Below are positions 1 through 64,000 of a stretch of DNA of 64,000 nucleotides, in pieces. A program made the translations under genes and the position numbers. The notes under the pieces are model-generated. The model saw only the letters and a list, made by a program, of their open reading frames with translations. It was not told the DNA's origin and made no database searches. The stretch's first letter is position 1. Each line of letters starts with the position of its first letter. Where the stretch lies: the sequence record MN871444.1; one strand, 5' to 3'.

Positions 1-980
1 TCAATACCGTATTTGTGGGTTCCGTCAGCACGGCAGTTACTCAACTGACTGCGATTATCTAAAACAAATCCGCTATAAGTTCCACTCGCCCCATTTGAAT
101 TATTAAGGGCATGACAATTACTCATTATGGCTGAGCCATAAAAACCATGACCATAATTTAAATCAGCGCGGCAATTGGTTAATTTATGCATGGCTCCCGT
201 GGCTGACACACATATCCCAATTTCCGATAACTCCCCCTCCAAATTGACGGCGTAGTTATTTGCGCCACCCAGCAATATACCGCAAAGATACAATGATGTT
301 GATTGTATCGCAGTAATGCCAGTATTACCCTGAATACGTTCAATAAAATTATCGGCGCCATTGAACACAAACACCCCGGTTCTTGCCGATCTCGAACGAT
401 TTAATAAACAGTTTGTTCCAGAAAGATCTGAAAATTTTCCAATCAGAGCATTTGTAACCAATGCCTCATCGGAAAAATAATCCCACTTACATGCAGTGAC
501 AATCCAGTCGTTTGACCCCGCACGAAGATTGACCCCACCACCAGGCAATGCTAACCCACCGCCTTTAAAATCAATCCCGATAATCCCACCACAGTCGCCA
601 CCACCAGTAGGGGTATCTATAACCCATCCTGAAGTTGCCGGCGTAAACTGAGTACCGTACTTAGTTATGGACGCCCCGAAGGATAATATCCCACGCACAG
701 CACCAAAGGTACAACCAATATGGCAGACGTTAGATTTATTTATAAAATTTAATTTATAAACCCCTCTAGGCCAGTAAATCCCACCACCACCTAACGAACT
801 GACATAATCTACCAAGGCTTGCGCCGCTGCAGAATCGTCAGTTATGCCATCCCCAATAATACCATAATCCTTAGCATTAAAAACATCGCTTAAACGCGCC
901 GCCAATGTTCTGGTAACTGATGGGCCATTTTGCGCGGCAAAAGACACCATGCTTGCGCCATCACTTGAACCCAGGTTTGA
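1..980 (-). CDS. Headless (silent) tailspike/depolymerase cassette; continues off the left edge
   Basis: Manual translation shows an uninterrupted frame from 1004 past base 1 (SNLGSSDGASMVSFAAQNGPSVTRTLAARLSDVFNAKDYGIIGDGITDDSAAAQ...IYWPRGVY), typical of a pectate-lyase-3 beta-helix start. In-frame TGA at 1007-1005, no anchor domain and no RBS-backed start. Confidence 0.85.
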
Positions 981-985
981 GGGAA
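960..985 (-). repeat. Left invertase recombination site (hix/gix-like)
   Basis: Minus strand reads TTCCCTCAAACC-TG-GGTTCAAGTGAT; 23/26 identical to the site at 1762-1787, in inverted orientation. Confidence 0.88.
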
Positions 986-1018
986 TATATGTCGACACCA
1001 ACCCTCAAGGACATAAAA

Positions 1019-1570
1019 ATGATCTACGGTTATGCCCGAGTTTCTACTCAACATCAGGATACTACACTACAACTTATTGCGCTTCAGGCAGCCGGTTGCG
1101 ATGAAATTCGCGAAGAAAAAGCGTCTGGTAGAAGTAGAAACAGACCCGTATTGAAGAAACTGCTAACCGATCTTCAATCCGGCGATGAATTAGTATTGTG
1201 GAAAATAGACAGGATGGGTAGGAATGTATTACATGCCTTAACCTGGTTGGCTGAGCTGCAGGATAAGAATGTAAACCTCAGGTCAATCACCGACGCTATC
1301 GATATGCGTACTGCTTCTGGCCGTTATAGTTTTCGCAATATTTTGAATGCCGCACAGTACGAATCGGACGTAAATAGCGAAAGAACCTTGGCTGGACTAG
1401 CTGCAGCCAGAGCACAAGGTAGGGTGGGTGGAAGAAAACCAACAATGACCGAACCCGTTTTGGAGAAAGCACGGGATTTAATAAATGCCGGAAATAATTA
1501 CCGTGAAGTAGCTGAAGTCATCGGAGTGACCACAAAAACGATATACAAATATTTTCCAGTCAATTCATAA
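1019..1570 (+). CDS. Serine DNA invertase (Hin/Gin/Pin family)
   Basis: MIYGYARVST catalytic Ser motif, WKIDRMGRN, ERTLAGLAAARAQGRVGGRK and a C-terminal HTH. Start moved to ATG 1019 (AAGG RBS); ATG 989 is possible. Confidence 0.95.
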   Translation: MIYGYARVSTQHQDTTLQLIALQAAGCDEIREEKASGRSRNRPVLKKLLTDLQSGDELVLWKIDRMGRNVLHALTWLAELQDKNVNLRSITDAIDMRTASGRYSFRNILNAAQYESDVNSERTLAGLAAARAQGRVGGRKPTMTEPVLEKARDLINAGNNYREVAEVIGVTTKTIYKYFPVNS

Positions 1571-1577
1571 TTTTTTG

Positions 1578-1600
1578 ATGAGGCGGCTTGGCCGCCTCAT
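1578..1600 (+). terminator. Hairpin ATGAGGCGGC-TTG-GCCGCCTCAT followed by TTTATG
   Basis: Perfect 10-bp stem just after the invertase stop. Confidence 0.75.
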
Positions 1601-1634
1601 TTTATGCTTATCATTTTTTACAAGAGGGGCTATC

Positions 1635-3326
1635 ATGGCCAACAGAGCGATTACGAAGAAAATTAGTGCTTTGCCGACCTACGCACTGAACAACAATAAC
1701 GGCAATTTACTGTATAGTGAGGGGGGTGCAAATTACCAATTTCCGTTGAGTAATATTGCCCTTCTTTCAAACCTGGGTTCAAGTGAAGTGGGTAAAGGGG
1801 CGAGTCTGATAGGGACATCAGACGGTAGCAATTTACAACAAATTGCAACAGTAGTAAGTGACCAACTTATAACCAACCCACAAATTGTTGCTGGCGACAA
1901 CATGTCCGTTTTAGACCGAATCAAAGTCAAAGGCCAGTATGACATCAACCCGGCACCTCAGGAACCCCAAGCCGCAGTAGGTATTACTTTTGGAGGGCAG
2001 AATAATACCGGAACCATTATGTTAAATAGTCGAGGTGGAATTCAAACCTCGGTCACAGTAGATGGTTTAACTACAGCGAAAGGATTACACTACCCCTATT
2101 CGGAAGGAATGGGTTATTGGCATGGGGCCTATCAAGATACCTTAGTAAAATTCCCTATAGACGGGATGGCCGATGATAATATCACATACGGTATATTGTT
2201 CTCACATGACGAAAAAACCAACACTCCCAGGATGTTTGCGGTATCTCCACAGTTAACAGAACGGGTTAACTATACAGATCCAGGTAGATATCGCTGGGGC
2301 GGCGCAAACTTTACAGCAGTCCGTGAATTGGCCCAGCTCGATGCAATTGGTAGAAGTTCAGCCAATTCATACGACACTTGGTTCACATTGGATAGTTCCA
2401 ATCCCAATTATATTAATTTCGTATCTTTAACAAATCCAAATTCTGTTACTGGTGGTAATTTTTCATGTATTTTCAGTATAGGCAATTATAGTGCTGATAA
2501 AGTTACAACCTACATACTGGACGTAACAATTCCATCGGCGATTACCACATTAACTCAATATGACGTTAATAAATACATTAGATTTACGGGGATTGGTGGA
2601 GGTTCACTATATCACTATACGGACGCTACTTCTCAAACAAAACCTCGGATTGGTTTTGTTCAAAACACCACCACCGGGGTACTTGATTTTTATATTCAGG
2701 TACCAGCACACGCAACCTATTTTGGTTGTAAATGCTTAAATTCAGGCAATCCTGCTTTATTTGACTGGAGATGGAGAAATTACATCGGGGGTACGCAATT
2801 ATCGGGTCTTGCTGGTAGTCCTCCCGCAGGTGTTGTTTGGGGGAACACGGCATATACTGGAAGTAATTATCGAACAGTGATGTTAAATGACGGTAGTTTA
2901 TTTTCAGTACCTGAGGGCTATGCTGTCTTGAGATGCCACATCAATGGTCCAGCTGGGGTGATTAACGCCGCGCCATTTAAAGCATATGTGTCATCATTTT
3001 GTTATGCGACTAATTTCGATAGTAAAATAGCCAATGTGACTTGCGCCATACCTAGTTTAAACTGGTATATCACCGGGGCAGATCTAGCCACAGATATGCC
3101 TTGGCAGATTAGACTCCCCCACGATCTAACTGATGTCGAATCGTACCGATGTGTTGTGTCTAGTACTGATACAACAAATCACACATTTATGTTTGCTGTC
3201 AAAAAAGTGAATACTTCCGGCACGTTAGATTCCAGTAATAACGTAATTTTGACCAAGTCCCTAAGTACTAGTCCAGTACAAATAAGTAGTGTATCGTGGA
3301 TTGATGTACTGGTTAAACTACCATAA
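1635..3326 (+). CDS. Tail fibre/RBP, currently expressed orientation (constant anchor + variable part A)
   Basis: ATG 1635 with GAGGGG RBS; N-terminal anchor shared with 5190 and 7631; LGSS..GKGASLIG linker; recombination site lies at codons 43-51. Confidence 0.8.
   Translation: MANRAITKKISALPTYALNNNNGNLLYSEGGANYQFPLSNIALLSNLGSSEVGKGASLIGTSDGSNLQQIATVVSDQLITNPQIVAGDNMSVLDRIKVKGQYDINPAPQEPQAAVGITFGGQNNTGTIMLNSRGGIQTSVTVDGLTTAKGLHYPYSEGMGYWHGAYQDTLVKFPIDGMADDNITYGILFSHDEKTNTPRMFAVSPQLTERVNYTDPGRYRWGGANFTAVRELAQLDAIGRSSANSYDTWFTLDSSNPNYINFVSLTNPNSVTGGNFSCIFSIGNYSADKVTTYILDVTIPSAITTLTQYDVNKYIRFTGIGGGSLYHYTDATSQTKPRIGFVQNTTTGVLDFYIQVPAHATYFGCKCLNSGNPALFDWRWRNYIGGTQLSGLAGSPPAGVVWGNTAYTGSNYRTVMLNDGSLFSVPEGYAVLRCHINGPAGVINAAPFKAYVSSFCYATNFDSKIANVTCAIPSLNWYITGADLATDMPWQIRLPHDLTDVESYRCVVSSTDTTNHTFMFAVKKVNTSGTLDSSNNVILTKSLSTSPVQISSVSWIDVLVKLP
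1762..1787 (+). repeat. Right invertase recombination site (hix/gix-like)
   Basis: TTCTTTCAAACC-TG-GGTTCAAGTGAA; left half resembles hixL TTCTTGAAAACC; 20 bp perfectly inverted relative to 961-980. Confidence 0.88.
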
Positions 3327-3341
3327 GTTGCAGGTGAGAAC

Positions 3342-5069
3342 ATGAATTATTATTATATCGATCCGACCGCCACGTCCTCAGGTAATGGGACAATAACAGC
3401 ACCATATCAATCGTTTACTGCACTGATTTCCGCAGGTATAATTCATCCATGCACTATTTATTTGAAACGAGGGACTACGTTATGTGAAAACGCCAACTTT
3501 GGCGTATCTGGTCTGGCCAATACTACTGGGATTATGTCGTATATAGATTGCTACGGTTCCGGGCCTTTACCAATATGGATGAATAAAAAATACGTCACCG
3601 TGGGAACCGCATTAGATGGATATACTTATAGCGGTATGCATATTACCGCACGAAATACACAAAACATCACCATCCAAAATATTGAATTTTATACCAGGAA
3701 TGACTTGACTGTGGTTGACAATAACCCCTCTTCATTCTTATGGTTGGAATTGCCAGCGGCCACTACCGAGATATCCGCTAACGTATGGGTTAACCAATGT
3801 AAGTTCCATGGTGACCCGATTATCCGTAGTGGAAAACACACGTGGTATGAATCGGTCATTAATATAAAAGTCAATGCAAGTGCAACTAATCGGGTTAATT
3901 ATTTTGGCGTGCGGTATTGTGACTTTTATAACGTATCAAGGCCCATCAATATTGTCGGCAATCATTGGACGGCGGACGATATTACTAGCAATGCAACCGG
4001 TACTTATTATTCCAGGGGTGTAAAAGTAGAACATTGTTCTATGGTCGGGATTTCAAAAGGCGGTTGTCAGTTTGCCGGAGTGGAAAGTAAAAACTCCGCA
4101 TATGTCGTGGATGTTGACCAATCGGTTATGCGTGACATCAGCTATTCCAAATACCGGTGGGATAACGCGTTGGAAAATTCTGATACGTTGTATGCTGATG
4201 CCGGATTCTGGACTTATAGATGTAATCGGGTGATGCTTGAAAATATCCGTGGTGGTGGGATGTGGCCTTCTGTGACGGACAACGAATTAATTGATTTCGA
4301 TTACCTCAGCTGGGATTGCGTTGCACGATACATCATCGGGTTCAACAACGCAGCATCAATATTGTTTATGGGGCATTCTTCTACCGCTTCTCAAGGCGGT
4401 TCTAGGGCAGCATATTCCGGTTATTCCTCGACGTATACTCCAGCGCAATGGTTTTATGAGCGTAGAAATGGTCAAGGTAATAACATTGTTGAGTTTTGCT
4501 ATTTCTTCAACGATGGGATTCAAACCGTACCCGCCCCCTCCACTGGATATGGGGATTGCGCAAATATCCGTTCCAGGAATATAAATTATTCAAATATTGT
4601 TAGGAATTGTGTATTCATTGATACCGTGTCTACTACGATGAAATATTTGGTTTCTAATAACAATCTTGCACTTACTGCTGGAGAGCCATACCGTCTATCT
4701 ATCGAAAACTGCGTTTATTATTCCAGATACAACAATGGAATTGACCTAATAACTCCACTCGCAAACACAACCACGTATAGTGCAACAGCGACGAAGATGA
4801 CTAACATAATTGCTATGTCTGCTGCATGGGCAAGTACTAATTATGCGTCTATTCTTAGCACTTTAAGTGCTAACTGCACCACTAATAATGCTCGGATAGT
4901 CGACCCCCTATTTCGCTTCGTACCAGCCCAACCGCCAGTATCGGTGAAATCGGCATTGAAGATATCCGTGACCTCCGATTCACCCTGTATTTCTTCCGGC
5001 ATATCCAGTGGTAATTTGGACATCGTGGGGAAAACGTGCTCCGATATTTTTTGGAGATCCTTAAGTTGA
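3342..5069 (+). CDS. Right-handed beta-helix (pectin-lyase-like) protein, putative depolymerase without anchor
   Basis: YYIDPTATSSGNGTITAPYQSF...IYLKRGT N-terminus and V/I-x-N-C repeats; 15 bp after the upstream fibre gene. Confidence 0.7.
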   Translation: MNYYYIDPTATSSGNGTITAPYQSFTALISAGIIHPCTIYLKRGTTLCENANFGVSGLANTTGIMSYIDCYGSGPLPIWMNKKYVTVGTALDGYTYSGMHITARNTQNITIQNIEFYTRNDLTVVDNNPSSFLWLELPAATTEISANVWVNQCKFHGDPIIRSGKHTWYESVINIKVNASATNRVNYFGVRYCDFYNVSRPINIVGNHWTADDITSNATGTYYSRGVKVEHCSMVGISKGGCQFAGVESKNSAYVVDVDQSVMRDISYSKYRWDNALENSDTLYADAGFWTYRCNRVMLENIRGGGMWPSVTDNELIDFDYLSWDCVARYIIGFNNAASILFMGHSSTASQGGSRAAYSGYSSTYTPAQWFYERRNGQGNNIVEFCYFFNDGIQTVPAPSTGYGDCANIRSRNINYSNIVRNCVFIDTVSTTMKYLVSNNNLALTAGEPYRLSIENCVYYSRYNNGIDLITPLANTTTYSATATKMTNIIAMSAAWASTNYASILSTLSANCTTNNARIVDPLFRFVPAQPPVSVKSALKISVTSDSPCISSGISSGNLDIVGKTCSDIFWRSLS

Positions 5070-5108
5070 TCAAAATAGTATGCCTGTTCTAACCCATAAA
5101 CAACATAT

Positions 5109-5132
5109 GAGGCAGGGCTTTCGCCCTGCCTC
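5109..5132 (+). terminator. Hairpin GAGGCAGGGC-TTTC-GCCCTGCCTC + T tract
   Basis: Perfect 10-bp stem followed by TTTTATTT. Confidence 0.85.
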
Positions 5133-5189
5133 TTTTATTTCGCCAGTTCCGTAGTCGGTGAGCTACGTCAAAACCAAAGGATACTGATT

Positions 5190-7091
5190 ATGGTCGCACG
5201 TGCAGTCACAAAAAAGATTACTGACTTACCTCTCTACTCACTTAATTTAAATCAAGGAAATATCCTTTATAGTGAAGGTGGACTCAGTTATCAATACCCT
5301 ATGTCTGGGATCGTCAAGAAAGCATTTACTTTTACTGTAGGCGGCACACTACAATCCAACACCGATCGCATCAGTGACGGGGTCTACCTGTATTATTGGA
5401 CCGGACAATACCCAAAAATAGTCGCCGCAGGAACCACAATTCAAAATACCGGCGGAATCGGTGTCGGGGCATGGGCTCCCGACACCGAATTAACCCTTAG
5501 GGATTATTTAAGTTCAACTTCCGGCAGTAGTGCAGTTGGATTATCTCTCGGGGGTACCGTTAATGACGCTATAGGTTGGGTAATCCCAGAAAATTTTGGT
5601 GTAGACTATAGTAACGCTGCCGCCGGTTTGCAGGCGGCCATGAATTATGCGGTATCTGTGGGGAAACCATTAAAAGTGTTGGGAAAAACCATCACCTTGA
5701 AATCACAAATCACGATACCTACGCAGTTGGTTGCAGATTTCACCGGATCGGTATTTATTGCTGATGCAGCTATTACCTCTGGAGCAGCAATAGTAGTAGA
5801 TGGGTCTGGTTCTATTGTCGCCGGGCAATACGCCGGTAACATTACTGGATTGGTATTAATAAGACCTTTATCTAGTGGGCACCCGGATACTAGCTCTAAT
5901 GTTGATGGTATTAGTTTTACTGGTTCTAGTGGTCAAGCATCAGATATGAAGTGGGTATTCCCACAGGTCTATGGGTTTAGAGATAATATCCGGTACGATG
6001 GGCCTAATACATATTTAAATAATTTTATTTCACCAAGGATAGGTTTTGCTTGGCGCCGGGGGATAGCTGTTTACGCCAGTGTAAACTCTAATGAAAACCA
6101 CTTTATTACCGGTGGGTCTATCTTTAACTGCAACAATACACAATTTAATGGCGTAGGTATATACATCGACCCTACAGCGTCAGATACTGAATTGCATTTA
6201 TGCGGTACTTCGATAGACTATTGCGATTTATCCATCTATGCTTATCTTGGTCGCGTAGAATGTACAACTTGCCATTTTGAAAATAACAATAATAATCCCC
6301 ACGTTACTTTAAGTTACACCCCGGCAAAAGAAAAACCAACATTCGTCATGCATGGTGGTGTTTTGGGTGGTGGTCCGGGAATCACAACGTGGACGGGTAT
6401 ACCCGTGGAAGGCAATAATGGTAGACCTTCATTAATTTACGCCGTGAATACTGGTTCGGTGAACGTTCATCTTTATGGTGTTAAATGCGGTGGGTATAAG
6501 GCTGGGGTCCGTCGAGATACTGAGATATTAAAAGTAGAAGCCAACAATACTAGTGTACTAAATACAGTGGACATCCACCCAATATTGGATGCAGGTAATG
6601 CAGATACTTCTTCTAGACCATTACGTGTATGCAACGCACTTAATGCGATGTATGTGACCTCATACTCGATGGCTGGCTGGACCCAGTCAGTAAGCCGCAA
6701 TGATGGGACAATCACTTTCAGTGTAGATACTACGGTGTATTACGATTCAAACTCACCACATTCGAGAAAATACGTCGGTACAGCAGCATTTTCTACTGGG
6801 ATATATCAAGATATTCCGTGCGTTGGGGGAAAAATATTTAATTTGAATTTATTTGTTTTAGTCACTGCATTAACTGCCGGTTCAGTAAATATTCGATGTG
6901 AGTTTTACGCTCCAGGAAACACCCTGATTGCCACCGAAATAAAAACCATAAATGCAGTTACTGCCGATTGGACCCAGCTTTGGGTATACAGAAAAGTTCC
7001 AAATGGCGCAGTTAGTGTCAGGGTCCAAGAGTACTACAATGGATTTACTGGCACCGCCTATTTTTCAAATGAAAATTTATGGTTCCATTAA
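5190..7091 (+). CDS. Tailspike/depolymerase: anchor + TSP N-domain + beta-helix + C-terminal CBM-like domain
   Basis: Shared anchor; GGTLQ...YYWTGQYPK.V.AG...GG.G.GAW tailspike N-domain; PENFG...AAAGLQAA helix start; jelly-roll-like C-terminus. Confidence 0.8.
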   Translation: MVARAVTKKITDLPLYSLNLNQGNILYSEGGLSYQYPMSGIVKKAFTFTVGGTLQSNTDRISDGVYLYYWTGQYPKIVAAGTTIQNTGGIGVGAWAPDTELTLRDYLSSTSGSSAVGLSLGGTVNDAIGWVIPENFGVDYSNAAAGLQAAMNYAVSVGKPLKVLGKTITLKSQITIPTQLVADFTGSVFIADAAITSGAAIVVDGSGSIVAGQYAGNITGLVLIRPLSSGHPDTSSNVDGISFTGSSGQASDMKWVFPQVYGFRDNIRYDGPNTYLNNFISPRIGFAWRRGIAVYASVNSNENHFITGGSIFNCNNTQFNGVGIYIDPTASDTELHLCGTSIDYCDLSIYAYLGRVECTTCHFENNNNNPHVTLSYTPAKEKPTFVMHGGVLGGGPGITTWTGIPVEGNNGRPSLIYAVNTGSVNVHLYGVKCGGYKAGVRRDTEILKVEANNTSVLNTVDIHPILDAGNADTSSRPLRVCNALNAMYVTSYSMAGWTQSVSRNDGTITFSVDTTVYYDSNSPHSRKYVGTAAFSTGIYQDIPCVGGKIFNLNLFVLVTALTAGSVNIRCEFYAPGNTLIATEIKTINAVTADWTQLWVYRKVPNGAVSVRVQEYYNGFTGTAYFSNENLWFH

Positions 7092-7106
7092 TTTAGGGGT
7101 TTCAAT

Positions 7107-7628
7107 ATGGCCTCAAACTTCTATATTGTCGACTTATCTTTACCGGCCACTGAACTCGTTTATGGGCTTATCAACAATGATAACGATACGAATTACGGGC
7201 CAGACAAAGTAACCCTCGGCGAAGTATCTGCTGTCCCAAGCGAAACTCCACGCAACAGTACGTTGACCCTTTCGAGGGTCAACTATCCACTTATGACTCT
7301 CGATATTTTCTATGACCGGCTAACCTTTGCCGAGGTCATTGATTCTGATTACCCTATCGTTATAAGTCGTGAGGCTGGAGATACTACCATCTGGGATTTA
7401 ATCAATGGAGTTAATGAGGGGCTGGGATTTGGGTTGGTGCCGGCGGATATAGTCAATGCAGCATTGGATTTATCCGACCCTAATGTAACTCTGGTTTCGG
7501 ATGCTAAGTCTTATGCGTGGCTCGGGGAAATACCCGTCCTATATTTAGAACCTGGGGAAATCGCCTTTCAAATAAATGATGGGGATTTACTCTATCTGGA
7601 TGATGATACCATCATGGTGGGGAACTAA
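7107..7628 (+). CDS. Putative virion structural/adaptor protein
   Basis: Acidic; LINNDN...RNSTLTL...FYDRL pattern resembles jumbo-phage virion protein domains; lies between RBP genes. Confidence 0.5.
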   Translation: MASNFYIVDLSLPATELVYGLINNDNDTNYGPDKVTLGEVSAVPSETPRNSTLTLSRVNYPLMTLDIFYDRLTFAEVIDSDYPIVISREAGDTTIWDLINGVNEGLGFGLVPADIVNAALDLSDPNVTLVSDAKSYAWLGEIPVLYLEPGEIAFQINDGDLLYLDDDTIMVGN

Positions 7629-7630
7629 AC

Positions 7631-9715
7631 ATGTCCACAAAAGTAGTGAAAAAGAAACTCACGGATTTACCCGTATACACCCCAGATGACACTAGTTCGG
7701 GGTCTTTGCATTATCGTGAAGGAACGACAGATTATCAGCTACCGCTTAGTAAATTAACGTTACTGGGTTCGCTGACATCTGACGATGGATTTAAACTTAT
7801 CGGTCAAGCACCCAGTTATGCCGTACTTCAGACTATTGTTCCTACTTATGCCGGTCAGCGTATTTTGTTATCGGCCTATCATGATGGTGGCATTACTGGC
7901 GGCGGTGAATTTATGGCGGTGTCGGGGAATGCCACCGACAATGGCGGCACCATATGTGTGCCAACTAATTCAAATGGTCTTTATTGGACCCGCGTATTCA
8001 ATGGGAATCGAGTACACGTCGATTGGTTTGGGGCGGACCCAACCGCAAATACTTACTCATCAGATGCATTTAGAATGGCTTTATCCGCATCCAAATTCAT
8101 CGAATTACAAGGAAGTTATAAATACGGTGGTTCTTCAATAAATCTTGGTGATTTTGATATAAAAGGGAATGGCTCTACCGTAACCCTAGATTCAGGTACC
8201 ACTTGGTTTGTTTGTACTGGGACCATCCGTCGCCCTTGGGCAACGGACTTATATCTATACGGTGGTAAGTCTTTTTTTGATTTTTCAGGCGCGACGGCAA
8301 ATTCATATACGGATGTTAGGGGGTTCAAAAACATAAATATGCAGGGGTACACTGGCACGGCTATCAGACTACCAACGCTAGACTGCCCGTGGTGGTTAGT
8401 AGAAGATAATGTTTTTGCTGGAGCAACAAATTCGGGCACGATTGGTTTATGGGATAATGGTTCGGACAACAATATTGTCCGAGGAAATAAGTTTTATAAA
8501 AACCAATATCACATATCCACGCGCGCGGGTTCTGGGACATACCTTATCGCCGAAAACGATTTCGGTCAGTTTAATACCGTCGGGAATACCGTATCTCGCG
8601 CAAATATTTGGGTTCGAGTTCCAACCACGACCCCAGCATTTAGTGGGGTGACTACCATGTTTCTTGTTCAAAATAATAAATTCGGTAATGAAAATGAACT
8701 GGAACTTGATGTAAAGCTTTTATTTGCTAATGCCGGAAGCGATGATTTCCCTGATTATGTAAATTATTCTGGTAGTTTGTCGGCATCCCACTTTATCTTT
8801 ACCGAAAACTTTTATTTATCCAATGGATCGCACCCCACCCATTGGATGCGTAGCGTTGGTGGTTGGTTACCCCAAACATTTACCCTAGAAAATGAAAATC
8901 TTCAATATAGCGACATATTCCATGGGAAATATTTTTGTTATATTGATAATGTCACGCGCACTACACCGTACTCAATTTACGTCAAGCGAAAAGCGGCGCG
9001 AGATAGCCAGGTATTATGGCGAGGTACTGTTTCTAATGATCCTCTTGTTACATTTTCTCTTATTGATCCATCGTTGTCTATTGCCGCAGGCGACCCCTGG
9101 ACCCATTCTCCCTATTCGGCCGGGATTGGGTGTGGCACTAAGGATATAACGAAAGTATTAATATCGGCCGCTACATATGCGGGTACCGGCATGAGTACCC
9201 AATCAGCCACGGATTTCGTGGGGGCAAAGGAAGCAATACAGGGAAATTATTCTACTAGGTACAATAACATTTTTCAACCATTAAATGTGGTTTCGGCGTA
9301 TCAGCCGGGCTACATTCAAGGTGAGGCGAAAATAGCTGACGATGCAACCTTCGACAGTGCCGTATATCTTATCGACTATGCCGCATCCACCGCAGAAACA
9401 ACCATTTACAATCAATTTCCTATACAACTACGAAAAGGAGTATGGACTAGTTTTTGTTTTCCAGTAATGTTCGTATCCGGAAATGCTAATCACTGCGTAG
9501 TTTATAAACCGAACACCCAGGACACTACCAGTTACCCAAACAAGGTAATATGGTCTAGATGTCGAGCTTATCTCGGGAGAACTCCTGGTTTAGTCGGGGT
9601 TCAGCGAATGGGTGGGCTAATGTTAACCGAGGTCCCTACTTCATCCACAGGCCTTATTTCGGGACAAATATGGGTGGACACCACGGCAGGTAATGTATTG
9701 AAAATAGTTTCGTGA
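7631..9715 (+). CDS. Tailspike/depolymerase with beta-helix
   Basis: Shared anchor; AGQRILLSAYHDGGITGGGEF...DNGGTI...WTRV domain; VDWFGADP...SSDAFRMA helix start. Confidence 0.8.
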   Translation: MSTKVVKKKLTDLPVYTPDDTSSGSLHYREGTTDYQLPLSKLTLLGSLTSDDGFKLIGQAPSYAVLQTIVPTYAGQRILLSAYHDGGITGGGEFMAVSGNATDNGGTICVPTNSNGLYWTRVFNGNRVHVDWFGADPTANTYSSDAFRMALSASKFIELQGSYKYGGSSINLGDFDIKGNGSTVTLDSGTTWFVCTGTIRRPWATDLYLYGGKSFFDFSGATANSYTDVRGFKNINMQGYTGTAIRLPTLDCPWWLVEDNVFAGATNSGTIGLWDNGSDNNIVRGNKFYKNQYHISTRAGSGTYLIAENDFGQFNTVGNTVSRANIWVRVPTTTPAFSGVTTMFLVQNNKFGNENELELDVKLLFANAGSDDFPDYVNYSGSLSASHFIFTENFYLSNGSHPTHWMRSVGGWLPQTFTLENENLQYSDIFHGKYFCYIDNVTRTTPYSIYVKRKAARDSQVLWRGTVSNDPLVTFSLIDPSLSIAAGDPWTHSPYSAGIGCGTKDITKVLISAATYAGTGMSTQSATDFVGAKEAIQGNYSTRYNNIFQPLNVVSAYQPGYIQGEAKIADDATFDSAVYLIDYAASTAETTIYNQFPIQLRKGVWTSFCFPVMFVSGNANHCVVYKPNTQDTTSYPNKVIWSRCRAYLGRTPGLVGVQRMGGLMLTEVPTSSTGLISGQIWVDTTAGNVLKIVS

Positions 9716-9723
9716 CGTTGTCT

Positions 9724-9745
9724 GGGTGGGGGAAAACCCCACCCC
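9724..9745 (+). terminator. GC hairpin followed by TATGCCG
   Basis: GGGTGGGG-GAAAA-CCCCACCC then TCTTATGCCGTC. Confidence 0.75.
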
Positions 9746-9783
9746 TCTTATGCCGTCCATTATAAATAAAAAAATATCACGCC

Positions 9784-9792
9784 TATATTACT
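9784..9792 (+). promoter_or_regulatory. phiKZ-type early promoter motif TATATTAC(T)
   Basis: Exact intergenic motif ~50 bp upstream of 9841. Confidence 0.7.
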
Positions 9793-9840
9793 GTACTGAC
9801 GTACGGTTCTTTCTTTTATTTAACGGGATAAGTAATAAAA

Positions 9841-10344
9841 ATGAAACTAGCTATTGTAAGTGTAATGGTTATGTCTTTTGGATTAGTCGGCTGTAACGCA
9901 AATACGGATGCCACTATTACGCAAACCGGTAAAGTAATATCAATAGCAACGTGTACCAAAACCCAATGCGAAGCGCTGGTAGCGGTAAATGGGGGTGACT
10001 GGGAATACAGTATCGTGGATGCTGCGGTTACTACCAATACTGTTGTAACTCGTACCTGTGTTGAAGAAGATGGGTATCAGCGGTGCTCCCCGATATGGGA
10101 GTCTACTGGTAAAAAGACAGCAAGTGAAGTTATGCTGCATCGTAATATTGAAGCAACAAAACCAGAGACAATTATTATAAATTCTGGCAACCCAAACCAC
10201 GCAACGTCACGCAATCAAAAACACCATGACTTCATGGTGCAGGTAGCTAATGATGCTAATTTCGCTGCGAAGTATCACGTGGAACAACGTATCGCTCGAG
10301 ATTATCTTGCGGCTGATGCTGCAGCTGGATTATATCAAAATTAG
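9841..10344 (+). CDS. Putative lipoprotein
   Basis: Signal peptide with lipobox LVGC. Confidence 0.65.
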   Translation: MKLAIVSVMVMSFGLVGCNANTDATITQTGKVISIATCTKTQCEALVAVNGGDWEYSIVDAAVTTNTVVTRTCVEEDGYQRCSPIWESTGKKTASEVMLHRNIEATKPETIIINSGNPNHATSRNQKHHDFMVQVANDANFAAKYHVEQRIARDYLAADAAAGLYQN

Positions 10345-10354
10345 TGAGGTAAGT

Positions 10355-10702
10355 ATGAAACCATTAGAGCCGGGGTGTTTGGCCATAATTATAAAAGGCA
10401 TGAGCGTAGGGCAGGTTGTTACGGTACTACGCTATATGGCCGCCGGAGCGCGTGCCGACTGGTTTGTTAAATCTGACGGCATTACATTTACATGTGAGTC
10501 CACCTGCAATGGGCCGGGAAACTGGTTAATTGAAGGGGTCCCTGGGGCATTCATACGCGGAAAACGCCCGGACGTATGCGCTGTGTCGGCCGGGTCGGTG
10601 GTTGGCTCTGCTATCTTTGATCAGGAATATTTAATGCGCATAGATGGATTTGATTCCGAAGAACACCAAACAAAAACCAGCAATTTATTATTGCAGGAGT
10701 AA
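10355..10702 (+). CDS. Hypothetical protein (MKPLEPGCLA family)
   Basis: GAGGT RBS with ATG 10355; paralog of 10709 and 31276. Confidence 0.7.
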   Translation: MKPLEPGCLAIIIKGMSVGQVVTVLRYMAAGARADWFVKSDGITFTCESTCNGPGNWLIEGVPGAFIRGKRPDVCAVSAGSVVGSAIFDQEYLMRIDGFDSEEHQTKTSNLLLQE

Positions 10703-10708
10703 CTGGCC

Positions 10709-11125
10709 ATGAAACCGCTAGAACCTGGCTGTCTTGCGCTCATGACCATAGGCGATAACTGTGGTACCGTAGTCACCTGCTTGGAAAAAATATCACCACC
10801 CAAACTGGTGAACGTACGTTATCGCGGGGTTGTACAGCACGACGTACCGTTGGCAGTTTCTGATATCGATGCCGATGGGTTGGTGTGGGCAGTTAGTGGG
10901 AATATTAAAGCTAACTGTGGTTATCGGGGGGACAACGTCATTGAGATTTATGCTGGGAATTTGGCCTGCAACGGGCTTTACCCAAGTAAATGGTTAATGC
11001 GCTTAGATGACGATTCCGACGTTAAGGGAGAGTCTAATCCGTATGATAATTTCTTCCATCAAGTAAAATCGCAGCCGTTACATGAATTCATAAGGTCATG
11101 TCCCATTCTTAAGGTAAAACCATGA
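10709..11125 (+). CDS. Hypothetical protein (MKPLEPGCLA family)
   Basis: Same first 10 aa as 10355 and LMRLD motif. Confidence 0.7.
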   Translation: MKPLEPGCLALMTIGDNCGTVVTCLEKISPPKLVNVRYRGVVQHDVPLAVSDIDADGLVWAVSGNIKANCGYRGDNVIEIYAGNLACNGLYPSKWLMRLDDDSDVKGESNPYDNFFHQVKSQPLHEFIRSCPILKVKP

Positions 11126-11859
11126 GTAAAAAACAAAACAATGTCGGACCAAACGGACGTTCAGTGTTAAGTCTACGTCCATTGGAAAAGAAAGCAGAAA
11201 AAACTCTAGATGATGTTTCGGATCGACTAACTAAACACATTCAGAATACAGTAACCCCACACACCCAGGATACAGGAACCTCGATTCAACCACCGTCAGA
11301 TCTTCCCCCAACCGACAAAACCGAACCATCACCGGTGGTGGCGTGGGACCAGATAACAACCGTTCCCGAAAAGTTTTCGCCAGGACTGCGGGGTAGTTTA
11401 TTGGACCGGCCTGAAACTGAATCCCTACCGCCCTTCACACCCCCAGTCAAGATTGAGCCGGAAGTTACCGCACCACAACCAATCGGATATATTTATGTTA
11501 TCATCCATAAAGCTTCGGTGGTCGTGTTTGAGATTCCACGTGAATTGGACCCGGGGCGGATTAAATCGATTATAACGAGCGCACTAACCGGTGGCGAACT
11601 CGGTTTGGATGTGGTTGGTGGCTATGCGACTTTGCATATGCAGAATACCCGTGAATTGGTTTCAGTTAAGCACGTGCTGGACACCAAAGTAGAGGCCTTA
11701 AACGGCTGCTACCACATTTGGTCTAAAGCCGTGGCGGAAGCGGTTATCACTGATATGGTTGCTACTGGCCAGTGGGTTAAACTACCGACCAACTATATGG
11801 GTTCGGTGGATGACAAAGAACTGTGTCCCATGTTGCGGTTCAAACATATAGGGGGTTAG
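11122..11859 (+). CDS. Hypothetical protein, Pro-rich N-terminal half
   Basis: Long ORF coupled to upstream gene. Confidence 0.65.
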   Translation: MSKKQNNVGPNGRSVLSLRPLEKKAEKTLDDVSDRLTKHIQNTVTPHTQDTGTSIQPPSDLPPTDKTEPSPVVAWDQITTVPEKFSPGLRGSLLDRPETESLPPFTPPVKIEPEVTAPQPIGYIYVIIHKASVVVFEIPRELDPGRIKSIITSALTGGELGLDVVGGYATLHMQNTRELVSVKHVLDTKVEALNGCYHIWSKAVAEAVITDMVATGQWVKLPTNYMGSVDDKELCPMLRFKHIGG

Positions 11860-11860
11860 C

Positions 11861-12019
11861 ATGCCTTCTGTCAGCAAAAAACAGCATGCATTGATGAATG
11901 CCGTAGCACACTCGAAAGAGTTTGCTAAAAAGGTTGGTATTCCGCAATCGGTAGGTGAGGAATTTGTTGCCGCCGATGAAAAGAAAGCCAAAAAGAAAAA
12001 CGGCTCTAAGAAGTGGTAA
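11861..12019 (+). CDS. Small basic phage protein (52 aa, not in ORF track)
   Basis: MPSVSKKQHALMNAVAHSKEFAKKVGIPQSVGEEF resembles a recurrent small phage family; fills the gap before the hairpin. Confidence 0.7.
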   Translation: MPSVSKKQHALMNAVAHSKEFAKKVGIPQSVGEEFVAADEKKAKKKNGSKKW

Positions 12020-12024
12020 ATCCT

Positions 12025-12045
12025 GGGAGGGCAAAAAGCCCTCCC
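12025..12045 (+). terminator. GC hairpin followed by TATGCCG
   Basis: GGGAGGGC-AAAAA-GCCCTCCC then AAATATGCCG. Confidence 0.75.
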
Positions 12046-12108
12046 AAATATGCCGTACATTTTTTACGGATGGTTTTGATATTCTGTAATCTAGCCGGAG
12101 TAATACAA

Positions 12109-13359
12109 ATGACAGAAGAGATAACGTACAACGAAGAGATTGAAAACTTCTATCTGGATGAATTGATCCGCATGCCCGACGGACGGTTCACCGAAGCTGA
12201 ATTGTGCTTGCTAACCCAGTGGTTAGCAAAACACGCAGCGGATATCGACGCCAACACCATCATGGCATCAGACGACTGGTTGGTGTTGGGTGAACGTAGT
12301 CGATACGTGCAACGCGGTGGTTGGATTGCCGAGGGGTATAATCCACGACTGCTTTCTGCTTTCTTCAACATCGTTCGTGGCGAAGGTATCTCGCCCATCC
12401 ACGATAGCCCGGATAACTGGATAGATGATAGTGATACTCCTTATCTTAGCGGGTCTGGTCACCACAAACATTTTCCAGCCATCAAATACCGCACTACTGC
12501 GGACGGCGTAATCAGAACGTGGCCATTCGGCGCGTTGCGTGCATTCCCCAGCCGCAATCATTACGTCTGGCATACGGTGTGGACTCATACTAACCCAGCG
12601 CCGGAATTTCCATTTGACCCGTTAACCCGCCCGGAAGTAACTTTCTTTACCGATCAAAGCATGATTGAAGAACTCCAACTGGGGTTTGGCGGTAGCCCAG
12701 CTCAGTGGCTGTCCGATCGTTTTCTTCGTTTATGCCGGGGGTACATAAATGACAAGGGTGGTATCCCGATTGCCAATCGGGTTGGTACGTACCAAGCCAT
12801 CGTCATTGTCCGTAAAACGATGTACGAGTTAATCGATGAAGGGCATTTCCAAACAACCGAATCCAGGGAAGAATTCATGGCAATGATGTTGAACGCCATG
12901 CTGATGGAAATCCCCGAAGAGGAGCTATCAAACACCCCACTGAAGACAGTGTATGACAAGCTGGGTTCTCCTCGGTTATCCCGCCAGGCGTGGGGTAAGC
13001 TGCTGGCGGTTATTTCCAGGCTGCCGGCGGGTTTGCGAATTGAAGGTAATGGGATGGTGAGCGCTGCTGTTACTAATGCGACGTACGACATCACCATCAA
13101 CCCGGTGATGTTTTATGTTGATAAAGTGGATGGGGTGCACGTATTATCGGAAGGTAACTTCAAAGAACACGGTAAAATGTATACACTGGAAGTAAACAAC
13201 CGTTCGATACCTACCCACTTCCCTCCGTTTACTCAATTCAAGATTGATGTCGACAGTTATCAACTTGAACCGTTTACTTACCTCGGACCCGCTTATTCGG
13301 TCACTGCAGAACCCCACCCCGTCTTTAAGGGTAAATTACTCGACGCTTGGCCTTGGTAA
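12109..13359 (+). CDS. Hypothetical protein
   Basis: GGAG RBS with ATG 12109; 416 aa ORF. Confidence 0.7.
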   Translation: MTEEITYNEEIENFYLDELIRMPDGRFTEAELCLLTQWLAKHAADIDANTIMASDDWLVLGERSRYVQRGGWIAEGYNPRLLSAFFNIVRGEGISPIHDSPDNWIDDSDTPYLSGSGHHKHFPAIKYRTTADGVIRTWPFGALRAFPSRNHYVWHTVWTHTNPAPEFPFDPLTRPEVTFFTDQSMIEELQLGFGGSPAQWLSDRFLRLCRGYINDKGGIPIANRVGTYQAIVIVRKTMYELIDEGHFQTTESREEFMAMMLNAMLMEIPEEELSNTPLKTVYDKLGSPRLSRQAWGKLLAVISRLPAGLRIEGNGMVSAAVTNATYDITINPVMFYVDKVDGVHVLSEGNFKEHGKMYTLEVNNRSIPTHFPPFTQFKIDVDSYQLEPFTYLGPAYSVTAEPHPVFKGKLLDAWPW

Positions 13360-13420
13360 TTTACAGTAACATCGTTGTAGTTGTATTTATTTCACATTCA
13401 GACATATAAAGGAAACCATC

Positions 13421-13798
13421 ATGACTTACGCTCGCGACGCACTTCTCAAACAAGCACACAACTGCGCTATTGATATCGCATCCGATCCGGATATCTCCAC
13501 CGTGGAAAAATGCCACACGGTGGTCCAGTCTGTATTTGATATCATCGATGGCAAAACAACCGAATTCCCGCAGTGCGACCTGGTAGTCAATTTGACCCCT
13601 ACCAACAATACTGCGATCGATGCGTTCTTCCAAGAGCACTTTGTTGCTGGTGATATCGTCAATGCTGACCGTGATCTGGGCGCCAGTTATCTTCATTTAG
13701 TGGCCGAAGCCGCCTCTGCGATTGCCGATGACGGTGACGACGAAGATGGCCCGTCGTCAACTGGCGATGACTTCCAAGACGAAGAAATCCCATTCTGA
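13421..13798 (+). CDS. Acidic hypothetical protein
   Basis: AAGGA RBS; acidic tail ending EEIPF. Confidence 0.65.
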   Translation: MTYARDALLKQAHNCAIDIASDPDISTVEKCHTVVQSVFDIIDGKTTEFPQCDLVVNLTPTNNTAIDAFFQEHFVAGDIVNADRDLGASYLHLVAEAASAIADDGDDEDGPSSTGDDFQDEEIPF

Positions 13799-13876
13799 TA
13801 ATAACGCGGCTCTCCCAGGTATTTTAGTACCTGGGAAGCTAAAGATATACTCTGTGTCATTATCAGGATAGTTATT

Positions 13877-14545
13877 ATGGAACCAGCATTAACTGTACCA
13901 CTATTCACCATGGACATGATAAACGCTATCAACGAGCCGCAGTTGATGGTCGATTTAGAAACCATGGGAGTTACCACCAGAGCCCCAATTGTGGCGATTG
14001 CCGCCGTGCTTTTCATCCCCCAAACCGGGGAGGTACTGGATAAGTTTTATATCAAAATTGATTTAACTACCAGCGTTCAAGCCGGGGCGTTACTTGACCC
14101 AGAAACCGTTAAATTCTGGCTGGCGCAATCCGATGACGCCCGCAAAGAAATTTGGGGTACCGTCGGACGTAATGATGATGTCTTTGCGCTGGACTATGCG
14201 TTACGTGAATTCGGTCAATTTGTCCAACGTTCTCAACCCAGACCAAATGCGTTAAAGCATTGGGCAAACGGGGCGAACTTCGATCCGCCGATCCTCGATA
14301 CCGCCTACCAGTCTCTCGGCCTGAGGTCACCGCTGGCCTTCTGGAAATCGCTGGACGTCAGAACCATCGTGGAATTGGGGCGTCAAATCGGTATCAACCC
14401 AAAACAGGAGTTGAATCCGCTGGGTACTCCACATAAGGCGATGGCTGATTGTTTGATGCAGTGCGAGTACGTCTCCAATATATGGCAGACACTTCTCGCT
14501 CCACACATTCGGCAATATGCCCTACCCCCACGTAATACAAGGTAA
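13877..14545 (+). CDS. 3'-5' exonuclease (DEDDh; RNase AS/ExoVIII-like)
   Basis: MVDLETMG, WANGANFDPPIL, DVRTI and HKAMADC motifs. Confidence 0.85.
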   Translation: MEPALTVPLFTMDMINAINEPQLMVDLETMGVTTRAPIVAIAAVLFIPQTGEVLDKFYIKIDLTTSVQAGALLDPETVKFWLAQSDDARKEIWGTVGRNDDVFALDYALREFGQFVQRSQPRPNALKHWANGANFDPPILDTAYQSLGLRSPLAFWKSLDVRTIVELGRQIGINPKQELNPLGTPHKAMADCLMQCEYVSNIWQTLLAPHIRQYALPPRNTR

Positions 14546-14550
14546 TCGTA

Positions 14551-15111
14551 ATGGAAATGTATACCCGTAAAGAAGATTATTGGGCGATGTTGGCCAGCAC
14601 TGTAACTGACCCTATTCTCTCTCCGGTCTATAAAGCCATCGCGTCATCCGTTGCTTACTTCAGTAACGTGTGCGTTCGGATGAACGCGATCGAATATGAT
14701 CTGTCGGCGCATACTGAGTTTTCGATGGAATACGCTTTCGGGGACCCGACAATGCAGCCGCCATCGCGGTATCCTTACGCAAGCATCCGGCTGGTCACTG
14801 AACCCAGTGACGAGACAATCGAACATTCTACGGAAGCCGAAGTAGCAGATGCCTGGCGCCTGGTTACTGCGGAGAACACGCATCTCTCATTCGGTTATAG
14901 TCCGCTGTTTATTTTTTATCGACACATGGTAAAAAACGGCCTGGCGCATCTCAATGCAAAAGTTCACGAGAATGCTACTGGGCTGACTTTGCAGTGGATG
15001 CTATCTAGCGGTGCCCGGGTAGTGATGGAGTATAATAACGTCCAAATGCAGGCCTGGTGGGCGGAATGTAATGGTGAAAACGCCGCTGTGTCGGATTCAC
15101 TTCAAAACTAA
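14551..15111 (+). CDS. Hypothetical protein
   Basis: ORF in co-directional array. Confidence 0.6.
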   Translation: MEMYTRKEDYWAMLASTVTDPILSPVYKAIASSVAYFSNVCVRMNAIEYDLSAHTEFSMEYAFGDPTMQPPSRYPYASIRLVTEPSDETIEHSTEAEVADAWRLVTAENTHLSFGYSPLFIFYRHMVKNGLAHLNAKVHENATGLTLQWMLSSGARVVMEYNNVQMQAWWAECNGENAAVSDSLQN

Positions 15112-15137
15112 TCGTCATGTAACTGTGGAGACTTATC

Positions 15138-15704
15138 GTGAATACCAACTTGCTACTGAGTCATCTGTTTGCAATGCATCCATATAAACTCTGTATTGAT
15201 GTAGATATGCACCGCCGAGATAAGGATAGTTTAGCTTCGTATTTGCGTTACTCCACAGTTCCGGGTAGTGAGGTGAACACCATCTTACAGGGTGATACCT
15301 ACGCCATGGTCGCAGTTGATTGGCACGTTGGTCGCGGTGAGTACGCGCATTACGAAGTATGGGCTGCTACGTTACATGAGGCACTCACAGCAACCATCAA
15401 TCACCTTCAAGCCTTCGGGGTGGAATCTGATACTCTGGTCGATGTTACTGCCGGGGATGGGTTGGATGCACTTCTACCCAGATGTAAGCGAGGTCTGTCC
15501 ATTTGTCGTTGGGATTTCACCCACACGGCAGGGTGTGATAAGTGGGATGTGCTTCACGAGTATGGGGATGAACTATCGGCCGAATTACTGGAGGATATCC
15601 TTGAAACAAATTGTTTCGTGGATGTGGACTTCGGTGTAGTAGGTACCCGCAATCGCGGGGTCGAGTTAGGTTCTTCTCTGGACGTTCTGATAGAAAACGT
15701 ATAA
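15138..15704 (+). CDS. Hypothetical protein
   Basis: GGAG RBS, GTG start. Confidence 0.6.
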   Translation: MNTNLLLSHLFAMHPYKLCIDVDMHRRDKDSLASYLRYSTVPGSEVNTILQGDTYAMVAVDWHVGRGEYAHYEVWAATLHEALTATINHLQAFGVESDTLVDVTAGDGLDALLPRCKRGLSICRWDFTHTAGCDKWDVLHEYGDELSAELLEDILETNCFVDVDFGVVGTRNRGVELGSSLDVLIENV

Positions 15705-15706
15705 TC

Positions 15707-15726
15707 GGGAGGGCGTTTGCCCTCCC
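15707..15726 (+). terminator. Hairpin GGGAGGGC-GTTT-GCCCTCCC + T tract
   Basis: Perfect 8-bp stem. Confidence 0.8.
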
Positions 15727-15742
15727 TTTATTTTTTGGAGAT

Positions 15743-16081
15743 ATGAAAATGGGTTTATATGTGCGTGATGCATTAGCTGCGGAAGTTGCCAACAGTATCG
15801 CTAGTCAACATGATGGCTATGAAGAATTGAACGAATTGCCAAGTGTGTTTGCTCAGTCGATTGCAACGTTTGCTGTGCAACAAGTACTCCCTACCGAGGA
15901 ACAGCTTACCGAGTGTAGCAAAGTTGCAATCAATTTGGTTAAACTACTGGGTAGTGATGCAAACCCAGACAACCCAGATGCGGTTCAGGTGGTAGCGGAT
16001 GCAATTACTCAAACCATGTTCCCGTATTTCAAACCACTGGAACAAGACCAAACCAAAGGTTTTGAATTACCGGATGTCTAA
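15743..16081 (+). CDS. Hypothetical protein
   Basis: GGAG RBS; start shortened from the 15611 track ORF (15749 also possible). Confidence 0.6.
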   Translation: MKMGLYVRDALAAEVANSIASQHDGYEELNELPSVFAQSIATFAVQQVLPTEEQLTECSKVAINLVKLLGSDANPDNPDAVQVVADAITQTMFPYFKPLEQDQTKGFELPDV

Positions 16082-16441
16082 ACCAGCTTCTTGCTTTTTG
16101 GCGAAGTGACCACCACCAAACAGTCTGACGAATATCCACATCACCAACCAGTAACGCCAAGACATCTTTAATCGATACCGGATGTTATCTCTTAAGGTAG
16201 CATCCGCATCTTTGCGTGATACAGTACCCACGGTGTACATGTAGTCGTGGACCGCAGCAGCCGGGAAGTAAAAGTAATAAGGAGGGTATAAGTTTTGGAT
16301 GAATCGAGGGATGCTAGCACCATCGGTGACAAATCCTTTTGGGATGGTCACCTCTGGGGTAACATAATCTTCAAGAAACTGAAACTGGTCTTCCTTTACT
16401 AAATATTTTACCGGCATATCAGCAAACTGAAATTCTGTCAT
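16067..16441 (-). CDS. DUF1353-family protein
   Basis: IPKGFVTDGASIPR...AAAVHDYMY signature. Confidence 0.8.
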   Translation of the reverse strand: MTEFQFADMPVKYLVKEDQFQFLEDYVTPEVTIPKGFVTDGASIPRFIQNLYPPYYFYFPAAAVHDYMYTVGTVSRKDADATLRDNIRYRLKMSWRYWLVMWIFVRLFGGGHFAKKQEAGLDIR

Positions 16442-16487
16442 TTTTTATTCCCCCCAAGTAAAGTGTGACACAAAATTCGCTAACCAC

Positions 16488-16874
16488 GTGAGTCTCTTAA
16501 CTATGAGTGAAACTATTCTTGGTGGTAAGACCTACCACACGGCTGTTTATTATGCACTACAGTCAGAAGTGTTGCAGCGCTTTTCTGATCGGGTTCTGCC
16601 CCTGGTGCGCATGAACAATAAGCCCATAGAAAAACTCCCCTTGGAAATTACGGGGGTCGCTTACGGGCTTATCAACAACATCCCGGTGTTGTATGTTGAA
16701 GTTCATGCCTACGGGAAACCTAAAGACGACGACAACACCAAAGTGGTTATCGTTTATAACCCGGGAAATTTATTGGATTATCTGACGGATGATGCAATCA
16801 CTTATAAGGGTGAAGTGTATTATGCCGGTGATAACTTCTGGCGGCTATGCGCCGAAGGAGAACGTCCATGGTAG
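16488..16874 (+). CDS. Hypothetical protein
   Basis: ORF divergent from the DUF1353 gene. Confidence 0.55.
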   Translation: MSLLTMSETILGGKTYHTAVYYALQSEVLQRFSDRVLPLVRMNNKPIEKLPLEITGVAYGLINNIPVLYVEVHAYGKPKDDDNTKVVIVYNPGNLLDYLTDDAITYKGEVYYAGDNFWRLCAEGERPW

Positions 16875-17248
16875 ATTCTATCTCTAAACCGTTAGCTCAG
16901 GAAGATGAAGCGCTTATCCAGGAGCTTTTGGAAAAACAGGCTGCCGAATATATCGTTGAAATAGTAAATGTAGCAGTGCCAGCCTTCCACAAAAATGCGG
17001 TCGTGGGTATGAGTCAAAAAGATTTTGCTCGTAGCCTGGCAGCTATCATGCATGCCGCAGTTTTTCCTCTAATGAAAGAGAAGCAAGACAGTGCTCTGAA
17101 ATTAGCCGATTGCTATGCCATGTTTAACGAACTGGCCGTATTGACTGGAGTAGTGCCTCCAGGTACTCCAGCAACCGCAAACCATCGCCGAGCTATCGGT
17201 GCATTCACCGCCGCGGTAGAAGCCATCAAACAAAAGGATGCGTCATGA
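16868..17248 (+). CDS. Hypothetical protein
   Basis: GGAG RBS, overlaps upstream stop. Confidence 0.6.
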   Translation: MVDSISKPLAQEDEALIQELLEKQAAEYIVEIVNVAVPAFHKNAVVGMSQKDFARSLAAIMHAAVFPLMKEKQDSALKLADCYAMFNELAVLTGVVPPGTPATANHRRAIGAFTAAVEAIKQKDAS

Positions 17249-17637
17249 GTCTTGAAGTTACTTATGGGGAATATAAAAAACCCCAGGTCGGCGTGAAATA
17301 CCCAGCCAGTGTTTGGGAAATCGCAAGTCCTTCCAAAACCCACATGTTCCGACATTTACGTAAGGTAGTTGCGGTATCATGTTTTAAGGGGGGTACTAAC
17401 GCAAAACAAGCAATGGATGTGATTGCGATTAAACGCATTGCCACTGGAGCCATTGACGGTAATACCGTGATGTGGGTCGAATATACCATCGATGGGATTT
17501 ATCGTCGGGTGTTAGTAAATACACCCCAATTAAAAACCTTTGAACCTTACTTCATTGACGGCAAAGTGACTGCTGAGGTCACGGCGACCCTATCGCCTGA
17601 GGGTATTTGGGTGTTCTACGATCGGGATGATGCCTGA
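17245..17637 (+). CDS. Hypothetical protein
   Basis: ATGA coupling. Confidence 0.6.
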   Translation: MSLEVTYGEYKKPQVGVKYPASVWEIASPSKTHMFRHLRKVVAVSCFKGGTNAKQAMDVIAIKRIATGAIDGNTVMWVEYTIDGIYRRVLVNTPQLKTFEPYFIDGKVTAEVTATLSPEGIWVFYDRDDA

Positions 17638-17675
17638 TACCCACGGCAGTCCGGCAGTTAAATGAGGGTGGTACT

Positions 17676-17930
17676 ATGTCAGAACAAGCAGATGCTTCTG
17701 TATTACACATGGGCGATGCATTCAATGTATTTAATTCCCTAAAGAGAACTCAACTTGATGCATTTCTCATCAATGGTCATTTGGGTGCAATGGGGGCTAC
17801 TCGGGTTGAGGTGTACGACTCCAAGGTTGGAGATAGTATATTGGTTATGGAAATGGCTAATGGCGGTGCCAGCCTGCACATTTATAGTAATCTCGACCAT
17901 TACCTGGCAAATAAAGAAAGACACAAATAA
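17676..17930 (+). CDS. Hypothetical protein
   Basis: GAGG RBS. Confidence 0.55.
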   Translation: MSEQADASVLHMGDAFNVFNSLKRTQLDAFLINGHLGAMGATRVEVYDSKVGDSILVMEMANGGASLHIYSNLDHYLANKERHK

Positions 17931-17941
17931 ATCATATTAGT

Positions 17942-18343
17942 GTGGGTGGGGTAAACATAAAGATGAATTTATTGTCTGAACTGTTTAATAGGGTAGGTGC
18001 AGTTGGTGAATCGTGGGCTGACATTGAATCGGTACATTTAACCATACAAGACCAAACCGGAATGGAGCAAATATTTCAATGTCCTTACATACCAGAAAAC
18101 ATGGGTCATGTGCTGGAATTGTATTTCGAACACATTGATAGCCAAGACGGTTTGACTCAAGTAGTGGTTGGCTGTATTTGGTTTAAATCTGGGAATATAT
18201 TGCGATTTATTCCCAACCAGCCGTTAGAAAAAATACTGGCACTGAGTGGGTATTGGGAGTTAGTGGAGCTTCCACCCAATCCTAAAGATGCTGATGACGG
18301 TCCAGGATTGACCTGGTTTTATTCGGCATTAATTGGCGACTAA
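17942..18343 (+). CDS. Hypothetical protein
   Basis: ORF in array; start uncertain. Confidence 0.55.
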   Translation: MGGVNIKMNLLSELFNRVGAVGESWADIESVHLTIQDQTGMEQIFQCPYIPENMGHVLELYFEHIDSQDGLTQVVVGCIWFKSGNILRFIPNQPLEKILALSGYWELVELPPNPKDADDGPGLTWFYSALIGD

Positions 18344-18353
18344 AAATAACCAT

Positions 18354-18375
18354 GGGGTGGGGGAATCCCCCACCC
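18354..18375 (+). terminator. GC hairpin followed by TATGCCG
   Basis: GGGTGGGG...CCCCACCC then TTTATGCCG. Confidence 0.7.
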
Positions 18376-18437
18376 TTTATGCCGTTTTTTATCTGTGGGT
18401 AAAAAGTTATGTATCCAATTCATGGGGAATTAAAAGA

Positions 18438-19154
18438 ATGTCTAAGAAACGTAAAGGCGTAAAAGACGCAGATGCTAAACGCATCGCGATGGCTAAGAAG
18501 CGTGGTGAGTGGGTAGAAACTCAATGTCCGGCAGTTTCTGAAATCGAGGTATCGGAGGATAAAGTCGATTACGATACTTTCCTTAAATTGCTGGATGCCG
18601 AACGTCGAGCTAACGTTGGTGGCGAAGATGAGTTTGTCTGGAAGGAGGGGTTTAACTACCATCCGGCGCATCCCGGTATTTGGGTGCCGTATAACGGCTG
18701 GCGCGTAAAATTCCAACACGATATCCGGTTACGTGATGGCCGGGTGATTGAGAACTGCTACCCCAATGCCACCGCCTGGCACGGTAAAGAAGGGCGTTTC
18801 ACCGATGAAGAGGTCGTTGAAATCAGACTCTGCCCACCTGAAGAGCAACTATTCGCTGATTTGGATTATCTGGTTTCTCACAGTCTGGAGTCTTTCGGGG
18901 AGCAGTGTTTCCCAGAGATTATCATTTCTGAAGGCGGGGTAATTTCATTCAAACCCAAACGGTATCGTTATTTCGAAAAAGGGATTATCGATGAGCGGGG
19001 TGATGTAGCTTATGCCCTCTGGGAAGGGACGCTTACCGCGGTTGAAGCGGCAGCTAGTAAGGTGTATAAAAACCTCAGTGAACAATCAGAGCCGTTGGGT
19101 GAAGAGTTTTCTAAAGTGCTGGACACTAATATTAACGATTTATATTTGGAGTAA
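18438..19154 (+). CDS. Hypothetical protein
   Basis: Start moved downstream of the hairpin (MSKKRK). Confidence 0.65.
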   Translation: MSKKRKGVKDADAKRIAMAKKRGEWVETQCPAVSEIEVSEDKVDYDTFLKLLDAERRANVGGEDEFVWKEGFNYHPAHPGIWVPYNGWRVKFQHDIRLRDGRVIENCYPNATAWHGKEGRFTDEEVVEIRLCPPEEQLFADLDYLVSHSLESFGEQCFPEIIISEGGVISFKPKRYRYFEKGIIDERGDVAYALWEGTLTAVEAAASKVYKNLSEQSEPLGEEFSKVLDTNINDLYLE

Positions 19155-19159
19155 GAAGT

Positions 19160-19774
19160 ATGTCGGTCATAACCAAAGAACAGTTATACGAACAGATTCT
19201 ATTTTTATCTAATGAAGACATCATCTTTGCTAGGAAAAAAGCAGATAGTCCCAGAGGCTTTCGTTTGTCAGTGATCTGTAATGATGTCTTTACCTATGCC
19301 AGCTCTGATTCCAAAGCTATCGATGATAGTCAGATACCGTTAATTCACCATCTGTATAAAACGTACTCTTTTTCTGGGGTGATTGCCTGGTTGGCGTATG
19401 TCAGAAAACAAAAGCCATTAAAGGGACATATTACCGAGAATTACAAGCGGGCTTTCCGGGAGTTAAAGGAACATAGATTTGTGCCACCCGAAATCATCGG
19501 TGAATCTACTAAGTTAACCGATGAGCTTGACCTTTTATTATTGGCTGATGCTCTAGGTATCGTTGATTGGTGTATCGAAGAAGGGCAACCCCCAACACGC
19601 CCTCAGTGGGGGCAATATGTATTGTCGAATGGACAAATAATCGACATGCTATTCTCTAAAGACTATCGGGCCAGTATAAGAACTAAATCAGAAGTAACCG
19701 AGTATGTTTCAATCTATAAACAATCTGGGTTGCAGGCCTGTATCGATAAATTAAACTTGGAACAAACATCATGA
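19160..19774 (+). CDS. Hypothetical protein
   Basis: GGAG RBS. Confidence 0.6.
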   Translation: MSVITKEQLYEQILFLSNEDIIFARKKADSPRGFRLSVICNDVFTYASSDSKAIDDSQIPLIHHLYKTYSFSGVIAWLAYVRKQKPLKGHITENYKRAFRELKEHRFVPPEIIGESTKLTDELDLLLLADALGIVDWCIEEGQPPTRPQWGQYVLSNGQIIDMLFSKDYRASIRTKSEVTEYVSIYKQSGLQACIDKLNLEQTS

Positions 19775-20568
19775 CCAAACAAGAATACATCGACCAGTAC
19801 GTAGCATTGAATGGCCCCATCCCACCTCATTGTTCGGTTATTCCATCTCCGTTAGGGTGGCAAATAATCGATGACGGATATCACGCAAATATCGTGGTCT
19901 GTTCAGCGAAAGAAGATATTGAATCGTCTATATCTAAATCACTGCTTCCAGAGCACATAACCCAGTTCCATCAATTCATGCATGATTATCGGGATACCAT
20001 CGACTGGGTGTTGTGGTACAACGAAACTGACCCACAAACTACTACGCCATCTTACCACAATAGTCGCCATTTGATTGGCGCTGCGTTTATTGCGCATCTA
20101 TTGAGTGATGGTGACCCTAAATGTATCCAGGCCATGTTCATTCATGATTTTCAACACCCAAAAGCAGCGAGTGATTTAGATAATATTATCCACTCACTTA
20201 GCGTAGCAAAACAATGCGACTACCCCCATGAAATTGATGATGCATTAACGACATTGGTCTTCGGCACCCAATACAACCCGCAAGACCCACATCCTGCGGT
20301 TGAAGATCCGAAGATTGCCTTATGCCGAGATGCTGACCAAATCTACGCCACCATGATGTTTGACCTGGGGGTTTACTTGGGCCTCGAACATGAAGTAGGG
20401 GGTAAGCTGGGCATTACTGGCATGACATTCCTCCAACGGAATATGGACTATGTCAGAAATATCGGGGATAATCTATATTTGCCTCAAAGCAAAGATCTAC
20501 ATAAACGATATCAAGAATTTTGTTTGAAGCGGCATTTAGAAGTGGCTAGTATCATGCACATTAATTAA
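19771..20568 (+). CDS. HD-domain metal-dependent phosphohydrolase-like protein
   Basis: SYHNSRH...FIHDFQHP...CRDAD motifs. Confidence 0.7.
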   Translation: MTKQEYIDQYVALNGPIPPHCSVIPSPLGWQIIDDGYHANIVVCSAKEDIESSISKSLLPEHITQFHQFMHDYRDTIDWVLWYNETDPQTTTPSYHNSRHLIGAAFIAHLLSDGDPKCIQAMFIHDFQHPKAASDLDNIIHSLSVAKQCDYPHEIDDALTTLVFGTQYNPQDPHPAVEDPKIALCRDADQIYATMMFDLGVYLGLEHEVGGKLGITGMTFLQRNMDYVRNIGDNLYLPQSKDLHKRYQEFCLKRHLEVASIMHIN

Positions 20569-20589
20569 ATTTATTTGAGGGTAAAAATA

Positions 20590-21630
20590 ATGGGTCTATT
20601 TATTATTGGTATCGTGGTCGTATTGGTCGCATGGATGGTCACTTATATCTTTGAGTTTGGGTGGTCTAGGTTCAAACGACCAATAACTAAAGACTTGCAA
20701 CCACCTGAAAAAATAAAGGAAACCATAGACCCAAGGTCGATTATCATAGGTGATTTTAATACGGAGCTTTATTATGAATTAGATAAAATAAAAGAAGTTA
20801 TAACTAATATGCCTTTGGATTGGAAATATCAATACATTCCGGGCGATTCTGGATGTTTCTTACTTCAAAAATTCGATAATGGGGTAGTCATATGCCGGTT
20901 TATATTTACATTTAGCCATCCGTTTTTTGATGCTCGTCGTCAACATTTCACGTATGGTGACACCCTCATAGACGGATGGAAATGTTATACCCATCCACGG
21001 GACTTTTTAGGCTCTACGCACCCCACGGTAGTCGAAAAAATCAAAACAGCCATTAGTCCAGCAGTCGCTACCGGATATGAAGAAATAGCATTCCCTAAAC
21101 CCATAACTTCCGCAACCCGTACTTTGTCTAATATGGATGCATGTATTTTCGTTATTAATTTAGCCTATTCTACTACACCTGATGGTTTGCTACCGGGCGG
21201 TCGAGAAGCCTATTACAACGGGCAGGCATTGATATATCAGCAATACAAATACAATTTAAGCTTAATCGTTCAAGACCACGTGTTTGGTCTTTTTGATAAT
21301 ATTGTTTTTGACATCAAAAACAAAGAAGCATCGAGCCAAGTAATAACTTCCGATAAAATGCAACAAATTACTTTGAAGTACACTGGCAACATATGCAATT
21401 TAATTAGATGGGGGTTTAACTGTATTTTGAGTAAAAATGAAATCATCGTACATGACGCATTTCTTGCAGGAACTGATATAGACGCCCTCTTCACTGGCGA
21501 TGAAGCCAGGACACTGATAGAGTATACCTCCAAGAAATTATTGCGCCAGGCACTGCAATCAATTTACTCCACTTTAGAATTTGAACCATTGAATGGTAAA
21601 GCGGGATATTCAATAACGTATACCGAATAA
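20590..21630 (+). CDS. Membrane-anchored hypothetical protein
   Basis: N-terminal hydrophobic helix. Confidence 0.6.
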   Translation: MGLFIIGIVVVLVAWMVTYIFEFGWSRFKRPITKDLQPPEKIKETIDPRSIIIGDFNTELYYELDKIKEVITNMPLDWKYQYIPGDSGCFLLQKFDNGVVICRFIFTFSHPFFDARRQHFTYGDTLIDGWKCYTHPRDFLGSTHPTVVEKIKTAISPAVATGYEEIAFPKPITSATRTLSNMDACIFVINLAYSTTPDGLLPGGREAYYNGQALIYQQYKYNLSLIVQDHVFGLFDNIVFDIKNKEASSQVITSDKMQQITLKYTGNICNLIRWGFNCILSKNEIIVHDAFLAGTDIDALFTGDEARTLIEYTSKKLLRQALQSIYSTLEFEPLNGKAGYSITYTE

Positions 21631-21635
21631 CTTCT

Positions 21636-21653
21636 GGGGGGCTTCGGCCTCCC
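21636..21653 (+). terminator. Hairpin with TTCG loop
   Basis: GGGGGGC-TTCG-GCCTCCC followed by T-rich tail. Confidence 0.7.
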
Positions 21654-21700
21654 ATTATTTTCGCTTTTTTTATTTTGATTAAATAAAACAATTACACCCT

Positions 21701-21709
21701 TATATTACT
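21701..21709 (+). promoter_or_regulatory. Early promoter motif TATATTACT
   Basis: Exact intergenic motif upstream of 21752. Confidence 0.7.
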
Positions 21710-21751
21710 TACGGGACTAAGTAAACCATCCCATAACTGAGGAATTTTAAA

Positions 21752-22210
21752 ATGGCAGATTGCGGCAATGGTCCAGTATCCGCGCTTCCAGGGTCTATTC
21801 GTGCAGTTCCAGCAGGAACGGAGTGTGATGACCATCCTGGGGTACTTGCGGTAAAACGAGTTCAAGGCGAAACCGATTCTTTTGGATGTGAGTATTTGGA
21901 TATGTGTCAGGAGTGTTACGACAAATATAAGGAAGAAATGCGTAACATGGATAACTCAGGCATTTGTGATTGGTGTAAGAAAAGCGCGGACCGGGTATTT
22001 AATCACAGGGATATAGAAGAAGGGAGTTGTGGGCGGGTCTATCAAGTATGCCAGGCATGTATCGACGCCGAAAAGAAAGAATGGGCTGAAGAACGTGACT
22101 GCCTGGATGATGATGAATGGTGGGATTCTCGGGACTTGGATGATGAATTAGGTCCAGAAGATTTTGAGGATTTCGACGATGACCCGTATGCTGAGCGGCT
22201 CGGAGAATAA
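21752..22210 (+). CDS. Cys-rich (Zn-binding) conserved phage protein
   Basis: CDDHP...RVQGETDSFGCEYLDMCQEC, CDWC and CQAC. Confidence 0.7.
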   Translation: MADCGNGPVSALPGSIRAVPAGTECDDHPGVLAVKRVQGETDSFGCEYLDMCQECYDKYKEEMRNMDNSGICDWCKKSADRVFNHRDIEEGSCGRVYQVCQACIDAEKKEWAEERDCLDDDEWWDSRDLDDELGPEDFEDFDDDPYAERLGE

Positions 22211-22213
22211 TAA

Positions 22214-22804
22214 ATGAACAATGAAGTAATTTCACTTATTTTGAGTGTTAACGAACATATCGACGCACGTCGGTCAATTCAAAGACACAATTCACTCCTG
22301 AGCAGCAATCTGTCATTTGACGGTCAATGGCCAGTGACTAAAGCGGACCAGGATAAGATGATAGAGACCAACACAAGCACTACACTGTGGGTAGTGGTGC
22401 TTTCTGGTGAAAGATTGCGGATATTATCTCCAACCGTCGCAGATGCCATGGCCGAATTAAAAACCAGATACCCCGAAATCCATAGCCAAATTCCAGATTT
22501 TGATCTTGTTTCATTTGGTGAAAAAGCGCGCCGGTTTCCAGGACATGTAGCTCTGCATTATGGTTGCTATCCTCAACCTGAGTTAGATGCCGAGTTGCTT
22601 GCAACATTGGGTTGGTTGCAATGTCCTGATTACCCGCAAGATAAACTCTACTTTGGATACCAAACCACCGAAGAGTTTATTGCTGGCCTCGCAGAAACGC
22701 GTACATTAACCAACATTACAGTATACTCCGCTGGAGGTTGCCATCGGGATTGGTCCGGTACCGATCTACCTACAGTCGTTGATGGCTATATTAACCAGGA
22801 ATAA
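22214..22804 (+). CDS. Hypothetical protein (paralog of 23334)
   Basis: DKMIE...LRILSPTV..AM...HSQIPDFD. Confidence 0.65.
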   Translation: MNNEVISLILSVNEHIDARRSIQRHNSLLSSNLSFDGQWPVTKADQDKMIETNTSTTLWVVVLSGERLRILSPTVADAMAELKTRYPEIHSQIPDFDLVSFGEKARRFPGHVALHYGCYPQPELDAELLATLGWLQCPDYPQDKLYFGYQTTEEFIAGLAETRTLTNITVYSAGGCHRDWSGTDLPTVVDGYINQE

Positions 22805-22808
22805 AAAA

Positions 22809-23264
22809 ATGAGCACACGTCTAAATTTTTATAGCATCCCTAAAAATAAGGTTCCTCAGAAACAACTTGAGGCGCTGGTATTAGACCAGTGTGAAACCAG
22901 TGCGGCAAAAGACATCGGGGCCACTTTTGTTGACCTCGTTATTCTCGAGGACGCGATGGATGAGTTGGATGACACTTATATTGACTGGTACGCTGGCCTT
23001 CACCCGTATGGCCAGGCCAGGCAAGTGATATCGGCATTCATGTCAGACAAAGGCATTACTGGTAGTATCTATAATACCAGTATGGTTATGTCCAAGCAGT
23101 TAGTCACCGAATTGCTTGATTATGTTATCACTTCGCCACTGTGGGGTGTAGATAATGATTTTTATCTATACCACGAAAAAGAAGGAACTGAACTGTTTTT
23201 CCAACACGTCGTAAATAAACATGACTTTGATGCCGCCTATTTCTTTTATGTCTACGGCAGATAA
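22809..23264 (+). CDS. Hypothetical protein (likely paralog of 30833)
   Basis: Similar N- and C-termini to 30833. Confidence 0.6.
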   Translation: MSTRLNFYSIPKNKVPQKQLEALVLDQCETSAAKDIGATFVDLVILEDAMDELDDTYIDWYAGLHPYGQARQVISAFMSDKGITGSIYNTSMVMSKQLVTELLDYVITSPLWGVDNDFYLYHEKEGTELFFQHVVNKHDFDAAYFFYVYGR

Positions 23265-23275
23265 CCACATATTCC

Positions 23276-23303
23276 CTGTCTCGTTAACTGACTAACGAGA
23301 CAG
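23276..23303. repeat. Hairpin CTGTCTCGTTA-N6-TAACGAGACAG; degenerate copy near 24324-24352
   Basis: Perfect 11-bp stem. Confidence 0.7.
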
Positions 23304-23333
23304 ATTTTGTTTTAATGTTTAGAGGATACGAAA

Positions 23334-23918
23334 ATGAATGATTTAATCGTGAGTGATTTTGCCATCACCGTAAAACCTTATACCGATAATTACTGCAGTA
23401 TCGATGAACACGTTCGTTCAATAACCTGGAATGAAGCGTGGGGTCGCAAATGGAAAGTTTCTCAGGAACATAAAGATAAAATGCTTGAGTTGAATAGTGC
23501 CGTAACGCTTTTTATTGGTGCGGTTAACAGCCCAAAATTTCTACGAATTCACGCCCCAACCGTGAAGATGGCCATGGAATTGTTGGAAGAACGATCTCCG
23601 AAAGTACATGCGCAGATACCTTCTTTTGACCCCGATAAGTTTGAAGGTATCGCTGCAAAGTGTAAGGGGTCATCCAATTTGTCTTACTTTTTTGTTCCAG
23701 AGGACAATGACGATGATAATATTCTGTGGCTCCTTCCTGACGACATGGATGAAGATGATTATGTTGGTAATTACCCCAACATTGCTGCATTTATTGCCGC
23801 AGTAGAGGAAAAAAGAAAGGTCCTATGTATTCATTGCTATCCGCACACCCCGGTAGGATTCTGGTCTTATCATGGTTTTGATTTCAATGAACTGATGGAT
23901 CACGTTATTAAGGAATAA
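23334..23918 (+). CDS. Hypothetical protein (paralog of 22214)
   Basis: DKMLE...LRIHAPTV..AM...HAQIPSFD. Confidence 0.65.
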   Translation: MNDLIVSDFAITVKPYTDNYCSIDEHVRSITWNEAWGRKWKVSQEHKDKMLELNSAVTLFIGAVNSPKFLRIHAPTVKMAMELLEERSPKVHAQIPSFDPDKFEGIAAKCKGSSNLSYFFVPEDNDDDNILWLLPDDMDEDDYVGNYPNIAAFIAAVEEKRKVLCIHCYPHTPVGFWSYHGFDFNELMDHVIKE

Positions 23919-23968
23919 ATAATAATGAATACTTCTTTTATACGTACTACTGATCTAAGGGGCATTTA

Positions 23969-24307
23969 ATGTACTCTATTTATTATTGGTCTCAAATTCT
24001 CTATATGCACGTAATGGATGCATTATTCGGGTACCCTAAAGAATACTCAGTATACCCTCAGAGGGACCATAAAAGGATTCGACACGCCGGGGGGATTTGG
24101 GAATTAAAACCGGCGTACACTTATACTCGGCGGGCGTTATCCCCATTTAAAAACAATTACAGGTACGGTTGGGAGGTAGTAGCTGCACCACCAGGGTATG
24201 ATGATTGCGTAGGGGTAATGAATCTGACCAAAGACCCGGGGACAGCCATATCTAACCTACTTGAAGGAAAAAAGATTATGCGTGAGTTTCTGCGTAATCG
24301 TAATTAA
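23969..24307 (+). CDS. Hypothetical protein
   Basis: ORF with AGGGG RBS. Confidence 0.5.
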   Translation: MYSIYYWSQILYMHVMDALFGYPKEYSVYPQRDHKRIRHAGGIWELKPAYTYTRRALSPFKNNYRYGWEVVAAPPGYDDCVGVMNLTKDPGTAISNLLEGKKIMREFLRNRN

Positions 24308-24402
24308 ATTAACAGCATATCTCCTGTCTCGTTAGCGTTAGCTCGCTAGAGAAAAAGATTTTAGTTTTTTCTCAGAAGATAGATTCGATCGATAAAAATA
24401 AT

Positions 24403-24424
24403 CCCACCAGTTTTTACTGGTGGG
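24403..24424 (+). terminator. Hairpin CCCACCAGT-TTTT-ACTGGTGGG followed by AATATGC
   Basis: Perfect 9-bp stem. Confidence 0.65.
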
Positions 24425-24471
24425 CAATATGCTGTAACTTATAGATATCGATAACACCACAGAGGTCAAAT

Positions 24472-24720
24472 ATGATGGGTTCTACTTTAGAAATTGGGGA
24501 TGCCGTTACTGTGAAACACTCTTCTGATGGATGGGTAGTTGAAAAGCTCGATAAAGACACCGCGGCATCATGCGTAATAGTTAAGGTTATAGAAGAAGGT
24601 TACATTTTTCAACGTCCAGGTGTGGTAGGCATATACCGGGCTTTATTGAAAAAAGCTGGGACTGATAGATTTATGATAGCACCGGCCTTTTTAACCTCGC
24701 CTGGTGAATTTGTTTTTTAG
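24472..24720 (+). CDS. Small hypothetical protein
   Basis: GAGG RBS. Confidence 0.55.
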   Translation: MMGSTLEIGDAVTVKHSSDGWVVEKLDKDTAASCVIVKVIEEGYIFQRPGVVGIYRALLKKAGTDRFMIAPAFLTSPGEFVF

Positions 24721-24741
24721 GTCTGGAGAGGGAAGATAAAA

Positions 24742-24951
24742 ATGAAATGGTTTCTTATTGTGTCTTACGTTATCGGGGCTTTGATTACTTACACCATCAT
24801 GGTTGGGTTTAAACCCAAAAGCATCAAATTGGTGTTGGTGGGTTGCTTACTTTCAGTATTGTGGTTTTTTGTGTTGCTTGAATTAATAAGCAAAGCAGTG
24901 AACTACTATACATTCAAATTGTGGAGAGAGATGAATGGAAGGCAAAAATAA
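24742..24951 (+). CDS. Small membrane protein
   Basis: Two hydrophobic segments. Confidence 0.6.
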   Translation: MKWFLIVSYVIGALITYTIMVGFKPKSIKLVLVGCLLSVLWFFVLLELISKAVNYYTFKLWREMNGRQK

Positions 24952-25405
24952 TCACGTGGATTGTGGGGCATGTCCGAATATCACATCTGGATGTGTGGAA
25001 GGGCATTGCCTAAAGTCTTTCGTCAGAAAAGTGTTGCTGACATCACCCACCCCACCAAGACCGCGACTTTGCTCGCTAGACTTCCGTGATGACGAACTCA
25101 GGTTAAACTATCACGATTGGGGGTTGCCGTATCCAGAGAGTGTTCGCCTACTCACGTCTACTGGGAAGCCCATCAAAGTGTGGAATACCGAATACCTGAG
25201 AAGAGCTAGGCTATATTTTAAAGAGTTAGCCCAGTTTAGTGAAAACGGATATGAAATCGTCTTAATCGAGTATCTAGCACCTGAAGATGTCTGGCAATCT
25301 TTACGTGCCGGTGCTGGCGGCATCAATATCCACACCTTCAGATCGATTGAACATAAATGCATGTTTAACATCGATGAGGGTGAACTTCAAATTCAACGAT
25401 ATTAA
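24935..25405 (+). CDS. Hypothetical protein
   Basis: Coupled ORF. Confidence 0.55.
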   Translation: MEGKNNHVDCGACPNITSGCVEGHCLKSFVRKVLLTSPTPPRPRLCSLDFRDDELRLNYHDWGLPYPESVRLLTSTGKPIKVWNTEYLRRARLYFKELAQFSENGYEIVLIEYLAPEDVWQSLRAGAGGINIHTFRSIEHKCMFNIDEGELQIQRY

Positions 25406-25422
25406 GTTAAAGGACAAACATC

Positions 25423-25611
25423 ATGCGTAAACTACTTTTGGTGGTTGCTGTTGTCTTGTTGTCTGGTTGCATCTATGACGGATATCTTTATCCAGTACCT
25501 GGCGTGTATGGTGGTCCCGGGCCGGTAATGGGTGGTGGGTACCCCCCTGGCGGTCCTGGCAGGATGGATGGTGGTATGGGTGGCGTCCACGGCGGTGGGT
25601 TTCACAGATAA
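25423..25611 (+). CDS. Small Gly/Pro-rich lipoprotein
   Basis: Lipobox LSGC; AAGGA RBS. Confidence 0.65.
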   Translation: MRKLLLVVAVVLLSGCIYDGYLYPVPGVYGGPGPVMGGGYPPGGPGRMDGGMGGVHGGGFHR

Positions 25612-25637
25612 TTAATTTTTAATAAGAGGTTAGTTTA

Positions 25638-25817
25638 ATGGCTGCTCAACTGCACGTCGAAATAACTCCCAGGGATGATGGGTTGGATGACATGGAAATC
25701 ATCGTGACTAACGCCACCAAAGAAGAGGCAGAAAAATTCTATTCTGAGTTAATGGAAAAGGCCGGGGAGTTGGGCCTTTCTTTAGCTCCAGGGTCTGGCA
25801 TCTATCGTACCAATTAG
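25638..25817 (+). CDS. Small acidic protein (59 aa, not in track)
   Basis: GAGGT RBS; MAAQLHVEITPRDD... Confidence 0.55.
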   Translation: MAAQLHVEITPRDDGLDDMEIIVTNATKEEAEKFYSELMEKAGELGLSLAPGSGIYRTN

Positions 25818-25831
25818 AGGTTATAAATAAA

Positions 25832-26275
25832 ATGCCTAAGTTATTATCTCCAGAAGAAGCCTGGGAAGTTATTTCTTCTGGTAGTGGTATCGTGTCAGCC
25901 GCCGGGTATACTTATTTTAAAGATGGGTATTTATCTTACGGCACGCTACCAGTTTGCATGAGTGGTACCAGCCATACCAAAGAAGGGTTTTTACGCCAAT
26001 GTGAACGGCAATCATTATTTCATTGGAAGCTAATGACTCCCGAGGACCTCATTTGCAGGCAGGGTTACTATCCGAGTGTTTACACATTACTCCATCGTTA
26101 CGACGCCATCGGGGGATTTACAACCGAGCAAATTCAAGAGGTATATGACTTAGAAACAGAAATGATTGAATACTGCATTAATTCCCAATATGACACAACT
26201 GTTTTTAAAGATGCCCATCGGAGTCCCGAGATATGGCGGGCTTGGTTTAAACAACGACCTGGGAGGAAACCATGA
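25832..26275 (+). CDS. Hypothetical protein
   Basis: GAGG RBS. Confidence 0.6.
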   Translation: MPKLLSPEEAWEVISSGSGIVSAAGYTYFKDGYLSYGTLPVCMSGTSHTKEGFLRQCERQSLFHWKLMTPEDLICRQGYYPSVYTLLHRYDAIGGFTTEQIQEVYDLETEMIEYCINSQYDTTVFKDAHRSPEIWRAWFKQRPGRKP

Positions 26276-26445
26276 CTAAAACACAGAAACGCATCTTGGA
26301 ATTGGCCAAACGAATGCATTCTGATGGTGTTACGGAATGGGATTTGCAAATGCGTGGAATTTCTATTTCTGCGGCTGATGCTTTGGTCAATAAAGGTCAT
26401 TTGACCAAAACCAATGATGTTTACCACATACCTCAGGAGCACTAA
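26272..26445 (+). CDS. Small protein (57 aa, not in track)
   Basis: GGAGG RBS, ATGA coupling; MTKTQKRILELAK... Confidence 0.55.
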   Translation: MTKTQKRILELAKRMHSDGVTEWDLQMRGISISAADALVNKGHLTKTNDVYHIPQEH

Positions 26446-26446
26446 C

Positions 26447-26821
26447 ATGAAAAATACACATACCCAAGGGCGCCATCACCTCACCACCAAAGAAGACCTT
26501 TTCAGCCTGTCCAATCAACTGCTAATGCATGCGTTTGTAGAGACCGGGTTACGCAAGGGTAAGAAAGTGGTTATCCTAGCCGATAAAAATATTCGAGAAT
26601 GGATGGAAACATCCGCGTTACTGTCCCTCATTTTACCTGATGTTACTCTCAAGGCCATGCCCGCCGATCGTAAAGGCGCCATCAATTTTGGTCGTGGGAT
26701 GACAGACCTGCATGTGCTGGTAGTCAGTACCCGCCCGGCAGCGCTGATACAAGACCTGGTGATGTCGGCCGCACCCTGTTTTAATGCCAATATCCTGGTG
26801 GTACATACCGATCCGATTTAA
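26447..26821 (+). CDS. Hypothetical protein
   Basis: AGGAG RBS with ATG 26447. Confidence 0.6.
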   Translation: MKNTHTQGRHHLTTKEDLFSLSNQLLMHAFVETGLRKGKKVVILADKNIREWMETSALLSLILPDVTLKAMPADRKGAINFGRGMTDLHVLVVSTRPAALIQDLVMSAAPCFNANILVVHTDPI

Positions 26822-26872
26822 TTAGATTTTATCGTTGCCGCTTTTTAATAAAGAATCAGGGGAGATATAGTA

Positions 26873-27727
26873 GTGAAACAATATTTAAGTGCAGTACAAC
26901 GCATTGTGGATGAAGGTGTGTGGGTAGAAAACAAACGTACCGGTGAACGTTGCCTGACAGTCATTAATGTCGATATGGAATATAATGTCGGCGCAGGTGA
27001 GTTCCCGATGGTAACTACCCGTAAAGTTAATCCGCGTGCCGCCATTGCAGAACTGCTGGGCTATTTGCGGGGATGTAGTAGTGCGGCTGAATTTCGTGCA
27101 CTGGGTACTCGGACCTGGGATGCTAATGCCAATGAAAACAAAGCATGGCTGGCTAACCCCAACCGCAAAGGTACCGACGACATGGGGCGGGTATACGGCA
27201 CCCAACTCGTGGGATGGCAAACGCCTGATGGAAAGCGAGTAAACCAACTTCAAAAGGTATACGACCATTTGAAGGCTGGGATTGATGACCGCGGTGAAAT
27301 CCTCTCGATGTGGAACCCTGGGGAATTCCATCTGGGGTGTCTACGCCCCTGCATGTATGAACATCAATTCTCGCTGTTAGGCGATACTCTTTACCTGAAC
27401 TCCACGCAGCGGAGCAATGACATTTTATTGGGTGGTGTCTTTAATGCTATTCAGGTTTATACCCTGCTGGCACTCATGGCACAAATCACCGGACACAAGC
27501 CCGGGATTGCCAGACATCGTAGCGTCAATACCCACATCTACGAACCGCAATATGAAGTACTCATGCGGGAAGGGCAGCTGACCCGCGAACCGTACCCGGC
27601 ACCCACACTGAAAATCAACCCCTCCATTAAAACGTTGGAAGACGTACTCATGTGGGTCACGATTGACGACTTTGTGGTCGAAGGGTATCAACACCACCCC
27701 GCTATTGTTTATCCGTTCAGCGTATAA
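26873..27727 (+). CDS. thyA: Thymidylate synthase
   Basis: TTRK, LRPCM catalytic Cys, STQRSND, FNAIQ, HIYE and terminal YPFSV. Confidence 0.97.
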
Positions 27728-27738
27728 GGTTTAATAAA

Positions 27739-28197
27739 ATGACTGAGTCAGTATTCGTCGGCAAACCCAGACAATTATTGCCGAGTAACTACACACGAGA
27801 TTTGATTAATGGCGATTGTATTACGTGGTGGAGGGATAACCCATATCGCATTTCCCTAGCCAAACGTAATGATGGGTGCCCAGGGTTCCGAGCATCGACT
27901 GAGTTTGATGGGTGGATAGATACCACTACCTACGATGAAGTGGGTTTCTTCGTAAAAGAGGACGGAGTAATTAGGTTTGCCCGAGTTTCACACGCCGATC
28001 TGGAGTGTGGTGACCTTCATGCTCAAGCAATGGTAGAAATATGGAACGTATGTTCAGGTAAGAAATACGAACTGGTGGGTGAAGGTATTGGATGGGCCGC
28101 ATGTAAACGTAACCGTAATGATGTTCCTCCTGGGGTTGACTTAAAAGAAGTATGTCGGTTTTATTACCTTGATGAGAATCTAAATCCTATTCCATAA
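27739..28197 (+). CDS. Hypothetical protein
   Basis: ORF in array. Confidence 0.6.
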   Translation: MTESVFVGKPRQLLPSNYTRDLINGDCITWWRDNPYRISLAKRNDGCPGFRASTEFDGWIDTTTYDEVGFFVKEDGVIRFARVSHADLECGDLHAQAMVEIWNVCSGKKYELVGEGIGWAACKRNRNDVPPGVDLKEVCRFYYLDENLNPIP

Positions 28198-28210
28198 TTG
28201 GAGGTCTAAA

Positions 28211-28585
28211 ATGACTGAGTCTATTTCGGAATACCCACTGGCCCTAGAAGGTCAGACATTTATTTACGTCATGCACATGGCTTTTCCAACCAATCCCCGT
28301 GGTAAACACACCCAGGTTAACGTTGCTGAACTTAAAGCAACTAATGTCATTCAGACTGCCGAAAATACCTGGGAGTTTGACTTGACTGGACTACCTGGTC
28401 GATATGAAACCCACTACGGTTGGTCGCTGTGTCCCGATACCCCAGAAAACCGAATCCACATTCACGAGTATCTGGAACTTAGACAGAAACAACTGCAGCT
28501 AGCAGGGCAGTGTGCTGCGGCGCATAGGCGGATTGTATCTTTAAATGTGAGAGAAGATATATCCGACGTTTTCGGAGAAGTTTAG
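28211..28585 (+). CDS. Hypothetical protein
   Basis: GGAGG RBS. Confidence 0.6.
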   Translation: MTESISEYPLALEGQTFIYVMHMAFPTNPRGKHTQVNVAELKATNVIQTAENTWEFDLTGLPGRYETHYGWSLCPDTPENRIHIHEYLELRQKQLQLAGQCAAAHRRIVSLNVREDISDVFGEV

Positions 28586-28598
28586 TCCCGGTGGTTAT

Positions 28599-28964
28599 AT
28601 GCATATAGCTTCTTGCCCTACCTGCCACAAATACACATGCATTTGTGGTAAACAATATTGCCTTCTATCCGATGAAGACTTAGAGTCACTCATCAATGCT
28701 CTGCGAGACCTACGGCGTACCCGTCAAGGTGATGGAACTAATATGGCAGAGGTAAGTCCAGGAATGTACGTGGTGCGCACCCAAGCTGGATTTAAGCAAG
28801 CGTTACGACACTACGTCGACGACGATGTAAAATTTAAATCCCTGTTGGAGTATCCCCACAACTACCCGACTTCCTATCCATCATTGGTTAGCATTTCCAT
28901 CGAGTATCGTGGCTACGAATATTTCAAAGTCAATACCGTACACCTTAATTCCATAGTGGGTTAA
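28599..28964 (+). CDS. Hypothetical protein (paralog of 44464)
   Basis: PGMYVV...FKQAL...PTSYPSLV. Confidence 0.6.
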   Translation: MHIASCPTCHKYTCICGKQYCLLSDEDLESLINALRDLRRTRQGDGTNMAEVSPGMYVVRTQAGFKQALRHYVDDDVKFKSLLEYPHNYPTSYPSLVSISIEYRGYEYFKVNTVHLNSIVG

Positions 28965-28975
28965 CGACATAAAAG

Positions 28976-28995
28976 GGGAGGGCGAAAGCCCTCCC
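28976..28995 (+). terminator. Hairpin GGGAGGGC-GAAA-GCCCTCCC
   Basis: Perfect stem flanked by GACATA and TATGTTG. Confidence 0.8.
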
Positions 28996-29017
28996 GATAT
29001 GTTGTTAGTTTTTATAA

Positions 29018-29407
29018 ATGGGATTTAAAATATACCCGAGGAAACTTAAAATGGCCCTCTTTACTTTAAAATATCCTGAAGTAGCTGCCCTGAGAATTAG
29101 CGATATTTCACCAAGCTTTTCTGGACACGATATCACGCTGGAAGATGGTAGTACCCACTACGCGCATAGCGTACCGAGTAATATCGGTCCAGGAGATTAT
29201 CTTATTTTTATGGATGACGTGGTTTATAATGATTATTCTAGTGATTTTATTTTAATGGAACAAAGTCAATTTGAATCCATGTTTGTTAAAAAACAAACCC
29301 AAATAATCTGCAGACGCTGCGGCCTCGATATTTCTCCAGTATCAAATATCGAGACTACGTGCCAATGTCATCCGAGCAAAGTAGAGATGGTTACCATCAC
29401 CAAATAA
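29018..29407 (+). CDS. Hypothetical protein
   Basis: PGDYLI motif; start uncertain. Confidence 0.55.
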   Translation: MGFKIYPRKLKMALFTLKYPEVAALRISDISPSFSGHDITLEDGSTHYAHSVPSNIGPGDYLIFMDDVVYNDYSSDFILMEQSQFESMFVKKQTQIICRRCGLDISPVSNIETTCQCHPSKVEMVTITK

Positions 29408-29417
29408 AAGAGAGGGT

Positions 29418-29771
29418 GTGATGATTTCACTCGATATTTTCCCTAACATCAAAGCAGCGCAAATAAGAGAATTAGAAAGCGCCATCAACACCACTAATCT
29501 TAAAGCCTATTCATGGCATCTTTTTATCAAGACCTATGTCGAAAATCCAACCGCCACGTTAAACTGCCGCAGAATTTCTGTTTCTCGTTCTGGTGAGTTG
29601 ATGGTCTGGGGTGGTAAACCATACGGCCATGTGGATCTTTTATTTACCCAACATGGAATTGAGTTATCAAACGCGCCGGGGATTTATTTATCCCCTCAAG
29701 ATGCAGCAAAATATTTGGATGTCAATACCAATACTTATTTTGTCACCGTTACACCAACTTCCTGGAGCTAA
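29418..29771 (+). CDS. Hypothetical protein
   Basis: ORF in array. Confidence 0.55.
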   Translation: MMISLDIFPNIKAAQIRELESAINTTNLKAYSWHLFIKTYVENPTATLNCRRISVSRSGELMVWGGKPYGHVDLLFTQHGIELSNAPGIYLSPQDAAKYLDVNTNTYFVTVTPTSWS

Positions 29772-29773
29772 AA

Positions 29774-30337
29774 ATGTACATTGATAAAGACGTAAAATTA
29801 GTATCATCGAGTGAAAATGGCGAAGAGCTGGTGGTGGATATTCAGAATGGTAGATTTCGGGTATATGGTGGTTGGAATTGGGGTCCCGCCAATCCTATCC
29901 AGCCCGGACCCATTGAATGTTTGTTCAGGGCACGCCAAGCATTGATTGCGCATCACGTCGATGCTATCCGGACCACCGATGCAGGTAAGGAGTGCGAGGC
30001 CATTTGGTATTTGGATGCAGCATTACATGGCTGGTTATCAGGAGTTCCAATACAACCGTTACCCAAAGAACTTAGGGCTGATGGGTTATTACTCTGTGAT
30101 GGCGTTCAATACCACTACGTGAAAACAACCACGTGGAGAGCATGGGAGGCGGGTCCCATGAACACCACATTTGAATTCATCCCGTGTGGTCAGAGTCACC
30201 CACTGATGGTGGCTTCATTCAACTTTAAATTCACGCATTCCTATTACGACTGGGTAGATTTTGTCGCGGGTAGGAAAACCCCAGAAATGGCGGCGGATAT
30301 ACTAAGTAATTACCTATGTGAAAAAAGAGAAGGTTGA
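29774..30337 (+). CDS. Hypothetical protein
   Basis: GGAG RBS. Confidence 0.6.
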   Translation: MYIDKDVKLVSSSENGEELVVDIQNGRFRVYGGWNWGPANPIQPGPIECLFRARQALIAHHVDAIRTTDAGKECEAIWYLDAALHGWLSGVPIQPLPKELRADGLLLCDGVQYHYVKTTTWRAWEAGPMNTTFEFIPCGQSHPLMVASFNFKFTHSYYDWVDFVAGRKTPEMAADILSNYLCEKREG

Positions 30338-30833
30338 ATCCATGTTGCGTTATGTGTCCCCACAAATGATTTCTACCGAACGCGCTATAGCGTTAACGTG
30401 GCTAACTACCCGACCTGAAACTATAGACCCGTTATTTAAAGATAGTTTATTATTAATTAATCAGCGGTCAATTGAGGTCGTTACCCGATATTCTTGCCAG
30501 GGCCATGCTGATAAAAAACATTATCCCGATCCTTACGTTCAGTTCTTATGTACAAAAGCGGGAGAAGAAGAGTTAACCCAATTCTATTTCAACTACATGA
30601 ATGTAGCACAAAAACTAGGATTGAAAGCACTACATTACGTCAGGCTAAGTCGAACCTGCAAACCTGGAGGCAATGAAAAACAAGATATCAATAAGTGGTT
30701 GCCTGTTTTTATCTGGGCATATCGGGTACAAGGCGACAGCCTGGTGGATAAAGATAATGACCGCAAAATAGCATTAGAAGCTTTTTGCATCGCAGTTGAG
30801 TTAACGTGGCATGCACCCTCGGAGAATAACTAA
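30318..30833 (+). CDS. Hypothetical protein
   Basis: TRYSCQGH motif; start possibly 30342. Confidence 0.6.
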   Translation: MKKEKVESMLRYVSPQMISTERAIALTWLTTRPETIDPLFKDSLLLINQRSIEVVTRYSCQGHADKKHYPDPYVQFLCTKAGEEELTQFYFNYMNVAQKLGLKALHYVRLSRTCKPGGNEKQDINKWLPVFIWAYRVQGDSLVDKDNDRKIALEAFCIAVELTWHAPSENN

Positions 30834-31195
30834 TGTCAACTCACATGTATGTTTGCTCTTACCCCAAAGAAAAACTTCCACCAGAAATACGCACTTCGTG
30901 GAATCTGTATCTCGAGGTGGATCATTACGTGGCCACAGACAGTTGTAAAAAGCAAAACGTTTGTTTGTGGGACCACAAATTAAGTTATATTTACGATGCT
31001 TTTGTCAAATCTTTTCCGAAACATGCCGGGTTTGCGCCAGACATGGAATTTTCAGTCAATGAACAGATGATGCGTACGTTCATCTTGGAAATGGAAACCA
31101 CATACCAAAACGACGGGTATATTGCTGAACTAAAAGGGATAGTTCGTAAGTTTAATTTCGAAACACACTACATGACGATATACGGGGACTGGTGA
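30833..31195 (+). CDS. Hypothetical protein (likely paralog of 22809)
   Basis: TAATG coupling. Confidence 0.6.
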   Translation: MSTHMYVCSYPKEKLPPEIRTSWNLYLEVDHYVATDSCKKQNVCLWDHKLSYIYDAFVKSFPKHAGFAPDMEFSVNEQMMRTFILEMETTYQNDGYIAELKGIVRKFNFETHYMTIYGDW

Positions 31196-31200
31196 TTGTG

Positions 31201-31220
31201 GGGTGGGGGAAAGCCCACCC
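31201..31220 (+). terminator. GC hairpin followed by TATGCCG
   Basis: GGGTGGG...CCCACCC then ATCTATGCCG. Confidence 0.7.
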
Positions 31221-31275
31221 ATCTATGCCGTTATACAAAAATCACAGATAGCTTGAATAATAGAGGAGGTGGTTT

Positions 31276-31602
31276 ATGAGCACATTAAAGTCCGGTATGC
31301 TGGCTATGGTGGTAGGATTGAAAAAGGACCCGCATTTAAATGGTCAGTGCGTTGTGTTGGTTGAATTGGTCAATCCTGGGCAAGACTTCATCATCCCCAA
31401 CACAGAGTATTCTAATCGCCTGCACTCCAAGTATCCGGCTTCTTGGGTGTGTACTGGCGAATTACCTAAACGTATCCCATCGCCGGTAGGTGGGTGGGGA
31501 TTATTCAAACCAGAAAACCTAATGCCGTTAGAAGATGGCAATCATCACTTCTGGGATGATGCTGGGATTTATACCCCCCAATCCACAACGGTTCCAGGGT
31601 GA
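31276..31602 (+). CDS. Hypothetical protein (distant member of the MKPLEPGCLA family)
   Basis: LKSGMLAMVVG...NLMPLED; GAGGAGG RBS. Confidence 0.65.
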   Translation: MSTLKSGMLAMVVGLKKDPHLNGQCVVLVELVNPGQDFIIPNTEYSNRLHSKYPASWVCTGELPKRIPSPVGGWGLFKPENLMPLEDGNHHFWDDAGIYTPQSTTVPG

Positions 31603-31605
31603 GTT

Positions 31606-32184
31606 ATGCACGATATATTGACCTTAAAGGAATATTTTTGTGGTGGGGAGTATCTGCAAAATATCCTTTTTTATAGGAAATGGTGCCATCATGGGACTGG
31701 GTTTGAACAATTCATTTCTGAACATGTTTATCCTAAAGTGCCTTACGGTGAATTAGATTACGATTCGATTGTCGATTCCCCAGAATTTATTGACCGACTA
31801 ACCAAATGGATACCCAATCGTTTTCATTTTGCTTGCACTATGCTACTTCAGGATTTAAACAAATGTAAAGTAACTGAATCCACTTGGGAAATTAACCGGG
31901 CAATAAGATGCCCTTCTACAAGTATAGACTCGTTATTTAGTAAGCCCAAATATTACGGAAAATATTGGTCCGCGGGTATAGTCCCCACCCCATGGGGTAT
32001 CGGAGAATCAGTAGTAAATGACACAACTGTCTGGATTACCGCTAACGCACAAACCAAAGACATAAATTGGTTGGAGACCGTACGTTCTAGAATGGACTTT
32101 GACAATGGTGACGATGAGCACGAAATCCAGTTATTTGAAGGCACTATATTACCTGATTTCACTTATTCTGCAATAGCTCGTTAA
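31606..32184 (+). CDS. Hypothetical protein
   Basis: ORF in array. Confidence 0.6.
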   Translation: MHDILTLKEYFCGGEYLQNILFYRKWCHHGTGFEQFISEHVYPKVPYGELDYDSIVDSPEFIDRLTKWIPNRFHFACTMLLQDLNKCKVTESTWEINRAIRCPSTSIDSLFSKPKYYGKYWSAGIVPTPWGIGESVVNDTTVWITANAQTKDINWLETVRSRMDFDNGDDEHEIQLFEGTILPDFTYSAIAR

Positions 32185-32195
32185 GGAGTTGCCAA

Positions 32196-32675
32196 ATGCA
32201 GCTGGCCCTTCAAAAAGCAGTGGAGTTCTTTTCTGAATTATCGAGATACCCATCCACGATATTAATTATTAGCAGAACCAACCTATTCGAGCGGCCCATG
32301 GACTGCGATAGAAATGTCTATTCTGGTTCGATTGTACCGAACGTCATTACTTCACCCCGCAAAATAAATACCCTACACCTGTCAATCGATGGTGCTAATC
32401 TTAGTATAGCAACACATTACGATAGTGAGGTGGATTTAATCGATGGTCAGATAGAACTTACCATCCAGATTGGATTTTTATCTGGCGAAGATAAGTTGTT
32501 CCGTGGGATAAACAGAGCAAAAAAGGAATTAGAGTCCCTGTTGGATGAAACAATAAACAGATTACTCAGCCCTGGATATACCCCAATCAATCCACATCAA
32601 ATCTGTGAACGGATAATTGATTTGATAAAACAGGTCGACAAATATCAGGTGAGCACAAATGAAAATATGGCATAG
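32196..32675 (+). CDS. Hypothetical protein
   Basis: AAGGAG RBS. Confidence 0.6.
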   Translation: MQLALQKAVEFFSELSRYPSTILIISRTNLFERPMDCDRNVYSGSIVPNVITSPRKINTLHLSIDGANLSIATHYDSEVDLIDGQIELTIQIGFLSGEDKLFRGINRAKKELESLLDETINRLLSPGYTPINPHQICERIIDLIKQVDKYQVSTNENMA

Positions 32676-32817
32676 GTTGTTTTCTACGTTGGTAGCAATA
32701 CTGATGGTTCTCGTCGTCATCGTGGGGTGGTATGACTGGCCATGGATTGCCCAAAACATCGGCGTCATTACCTTTGCTTTAGCTATCGGGTATGGCGCAA
32801 GTAAATTCACTTCTTAA
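32659..32817 (+). CDS. Small membrane protein (52 aa, not in track)
   Basis: Two hydrophobic helices; fills the gap. Confidence 0.55.
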   Translation: MKIWHRLFSTLVAILMVLVVIVGWYDWPWIAQNIGVITFALAIGYGASKFTS

Positions 32818-32827
32818 AGGGGGAACT

Positions 32828-33073
32828 ATGCCGCACGAACTAACGAGATACCAAGAAGGTCTCCCACACCCGTGGAATGGGCTATCCCACAAAAAGAGAC
32901 CCCACGCTAAAAGCGTAGAGGTTATGTTACTATCGACGTGGTATCGGATTTATAAGGAAGAATTGCATAAAAAGAAATACCACATTTTCGATAAAACGCC
33001 GGAAGGTAAACGCTTGCGTAAATTGCGTAAATCGCAGATAGCAGCAACCAAAAACAAACTGAATTTTAGTTAA
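32828..33073 (+). CDS. Small basic protein
   Basis: AGGGGG RBS with ATG 32828. Confidence 0.55.
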   Translation: MPHELTRYQEGLPHPWNGLSHKKRPHAKSVEVMLLSTWYRIYKEELHKKKYHIFDKTPEGKRLRKLRKSQIAATKNKLNFS

Positions 33074-33084
33074 AGGGGAACACC

Positions 33085-33483
33085 ATGAGCAATAAATTTA
33101 CCAAACAAAAATTCAACCCACTGGAACTGATTGAAAAAATGACGGGAGTAAATTCATCCCACATACCCCATATCGCGTATGACCCAACCCTACGACATGC
33201 AGATTGCGATTATCGCATCATCCGCCAGCAATCCAACGACGGGACGCTGATCTTTACCCACGACCTTCTTTTGAAGACGTTAGCCCCCGTGGTAGAAAAA
33301 ACGTCGTATTTTAAAGATAACCCCCCAGAGGAAGGCCGGACATTAAAAGATATCAAATACACCGTAGGACCGCTTTGGTTATCCACTGTGTTTGGTACAG
33401 TAGACCTTCCAGCGGGGCATTATCCGGGACAGCGTGAACGTACCCGCATGCCAGTTAAAGTCGAATATATTTACGCGGAGTAA
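33085..33483 (+). CDS. Hypothetical protein
   Basis: AGGGG RBS. Confidence 0.6.
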   Translation: MSNKFTKQKFNPLELIEKMTGVNSSHIPHIAYDPTLRHADCDYRIIRQQSNDGTLIFTHDLLLKTLAPVVEKTSYFKDNPPEEGRTLKDIKYTVGPLWLSTVFGTVDLPAGHYPGQRERTRMPVKVEYIYAE

Positions 33484-33486
33484 CTC

Positions 33487-34116
33487 ATGGAAACAGGAAA
33501 AAGACAAACCATCATTATGGAAACTGCATTGGCCAATGGCGGTAAATTACTGATGTTTGTAGATCGACCCATCTACGATCACTCCGACACTACCTTAAAG
33601 GGTGTGGGTGATAATTTTTATTACTACGACATGCATACCTGCCCTATCAATTGGTTAGATGAGGTAAGGCAAGTTGCTTACGTTAACCCCGAAGGTCATG
33701 TAGAAATGGACCCACACGGTACGATGCGCTTTGCTGGGGTAGTTCACGACACTGACGCCCCACAAGGCTGTATGGACCGGGATGATTATTATCTCGGCAT
33801 GGCATGTGGATATGTGCGTGGAGAAAAACAGGCCGTTGAATTCCTGGATGGGATTTCTTCGGGGATGCCTAACGGGGAGTTACGTAAACGTTGGTTGGAA
33901 ATAATTTCCTCCACCTCAGCGCTGATTTCGCTGGCCAAAAATCTCGTCATTCGTGACGAGGAATTGGTCTTAGAAGTAACCAAAATGGGTTATAATCTCA
34001 GCCTTCTGGGCGGATGCCCGTTTCTGGAAGTGGGCTTCCCACCCACAGATGAATATGACCGGGTAAAAGTAATAGCCGAATCAGAAGTATTGCAGGCAGG
34101 CTGGCGAGGTCAATAA
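33487..34116 (+). CDS. Hypothetical protein
   Basis: HTCP..DPHG motif. Confidence 0.6.
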   Translation: METGKRQTIIMETALANGGKLLMFVDRPIYDHSDTTLKGVGDNFYYYDMHTCPINWLDEVRQVAYVNPEGHVEMDPHGTMRFAGVVHDTDAPQGCMDRDDYYLGMACGYVRGEKQAVEFLDGISSGMPNGELRKRWLEIISSTSALISLAKNLVIRDEELVLEVTKMGYNLSLLGGCPFLEVGFPPTDEYDRVKVIAESEVLQAGWRGQ

Positions 34117-34117
34117 C

Positions 34118-34477
34118 GTGGAAAGTAAGGAATGGAAAATCAGTGCGGGAAATTACCAGGCAGACTGGACTAAATTACACAAGGGACTGAAAAAGATAGC
34201 AGACCCCATCACCGGCATTAGTGTGGTGGGTTGGACCGCGTACGATACCACAAATGGCGGTTGTATGGTCAAAGGCAGTGACCATAATGCCAACACCAAC
34301 ATCTCCGATTTTTTCACAGTACCAAACATCATCCCTAACCTATCCGACCTCATTCGTCATATCGATCAATCTGGTGGTACCAGAGTCCCGATGTGGAATG
34401 GGAGTATTAAAATGGATTTGGTTGTTCGGGTGACCTACGGTAAACAAAAAATTAAGAAAGGAAAACAATCAAAATGA
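34118..34477 (+). CDS. Hypothetical protein
   Basis: GTG start, GAGG RBS. Confidence 0.55.
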   Translation: MESKEWKISAGNYQADWTKLHKGLKKIADPITGISVVGWTAYDTTNGGCMVKGSDHNANTNISDFFTVPNIIPNLSDLIRHIDQSGGTRVPMWNGSIKMDLVVRVTYGKQKIKKGKQSK

Positions 34478-34716
34478 TCGAATTAGAACCCGCAGATATG
34501 CAAGACATGAAAGATACCTTAAACGATGTGCTTATTGAAATGGGCCTTGACCCGGATAAGTACCTCGACCGTGCCAGCGACATCGTGCTGAACCACGTTC
34601 CAAACCACATCGTCGCGACTGCCATTGAGTGGGGGTGGAACGATACCGTGGTTGGTGATGACTTAGTGGAGTTCATGCGTAGCCACAAAAAGTCATTGAT
34701 TGCACCCACCGTTTGA
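34474..34716 (+). CDS. Small acidic protein
   Basis: ATGA coupling. Confidence 0.55.
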   Translation: MIELEPADMQDMKDTLNDVLIEMGLDPDKYLDRASDIVLNHVPNHIVATAIEWGWNDTVVGDDLVEFMRSHKKSLIAPTV

Positions 34717-34740
34717 CCTCACATCCTCCGGGAACCCCAT

Positions 34741-35247
34741 ATGAAACGAACCCACGACATTAGGCATGCCAGATTTAGAAAATGCCAGCGGATTGTATTA
34801 CTGGTCGGCGCATTGGGACTATCTGCTTGCGATGATGGTAGTTCCACCACGCCATTTTCAACCATCAGTCAGTGCCAACAAACCTACCAATACAGTGCTG
34901 CACAATGCCGTTCCATTTACAACCAGGCAGTGGACCGGGCCAAACTGGAAGGCAAAGCGTACCGTAACCGCCAAGATTGCCTGGACGACAATCGCAATGA
35001 ACCGGATAAATATCAACGCTGTCAGTATACTGCGCATGGTTCATCTCCGCACTATTTTTACGTACCGCGTTACTATAGTTACAGTCCCGGGTCTTACGCA
35101 CAACCGTTTTACCGGTCCAGAACTAACAATGAATTCACGTCGGCTACGGGTAAATCATTTACCTCAAAGTCAGGTGGGTTTAAAAGTACTAGCGTACGTG
35201 GTGGCTTTGGTCGTTCAGTAAGTAGTCATGCTTCTTTTGGTGGATAA
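34741..35247 (+). CDS. YgiB/DUF1190-like lipoprotein
   Basis: MKRTHDIRHARFRK start like enterobacterial YgiB (MKRTKSIRHASFRK), lipobox LSAC, paired Cys and C-terminal RGGFG. Confidence 0.8.
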   Translation: MKRTHDIRHARFRKCQRIVLLVGALGLSACDDGSSTTPFSTISQCQQTYQYSAAQCRSIYNQAVDRAKLEGKAYRNRQDCLDDNRNEPDKYQRCQYTAHGSSPHYFYVPRYYSYSPGSYAQPFYRSRTNNEFTSATGKSFTSKSGGFKSTSVRGGFGRSVSSHASFGG

Positions 35248-35250
35248 ACC

Positions 35251-35273
35251 AGTGGGGGCAATTGCCCCCCACT
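35251..35273. terminator. Hairpin with CAATTG centre
   Basis: AGTGGGGGCAATTGCCCCCCACT. Confidence 0.65.
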
Positions 35274-35291
35274 TTATATTGAGGTAGTATT

Positions 35292-36068
35292 ATGAGCATT
35301 CCAAAAATACACGCTGCTCTTGAACAATTAGAGCATGAGCACAACATCAAGATTTTATATGCGTGTGAGTTGGGTAGTCGTGTTTGGAGGTTTTCTTCAC
35401 CGAATAGCGATTACGATGTTAAATTTATTTATGTGCGCCCTGCCGCTAAGTATTTGGAATTACAACCAGAAAAAGACACTATTTGTGTAAGTATGTCAGA
35501 AGATAATATTAATCTCGTAGGATGGGACCTAAGGAAAGCGTTGACGTCTTTGTCTAAAAGTTCCGCGGGGTTTATAGAATGGTTGCGTAGCCCCACGATT
35601 TATCGTAAAGATGATTATTTTTACGCTGCAATCACCGACCAAATACCCTATTGGTTTTCTACAATAAAAGCCGTACACTGGTATCGTGGACTCGTCTCGA
35701 CTAATTGGAAAAAATACATAGAGGGTAAGCAGGAAGTGCGGTTAAAGAAATACTTTACTGTTATTCGCCCTTTCCTGTGCGCGGAATGGCTACAAAAACA
35801 TGGTACGTTACCTGCAATAACAATCCCAGTTTTGGTAATGCAGGTATTGCCCGAAGACACACCTTTTCGAAGAGCCATTGATGCACTAATGATTCGCATG
35901 CGTGAACGGGAATCATCGGACATAGTGGGTGCGCCGATTCCGGAATTTGAACGACATCTAATCGCTGATTTCTCGCCGATACTATCTATTAAGTCCCACC
36001 AAAATCCTCGGGGTGTCGACATTAGTCAATTAGATGCCATTGCTGCAAAATACATACTGGAGAAATAA
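35292..36068 (+). CDS. Pol-beta-superfamily nucleotidyltransferase (YcgL/RlaP-like)
   Basis: ELGSRVW..SSPNSDYDVKFIY, GWDLRKAL, EWLRSP and KKYFTVIRP. Confidence 0.85.
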   Translation: MSIPKIHAALEQLEHEHNIKILYACELGSRVWRFSSPNSDYDVKFIYVRPAAKYLELQPEKDTICVSMSEDNINLVGWDLRKALTSLSKSSAGFIEWLRSPTIYRKDDYFYAAITDQIPYWFSTIKAVHWYRGLVSTNWKKYIEGKQEVRLKKYFTVIRPFLCAEWLQKHGTLPAITIPVLVMQVLPEDTPFRRAIDALMIRMRERESSDIVGAPIPEFERHLIADFSPILSIKSHQNPRGVDISQLDAIAAKYILEK

Positions 36069-36070
36069 AA

Positions 36071-36589
36071 ATGTTCGACATTGGTGCTGGACAACATATT
36101 GCTTCAGGGCGAATGATCTTTACCGCAGATGCAGAAGAAATTACGGAATATATTAGGTTGGTTGAGATGTGGCCATACAGCAAAAAATCTATGGCTAAAT
36201 TAAAATCAAACCATCCGTTTTTTTCCGATCCCCATTCTAAAGTTCTATTTAGAACCAGTACGGTCATTCCATCGATAATCCCGACACACGCAAGAGATCT
36301 TACTTTACTTGCATCTGGCGAATGGTTGTTTCAATTTGTGGCGGTATCTAGGGCTACATTGGAAACATACGAATTATTTTTAGATTGGGCGCGGCCACAC
36401 CTCACCGCCGATAGTATCGAAACACCATTAATTCGTTTCAGTGATCTAAAACGTAATTTTTGGGGGACTAAATATAAGTGGCATCAGTTATTTATCTCTG
36501 GCACGGATATGATTGTAGAAAAGAAATATTATCCGGTTGAAGATGATAACTGGGAGCGGCCGTGGAATTTGTACAGTAGGAATTATTAA
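36071..36589 (+). CDS. Hypothetical protein
   Basis: GGAG RBS. Confidence 0.6.
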   Translation: MFDIGAGQHIASGRMIFTADAEEITEYIRLVEMWPYSKKSMAKLKSNHPFFSDPHSKVLFRTSTVIPSIIPTHARDLTLLASGEWLFQFVAVSRATLETYELFLDWARPHLTADSIETPLIRFSDLKRNFWGTKYKWHQLFISGTDMIVEKKYYPVEDDNWERPWNLYSRNY

Positions 36590-36645
36590 GAGGACATGAA
36601 ACGTGGTACAGCAAACCCTGGGATTCGTTTGACTAGCGGCATATA

Positions 36646-36665
36646 GGGAGGGCAATTGCCCTCCC
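36646..36665 (-). terminator. Hairpin GGGAGGGC-AATT-GCCCTCCC at a convergent junction
   Basis: Perfect stem; CGGCATA on the left (TATGCCG on minus). Confidence 0.75.
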
Positions 36666-36681
36666 TCGTTTATTATCTTTT

Positions 36682-37122
36682 TTATTTCAGTGCGTGGACG
36701 GTTTTACCGTTGCTATTCACAACGTAGAGTTCATCGCCCGGGTAAAAGAACTCATAATCTACGGTACATTCATCAGGGCCGTTGATATGAGTCACTAATA
36801 CTCCGATAGCATCCGTGACCTCGTTGGTGCCTGGAGATGCGCCCAACAGTACGGTTTCTTTACCGTACATGTTATCACGGTAAACGGTAACGCCAGAAAT
36901 TTGGAATGATTCCATACCACCCAACTCAACCGTCTCACCCTGAACTTCACGGACTGATTCTGCCGTCCGTAGAATTTCATCAAAATCGCCTGGGTCGGTA
37001 GGGTTCTTGGTGTAATTAATGGCTTCATTATAGGCCTTCCCGTGCCGGGTGCCGATGGTGATGTCTTCATCGTGTTCTGATAAATGGATGTCGCCATTGA
37101 TGATGCGTTTTACTGTTAACAT
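36682..37122 (-). CDS. Hypothetical protein
   Basis: Minus-strand ORF with AGGA RBS; better supported than overlapping frames. Confidence 0.6.
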   Translation of the reverse strand: MLTVKRIINGDIHLSEHDEDITIGTRHGKAYNEAINYTKNPTDPGDFDEILRTAESVREVQGETVELGGMESFQISGVTVYRDNMYGKETVLLGASPGTNEVTDAIGVLVTHINGPDECTVDYEFFYPGDELYVVNSNGKTVHALK

Positions 37123-37274
37123 AGTTTATGTTCCTGTTGCTATTAATAGTGCTAGTAGTAGTGAGTTGTGGCAATAAACCACATAGTATTGTGTGGTTTT
37201 AATGATGGAGTTATTTTTTACTGGGTTGTGGTATCACATGACATATCCAACATTCCTCTGAGGGGAGCACTAAC

Positions 37275-38033
37275 ATGTCTCTTATTTCTTATGTTGTTGA
37301 TTTTTTCACTCCAGCGTCGGTTAAGAAAAGACGTGCAGATGCCGAATTACGTCACGATATCTATTCCATTCTGGAAGCAATTCGATTTTTACTTGGTATC
37401 AGTATTGGTTCAGCTAAACGCGATAAACATCCGGTTTACGGTCGGTGGGATGAATTCCATGGTCAGGTTGGCTCGTGCGGACTATTGACTGAAGTTGCCC
37501 CGGGGGTCATCCTAGTTACTCATGCGGCTGGTTCCACCCTGCCTAAAGAGTTATTGGTGGACAAACTACAGCAATATGCTCTTTCCTCTGGATTCAACGG
37601 TTATACGTTTCAACTATCCATGCAGCGTGGGATGCATCGGCTGGAAGGGGTTCCCGGAGAAGAGGCCTCCGGCACTGTTGGGTATCTGATAGATGAAAGT
37701 AAATTCAAAGCATTCATCAAACGAACCCCTAATAAAGGTTTGCGGGTATCGGCATTGCGTGCCCATTTAACAGAACTCTTGACTATCGCCAGCAGACACA
37801 ATTATCAATTACCATTTGGTGGTTGGTCACCGGTAATCGTTAATGCGGGCGACGGTGTAATATGGGTGACCTTTTTTTACACGGGGTCTTTACCTTACTG
37901 CGATGACGCGGCCACCATCAAAATACTGGGTAAGTCTTTGCTTGGAGCATTTCCCAAATACGAGGTTGGTCCTGGCAGTATGGCCAATAGGACCCTTACA
38001 TTTAAACTGCATCGAACAGAAACAAACGATTGA
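37275..38033 (+). CDS. Hypothetical protein
   Basis: GGGGAG RBS. Confidence 0.65.
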   Translation: MSLISYVVDFFTPASVKKRRADAELRHDIYSILEAIRFLLGISIGSAKRDKHPVYGRWDEFHGQVGSCGLLTEVAPGVILVTHAAGSTLPKELLVDKLQQYALSSGFNGYTFQLSMQRGMHRLEGVPGEEASGTVGYLIDESKFKAFIKRTPNKGLRVSALRAHLTELLTIASRHNYQLPFGGWSPVIVNAGDGVIWVTFFYTGSLPYCDDAATIKILGKSLLGAFPKYEVGPGSMANRTLTFKLHRTETND

Positions 38034-38048
38034 AAATAATTATGGGGC

Positions 38049-38057
38049 TATATTACT
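38049..38057 (+). promoter_or_regulatory. Early promoter motif TATATTACT
   Basis: Exact intergenic motif upstream of 38090. Confidence 0.7.
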
Positions 38058-38089
38058 GTAATGATAACCAGTAATGAGGTATAGCCCCC

Positions 38090-38335
38090 ATGAATAACTC
38101 GAATTATTTTCCGGCGCTACAACGTAGAATCACCAAGTTGTATCCCGACCTTACCACAAAACAAGTAACGCATATTTGCAATCTCATTTCCAACTACCTC
38201 AGATCTTTTAAAGATGATATCTGGGGAGTGGAAGTGGCAAATATGCCGTTCAACCAAAATGACCCCGGTTATTTTTCCTTCCATAAGGTGTCGGGGTGTG
38301 ACGTTGTTGTGTTTATAAGAATAACGGTGGATTGA
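38090..38335 (+). CDS. Small hypothetical protein
   Basis: GAGGT RBS. Confidence 0.55.
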   Translation: MNNSNYFPALQRRITKLYPDLTTKQVTHICNLISNYLRSFKDDIWGVEVANMPFNQNDPGYFSFHKVSGCDVVVFIRITVD

Positions 38336-38940
38336 CTATGGATTCCAAACAACAATTACGCGCTGAATATTTCTTTAAGGGGCTAGTAAAAGAATATCGT
38401 CGCACCTTCTTCAAACCGTGCAGTGACTCGACTTGGCGACAGATTTCTGTATGGCAGTACGCCCCACATCTGAAACCCAGTCGAGCATGGGAACGCAGTC
38501 TGGCGGAAATGAATGGCGTGTGCTGGAATGACCCATGGCACACCGGCATTTGTTTGCCAATAGCCTTGTTTGCCAAAGCTTGGTTTAAAGATGTTTTGGG
38601 TTCATCTGCTGAGCTTTGTGCAATTCAAACCAGAATGGATTTAAGTGGATTGAGATCGAGTATGGAAATGCCGTGGTCATTCTTCCATGCCGTCATTAAA
38701 TGTGACGGTCGATATTACGACACGTTAATCCCTCGGGGAACAGCATCAGTTAAAAAGGTCTATGGATGCGATGTGGCCCATGCGGGCATGACATCAAAAA
38801 TCATTTCACATCATATCGAATTTAGTGTCGATCAGATGAAAGCCATATTCCAAGATTTTATTTTACCGATGAAACAGAAGATGTATCCAGAAGGTGTTGT
38901 CGATACTGAGTTTCAATTGATATTTAAGGAACTGGTATGA
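38332..38940 (+). CDS. Hypothetical protein with possible Cys-His-Asp triad
   Basis: GICLPIA...FHAVIK...YYD. Confidence 0.55.
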   Translation: MTMDSKQQLRAEYFFKGLVKEYRRTFFKPCSDSTWRQISVWQYAPHLKPSRAWERSLAEMNGVCWNDPWHTGICLPIALFAKAWFKDVLGSSAELCAIQTRMDLSGLRSSMEMPWSFFHAVIKCDGRYYDTLIPRGTASVKKVYGCDVAHAGMTSKIISHHIEFSVDQMKAIFQDFILPMKQKMYPEGVVDTEFQLIFKELV

Positions 38941-39392
38941 TTGCATGGTTCTTTTTAAAAGTGTATATTTCTGAGGCGTGGCAGACAATCAGAAAATGGT
39001 TTCGCAAAGATACTAAAGTAAAGAATATCTTTGCTCACAGTGCAAATGGCGAACTATGCTACCATTGTAAAAAACCGATGTACACCAAACAAGGCATCAT
39101 ATCTACTGTTGCCTCTGGAAAAATTCATCAAAGCTGTTACTCTGGTTTTCTTGAGGGTTACGTAGATGAATTAATCACCAAACGCAAAGAGCGAGAGAAA
39201 AGTATGGCTATTAAAATGACTGGCTGTAGTTTCGAAAATAATGGGAAAAACACGGTCAACATGACGTTACCCGCCGGTAGTGAAATCAAATGCAATTCTT
39301 GTGGTAAAATAACCATCGTAGAAAAAGGAGGAACGGTAGACGTAAAATGCCCTGAATGTCAATCAACCAATGTTACCATCACTACGCCATGA
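38937..39392 (+). CDS. Zn-ribbon-containing protein
   Basis: CYHC, CNSC and CPEC motifs. Confidence 0.55.
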   Translation: MIAWFFLKVYISEAWQTIRKWFRKDTKVKNIFAHSANGELCYHCKKPMYTKQGIISTVASGKIHQSCYSGFLEGYVDELITKRKEREKSMAIKMTGCSFENNGKNTVNMTLPAGSEIKCNSCGKITIVEKGGTVDVKCPECQSTNVTITTP

Positions 39393-39399
39393 GGTGTTT

Positions 39400-39705
39400 A
39401 TGTCAAATCGCAAATTAGCCGGGTGTATTGTTAGCCTCTATGACTACGAGCATACCGGTCACCCACAAAAATACATGAAATCACTGGGCATCGATGTCGG
39501 GCTTGCCGTACCTCAAAGCCTGTGCGATTCATGGTGGTTTTTCATGTGCAGTAATGTTCCGGAACCGCTACCGGAACATATCACCGAAATGAAACCATTC
39601 AACCCGCTGGATTTTGTCGGGTACGGCTTGTCTCCCGAAGACGCTGAAAAAATAACCAACTGGATGGTTGAAAACCAGATCGAAGTACCACCAAGAAAAG
39701 CGTAA
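39400..39705 (+). CDS. Conserved phage hypothetical protein
   Basis: GAGGTG RBS; HPQKYM..LGI..AVPQSL.DSWWF. Confidence 0.65.
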   Translation: MSNRKLAGCIVSLYDYEHTGHPQKYMKSLGIDVGLAVPQSLCDSWWFFMCSNVPEPLPEHITEMKPFNPLDFVGYGLSPEDAEKITNWMVENQIEVPPRKA

Positions 39706-39778
39706 TCACATTCAGTTAAAACCTATAAGCCACGCCATTATCGGTTTGTTGGCTTCTACCTATAAAGGAAAGAAAATC

Positions 39779-40438
39779 ATGTTGAATTTAAATGACGTCC
39801 TCCCAGATACCCCTGTCCGTTCTGATTACGATAAATACAAAAACGGAAAGGATTTACACTTGTCTGGTTTCCCATCACCGCTGGACCGGACCATCAATGA
39901 TCCACTGTACTTCATTTCGGCGGATGTCGCTTTACGCTATTTCAAAACCATCGCTACCCGTTTCGAATATGACCCAGTACACACGGCAGACCAGGTTACC
40001 AAAAGTCTACAGGCTGAATTCCTGAAGTACGCCCGCCGGGTGGGGTGGTGGACCGCCCACGTATGTGGTGGCATGATTGTGCTCGAGGCCCGAATCGAAC
40101 ATAACGGAAAACGGATAGCAGTATATCCCGAAACCTTACGGCAGACCAAGGTGTATCGTGGTTTGACTGCTACGTTGACTGGATGTGATAAGGCATCCCT
40201 ACACGAACTCATTACCGCGGGTAATTTCCAAGAATATATTTACCCAGAAGGCTCCTTTATTTTGAGAGTCAATAATATTTCCTGCGATGGGCATAATTTA
40301 TATAGCAATCTCGGGGTTTGGTTCGATGATGGTAAACGGGTACAATTCGATCCCGAGGGTAATTTCGGATGGGAGTGCCCTCCAGATAAGGTTATAGAGT
40401 TACGGTTTGATTTATTGGTCGATTACCCAGTGGAGTAA
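39779..40438 (+). CDS. Hypothetical protein
   Basis: AAGGA RBS with ATG 39779. Confidence 0.6.
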   Translation: MLNLNDVLPDTPVRSDYDKYKNGKDLHLSGFPSPLDRTINDPLYFISADVALRYFKTIATRFEYDPVHTADQVTKSLQAEFLKYARRVGWWTAHVCGGMIVLEARIEHNGKRIAVYPETLRQTKVYRGLTATLTGCDKASLHELITAGNFQEYIYPEGSFILRVNNISCDGHNLYSNLGVWFDDGKRVQFDPEGNFGWECPPDKVIELRFDLLVDYPVE

Positions 40439-40446
40439 AAGACAAC

Positions 40447-40887
40447 ATGACAACAATATCGGTAGTGATTGGTCGGTTTGGTGCACCAAACCGCAATGGT
40501 GACGTCTTCATAATGGATGAGGCCGCGCTGCGGGACCGTTTAGATAAAATGGTGGGTAAGGTAGTGGGAGAAACTAGCCAGAACGCCATAACCAGCGAGC
40601 TGAAAGGGATGCCGGATCTCTCTTCCCGACTCGTCAGATTAGAACGGGTGGACGCCCTCAAAAGTGCCGGTACCCTAATGGGGTATCAAATTGAGCGGCT
40701 TGGTGATACTGAGCTTATTGTTACGGGTGACGTAGAACCATCGCCACTATTATTAAATCTCCTGGAGCGTGACCCGACGCCCACTTTCGGTATCCGGTGT
40801 TTAACGCAACCCCGAAGTCGAACTGAGAACAAAATTCAGGTTCTGAACCTGATATCGTTCGATTACCTTCCACCCACTGAGCGTTAA
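40447..40887 (+). CDS. Possible degenerate prohead-protease-fold protein
   Basis: PNRNGDVF, VVGE, FGIR and LISFD echo T4 gp21/phiKZ protease motifs; catalytic His/Ser not evident. Confidence 0.4.
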   Translation: MTTISVVIGRFGAPNRNGDVFIMDEAALRDRLDKMVGKVVGETSQNAITSELKGMPDLSSRLVRLERVDALKSAGTLMGYQIERLGDTELIVTGDVEPSPLLLNLLERDPTPTFGIRCLTQPRSRTENKIQVLNLISFDYLPPTER

Positions 40888-40892
40888 AGCAA

Positions 40893-41090
40893 ATGCCAGA
40901 TCCAGATATGGTTTATATTGAAGACGACCTCGTCTTTAGTAGAAAAGAGCTTGAGTCGATAATTCCGTGGCGTGGGTTACCGCCCAAACTACGAACGGTA
41001 GAAGAAAGATACCCTTATATCCGTACCTTTAAAGAGGGGAAACATTCTGCCAGTAAACGTTCCAAAACCAAAACTAAGCGGAGAAAATAA
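40893..41090 (+). CDS. Small basic-tailed protein
   Basis: ORF in array. Confidence 0.5.
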   Translation: MPDPDMVYIEDDLVFSRKELESIIPWRGLPPKLRTVEERYPYIRTFKEGKHSASKRSKTKTKRRK

Positions 41091-41142
41091 ATGCAATATC
41101 ATCAGGTGCGCCCTCGATTACATACGTAATCGGAGATTCATC

Positions 41143-41304
41143 ATGTCAAGAACAAAGCGCGGTTCCAAACCGGCGGGGTACGACTACTTTGGCCCCAGAC
41201 CATATTCTCAGGGCGCCATAGGAAAAGAAACAAAAGTCATTACCCACCGGATAGAACGTCGACGTTCTAAAAACCTGGTACGAAAAGAACTATCAGAGCT
41301 ATAA
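41143..41304 (+). CDS. Small basic protein (53 aa, not in track)
   Basis: GGAG RBS; MSRTKRGSKPAGYDYFGPRP...THRIERRRSK. Confidence 0.65.
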   Translation: MSRTKRGSKPAGYDYFGPRPYSQGAIGKETKVITHRIERRRSKNLVRKELSEL

Positions 41305-41309
41305 ATTCT

Positions 41310-41330
41310 GGAGGGGGCAATTGCCCCTCC
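41310..41330 (+). terminator. Hairpin followed by TTTTATGTCG
   Basis: GGAGGGGGCAATTGCCCCTCC. Confidence 0.75.
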
Positions 41331-41360
41331 TTTTATGTCGGCCTTTTGAGAGGAACCCGT

Positions 41361-41780
41361 ATGGCCAGAATTACTACAACCAAAAAACCGCGTGCCCGGG
41401 ATTTAATGGAAGTTATCGTTTTACTACTTACCTTATTTACCGGCGTGCGTTACGACTACGAACTGCTTACTTTTATCGCCACGGTGTACACCGTGGCGTC
41501 CTGTCTGGGTTTGCTGTTAGGGTGTGCTATCGCCACCATTAGGGTTACTACAGCGCCACCAGAAAGAACCCCGTTATTAAACGGACTGATGCGCAGGTGC
41601 CGACCAGACGACTGGTGGCATGCGATCCACACCACCATTTGGTGTTGGTGCGGTATAATTTTTATTCACAGCCACCATCCTACGATTGCGATGTTTGCCA
41701 TTTTTCACCCTATTTTTCTAATGGGGTGGTGGTATTGGATTGTGGGGTATTCTGACTGTAAACTGAGGGAAGGAAAATAA
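41361..41780 (+). CDS. Membrane protein
   Basis: Several hydrophobic helices; AGGA RBS. Confidence 0.6.
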   Translation: MARITTTKKPRARDLMEVIVLLLTLFTGVRYDYELLTFIATVYTVASCLGLLLGCAIATIRVTTAPPERTPLLNGLMRRCRPDDWWHAIHTTIWCWCGIIFIHSHHPTIAMFAIFHPIFLMGWWYWIVGYSDCKLREGK

Positions 41781-42149
41781 ATGAACATTCAAGAATTGCA
41801 TGCTTTATGTGACCGTTTGTTGCGGGAAGGGGTTGACCCACATACTCCTATCGAAGGTCTCAGTCACGTGGAACCCATGCAGATTGAAGGCGAATCAAAT
41901 TGCCAATCAAAATTATTACCGTGTCCGTTTTGTGGTGGTGAGCCTGAAGAGGACTCAGGGGGAGTCAGTGAATATTACGGCCATGAACATCAAGACTTAT
42001 GGGTAACCTGCAAACGGTGTGGCGCGGAGGTGGGTTGCTATACGGGAACTCAGGATGCCGCTGACGCTCCATGTAGTTGTCATCACGATATCCGCAAAAT
42101 AGCCTACGCCAAGTGGAATGCCAGAACAACAGCATTGGGGGGTAAATAA
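41781..42149 (+). CDS. Lar-family restriction-alleviation-like Zn-finger protein
   Basis: LLPCPFCGG...WVTCKRCGA...KWNAR signature. Confidence 0.75.
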   Translation: MNIQELHALCDRLLREGVDPHTPIEGLSHVEPMQIEGESNCQSKLLPCPFCGGEPEEDSGGVSEYYGHEHQDLWVTCKRCGAEVGCYTGTQDAADAPCSCHHDIRKIAYAKWNARTTALGGK

Positions 42150-42151
42150 TA

Positions 42152-42580
42152 ATGGACATTATCAAAATCGGTGATGAGTTAACCAAAAACATTGGTCTTT
42201 TAAAGGTAGCTCTGACTAACTGTAACCGGTTAAACTTTTGTGGTGATGTGTTGGTGGACTTGGACCGGTCGCGGGATGAAGTCCTCGCAGTAACCAAAAA
42301 CGTCACCCGCATATTCAATATGATCTCGCTGGGACAAGATACCTGGACCAAAGAAGAACTGATTGATTTATTTAAGCATGAGTTACAGACCAACCTGGTG
42401 CGCAAATACAATATCTGGTTTGAAACCCCAGAGGGTGACGGATATTCACTGGTTGGGTGTGGCTTGGGTTGTACTTTCGAAGATGCCTGCGCCGCCTTCT
42501 TTGCTCAATATGACGCGCCTTTCGATAAAGCAACTATGACCTCAAAGGGCTGTCGAGTTAAACAATATCCGGATGAGTAG
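42152..42580 (+). CDS. Hypothetical protein
   Basis: ORF in array. Confidence 0.6.
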   Translation: MDIIKIGDELTKNIGLLKVALTNCNRLNFCGDVLVDLDRSRDEVLAVTKNVTRIFNMISLGQDTWTKEELIDLFKHELQTNLVRKYNIWFETPEGDGYSLVGCGLGCTFEDACAAFFAQYDAPFDKATMTSKGCRVKQYPDE

Positions 42581-42595
42581 TGGGTTGGGGGTAAG

Positions 42596-43087
42596 ATGAT
42601 CATTGCTTATTTTAAAGGAAAATATTTCGTCAGTATTTTCCGTAAGGTCTACACCAATGAAACGGGTGTGATGAAAGTCCCCCTAAATCCAGATGCGTTT
42701 TCCATCCAGGCCCATAAAGGGGTAATCGGAATATCTGCCTTTGGGTATCATCGAATGTTTCAGTTACGAAGTTTATTGCCAGGGTGTGGTGGTAAATCCA
42801 CTTTCGTGACGGAGCCCATCGGTGAACCTTTTGAGGTCAACTATCTGGGCAATATATATCTGGTTCAGAAAACTAAGCAGTATGTTGCCTATGGTAAGCG
42901 GTTGAAGAGTCTGCGGGACCAATATACTGTTTTATCTATTAATGGGACGCCGGAACAACCTTTCACCAATTCATGCCTTGCGCAGAAGACAGATATATTG
43001 ACTATCAAGCATTATATCCAAATGAAAAAGTTGTTTAATCTCGATTTTACTGGGGCTCCGGCGATAACTGTAATGTATTTGTTTTAA
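42596..43087 (+). CDS. Hypothetical protein
   Basis: GGGGG RBS. Confidence 0.55.
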   Translation: MIIAYFKGKYFVSIFRKVYTNETGVMKVPLNPDAFSIQAHKGVIGISAFGYHRMFQLRSLLPGCGGKSTFVTEPIGEPFEVNYLGNIYLVQKTKQYVAYGKRLKSLRDQYTVLSINGTPEQPFTNSCLAQKTDILTIKHYIQMKKLFNLDFTGAPAITVMYLF

Positions 43088-43100
43088 GGTCAAATAAATA

Positions 43101-43607
43101 ATGAATATTTTCTTATATATCAAGACCCCCACTGGTAAAGCCATCCAGTTATTCGGTTTATGGCTATGCGGTACCGGTAACGCCATGGAAGGTTATTTTC
43201 ATCCAAGCTCAACCGTGATGCACCTCACTCATAACACGATACATCTCAAAACCAAAAACAGAACAATCTTTCTGAATGCAGTTGATAAGGTGTGTGGTCG
43301 GAAGGTTGAACAAGATATTCCAATCGGCCCTAAAGAAGAAATTATTACCTCTGTGGGGAAATTCATCGTACAGCCGGCGCAGCGGGTGCATGTCCGTAAA
43401 CGTTTTATCGCCCCGGTTCCGGATACCAACAATTTTTACTTCATCCACGAATACCCCAACCCACTAAAATCATCCTACGATCCCAAAAAATGGGCGGTGA
43501 TGGCAGATAGTGCGGTTGATGCAACGGTGCGGTTGTATGAAAACGACCAAATGCTCCACGACCTGGGTAAGTCATTAGCCAAATCCCTTTCAGGTGACAT
43601 TCAATGA
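43101..43607 (+). CDS. Hypothetical protein
   Basis: AAGG RBS; weak similarity to 42596. Confidence 0.55.
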   Translation: MNIFLYIKTPTGKAIQLFGLWLCGTGNAMEGYFHPSSTVMHLTHNTIHLKTKNRTIFLNAVDKVCGRKVEQDIPIGPKEEIITSVGKFIVQPAQRVHVRKRFIAPVPDTNNFYFIHEYPNPLKSSYDPKKWAVMADSAVDATVRLYENDQMLHDLGKSLAKSLSGDIQ

Positions 43608-43957
43608 ACGTATATATCGACGACTTGCGTGACCCCGCTAAATACCTTTCGCCGGAGCTGGCAAAAGACATTGTCTGGATTAAAAAGTGGTGGGATGCTA
43701 AAGTATTCCTGCACGATAATCAAGACAAAATCGAAGTGATTCATTTCGATCACTACATGGATGTACGCGACCACACCGGCGGGGACTTATTGGAAATGGT
43801 TTATTTCTACAAAACTCGCGTTGATGAGTTCCCTTTGCTGAAAACGGTTTACTTACACTCCAGCGACAAAGCCGTGGTGGAACGATTGATTGAACGATTC
43901 AAAGATAAGTTCATCAAATACGGTGTAGAAATGATCAATAATTCCCAACGGTTTTAA
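43604..43957 (+). CDS. Cyclic-phosphate-processing receiver-like (cREC) domain protein
   Basis: VYIDDLRDP...IHFDH...TGGDLL...VYLHS. Confidence 0.7.
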   Translation: MNVYIDDLRDPAKYLSPELAKDIVWIKKWWDAKVFLHDNQDKIEVIHFDHYMDVRDHTGGDLLEMVYFYKTRVDEFPLLKTVYLHSSDKAVVERLIERFKDKFIKYGVEMINNSQRF

Positions 43958-43997
43958 TTAGATAAATGCAATAAGATTCCAAATGAGGGAATCAATC

Positions 43998-44369
43998 ATG
44001 GCAGAAGAAAACAAAATAGTACTTAAAGGGTGCAGTTTACGTTTACCGTACGGTATTAAAACCGGCGAGGTATCTGATGGGTACCATACCTTCGATGAGC
44101 TTTACGCACATCGGATACGGTTGTTTTCCACACTGATGCACGCCTACCCACATCTATCCTGGTGGAGCAGAAAACAATTTGATGGTCAGGAATTCAAGGG
44201 TTGGGTATTAGCCGGCATCACGACCCCATCCGGGGAAATTACGTACCACCTGCCTGAGTCAGAGGTCCCCAATCTACCGGAAGGTACTGAACTCGAAGTC
44301 GGTAAAGAATGGGATGGACATACCGGTAACGATGTACTGAAGCGGTTGTTATCTCTGCGTATGGGATGA
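43998..44369 (+). CDS. WDGH-motif conserved phage protein
   Basis: SDGYHTFDELYAHR...ITYHLP...WDGHT. Confidence 0.75.
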   Translation: MAEENKIVLKGCSLRLPYGIKTGEVSDGYHTFDELYAHRIRLFSTLMHAYPHLSWWSRKQFDGQEFKGWVLAGITTPSGEITYHLPESEVPNLPEGTELEVGKEWDGHTGNDVLKRLLSLRMG

Positions 44370-44378
44370 CAACATATT

Positions 44379-44398
44379 GGGAGGGCTTTCGCCCTCCC
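44379..44398 (+). terminator. Hairpin GGGAGGGC-TTTC-GCCCTCCC followed by TTTTATGCC
   Basis: Perfect stem. Confidence 0.8.
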
Positions 44399-44463
44399 TT
44401 TTATGCCATCTCTTTTTTATTTGTTGTCACAACAATATAGGACGTTACCGCGAGAATATAACC

Positions 44464-44715
44464 ATGGCAACTTTTGTCAAACTCAAACCTGGAATATATT
44501 TGGTGGATAGTAATAGTTCATTTAATTTAGCTATCCGTGATTTTACCTACCCAGCAAAAGAATCTACAATGAAGCCTAGCGCTAGGCCGGGCACATTTCC
44601 AACGATGATAGTACTCAGTATTGGATATAATCTCGGGGATTATTACCTTGATGTAAAATTCATGAAGGTTGATGCATTGACCGAAATACTGAGACAATAT
44701 TCACATGCTAAATAG
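44464..44715 (+). CDS. Hypothetical protein (paralog of 28599)
   Basis: PGIYLV...FNLAI...PGTFPTMI. Confidence 0.55.
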   Translation: MATFVKLKPGIYLVDSNSSFNLAIRDFTYPAKESTMKPSARPGTFPTMIVLSIGYNLGDYYLDVKFMKVDALTEILRQYSHAK

Positions 44716-44724
44716 TTATACCTT

Positions 44725-44733
44725 TATATTACT
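44725..44733 (+). promoter_or_regulatory. Early promoter motif TATATTACT
   Basis: Exact intergenic motif directly upstream of NADAR. Confidence 0.7.
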
Positions 44734-44761
44734 TTGGTGTTCATAACCAGGAATAAAAACC

Positions 44762-45271
44762 ATGCGTATTACTGACACCCACGTATTTTTCTTTTCGTAT
44801 GCAGACCAATACAGCAATCACTATAATTCCCCCTTTACCGTACCCGATGAACCGGGACGTATTTTTCATACCGTGGAGCATTACATGATGTTTGTTAAAG
44901 CAGTCATGTTTGGTGATGTATCTACGGCTGAGAAAATCCTGGTCAACCCACGCCCCATGGAGGCGAAAAAGCTAGGGCGCCAGGTAAAGGATTACGATGA
45001 TGCGACCTGGGCGTCGTGCCGTGAAAAGGTAGTGACGAAAGGACTTTTTTATAAGATGCGCTGCCATCCGGATATCCGGTTATCTGCGCTGAAGTTCCGA
45101 ATGGAAGGTAAACAGTTTGTTGAAGCCAGTCCGTACGACCGCATATGGGGTATCGGGACGGCTGAAGATAACCCACTGATAACGGACCCCACCAACTGGA
45201 AAGGGCAAAATCTGTTGGGTAAATGTTGGGATGCGGCTATTGATTTAACTTTGTTGGGGGAATTACCATGA
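44762..45271 (+). CDS. NADAR family protein (YbiA/RibX-like)
   Basis: YSNHY, TVEHYMM..KA..FGD, KKLGRQV, FVEASPYDRIWGIG and WKGQNLLGK. Confidence 0.92.
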   Translation: MRITDTHVFFFSYADQYSNHYNSPFTVPDEPGRIFHTVEHYMMFVKAVMFGDVSTAEKILVNPRPMEAKKLGRQVKDYDDATWASCREKVVTKGLFYKMRCHPDIRLSALKFRMEGKQFVEASPYDRIWGIGTAEDNPLITDPTNWKGQNLLGKCWDAAIDLTLLGELP

Positions 45272-45409
45272 TTACATTTTTATGTATGTTTTTAGACCGG
45301 CATTATAGCTTGGATGCGAGTTGGTTATTTTACATCTTACCGGTGTTGTGGGATGCAGCTATCTTCATGTGGATTGGTCGCAACAAAAAATCGTGAATTG
45401 GGGGTAAGT

Positions 45410-46159
45410 ATGAATTTAGAAAAAAGTTGGTATTGGTCCCGGGATGAAAAGAAATCAGTGACTCGGGTGCGGGCGGTACAGACTAAACTGGCCTGGTGGA
45501 AAGCGTGTAGGCGGTTTGCCCTCAATTATTGGATTGACGGTGCCGAGTGTAACACTGGGGTATTTATCTGTATTCCATTTCTATTTTCTCTATGTATCAC
45601 GGTGCATTGTGAATGGGATTGGTTTAAGCGCAAATTCCCAAAAACCTATGCGGCTGATGCACTTACCGATTGGAGCCTTGGCTTAACTGCAGAGTATATT
45701 TGCCTACGTTGGGCCGATATGGACACCATGGATTCTTCCACCAGAACCGGGTTCCATTGGATTGCGTCCTGGGAAGACATCTTCAAAGGGGGTGCTATAT
45801 CCAACGTTCGAGATAAGCCCTACGCGGTGCATGAAGAAAGTCGTTTTATTAAAATCGGCTATCCCGAAAAAGGCAATAAACCACAACTCATCACCTTTAC
45901 GGTCTATAAACAAAATATCCATCGGTATTATCGGCGCTGGTTCCCACAGACAACTGTACGGTATCACGTTGCCACTGATACCCAACTCAGGGTGCCTGGG
46001 GATGGTGAAAACGAATGGGACTTGGATGATGAGCTTATTGGTGGACCTTTCCACGAAGCCTCTGAATCTGCAGATCTCGTAGTTTGCGCCATCAATCCAA
46101 AAGCCGCCATAGACCAGGTGATTGCCGACTATTATCGTCGGGTAGGTTATCGTGGCTAA
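45410..46159 (+). CDS. Hypothetical protein
   Basis: GGGGG RBS with ATG 45410. Confidence 0.6.
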   Translation: MNLEKSWYWSRDEKKSVTRVRAVQTKLAWWKACRRFALNYWIDGAECNTGVFICIPFLFSLCITVHCEWDWFKRKFPKTYAADALTDWSLGLTAEYICLRWADMDTMDSSTRTGFHWIASWEDIFKGGAISNVRDKPYAVHEESRFIKIGYPEKGNKPQLITFTVYKQNIHRYYRRWFPQTTVRYHVATDTQLRVPGDGENEWDLDDELIGGPFHEASESADLVVCAINPKAAIDQVIADYYRRVGYRG

Positions 46160-46460
46160 CATACCGCCCCTGGATGGGGCGTTTTATGTTGACCCGGTGG
46201 GGTGGAACATCAGTCATTTATTTAAACCTGATAAGTACTGCGGTCAGGATATTATCCCACTGACCCTCAGCATGGCGGTGAAACTCATTGAACAAAAATC
46301 AATGATTAATGTCCTTACTGTGGTGGTTGATAATAATCGTATCACTCACGCATGGATAAACATTGGCGTTGATTTAGATTCTATCCGGGACACTTTACGC
46401 GTTCCTGAGAATGAAACTATCCCCATTTCCTTTATTACGGAGAACAAAGACCATGAATGA
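46152..46460 (+). CDS. Hypothetical protein
   Basis: GTG start, coupled. Confidence 0.55.
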   Translation: MANIPPLDGAFYVDPVGWNISHLFKPDKYCGQDIIPLTLSMAVKLIEQKSMINVLTVVVDNNRITHAWINIGVDLDSIRDTLRVPENETIPISFITENKDHE

Positions 46461-46815
46461 ACAACAGTTGACTAGCATTCAACCCCGAGATATTGTCCCG
46501 GTGGCCGTACTTAAATTACTCTTCATCGAACTACCACCCAAAGATGGTGAGTGTGTGTGGGGCGTCGTTGAACAAACCGACAGATGTGGCGATGATTTAT
46601 TGCGGCGGGTCATGCCCCAAATAGGATTTCAACCATCCGAAATAGATGGCCTTGATTACCTTACCCTCACCGCAAATGCTTTTGAAGGTGGTCATTGCAC
46701 CCTAATGCCTGGCGATTTTATTATCGTCCACTCCAACGGTAGTTATAACTTCATCGTGGGTAAGGGTCTTACTGCAAGTATTCACGATGACCGTTTGGTC
46801 TTAACGGTAAATTAA
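46453..46815 (+). CDS. Hypothetical protein
   Basis: GGAG RBS; PGDFII motif. Confidence 0.55.
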   Translation: MNEQQLTSIQPRDIVPVAVLKLLFIELPPKDGECVWGVVEQTDRCGDDLLRRVMPQIGFQPSEIDGLDYLTLTANAFEGGHCTLMPGDFIIVHSNGSYNFIVGKGLTASIHDDRLVLTVN

Positions 46816-47429
46816 TGGGGGCGGCTATGTTACAATATCGTGGTGGTATCTTCCTCATCTCAGCAGAGCCGGCGCGCAGCCAGTTCATTGGTTACAGGCC
46901 TCGTACAGGGTGTATCGATAAGATACTCAGCCCGGTCGATGTCGCAGATTGGTTCGACAAGCTCCTCGGGCAATACGGCAATGAGCGCGTAGGTGGGCGG
47001 GCCATGTTCGAATGCAGTTATACCCCGGTCCCCGATCTGGATATGTCTGGGTACGCTGCCATGGTCGTTATTGACCTACCGAACGAACGGCTAAGGGTTT
47101 ATCTCGCGGAAGATATCAAGCTTCCCAAAAATAATAACGCGGCGTACGCTGCATGTTTGGCAATTCAGAAATGCGGCATCTTGCAGAATGGGTTATCTGG
47201 CGGGGCTGACACTCTGTTGACCTTAACCCTAGAGCAGCCATTGATGAAGCAATTCAACAAGCCGGTGCGTGTTGTTCGTAATCGTGGTGACGCGATTATT
47301 GCTGTCGCGTTGGGGTTATTGGGGAATGCTGGGTATCCATTTGCTAAGGCCGCAACCTCTGAGCATCCCCACAAACACTCATCTAGTCAACGTCGGTGGC
47401 GTCGTAACAATAACAAACGTACGGGGTGA
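46815..47429 (+). CDS. Hypothetical protein
   Basis: TAATG coupling. Confidence 0.55.
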   Translation: MGAAMLQYRGGIFLISAEPARSQFIGYRPRTGCIDKILSPVDVADWFDKLLGQYGNERVGGRAMFECSYTPVPDLDMSGYAAMVVIDLPNERLRVYLAEDIKLPKNNNAAYAACLAIQKCGILQNGLSGGADTLLTLTLEQPLMKQFNKPVRVVRNRGDAIIAVALGLLGNAGYPFAKAATSEHPHKHSSSQRRWRRNNNKRTG

Positions 47430-47435
47430 ACCCAC

Positions 47436-47657
47436 ATGAAATACTTATTTTCCTTGTTGTTAATCGCAATTACTTTTGGTACCTCTGCGAGCCCGGATTA
47501 TCCCGACGAGCATCGCTTTGTGCAATATAGCGTTCCGCATACTGCCGCGTACATCATCGTGGATACAAAAACGGGATGTGAGTATATCAATGGTTCAGGC
47601 ACTAGCTCATCGTACACTTTGGTGCAGGGTACTTGCAAAATACCGGAGAAAAAATAA
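47436..47657 (+). CDS. Small secreted protein (DUF6440-like)
   Basis: Signal peptide; YIIVDTKTGCEY. Confidence 0.6.
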   Translation: MKYLFSLLLIAITFGTSASPDYPDEHRFVQYSVPHTAAYIIVDTKTGCEYINGSGTSSSYTLVQGTCKIPEKK

Positions 47658-47936
47658 ATGGGTAAGGTGACGTATGAGATAGTCAAATGGGGTGACGCAC
47701 TTGGGTATGGGTGTGAAATAAAGGAAACCAATAAAGGGTGGTTTAAAACAATTACAAAAACGTGGACTTTGATTCCAAGCGGTATCGGGTCTGCCACTTC
47801 CCACGTATTTAGTAAATGGACCTGTGCAGAAACTGGTGAAAGCACGGGGGTTGAAAGGGACTTTCTTGGTGAAGCAGTATATCGCGCACGGTACTCTTTA
47901 ACCCAAACACCCATCCTTCTCAAGAAGGCAGACTAA
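47658..47936 (+). CDS. Tandem paralog 1 of 3
   Basis: YEIVKWGD..GYG...TWT. Confidence 0.7.
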   Translation: MGKVTYEIVKWGDALGYGCEIKETNKGWFKTITKTWTLIPSGIGSATSHVFSKWTCAETGESTGVERDFLGEAVYRARYSLTQTPILLKKAD

Positions 47937-48245
47937 ATGAGTAAAACAACCTACGAAATTATTAAGTGGGGTGATGAACGCGGGTACGGTTGCGTGGTTA
48001 AACAAATTACCAAAAGTTGGTTTAAAACGGAAACATTAACCTGGACGTTGATACCAAACCCCAACCCAACCTGCGGTAATGAACACCAATTTAGTCGCTG
48101 GACCTGCCTCGAAACTGGGGAAAGTATTCGCGTAGGCGAGTTGTTTAAAGTGGAATTGATATACGTGGCCAGATATTCATTGAGAAAAAATCCGATGATG
48201 CCAGTATTGTATCCAGACAGAGATAAGGATCAATGTTCATTGTGA
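47937..48245 (+). CDS. Tandem paralog 2 of 3
   Basis: YEIIKWGD..GYG...TWT. Confidence 0.7.
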   Translation: MSKTTYEIIKWGDERGYGCVVKQITKSWFKTETLTWTLIPNPNPTCGNEHQFSRWTCLETGESIRVGELFKVELIYVARYSLRKNPMMPVLYPDRDKDQCSL

Positions 48246-48282
48246 TTTATCGAAATATTTATCTTAAGTGATGGGGGGGGAG

Positions 48283-48552
48283 ATGTTTAAAAAATATAAG
48301 GTACTTAAATACGGCGATGCCCGTGGGGTAGGAGCAATCGTCCAAGAGACCGTCGGGTTTTTATGGCGCACCAAGGTACGTACCTGGACCTGTGTATCCG
48401 AACCTGGGTTTGAAGATGACCCGGATTTTGATCAGTGGGTGTGCAGAGAAACTGGACAAAGCATCGAGGCCGACCCTGTATTTGGTGAGGCCGTCCCAGC
48501 ATTCTATCGCGCGAACTATAACACTCGTAATAAGGAAGAAACGCATGTATGA
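48283..48552 (+). CDS. Tandem paralog 3 of 3
   Basis: YKVLKYGD..GVG...TWT. Confidence 0.7.
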   Translation: MFKKYKVLKYGDARGVGAIVQETVGFLWRTKVRTWTCVSEPGFEDDPDFDQWVCRETGQSIEADPVFGEAVPAFYRANYNTRNKEETHV

Positions 48553-48856
48553 CAACGTCCACGCCGTCCGTAGATTGAAACCCATTTCCGCCAGGGATTG
48601 GGTAAAAAGAAAATCGGAGGGGTTATTACTCTGCGACATTACCGATCCAGTAGCTGGTTATCCGGTACACAACGATCATTCTATCATGGGCGATATCGTC
48701 ACGAGCTATAATGCAGCAAGTGATAAAATGTCATATAGCTTTGGGAATCACCACCTATCCCCAGGTGATTTAATCGTCTTTTATGCTGACGGGCAAGTTG
48801 CGTTTATTAGTCAGTCAGCGGAAACATTGCATCTCCCGTATTTTAAATTGGTGTAA
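48545..48856 (+). CDS. Hypothetical protein
   Basis: AAGGA RBS; PGDLIV motif. Confidence 0.55.
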   Translation: MYDNVHAVRRLKPISARDWVKRKSEGLLLCDITDPVAGYPVHNDHSIMGDIVTSYNAASDKMSYSFGNHHLSPGDLIVFYADGQVAFISQSAETLHLPYFKLV

Positions 48857-48911
48857 ATTAAACGCACGATAGGCACGATATACGAGCTAAGCAAACCCAA
48901 GGAAAAAAATC

Positions 48912-49400
48912 ATGATCGATATCACCAAATCCAAGATGGCAATACACATTACCAATTCCGCAGATCTTCCGGTAGTGGGTCGGGTACAGTACGGTAATGT
49001 ATTTACCGACGACGGCCCTGAAAAAGGCGTATCAATCCACACTTCCCCGATTACCCGGTTGGAAGAGGTGGAGGGGAAAACGTTTGTGCGGACGCTGAGT
49101 GGTTCGGTGTATGAAGTTGTGTCGGATATCACCCCAGAAACCGACGGGAAAATCCAAACCCCACGCCAGCTTGCCGCGGACACCTACGATATCTGCAAAC
49201 AGTGGTCCAACAAACCAGACCTTCCTCGGATGGATGCCATAACTGGCGCCGTGCAGGATGTGTTATTACATTTCAGTTTTTCTGAAAACAATTCACGTAA
49301 TCGCCTGGTCGGCCATACCGTCGACGTGGAAATCAACAATGTTCTGTTGTCTTTCCACGACCTGAAAAAAGAGGCAGCGGATGGGTTAGCGGATGATTAA
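48912..49400 (+). CDS. Hypothetical protein
   Basis: AAGGA RBS. Confidence 0.6.
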   Translation: MIDITKSKMAIHITNSADLPVVGRVQYGNVFTDDGPEKGVSIHTSPITRLEEVEGKTFVRTLSGSVYEVVSDITPETDGKIQTPRQLAADTYDICKQWSNKPDLPRMDAITGAVQDVLLHFSFSENNSRNRLVGHTVDVEINNVLLSFHDLKKEAADGLADD

Positions 49401-49659
49401 AATCACATCGTATATTGCTGGCTTAGCCATTGCGGCGGCACTTGTGTTCATCAATGCGCCCACAGATAGTCAACTGGCGAAGGTCCTCGAAGACCAAAAT
49501 TACGCCAATATCGTTATTCATGGATATTCGTATTTTGGCTGCGGCCAGGACGTCTATTCGTATTCATTCACCGCAACACGGTTGGACAACGGCCGTACCG
49601 TAAACGGGTATCTCTGCAGTGGCATCATGAAGGGATATACCACCCGTCTGGAGGAATAA
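49393..49659 (+). CDS. Membrane-anchored phage protein
   Basis: N-terminal helix; GYSYFGC...F.A...V.G.LC.G..KG. Confidence 0.65.
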   Translation: MIKITSYIAGLAIAAALVFINAPTDSQLAKVLEDQNYANIVIHGYSYFGCGQDVYSYSFTATRLDNGRTVNGYLCSGIMKGYTTRLEE

Positions 49660-49661
49660 AA

Positions 49662-50099
49662 ATGGCTTCAAAAGAAGAAACAAAATCGTTTGTAACGGGC
49701 TTTGCCGTTGTGATTGGTATCGTGGCGTTGGGGGTTGTAATGTATGCCCTAACCCTAGGTATCCGCTATTTCCTGGCAGAGCCTGCAGGCAAGGTCCAGA
49801 TGGAAGAGTCTGTGACTTCCGGCAATGCGCAGATTTATTCCTACAATCATTTCTTCGACATGTGCGCTGCAGTTCAGGGGTATGAACAGACCCTGAAAGT
49901 ACAGCAGGCCATGCTGACGGATGCTACGGATGATAAAGCCCGCATTCGTTCGAACATCGCCGCGATCAGTGGAGCACGTTCCAGCCTGATCGCGCAGTAT
50001 AATGCCGATGCTGGCAAAATCAAAACCCTGGCTCGTTTTAAAGACGATAACCTCCCCAACCATCTTTCAGAAAGTGAGAACACCGTATGCGCACAGTAA
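49662..50099 (+). CDS. Membrane protein
   Basis: N-terminal TM helix; GGAGG RBS. Confidence 0.65.
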   Translation: MASKEETKSFVTGFAVVIGIVALGVVMYALTLGIRYFLAEPAGKVQMEESVTSGNAQIYSYNHFFDMCAAVQGYEQTLKVQQAMLTDATDDKARIRSNIAAISGARSSLIAQYNADAGKIKTLARFKDDNLPNHLSESENTVCAQ

Positions 50100-50626
50100 A
50101 TCGTAATCTCCTGGTCGGCTTCGCTTTGGCAACCATCGGGCTGTTCACCATGGGTAACACCGGATGTGATGACCAATCCAGTCGACAGCAAATGGCGCAG
50201 GAGCGTGAGTCCAATACTGATTCTGCTATTGTCGCAGTACCGGTACCAAAAATCCGTAACTACGCAGCCCGTGAAGCGGTGGCCCGCCAGGTCAAACGCA
50301 TGGACCAGGTGGGTAAACTCTACTACATCTACATGCTGGCCCAGAACGGGTCTATCATCGGATACTACGTTTCAGAAACCCGCCCGGTATCGGTATGTGC
50401 GGCGCTGACCCCGGTGGACGATGTCCAACAAAGCTCTAGTGGTAGCCTGGCAGTCACTAAAGCCCCAGGCCTGCAAGGTACTTACGGCGGCAGCGATTGC
50501 GATCGGTACTTCTTCTTTGATGCAGAAACTAAAGCGCTGGGTGAAGTTCCGTCAGCCAACATGTGGTGGTTTGACGCCCCGCTCGCGGTTAACGCACCTC
50601 AGTTCAAAGTTACCATCAGTAAATAA
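50087..50626 (+). CDS. Putative lipoprotein
   Basis: Signal peptide ending NTGC. Confidence 0.65.
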   Translation: MRTVNRNLLVGFALATIGLFTMGNTGCDDQSSRQQMAQERESNTDSAIVAVPVPKIRNYAAREAVARQVKRMDQVGKLYYIYMLAQNGSIIGYYVSETRPVSVCAALTPVDDVQQSSSGSLAVTKAPGLQGTYGGSDCDRYFFFDAETKALGEVPSANMWWFDAPLAVNAPQFKVTISK

Positions 50627-50635
50627 CATCATAAC

Positions 50636-50656
50636 GGGAGAGGCAAAAGCCTCTCC
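50636..50656 (+). terminator. Hairpin GGGAGAGGC-AAAA-GCCTCTCCC
   Basis: Perfect 9-bp stem. Confidence 0.75.
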
Positions 50657-50684
50657 CCAAATATACGCAAATAAGGAAACAAAC

Positions 50685-51311
50685 ATGCAACTCATGGCGA
50701 TGCAGTTCCCAAAAGGTCTGGGGAAATTCTACGGCGGCCAGCCTCTTCCGGTCACCGAATTTATTGCGAACTACACTACGCATAAAGCGATTCAAGAAAT
50801 GGACAACGATAACCATGCTTATTTTGTCCAGGGTGGCCGAGTAATTGGTGACCTGTACATGTACGATATCCATCCGGCCATGTATGAGGCAATGAATCGC
50901 CCAGGGGTGCATGTTCTGGCGGTAGGTCGGGCAACAAATATCATTGCTGGACTATGGTTCGCTGAACGTACGCACGCGTTACGGGCAATGCGCGATCCGG
51001 CAGTCAATACCGAAAACCCAGTCAAAATTCGCATCTCATTCCAACTGGACCCCCAAGCAGAAATTCTTGATGGGTTATTGACGTATCTGGAACGGCGTGG
51101 TATTGATGGGTACAGCATGCCGAAAGATACCGCGATGGAACAAACAATGGTATCGCTTTTCGTTAATCGCGCGTCGCAACATCATGCAGGTGGTATTTAT
51201 ACATCTGAGTCACATGACATGTGGGATTGTGTAATTGAATTTACTTCCGTTGGTGACGCACGTAAATTCTTGGCACGGATGCCACAAGTGATGGAACAGT
51301 TAATCAAATAG
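50685..51311 (+). CDS. Hypothetical protein
   Basis: AAGGA RBS with ATG 50685. Confidence 0.65.
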   Translation: MQLMAMQFPKGLGKFYGGQPLPVTEFIANYTTHKAIQEMDNDNHAYFVQGGRVIGDLYMYDIHPAMYEAMNRPGVHVLAVGRATNIIAGLWFAERTHALRAMRDPAVNTENPVKIRISFQLDPQAEILDGLLTYLERRGIDGYSMPKDTAMEQTMVSLFVNRASQHHAGGIYTSESHDMWDCVIEFTSVGDARKFLARMPQVMEQLIK

Positions 51312-51428
51312 GTTGCTTAGGTAACAATACCCCAACTCAAGCCATAACTGACTCAGAGTACCAGAAATTATTTAGTTAAATTAGCATGGGGTGGGAAAAC
51401 ACCCCACTTATATCCAGTGGGGGTAGAA

Positions 51429-51575
51429 ATGCTCAAGATAATGGAACAAATACTGGAAGAAGACGGCGTGGTCGCGGTTTATTCTAATGGTCATCGTGAA
51501 AAAGTACCTTATTTGATTGACGCTGAGGGGAATGAATACGTCGAACTATTTCCTGAAGACGTACCAACGCATTAG
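51429..51575 (+). CDS. Small acidic protein (48 aa, not in track)
   Basis: GGGGG RBS; MLKIMEQILEEDG... Confidence 0.5.
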   Translation: MLKIMEQILEEDGVVAVYSNGHREKVPYLIDAEGNEYVELFPEDVPTH

Positions 51576-51624
51576 TGGGTAGGTTGCCGATGACCCCCAC
51601 AACAGACAGTCAGGTAAGCAGCAT

Positions 51625-51650
51625 AAAGGGAGGGCGTAACCCCTCCCTTT
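51625..51650. terminator. Bidirectional hairpin at a convergent junction
   Basis: AAAGGGAGGG-CGTAAC-CCCTCCCTTT flanked by GCATA and TATGACG. Confidence 0.8.
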
Positions 51651-51672
51651 ATGACGTCTATTTTTTATTTGG

Positions 51673-53103
51673 TTACTGGCCGTCTGCGCCACAACAGGTA
51701 TTCAGCGCTACCGATAAACTTTCCAGGTCGGTATACACCACGACACCACAAACATTGGTAAGATATTCCTTAATTGCATCAATGGATGCTTGTTGTGCTT
51801 CCGACCAACTAGCGCCCGCATCGTCATTTAAAAAACAAGGATATAATCGTTTTGGGTCGCGAATAGCCAGATCGGTAAGCTCAACAAAACTGTAAAACCC
51901 AGTCTGACGAGGGGTGATGGTGAATACCACCGCGGTGGCAGTATCCTTTACCTGATTTTCTTTTTCGCGGGCCTGTTCATCCCAATCATCAACCACTGGG
52001 TTGAAATAAGGGTAGTTCAACAAAGGTATTAATTTTCCACGCCAGTCACTGTCGGCGTAAGTGCCGAACAACCCGATACAACACTCGGCACTGTCTGTTG
52101 CCGGGCGAGCCGACTCAAACTCTTCTAGGGTCACCTGCTTGTCTGTAAGTTGCGAATGCATCCATTTACTCACCGCATACAGGGTATCCGTCCATTCGGA
52201 CAAACTGAAATGTATTAACGCGGATTGGACCTCTGGAATGGCCTGATAATAGTAAAGCTCCCAGAGTTCTTCCCCGTAGTCTGAATCATATTCAAGATGA
52301 GTCCAAACCCCATAGTCACAACCACTACCCCCAATGGGTGCGTCTTCCCACAATTTTCCAATGGTGGCCAATTGTTCTACCATCAGTTTTGCAGCCTGAA
52401 TTATCCCGTCTGAGGATACTGCTTCGAGTTTGGTGCTATCAACTCGATAGTTATCGGGTCTGCCGATACGGTTATGGATGCCGGTTTTGGATACCGTATA
52501 TTGCACGCCCCCAACCAACATAGGGGAGGTAAAACCTGCCGCAAGAGGCTGTTTAAGCTTCTTGGCCTCCGAAATCATCCACGCCGCAGTGGCTTCAGGA
52601 GATTGCTTGCTAATCATGGTTTCTGCTTGTTTTTCCAAATTCCTTAATTTAAGGCAGTATGCGTTCATAGCAGACTGATGCTGTTGGATAATACTCCGCA
52701 CTATTTTTTCTTGTTGTCGTAGTGCTTCCAGTGGGGTACGGGCAACTTTTCCGTTTACAGACAACTGCATTGCCAATACCGGCGCTTGGATGGTACGAGG
52801 ATGTAAATTGTCCCCTACCCATTTAGGGTCAGTCCAATATTTGGTAATGCCCTGAACAGCCTTACCCACCCATTGGGTGCTATAAATCTTCTGGCCTTTG
52901 TCATCAACTAACTTGTGCGGGTCAGGGGATTTTTCTGCCCCCTTCATGGCTTTAGCTATGGCTTTGATGCCTTTGCCAATGCCATCAAAAATGACGTTAA
53001 CGCCCACTTCGATCCCGTGTTCTAAAGCCTTACCCCACTTGGCTTGTTCCAGAGATACCGTGGGACGGTTGATGTATGTTGACAGGCGTTTACGTTGGCT
53101 CAT
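51673..53103 (-). CDS. Putative virion head protein fused to a C-terminal nucleoside 2-deoxyribosyltransferase-like domain
   Basis: SLE/ALE/TLE maturation-site-like motifs; SDWRGKLIPLL..YFNPVVDDW...ITP..TGFYSFVE. Confidence 0.7.
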   Translation of the reverse strand: MSQRKRLSTYINRPTVSLEQAKWGKALEHGIEVGVNVIFDGIGKGIKAIAKAMKGAEKSPDPHKLVDDKGQKIYSTQWVGKAVQGITKYWTDPKWVGDNLHPRTIQAPVLAMQLSVNGKVARTPLEALRQQEKIVRSIIQQHQSAMNAYCLKLRNLEKQAETMISKQSPEATAAWMISEAKKLKQPLAAGFTSPMLVGGVQYTVSKTGIHNRIGRPDNYRVDSTKLEAVSSDGIIQAAKLMVEQLATIGKLWEDAPIGGSGCDYGVWTHLEYDSDYGEELWELYYYQAIPEVQSALIHFSLSEWTDTLYAVSKWMHSQLTDKQVTLEEFESARPATDSAECCIGLFGTYADSDWRGKLIPLLNYPYFNPVVDDWDEQAREKENQVKDTATAVVFTITPRQTGFYSFVELTDLAIRDPKRLYPCFLNDDAGASWSEAQQASIDAIKEYLTNVCGVVVYTDLESLSVALNTCCGADGQ

Positions 53104-53243
53104 GTTGAACAGGTCCTTATTAGCGAAGAGGAGTTAGTCATATGGTTATTACCCAAATGATACCCTATATTTTGTTTTCTTTTTACGGATGGACTGGATA
53201 ATAAGAGGTATTCCGTCCCCCCCCCACCATACAGGATGGACAC

Positions 53244-53549
53244 ATGTCAAAGAAAAAAAGGTTAGTGCTTCCGGTCAACGGCATTTATTTTGACCAGATG
53301 GTCGACGGGTCTAAGGTCTTTGAATTCAGACTACGCAATGAATACTGGTCAACTCGGTTAGTAGACCGGGAGTATGACGAACTGGTGATTACCCGCGGAT
53401 ACCCTAAAAACACAGAGTACAACAAACGACTGGTACTCCCGTATCTGGGTTATGAACTTCAGACCATCATCCATCCACACTTTAACAACATTCCGGTAGA
53501 CGTATATGCAATCATCATCGATCACAAACAACGCATCCTCGAAGTCTAA
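53244..53549 (+). CDS. ASCH/PUA-like domain protein
   Basis: YFDQMVDGSKVFEFR...YW..RL....YD..VITRGYP. Confidence 0.85.
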   Translation: MSKKKRLVLPVNGIYFDQMVDGSKVFEFRLRNEYWSTRLVDREYDELVITRGYPKNTEYNKRLVLPYLGYELQTIIHPHFNNIPVDVYAIIIDHKQRILEV

Positions 53550-53901
53550 AGTACTGGAAGAGGTTTTTCCTCGGTTAGACATAGAAACCAGCCGCTGGGG
53601 AGATCATTCCCTAGAAACCATCCACTCAATGAACGATACGTACCATCGCGTAGACGTTCGTTTAATTGCTCCCGGAACTACTACAGGTAATGGCGAACTT
53701 ATTGTAGTGCTGCACGCTAGTTTCTGGAAGAAAAAGAAACAATATAAGTATTATGAAATTGATCGCTCGGAGCGTACGGCTGTTAGGGTATTGGCCAACA
53801 GTATTGCGGCGGCATCGGATACCGCTATAGCCTGGTGGGAATCTAAGGAAGGATTGAATCTGGACGAGTATGATTATCAAACCACCTCATTTGAAAAATA
53901 A
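53506..53901 (+). CDS. Hypothetical protein
   Basis: ORF in array; start uncertain. Confidence 0.5.
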   Translation: MQSSSITNNASSKSKVLEEVFPRLDIETSRWGDHSLETIHSMNDTYHRVDVRLIAPGTTTGNGELIVVLHASFWKKKKQYKYYEIDRSERTAVRVLANSIAAASDTAIAWWESKEGLNLDEYDYQTTSFEK

Positions 53902-53909
53902 CAAAAACG

Positions 53910-53918
53910 TATATTACT
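53910..53918 (+). promoter_or_regulatory. Early promoter motif TATATTACT
   Basis: Exact intergenic motif upstream of 53941. Confidence 0.7.
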
Positions 53919-53940
53919 AATTGGACAGCTATCGCACTAA

Positions 53941-54444
53941 ATGGGGTCACACATGCTTATCGTCAACAACAACAGCAATTCCGTGTATATCACTGCAATA
54001 ACCCCGGTCGTCGTTATTGCAGAAACTTTAGGGGTGCCAGTAAATAAATTATATCCTACTCTTGAAAAGATGGTAAGTCGAGATTGGACTCTATGTTTTA
54101 CCCACCTGTCCACTGTAGAAAACGAGCCTCCCGTAAGCGTCAAACGACTAACCGGAAAATGGGAAGTGGGTTCAACGAATAATTTCTCTTTATTTGATGG
54201 CAAAATAGCGGTTGAGGGAATCTTCGATCAAAAAGCCGTAGCTGAATTGGGTTTGGTTGAGGCCGACGAGTTCATGGTAATACCGGTGGTAAAAGCCATC
54301 ATACTAAAAAACAAATTTCATGTAGGTGAATTTAATCTCACCCACAACGTGGCCGGCGGCATGCACGCTTTTTTAGATTTGCTTGCGTTACTTGATTTGG
54401 ACTATCGATTAACCATAACTGATTTTGAAATAGTGAGGGTGTAA
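53941..54444 (+). CDS. Hypothetical protein
   Basis: ORF after promoter. Confidence 0.6.
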   Translation: MGSHMLIVNNNSNSVYITAITPVVVIAETLGVPVNKLYPTLEKMVSRDWTLCFTHLSTVENEPPVSVKRLTGKWEVGSTNNFSLFDGKIAVEGIFDQKAVAELGLVEADEFMVIPVVKAIILKNKFHVGEFNLTHNVAGGMHAFLDLLALLDLDYRLTITDFEIVRV

Positions 54445-54445
54445 A

Positions 54446-54916
54446 ATGATTACTGAAATTATTCAGGGGTTAGTTGTCATGGGTTCTAAAGACATCGTCC
54501 TGTTAAACCCCAACAGCCTCGATGATTTTGCCAGACGGAAAATCATCCCGCTATATTTGGGAGTAACGGATTATGAAAACCCGGCACTCAAACAAGAACC
54601 AGCTCACGAATACATCAGGAATATCTTTGCCGAAATACCCGACGTTGATGACGATACTTATATCGGCAACCTATTTAATTTTCGATTTGTTGACAATCAA
54701 CTGCAGGCGGATTTGTCGGTATCGACCAAGTTCAAGCGTGAGACGGTATTGCGGGCATTGTCGAGCTTTCGATACAACAAATTCAAAACCGTGGCACGGT
54801 TCATACCCATCGCTAGGGGCGGCCGGATTACTACCATGTGTCAACATAACTCGCGGGTTACCGATGGCACCGTATACGACGTCCGGTTAACTTCTTTTCA
54901 TTTTACCTGGCGATAA
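54446..54916 (+). CDS. Hypothetical protein
   Basis: GAGGG RBS. Confidence 0.6.
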   Translation: MITEIIQGLVVMGSKDIVLLNPNSLDDFARRKIIPLYLGVTDYENPALKQEPAHEYIRNIFAEIPDVDDDTYIGNLFNFRFVDNQLQADLSVSTKFKRETVLRALSSFRYNKFKTVARFIPIARGGRITTMCQHNSRVTDGTVYDVRLTSFHFTWR

Positions 54917-54959
54917 TTTACGATTCATCCAAACAGTATACTTCTAAGAGGAAAATACC

Positions 54960-55388
54960 ATGGCTGATATTAACATTACGGTAAGTGGCTTACCCAATAA
55001 AGGCAAATCAGTTATAGTTGCGGAAATTGTGACTCACTTGAGATCCTTGGGTGTAAATGTTACTTTTCAGGATTTTGAAGGAGAAGAATGTATTCAGGGA
55101 CTTCTCGATTCTCCTGACCTGAGGGATTTGTGTCTGGGAAAACTCATTCAACGCGGTGCAAAAATCCATACTCGAGAACAATACATCTATCGCGGGCAAG
55201 AATCTATCCCCATAAGTTCGGCAGATTGGCATTGGGTTCCCGTACCCTCCGCAGAAAACTCAATGATGTACCTGAATTCTGGTTACGTTATTACTCATAA
55301 AAAAGATGGGAGTAGATACCGCAGTAGCCGACCAGTTGACGGACTACTCCGCGACGATCCATTTGCCGATTTACGCAGATTCGCATAA
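54960..55388 (+). CDS. Hypothetical protein
   Basis: GAGG RBS; GLPNKGKS Walker-A-like start. Confidence 0.55.
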   Translation: MADINITVSGLPNKGKSVIVAEIVTHLRSLGVNVTFQDFEGEECIQGLLDSPDLRDLCLGKLIQRGAKIHTREQYIYRGQESIPISSADWHWVPVPSAENSMMYLNSGYVITHKKDGSRYRSSRPVDGLLRDDPFADLRRFA

Positions 55389-55417
55389 TTTCATTCACCC
55401 ATAAAGGTATTTAGTAC

Positions 55418-56170
55418 ATGTATAACAACCACGCCAACTATGTCCCGACCATCACTTCTGCACACATTGCGCAGCGCGAGCAAATTGAAGCCATGGTGCT
55501 GGAATTCCACAATGTATTCCAACAGGATATCAATCAACCCATCACATCAGAACGACTGTTTTACCGGGCCCGGCTGATTAATGAAGAAGCCTGGGTGGAA
55601 GGCATTCCCGCCAATTGGAATGCCGATCTCGAAAAGATCCTGGATTCGATGGGCGATACGCTGTATGTGTTAGCTGGCACTCTGGTGACTTTCATCGATG
55701 CAGGCCGTACTGGACATATGACCGATATCGAAATTGACGACCTGGGTAGTTCGGAAATCCCTAACTTCATTGCCGACCCGCTGGATGCATTACACACTGC
55801 GCGTGAGGCAGTTAATGTGTTGCGCCACTGCGCCACCGTAGCGGGAGAAAGTCGCTCTGAGTGTTTTGATTCCTACGTGATAGATTCGATGTACGTTATC
55901 CAGTGGGCGCTAGAACAAATGGGCGTTGATCCAGTTGCGCTGGTCAGCGAAATCCATCGCAGTAACATGACCAAACTTTGGCCGGAAGACGCCGTGGTTG
56001 ACCATCCCGATGTGGTGTACACCAACGTAGGTAACGGCCTGGTTTTATGTAACCGCAAAAGCGATGGTAAAGTGATTAAACCACTTATCTACTCCAAAGC
56101 TGATCTGTCTCCATTCGTCGCTCAAGTGAAAGCCGGTCCGCACGGCAGCATCTACGGCGAACAAAAGTAA
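55418..56170 (+). CDS. MazG-like NTP pyrophosphohydrolase (PRA-PH/dUTPase-like)
   Basis: VLEFH, RARLINEE..E, DSMGDTLYV, EIHRSNMTK and DGKVIKP. Confidence 0.85.
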   Translation: MYNNHANYVPTITSAHIAQREQIEAMVLEFHNVFQQDINQPITSERLFYRARLINEEAWVEGIPANWNADLEKILDSMGDTLYVLAGTLVTFIDAGRTGHMTDIEIDDLGSSEIPNFIADPLDALHTAREAVNVLRHCATVAGESRSECFDSYVIDSMYVIQWALEQMGVDPVALVSEIHRSNMTKLWPEDAVVDHPDVVYTNVGNGLVLCNRKSDGKVIKPLIYSKADLSPFVAQVKAGPHGSIYGEQK

Positions 56171-56179
56171 TCGTAACCT

Positions 56180-56197
56180 GGTAGGGGAAACCCTACC
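56180..56197 (+). terminator. Hairpin GGTAGGG-GAAA-CCCTACC followed by TTTTATGCC
   Basis: Perfect 7-bp stem. Confidence 0.8.
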
Positions 56198-56233
56198 TTT
56201 TTATGCCTGTTGACCTAATAAAAGGAACGAATC

Positions 56234-56626
56234 ATGTCTGAACCCATTACTGTCACCAATACTGTCTATTGCAACCCTTCTTTAGTGGTAGGCGGTGAGG
56301 AACCCCTAACCGAAGCGGAGCAGGCCGATATTGACCGCTATACTAAAGCCATATTAAATGGCGGAATTATTAGGGATGAAGACGATACCTCATTTGCAAT
56401 TATTCCGTTTTCGACGATATATGACGTATATAAGTTGTCTCGGGAAAATACAATTAGTGTCAGACATATCTCTGGCGACACGTATTTCTACTTCGCTTCT
56501 ACCCGGGTACGGGATGCCGTTTATACCTACATGGTCGATATGCTGAAGCATTATTTATCGCGGCCTGCCTTTCTCCCGGTCTCTACCAGCACGAAAAAAT
56601 ACGAAATGGGAATTGAGTTGCTTTAA
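56234..56626 (+). CDS. Hypothetical protein
   Basis: AAGGA RBS. Confidence 0.6.
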   Translation: MSEPITVTNTVYCNPSLVVGGEEPLTEAEQADIDRYTKAILNGGIIRDEDDTSFAIIPFSTIYDVYKLSRENTISVRHISGDTYFYFASTRVRDAVYTYMVDMLKHYLSRPAFLPVSTSTKKYEMGIELL

Positions 56627-56756
56627 TGGAGGTGGCCGGTGGGCGATAACCTAACAAAACAACACTGGGGTAAAATCGACGCGACGTGGGGAAAATTACA
56701 GCGTCAAAGTTCCCGGAATCTTCGTCGTATGTTAAACAAACCAAAAAGGCATCCTG

Positions 56757-57077
56757 ATGGCAATCAAAACACAAGAGGAATTACTCAATGAATTTATGGA
56801 TCAAATCCTACATCAACGGTTCCTTGCCTTGCGTCAGGCAGAAACCAAAGAAGAAGCGATCGACCAAATCATCATCGGCATCCTCTCGACCATCGACGGC
56901 GTCAGCGGTCAGTGGCCTGACCCCATCACCCTGGTGGTTGAACCTACACCCGAAGCCGAAATCGAAGAAATCCAAGCGGAAGGTCGTAGTTGGATAGGAG
57001 CACCAACCCCAATCAACCTAGATTGTTATCTTCACGATCTTTACGGTGCCGAATTACGTAAACGTTTTAAATCTTAA
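56757..57077 (+). CDS. Hypothetical protein
   Basis: AAGG RBS. Confidence 0.6.
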   Translation: MAIKTQEELLNEFMDQILHQRFLALRQAETKEEAIDQIIIGILSTIDGVSGQWPDPITLVVEPTPEAEIEEIQAEGRSWIGAPTPINLDCYLHDLYGAELRKRFKS

Positions 57078-57092
57078 TAGGGAAGTCACCAT

Positions 57093-57494
57093 ATGTTTTT
57101 AAGCAAAGATACCATCAAAAACGTCCAGCATTTAGTCGAAGCAAATGCCTGCACCATTGAGTCCGTAACAGTGGAAGCCATTTATAGTCAGCGTGGCGAA
57201 ACTTACGTGAAGATGGCTATTGATGGCTCGGGTGCGGTTGCTGTATTTACGGTCAAGCCGGGTCAGAAATTGCATGACCACATACTGGACGCAGTAAGAT
57301 GGAAATCGTATTACTTACTCAATGAAGTTTATGGTGGTCTAGAGTGTGACGACTCTGCTGAGAAAATCCTGGAGTTATGGCCCGCTGCCGATGGAAATGT
57401 TCGCGAAATAAAAAGTCCGCTGAGTGCGCCTATCGAACAGATAGACGATGCGCGATTCAAACAACTCCAGAAAAAGTTTAATAAATATTACTGA
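57093..57494 (+). CDS. Hypothetical protein
   Basis: AGGGA RBS. Confidence 0.6.
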   Translation: MFLSKDTIKNVQHLVEANACTIESVTVEAIYSQRGETYVKMAIDGSGAVAVFTVKPGQKLHDHILDAVRWKSYYLLNEVYGGLECDDSAEKILELWPAADGNVREIKSPLSAPIEQIDDARFKQLQKKFNKYY

Positions 57495-57505
57495 TTGACG
57501 GCATA

Positions 57506-57527
57506 GGAGGAGGCGTAAGCCTCCTCC
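57506..57527. terminator. Bidirectional hairpin GGAGGAGGC-GTAA-GCCTCCTCC
   Basis: Convergent junction; flanked by GACGGCATA and TATGTTGTC. Confidence 0.85.
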
Positions 57528-57542
57528 AGTTATGTTGTCTTT

Positions 57543-58163
57543 TTATTTTTTGCGTTTAAACGCATAGGTGCCAATACCGTCGCGACCCAAATCAGTTTCA
57601 ATGGTATTATGCTCCACCAAATCAAAACCTTCACCCGCCATGAATCGAATCAACCCATCATGAGTGAAATACCAGATATGTTCATCTTTGCGGTAATGGA
57701 TGGATCTGGTGATGTGTTCTGCATCAGTAAAAATAGGGATGGATACGAATACCCAATCTGTTGCTTGGGCAAGCGCAACATCAGGTTCATCGATGTGCTC
57801 TAACGCATCCCAAAAGGTCAATGCGCCAATAGGGGATTGATAGAAATCGTGAAACTTATTCTGGTCAGCTAACCAGGCAATACCTGCTGGATTAACATCA
57901 AACCCAACGGCACCATCACAATTATCCACAAACTGACCTGCCCCGATACCGACATCGCACACTGGACCAGACCAATACTTCTTAACTAAATCCACCCGCG
58001 CTTTTGTCAGGGCATCACCCATTGGGGTAGCGGCCCGCTCACGATACCGGGCGAAGTATTCCGCGTCATAAGGGCGTGCATCCTTAGGCACGGGATAATG
58101 ACCAATACCCAGTTCAGGAAAGAAAGAAAGTTCGGCGTTGAGTAACTCAGAGACCTTGCGCAT
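57543..58163 (-). CDS. Class I SAM-dependent methyltransferase
   Basis: VCDVGIGAGQF motif I, GFDVNP and TFWDALEHI. Confidence 0.85.
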   Translation of the reverse strand: MRKVSELLNAELSFFPELGIGHYPVPKDARPYDAEYFARYRERAATPMGDALTKARVDLVKKYWSGPVCDVGIGAGQFVDNCDGAVGFDVNPAGIAWLADQNKFHDFYQSPIGALTFWDALEHIDEPDVALAQATDWVFVSIPIFTDAEHITRSIHYRKDEHIWYFTHDGLIRFMAGEGFDLVEHNTIETDLGRDGIGTYAFKRKK

Positions 58164-59034
58164 TTAACCACCCGTTAATTTTTCCAGTGACATTACTGAT
58201 GTATTTGTTGCACGCATGCTTCATTTCATAACACATACAGTACTTGTCGGGATAAACAAACAAGCAGTTGTGTAAATTCATAATTCTTGGGTCGGTGATT
58301 TTAGTGTGGTGATTACAACCGCCACAACCACCCCCTAAGAAAATAGTGGGTCGGCGATAAGCGAAGGCCGCTTGGGAAATTAAGCAAGGCCCAGTCACTA
58401 CGATATCAGCCCGCTCCACTAAGGCCATCAATTCAGTGATTGATAGCTCTCCTTTATGTATCTTCAAATGGGCAAAGGGTTCCACGTCAGGAATCCACTC
58501 TGCGCCTGGCTCTAAATCCGCCACACTAATGCAGAAATAGCCACGCGCTTGCAGCTCCCTGGAGACTTCATCCACATGTTTGTTTAACGGCCCTCTAGAG
58601 GCATTGTGCCATTCTTTACGTTCGGTAGTAGGGCGTATCAGCGCAAGCTTCTTGATGTTACCCGGAATGTATTTGTTAGGTAACTGAAAATGGGGTAGGT
58701 CCAACGCTACGGGTTCCACGCCGAATTGACGTCTACCCGCAGCAAACACACTACCGTTCTCCAGGTCTTTAATCCCGTAAAAGATTTTCTTCGTGATGAG
58801 TTTTACATCACGGGGAACCTCTTCATATTTGACGGTTGTTCTGCTTTCATTTTTCTTTTGTGTGCGCAGAGTGGTGTTCGCCCGAACGAAATGAACATTC
58901 GGGATATCCTGGTAGAATTCCGGGATGGGGGTTTGAATCCAGACTTCATTACCCGACATCACCAGCCGTTTAATAAACGGACGCTGGAGCAATTGATCGC
59001 CAATGCCGGCCATGCCGTTAATCAGATATCTCAT
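58147..59034 (-). CDS. GT-B glycosyltransferase (GT9/heptosyltransferase-like)
   Basis: GMAGIGDQLLQRPF N-motif; ELSITELMALVERADIVVT; RRPTIFLGG. Confidence 0.75.
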   Translation of the reverse strand: MRYLINGMAGIGDQLLQRPFIKRLVMSGNEVWIQTPIPEFYQDIPNVHFVRANTTLRTQKKNESRTTVKYEEVPRDVKLITKKIFYGIKDLENGSVFAAGRRQFGVEPVALDLPHFQLPNKYIPGNIKKLALIRPTTERKEWHNASRGPLNKHVDEVSRELQARGYFCISVADLEPGAEWIPDVEPFAHLKIHKGELSITELMALVERADIVVTGPCLISQAAFAYRRPTIFLGGGCGGCNHHTKITDPRIMNLHNCLFVYPDKYCMCYEMKHACNKYISNVTGKINGWLNAQGL

Positions 59035-59052
59035 ACTACATACCCTCTGTTG

Positions 59053-59625
59053 TTATACTCGAATACTCGAGGACCATAACTCATCCTCTAATGTATTGGT
59101 TTTAAATGTTTTCAATTCCGTATATCGGGAACAGTTAATGACTGACATGTCCCCTATGATGTCTGGGACTTGGTTGAAACACCCATGCCATTTCTCAATA
59201 TCACTATCCTTAGGATTCGAAAGGTCATCGACGTGAGGCCCATGCCAATGTAATCCATTTGCCAGAGAGCAATCATAGCCCAACAGTAATACTCTCTCGG
59301 CACCGAGATTGTGAGCCAAACAGATAGCGCGCATGCCTGAATTGAATGGTCCCTTTGCGGGTATCGGCATGTACTGAATATCTGGATAATCTTTTATTGT
59401 AGTTCTGATAGAGGTCCATTTCACCATGGTGTTTGGCACCTCATCGTGGTATTTGCGCCACCAGGTTAAATCACCGGCATAAATGTGGTCGCAGGTAGGC
59501 ACCTTACGCCAACTATTGTTAACCGCGATAATCGGGTAATTAGTTCTCATGATGAGATGACAATCTTCATCAGTCAGTGACGGCCCCGAGGCCACACAAA
59601 TGAACGTCTTTTTATCGAGTGGCAT
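59053..59625 (-). CDS. DUF115/Maf-like (sialyltransferase-fold) putative glycosyltransferase
   Basis: ICVASGPSL, IAVN, NSGMRAI.LA..LGA..VLLLGYD and HWHG.H. Confidence 0.75.
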   Translation of the reverse strand: MPLDKKTFICVASGPSLTDEDCHLIMRTNYPIIAVNNSWRKVPTCDHIYAGDLTWWRKYHDEVPNTMVKWTSIRTTIKDYPDIQYMPIPAKGPFNSGMRAICLAHNLGAERVLLLGYDCSLANGLHWHGPHVDDLSNPKDSDIEKWHGCFNQVPDIIGDMSVINCSRYTELKTFKTNTLEDELWSSSIRV

Positions 59626-59695
59626 GAGATAAGCCTTACAGTAGTGGACGTTAAAACCTATATCATTTTCCCATGAAACAAAACAAACATGGAAC

Positions 59696-59704
59696 TATAT
59701 TACT
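59696..59704 (+). promoter_or_regulatory. Early promoter motif TATATTACT
   Basis: Exact intergenic motif upstream of 59744. Confidence 0.7.
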
Positions 59705-59743
59705 GATCGGACTAATGTTGCGTATATTGGAGAGCATTTTATC

Positions 59744-60508
59744 ATGAGTAATAACAACGTCATTCCTTTTACGGGTAAAAAATTAATGTCCAACTGTCCG
59801 GTTATGGTCATGGACTGTGAGACAACTGATCAGATGACTCGAGTATCTTTCAGTATGACCGCGATGCAATCTTCTTTACGACTACGACCGGCATCCTTGC
59901 AGACCGACGACTGGCTATCCACGATGTTCGGCTCAACCCCGACAGTCATGTCAGGCGTTCTCGATGTTCGTGTACGTAACCGATTTATTGATGCGTTTAA
60001 ATGTGGCGGTTTGACGCTGTCTAGGTGGCTGAACGAGGTACGATATCTCAGCCAGTTGCCGCTGTGTGATATCGTAGCGACCTACGACCACTACGATGAA
60101 TTCAATGGTTGGATTGATGTAGACCGACCAGCAATTCGATTTAATCTCGGTAAAGGGGTTTCCATCACTCAAGAGTCGTTCTTATTGGGTGAAGGGTCAG
60201 ATTACCCGGAGACCGCCGTCGAGGACTATCGTAAGTCAAACGTAGGTTGCGTGGAGATTGATGAGATTTATGACCACTGCCCAGATGACACCCTCAGGAA
60301 ATTGACTGTCGAAGTTCAATTGGTGGAGCAATTGGCTGATTGTTTTTATCTGGATGCTTTAGCTTGGGGTGGTGGCTGGGAAGTAGAAATAGCAGAGAAA
60401 GAAACTACATTCTGTTTCTTAGAGGCGGTAACCGCAAAACACATCAAACGTTGGGCGTTATCCATCAATAACGAGTATTATACTGTTTTCTTAAATGGGG
60501 ATATTTGA
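59744..60508 (+). CDS. Hypothetical protein
   Basis: GGAG RBS. Confidence 0.65.
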   Translation: MSNNNVIPFTGKKLMSNCPVMVMDCETTDQMTRVSFSMTAMQSSLRLRPASLQTDDWLSTMFGSTPTVMSGVLDVRVRNRFIDAFKCGGLTLSRWLNEVRYLSQLPLCDIVATYDHYDEFNGWIDVDRPAIRFNLGKGVSITQESFLLGEGSDYPETAVEDYRKSNVGCVEIDEIYDHCPDDTLRKLTVEVQLVEQLADCFYLDALAWGGGWEVEIAEKETTFCFLEAVTAKHIKRWALSINNEYYTVFLNGDI

Positions 60509-61016
60509 TATGAAAGTATCAAACTGGAATGCATCAAACTGGTCAGCGTATATTCATAACGGCAGCGTTATCGTAGAATCGTCCATGGGTAGCGCCTCAG
60601 TATTTCCGGCAACCGATACCAAGTATACGTTGTCATTAGGGGATGGCGGATATTATCTAACCACTAAACCAAGTTACACCACCTGTTTTTTATCTGAGCC
60701 GGGGGGCAGTCATAACCCATTCCAAAACACATTCGAATTGCAGGCCGCATTAAATCAATATTTCATCAGTGATGACGTCGAGGTATTTACTACTCCCGTA
60801 GAGAAACCCAAGAAATACATGCGCCTCCCTAACAGCGGAACGTTGGTGTATCTGGTGGACATTTTGTCTGCGTGTAGGTTGACTCACGGTGACCATAATG
60901 GGACCAGTTTATTTATTCAGTATCCCATTGGTGGTATTCACATTTCCTGCGGCACTATCGAAAACGCAATTGCCGATGAGCGAGCATTGACCGAATACTT
61001 ACTTTCGCTGCGGTGA
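60495..61016 (+). CDS. Hypothetical protein
   Basis: ORF in array; start possibly 60510. Confidence 0.55.
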   Translation: MGIFDMKVSNWNASNWSAYIHNGSVIVESSMGSASVFPATDTKYTLSLGDGGYYLTTKPSYTTCFLSEPGGSHNPFQNTFELQAALNQYFISDDVEVFTTPVEKPKKYMRLPNSGTLVYLVDILSACRLTHGDHNGTSLFIQYPIGGIHISCGTIENAIADERALTEYLLSLR

Positions 61017-61024
61017 GGTCTGGC

Positions 61025-61468
61025 ATGCCAATTACCATTAACGACGGGTCGGTATTTGATGTACCCGCACAGACGGTTATTAATACCGTCAACTGTGTTG
61101 GTGTCATGGGCAAAGGACTGGCCAAGGAATGTGCTATTCGTTTTCCAGAGATGGAATCAATCTATAAAGATAAATGCCGGCGGCGTGTGTTATCCCCAGG
61201 TAAGTTATACCTGTATACTGCCGGTACGACGTGGATACTGAACTTCCCAACCAAAATACATTGGCGTAACCCTTCTCAAATAGAATGGATTGAATCTGGG
61301 TTAGCGACGTTACGTAGGGTTTACCCACAAATGGGACTAACCTCGCTGAATGTTCCGCAGTTGGGTTGTGCTAACGGTGGGTTGGCATGGCCTGAGGTAA
61401 AAGACCTAATCTATCTATATCTAGATTTGCCTGATTTGCAAGTGAACATTTGTCTAAACAACCTTTAG
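61025..61468 (+). CDS. Macro domain protein (DarG/Poa1p-like ADP-ribosylhydrolase)
   Basis: INTVNCVGVMGKGLA, ILNFPTKIHWRNPS and PQLGCANGGL.W. Confidence 0.9.
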   Translation: MPITINDGSVFDVPAQTVINTVNCVGVMGKGLAKECAIRFPEMESIYKDKCRRRVLSPGKLYLYTAGTTWILNFPTKIHWRNPSQIEWIESGLATLRRVYPQMGLTSLNVPQLGCANGGLAWPEVKDLIYLYLDLPDLQVNICLNNL

Positions 61469-61476
61469 GGGCTGCA

Positions 61477-62037
61477 ATGAAAGAATATTTAGTTTACCGT
61501 GGAGAACATGGTTCTAAGGCAGTGCTGATGACACATCTGGGTTCGCTAACTTTTGTCGATGACCGCACTGTAGCTGAGCGTTACGCCAGGGTACCTAACC
61601 AACGGCAATATTCCGGCCTCAAAGAGCCTAAACTCATCACCGCGAAGGTCACCATTAACCGACCTTTCATCAACACCCCTGATGATTCGTTTATCGAATT
61701 TAAAGCCATCCGGGCGCATTTAGGTCCAACCCACGCAATCAGAATCGCCCGTAAGTTTGCTGATAGTATCGTGGAGACGGATGCTTGGGTCGCATTAGCC
61801 AAGAAACACCGAGTCAATACCTTGGATGAATATTTGGCGCTACCCGATGCGTCCACCCAGAAACTCTGTATGCAAGCATATCGGTATTTTGACGACCCTG
61901 AAGAAATAGAGGTGTTGGTGAAACATCATTTTGATGGGGCTATCTATCGCGGGTCTGGCGAAAGCATGGACTGTGCTGAGTATCGTCCATTTAATCGAGA
62001 CAACATCATGGTGTTGGTAATATCTTCGGTGAGGTGA
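61477..62037 (+). CDS. Putative ADP-ribosyltransferase-fold protein (ART-PolyVal-like)
   Basis: VYRGEHG, GSLTF...AERYA, ITAKVTINRPF and FDGAIY...EYRPF. Confidence 0.55.
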   Translation: MKEYLVYRGEHGSKAVLMTHLGSLTFVDDRTVAERYARVPNQRQYSGLKEPKLITAKVTINRPFINTPDDSFIEFKAIRAHLGPTHAIRIARKFADSIVETDAWVALAKKHRVNTLDEYLALPDASTQKLCMQAYRYFDDPEEIEVLVKHHFDGAIYRGSGESMDCAEYRPFNRDNIMVLVISSVR

Positions 62038-62039
62038 CC

Positions 62040-62498
62040 ATGTACGGTGTTATAGATGGTATCTTTGAAGGGGATACACTCAAAGCGCGGCTTTATGACG
62101 AAGATCATGATCATGAGTTTTTCGATGTGTGCATCGTCACTAAAACGGACTTTTCTGAAAAAGACTGGAACGAGATTATGATTGCTCCTGAAGCCGGATT
62201 CATTTTTCTGATAGTTAACAATAAATGCATATTGAGGAGAAAAAACATGACTACTGAAACTAAAACCACCGAGACCAAATACATCACACTTCCATCGGGA
62301 AAGACCGTATGTCTGGATAAGATTCTGGTCGTTAGTGAAGTAAAGAAAATAGAAGGCCTCTGCACTGAGTCTTATATTTTCCACATTCACTATAGCGGAC
62401 AAACCTCACCGGTAGTGATGTCGTATGGCGATAATAAATACATCGCTAGTATGGACTGTGCCGCATTATCTCGTAAATTAACCGGAGAAAAAGAATAG
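62040..62498 (+). CDS. Hypothetical protein, YG-x-I family 1 of 3, two-domain
   Basis: GAGGTG RBS; MYGVIDGI. Confidence 0.6.
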   Translation: MYGVIDGIFEGDTLKARLYDEDHDHEFFDVCIVTKTDFSEKDWNEIMIAPEAGFIFLIVNNKCILRRKNMTTETKTTETKYITLPSGKTVCLDKILVVSEVKKIEGLCTESYIFHIHYSGQTSPVVMSYGDNKYIASMDCAALSRKLTGEKE

Positions 62499-62894
62499 AT
62501 GAAATACTACGGGATTGTTAACGCGATAAATGACGGCGTGGTCACGTCCACCATCTATGATGCTTATAGTAATAAACAGTATCGTTTTGAATGTCAGTTA
62601 TCTCGGTTTAAAGACCCAACTCAGGTAATTCCCGGTTATTTGTTTGTGCGGAGAAGAACCGCTGAGGTAGATTATTTTGAGTGGTATTGGTCCTGGAGGG
62701 CACGGGAGCTGTACGCCCCAATCAAAGCATGCGTCACAGTAAAACCGTTAGAAGACTACGTGATGACCAATGAAGTCATGGCGGAGATAGACGAATCCAT
62801 CAAATCAGGGTTTGTGGAAATTCCAGAGAACATAAATACAGTGGAAGAAATGGATGCTTGGCTGACGGGACTTAATCTTGGGGACAGTAAATGA
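62499..62894 (+). CDS. YG-x-I family 2 of 3
   Basis: MKYYGIVNAI. Confidence 0.6.
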   Translation: MKYYGIVNAINDGVVTSTIYDAYSNKQYRFECQLSRFKDPTQVIPGYLFVRRRTAEVDYFEWYWSWRARELYAPIKACVTVKPLEDYVMTNEVMAEIDESIKSGFVEIPENINTVEEMDAWLTGLNLGDSK

Positions 62895-63211
62895 GATATT
62901 ACGGAATCATTGAAAGCATTCAAGGTGATGAATTCACTGCGGGTGTTTACTCCATATCTGGAGATAAGATCGGCGCATTTACAAGCAAACTGGGGGTTTT
63001 TAAAGGGGGGTTAGTTCCCAGGGTTGGTGCTGCATTTTGCCGAATAAATGGACTCACTGAAGATTATTATGAAGTCAGCCTATATTGGTCATGGTGGAAC
63101 CAAAGAAAACTTGATACTACACCCAAAACCCCACTCCCCGATTGGTTACAAAAACACATGGTCGATATGGCGTTGGACGCGTATTTAAAAGATATCCCTA
63201 AAGGTCAATAA
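62891..63211 (+). CDS. YG-x-I family 3 of 3
   Basis: MRYYGIIESI. Confidence 0.6.
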   Translation: MRYYGIIESIQGDEFTAGVYSISGDKIGAFTSKLGVFKGGLVPRVGAAFCRINGLTEDYYEVSLYWSWWNQRKLDTTPKTPLPDWLQKHMVDMALDAYLKDIPKGQ

Positions 63212-63331
63212 TTACTACCCTAAGCTATAATGCGATAAAAAGAAAAGTCGGCCCATGAGCCAGACAGCCGTACGTCTTCAGGACGCTAAACACTCAATAA
63301 TAAATAGTCTAAACCCATGAGGATTACAAAC

Positions 63332-64000
63332 ATGTCATATGAAAGTTATTTTCTATCAGAAGCAAAACTGGCCGGCGTTGCCAAAGCAGACCAAGAGCTG
63401 GTCTTGAAGATGCTGAAACCCATTTCAGATGAGGGGCATTCTGGCGGCAGTATGAGCATCTTTATCCAATGGTTGGAAGACTGGGCTAATAACCCACAAC
63501 CCATCACAGATAAACGCAGTATGCTCTACCCTGTACAGGAATCGGTCAAAGGTTTGTCCTACGAGGATTTGAAACGTATTGCAGGATACGTTTATAAGAC
63601 TTGCGCCTTTGAACCACTTACTCCTCTGACTGGGGAAGATAATGAGTGGATAGATCACGGGGATGGGCATTATCAAAATTGCCGATTTTCTAAAGTATTT
63701 AAAGAAGGAAAAGATGGCACCCCATATTGCATTGACCGTGTGGTCTGGTGCTACCCTTATAGTGATTTTTATGGTTGGGGTGGATGTACCCGCGGCGGCG
63801 GTTTAAGCTCTAAACCCATCACCTTCCCTTATGATCCATCGGCTCCGGAAAACGCAACTGTATATCGATATTTTCTGGCGGATGATTGGGTCGAAGAACT
63901 CCCATCGGAAATCCCTCACGATGTTTGGATTAAGTGGCAGCGGAAACGACATTTGTGTGGTACCGATCCCAATACCGGGAAACTTCGCTTATCAGCTATA
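63332..64000 (+). CDS. Conserved phage protein, partial (runs off right edge)
   Basis: Manual translation open to the window end; EGHSGGS...FEPLTPLTGEDNEW...QNCRFSKVFK. Confidence 0.75.
   Translation, partial: MSYESYFLSEAKLAGVAKADQELVLKMLKPISDEGHSGGSMSIFIQWLEDWANNPQPITDKRSMLYPVQESVKGLSYEDLKRIAGYVYKTCAFEPLTPLTGEDNEWIDHGDGHYQNCRFSKVFKEGKDGTPYCIDRVVWCYPYSDFYGWGGCTRGGGLSSKPITFPYDPSAPENATVYRYFLADDWVEELPSEIPHDVWIKWQRKRHLCGTDPNTGKLRLSAI

Follow-up and report, generated by a model that had tools for sequence, protein, structure and literature searches.

Probable switching of a receptor-binding protein by DNA inversion in an Eowyn-like Klebsiella jumbo phage

We propose that the Eowyn-like Klebsiella jumbo phage KpGz_1 can exchange one of its receptor-binding proteins through a switch based on site-specific DNA inversion. 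We consider this reading likely, with the proviso that flipping in KpGz_1 itself is inferred. What we show directly are the two crossover sites, the reading frame that they share, the family of the invertase, an intact alternative body without an anchor (cassette B), and the presence of both orientations among close relatives. An earlier note, made from sequence alone, had claimed that cassette B is the alternative variable cassette of a tailspike locus and can be expressed only after inversion. This claim is supported by the invertase gene, by a matched in-frame inverted repeat, by the intact anchorless body and by the two orientations in relatives, but its geometry had to be corrected. The note implied that the cassette inverts, and that part failed: it is an 802-bp segment containing the invertase gene, the expression signals and the anchor that is predicted to flip between two fixed cassettes.

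The window analysed here is a stretch of 64,000 nucleotides, bases 124001-188000 of the 269-kb record of Serratia phage KpGz_1 (MN871444.1), which is unannotated and gives Klebsiella pneumoniae as the host. The features that make up the proposed switch are listed below in window coordinates.

1..960, minus strand: cassette B (window part), a probably silent, anchorless tailspike/depolymerase body, identified by its open frame, a borderline PF12708 match, its homologues, and AlphaFold2 and Foldseek results
961..985, no strand: left crossover site, a 25-nt arm with a perfect 20-nt core at 961-980 and a 2-bp centre at 972-973; reads SNLGSS in the cassette B frame
986..1761, no strand: DNA between the arms, the segment predicted to invert; 776 nt, or 802 bp when measured between the two site centres
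1019..1570, plus strand: serine DNA invertase gene, 183 aa, identified by PF00239, HTH_7 and alignment to Gin
1577..1601, plus strand: G+C-rich hairpin with a T run after it, resembling a terminator; separates the invertase gene from the anchor and is kept in Eowyn and KpHz_2
1598..1634, plus strand: promoter-like T-rich/TATGC motif and GAGGGG ribosome-binding site, recognized by recurrence upstream of another receptor-binding gene; function inferred
1635..1766, plus strand: constant anchor ('head'), encoded by codons 1-44 of the tailspike gene that is now expressed and located inside the invertible segment; defined by sequence comparison
1762..1786, no strand: right crossover site, a 25-nt arm with its core at 1767-1786 and its centre, TG, at 1774-1775; the 1635 gene reads it as SNLGSS
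1787..3326, plus strand: cassette A, the body now fused to the anchor; no similarity to cassette B, matches a PHROG tail protein
3342..5069, plus strand: anchorless gene of 575 aa, starting 16 nt after cassette A; matches a PHROG of unknown function

Cassette B lies on the minus strand and runs off the left edge of the window. It is missing from the list of open reading frames only because frames that cross the window edge are not listed. The earlier note had described the frame as open for more than 320 codons to the window edge, closed just upstream by a TGA at 1007-1005, and containing two motifs of the kind found at the start of pectate-lyase-3-type proteins. All three statements held. The frame opens at base 1004 and continues for 334 codons without a stop, down to base 3, and both motifs are present in it. 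The note had also proposed that the sequence be extended leftwards and had named early downstream stop codons as evidence that would refute its reading. In the full record the frame is intact and comprises 514 codons on the minus strand (MN871444 123457-125001, corresponding to L001 7457-9001), with its end 44 nt beyond a convergent gene for a 172-aa DUF7941 virion protein. No early stops were found, and the alignment reaches the C-terminus of the homologous proteins.

The protein encoded by cassette B belongs with phage tailspikes. Its match to Pfam family PF12708 (residues 41-83, E 8.7e-6) scored 26.1 bits, just under the gathering cut-off of 27, and PF12708 is listed for this protein in the ready-made annotation of a public collection. 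From the junction motif to the last residue, cassette B is 73-77% identical in amino acid sequence to tailspikes of the Klebsiella phages Bullseye_ER20, Rappa3, KP3-1 and RCIP0003, and metagenomic proteins are up to 82% identical. An AlphaFold2 model built with 43 homologues (mean pLDDT 90.9) predicted a long beta-helix that resembles solved tailspikes, so the structure prediction that the earlier note had called for was in keeping with its reading. The best PDB matches found by Foldseek were the Sf6, CBA120 TSP3 and HK620 tailspikes (E 2e-9 to 1e-7), followed by the AlgE4/AlgE6 epimerases, and a profile search returned the same families. The superposition on these structures was modest overall, with best TM-scores of about 0.5, though the E-values were significant.

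Cassette B lacks the part of a tailspike that attaches it to the virion. Among its close homologues (n=47, E <1e-60), 46 have between 55 and 262 additional N-terminal residues ahead of the homologous part, and the remaining one has 24. Similarity to cassette B typically begins at the L-x-S-x-x-G junction of these proteins. For instance, the Bullseye_ER20 tailspike gene is 1824 nt long and its match to cassette B begins 300 nt in. Likewise, residues 4-10 of cassette B align to positions ~135-155 of the PHROG tail-protein profiles. Thus, whereas the tailspikes of the four Klebsiella phages have N-terminal anchors of their own, no virion-attachment N-terminal domain was found in cassette B by sequence, homologue or PHROG comparison. 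We conclude that cassette B is a complete tailspike body without a virion anchor; its fold is predicted by the model, and its enzymatic cleavage of polysaccharide is inferred.

The anchor that cassette B lacks is about 44 residues long and is common to the products of the genes at 1635, 5190 and 7631 and of two receptor-binding genes upstream of the window. The 1635 copy is 34-61% identical to these other copies. The earlier note had stated that the other three receptor-binding proteins carry this anchor and the silent one does not. This held for the 1635, 5190 and 7631 products and for cassette B, but failed for the product of the gene at 3342, in which the anchor was sought and is absent. 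Past the junction, cassettes A and B have no sequence similarity, and relatives of cassette A occur in other Klebsiella jumbo phages. The note had further suggested that cassette B differs from the 1635 product in polysaccharide specificity. That A and B recognize different polysaccharides remains an inference, and its sole basis is that the two sequences are unrelated. In the literature that we searched, nothing usable was found that assigns a capsule type to the nearest relatives of cassette B.

The two junctions are marked by an inverted repeat with the properties expected of crossover sites. Its 25-nt arms are 92% identical and share a perfect 20-nt core, TCAAACCTGGGTTCAAGTGA. Only two copies of this core exist in the 64 kb, even with up to three mismatches allowed, and 100 shuffles gave no match. 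Each site is an imperfect palindrome in which 8 of 12 flanking positions are symmetric around a central TG, so that the 2-bp centre is asymmetric, and this centre is identical in both sites. The codon phase is also the same in both arms, each being read as SNLGSS in its own gene, and therefore an exchange at the site keeps the reading frame.

Further support comes from an IMG/VR contig (L011): one arm of its repeat matches the 20-nt core exactly, and the other arm matches it with four mismatches. This locus has the classical layout of a G-segment-type tail-fibre switch: a constant N-terminus lies outside the invertible segment, two alternative bodies lie inside it, and a Gin-like invertase, 48% identical, is encoded outside the segment. 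The presence of the same core in a classical locus strongly supports the KpGz_1 repeat as a genuine crossover site. The phi80 pinL repeat 'IR3' was also considered as a comparator and was dropped, as the annotated repeat is unrelated to the KpGz_1 site.

The segment between the sites encodes a serine invertase. Its catalytic domain matches PF00239 (E 3.6e-36), and its C-terminus matches HTH_7 with E 5e-5 and a score of 23.7 bits, where the cut-off is 23.8. The length of 183 aa fits the ~180-190 aa of small serine invertases. Residues 1-181 align without gaps to Mu Gin (4m6f, 3uj3; E 5e-45), and Ser9, the position with a catalytic role in Gin (PMC3575834), is present. The Pin-like invertases of phi80, mEp237 and HK225 are ~62% identical to it. 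Clustering at 90% gave eight members, all of which have an intact open reading frame and the catalytic Ser9. An in-frame ATG at 989, upstream of the start used here, would yield a 193-aa form, which is the form called in a JGI record. Separately, we had considered Tyr114 as a change specific to the jumbo phage enzyme, because a mutation at position 114 of Gin, M114V, makes it independent of Fis (PMC3575834). This candidate was rejected, as Tyr114 is common to the whole Pin-like subclade, including prophage enzymes.

The evidence for expression signals within the segment is weaker. The TTTTATGC...GAGGGG stretch ahead of the ATG at 1635 also precedes another receptor-binding gene, and an arrangement of a hairpin with TATGYC recurs upstream of the genes at 12070, 18438, 29018, 31276, 41361 and 56234. 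The 14-nt promoter pattern showed no enrichment (23 matches, with 17 expected), and the 7-nt promoter-like motif is too common to be informative: it occurs 24 times in the window, including many times within genes. The promoter that we place within the invertible segment is thus inferred from a short shared motif and has no statistical support.

Both orientations of the segment are found among close relatives in public assemblies. Contigs of the invertase cluster gave the loci L007 and L016-L021. Two of them, L017 (an 83-kb Logan contig from run SRR14739079) and L018 (from run SRR28229723), align as follows.

L017 4943-5769 against L018 1915-2740: collinear, 98.9% identity; the segment with both cores (827-bp block)
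L017 5750-7681 against L018 1935-4: reversed, 99.1% identity; cassette flank
L017 1-580 against L018 7096-6517: reversed, 94.7% identity; flank with the 173-aa DUF7941 gene

The switch from one orientation to the other takes place within the 20-nt cores. Cassettes occur in both states as well. One of them, cassette Q, is fused to the head in L017 and L021 and is headless in L018, L019 and L020. Another, cassette P, is fused to the head in L018-L020 and is headless beside the invertase in L007, with 100% identity over 690 nt; L007 lacks the outer flank, so that where its headless cassette P lies is not established. The isomers compared here are related strains rather than a single clonal stock. 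No flipped KpGz_1 was seen among the deposited genomes, which are only those of KpGz_1 and KpHz_2, and there is no read-level evidence for one; both genomes were deposited in one and the same orientation, with cassette A fused to the anchor.

The relatives also show how the parts of the switch are retained or exchanged. Every headless cassette is an intact open reading frame, of 513 aa in KpGz_1 and of 611, 639, 647, 660 and 668 aa in relatives. The core is perfect or differs at one position in every relative, and the Eowyn core has two mismatches. Eowyn has no invertase; the hairpin, the anchor and this core are retained there, along with the last ~20 nt of the invertase frame. Between KpHz_2 and KpGz_1, the segment and cassette A are 98.8% identical while the rest of the genomes are ~86% identical. 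The left cassette of KpHz_2 differs: it is the headless cassette of 611 aa, and past the junction it is unrelated to cassette B. Additionally, KpHz_2 has a third perfect core 5.8 kb away, before a third headless cassette (660 aa), and this core sits in a 78-nt, 99% identical inverted repeat with the cassette A junction. The same anchor, at 92-100% identity, is found on at least six different bodies: cassette A, that of Eowyn, and P0060 to P0063. Cassettes P and Q were left out of this count, as their distinctness from those six was not established. The contig that carries P0063 (L009) was not used as a locus; its coverage is low, and genes of cellular type (TonB, MTHFR) next to the head-fused gene give it a chimeric look. 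Neither an invertase-based search for related loci in IMG/VR nor an exact 30-nt probe for the invertase-proximal end of the segment, run against IMG/VR and JGI metagenomes, found a relative or a match.

Based on these data, we have proposed a model for the switch. We believe that a serine invertase of the Gin/Pin family would act on the inverted sites at 961-985 and 1762-1786, whose cores are identical. The segment of ~0.8 kb that flips would carry the invertase gene, the hairpin, the promoter-like and ribosome-binding signals and the 44-codon anchor. In each orientation, one of the two fixed bodies would be joined in frame to the single anchor, either A on the right, which is the present state, or B on the left. 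By analogy with Gin and Hin, the chemistry may involve a 2-bp staggered cut at the centre of the site and a 180 degree rotation of subunits (PMC3575834). The body that is not joined would keep an intact frame but lack an anchor, a convincing start and an evident promoter. Because of these three deficiencies, we think that the unjoined body is most likely silent, or at least is not built into the virion.

A possible dependence on host factors counts against the switch. Small serine invertases have a Fis-bound recombinational enhancer in cis, and for KpGz_1 such an element would be an assumption. The genus to which KpGz_1 is related, Eowynvirus, is reported to be obligately lytic and nucleus-forming (PMC13757433). 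Both the access of host Fis to the phage DNA and the supercoiling of that DNA are uncertain. In the same paper the genus is described as having PhuZ, a nuclear shell protein and multisubunit RNA polymerases, a description that applies to the genus and is not drawn from KpGz_1 itself.

One alternative is that cassette B is expressed without inversion as a free, anchorless, soluble depolymerase, starting from a TTG or GTG that lies just inside the segment, a few codons upstream of the arm, or from the ATG at 950. In favour of this possibility, gene callers place the start of a 513-aa cassette B gene at the GTG inside the segment, a GAGGG lies directly upstream of the candidate starts on the minus strand, and the minus strand has, over the start of the invertase gene, the string TTTTTATGTCC, which is similar to the promoter-like motif. 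However, the GAGGG directly abuts the TTG (0 nt) and leaves only 3 nt before the GTG, a spacing too short for a normal ribosome-binding site, and the motif has the many matches inside genes described above. The start region also doubles as the 5' region of the invertase gene on the other strand. The ATG at 950, from which independent expression would have refuted the earlier note, is not preceded by a Shine-Dalgarno sequence, and neither the KpHz_2 nor the L007 headless cassette conserves it; this is a check of the sequence only. Moreover, 46 of the 47 close homologues of cassette B are anchored proteins. We therefore consider a free depolymerase unlikely. Such expression is in any case compatible with an inversion switch and does not exclude it.

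Another alternative is that the locus is a fossil, in which the invertase or its sites are dead, cassette B is stranded, and the diversity of the relatives has arisen only by homologous recombination at the junction of anchor and body. The same anchor is indeed found on many bodies even without an invertase (Eowyn, L008 and L010), the 78-nt inverted repeat of KpHz_2 is long enough for homologous recombination, and no flipped KpGz_1 has been seen. Against this view, the invertase frame and its catalytic Ser9 are intact in all eight cluster members, the cores of the relatives are perfect or one position off, and every headless cassette is intact. In addition, the inverted block of L017 and L018 ends within the 20-nt cores, and a classical invertase locus (L011) uses the same core. 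A fossil locus is, in our opinion, very unlikely, and we favour the inversion switch.

The proposed inversion switch combines features of several known systems. The G segment of Mu with Gin, the C segment of P1 with Cin and the P segment of e14 with Pin are the classical tail-fibre inversion systems (PMC3575834). As in these systems, the KpGz_1 invertase belongs to the same family, the inverted sites lie inside the coding sequence at the boundary between constant and variable parts, and inversion would swap the C-terminal receptor-binding part in frame. In contrast to them, KpGz_1 is arranged inside-out: the segment itself holds the constant 5' part together with the invertase gene and the expression signals, and the variable bodies are outside. 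KpGz_1 also differs from Mu in that its bodies are beta-helix tailspike proteins of the depolymerase type, not fibres, and in that no small assembly gene follows the left cassette, where the convergent gene for the 172-aa virion protein comes directly. Furthermore, KpGz_1 is an Eowyn-like jumbo phage, of a genus reported to be obligately lytic and nucleus-forming (PMC13757433), and is not temperate.

The H segment of Salmonella, inverted by Hin, is a phase-variation switch for flagella. KpGz_1 resembles it in having the invertase gene within an invertible segment of ~1 kb, directly beside one site, and in having outward-reading expression signals at the other end of the segment, although the promoter of KpGz_1 is inferred. 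Hin moves only a promoter and thereby turns an intact downstream operon ON or OFF. In KpGz_1, by contrast, the crossover lies within coding sequence and the segment carries a 5' exon, so that a fusion would be ON in either orientation, a different one in each.

Min of plasmid p15B and the shufflon of R64 are multiple-inversion systems, the latter of which uses a tyrosine recombinase. KpHz_2 resembles these in having three cores (two in one direction and one in the opposite direction) and, for its one anchor, a choice of three bodies, whereas KpGz_1 has only two sites. Unlike the multiple-inversion systems, KpHz_2 would, in its larger inversion, also turn a 5.8-kb stretch that contains another receptor-binding gene and a virion protein gene.

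The switching of receptor-binding proteins by invertases is textbook knowledge for the temperate phages Mu, P1 and e14. In the literature that we searched, there was no report of invertase switching of Klebsiella capsule-depolymerase tailspikes, or of such switching in Eowyn-like or nucleus-forming jumbo phages; this absence is no proof of novelty. If the switch is active, a clonal stock would be a mixture of two receptor specificities, or of three for KpHz_2, and this would affect how host-range data and annotations are read. The 'extra' anchorless tailspike genes of jumbo phages should then be annotated as silent cassettes and not as independent genes or pseudogenes. An active switch would also mean that the Hin-type design, with recombinase and promoter inside the segment, and the Gin-type swap of an in-frame C-terminus can be combined in one minimal module. 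Additionally, it would provide a natural test case for a host-factor-dependent recombinase that works on DNA enclosed in a phage nucleus.

A bolder hypothesis, which we regard as possible and no more, is that an obligately lytic, nucleus-forming phage runs a Gin/Pin-type switch during lytic growth, and that the 0.8-kb unit is a portable 'expression head' that has spread between Eowyn-like phages and becomes shufflon-like where there are at least three sites. If so, either host Fis and a supercoiled substrate would be present inside the phage nucleus, or the Pin-like subclade would work without Fis. The portable unit would consist of the invertase, the promoter and the 5' exon, and sites of the KpHz_2 type would reshuffle the whole tailspike locus.

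A minor observation concerns the anchorless gene at 3342, downstream of cassette A. By inference only, this gene may be co-expressed with cassette A, in which case it would be co-switched with it.

KpGz_1 and KpHz_2 are 98.8% identical across the invertible segment and cassette A, the tailspike body that is fused to the anchor in KpGz_1 (window 958-3398). Elsewhere, a 24-kb stretch (window 20000-44000) is only about 86% identical between the two genomes, and over just 69% of its length. This difference suggests that the module was recently transferred, or swept, between these distinct phages.

KpHz_2 (MN871445; 1002-3011 and 8803-8880) also contains a third perfect copy of the 20-nt core, the putative crossover site, and this copy precedes a third headless tail-fibre cassette of 660 aa. 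The third core lies within a 78-nt inverted repeat (99% identity) whose other arm, at a distance of 5.8 kb, is at the junction of cassette A. Inversion at this site would flip not only the invertase and the other silent cassette, but also an 849-aa receptor-binding gene and the 172-aa virion gene.

In two relatives whose contigs carry a related invertase (L019 398-4981 and L020 36-4619), the strand of the 172-aa virion gene is reversed, and an additional 658-aa receptor-binding gene, with an anchor that is 45% identical, is located between the virion gene and the headless cassette. This arrangement is not explained by one inversion at the known cores. Cassette P, one of the bodies found in relatives, is fused to the head in L019, a metagenome contig, where it is broken once to give two ORFs (5619-7560), whereas in L018 the same fusion is a single ORF of 646 aa.

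The Eowyn genome (L003 8001-8242) lacks the invertase except for roughly the final 20 nt of its reading frame, and it retains the hairpin and the anchor, together with a core that carries two mismatches. This state could reflect loss of the module, or it could be a site that predates gain of the module; either history fits. A relative represented by an ENA scaffold (L008) is Eowyn-like on its upstream side, again without the invertase. There, a head-fused receptor-binding gene nevertheless converges with the 172-aa gene, as would be expected of a cassette in the left position, and the scaffold holds two copies of the 3' end of the 172-aa gene (1-108 and 2499-2606), which form a 108-nt inverted repeat with 88% identity. 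The 20-nt core was also found in four otherwise unrelated viral contigs from IMG/VR (L012-L015), in a frame that reads SSNLGSS; these contigs have no invertase and no likeness to the KpGz_1 locus.

Several intergenic regions of the KpGz_1 window, upstream of the genes that start at 12070, 18438, 29018, 31276, 41361 and 56234, share a pattern in which a G+C-rich hairpin precedes a T-rich stretch and TATGYC. The pattern looks like a signal that serves this phage as both terminator and promoter. Two independent assemblies of contigs with a related invertase, L007 and L016, break at the same point just past the hairpin/TATGC motif (window ~1615-1618). L007 ends there, and L016 continues past the break (2733) into internal sequence of a different receptor-binding gene, with 82% identity to KpHz_2 (L002) 15350-16512. 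The shared break might mark a variant with a deletion, or a point where assembly joined sequences at a repeated promoter-like motif.

For the invertase, an in-frame ATG 30 nt upstream (window 989-1018) would yield a 193-aa form, as called in JGI record P0064. This form starts 3 nt past the left arm, and thus leaves almost no space for a promoter inside the segment. On the other side of cassette A, a 575-aa gene without an anchor (window 3342-5069), which belongs to a PHROG of unknown function, begins 16 nt past the cassette. If this gene depends on the same promoter as cassette A, the two would be switched off together.
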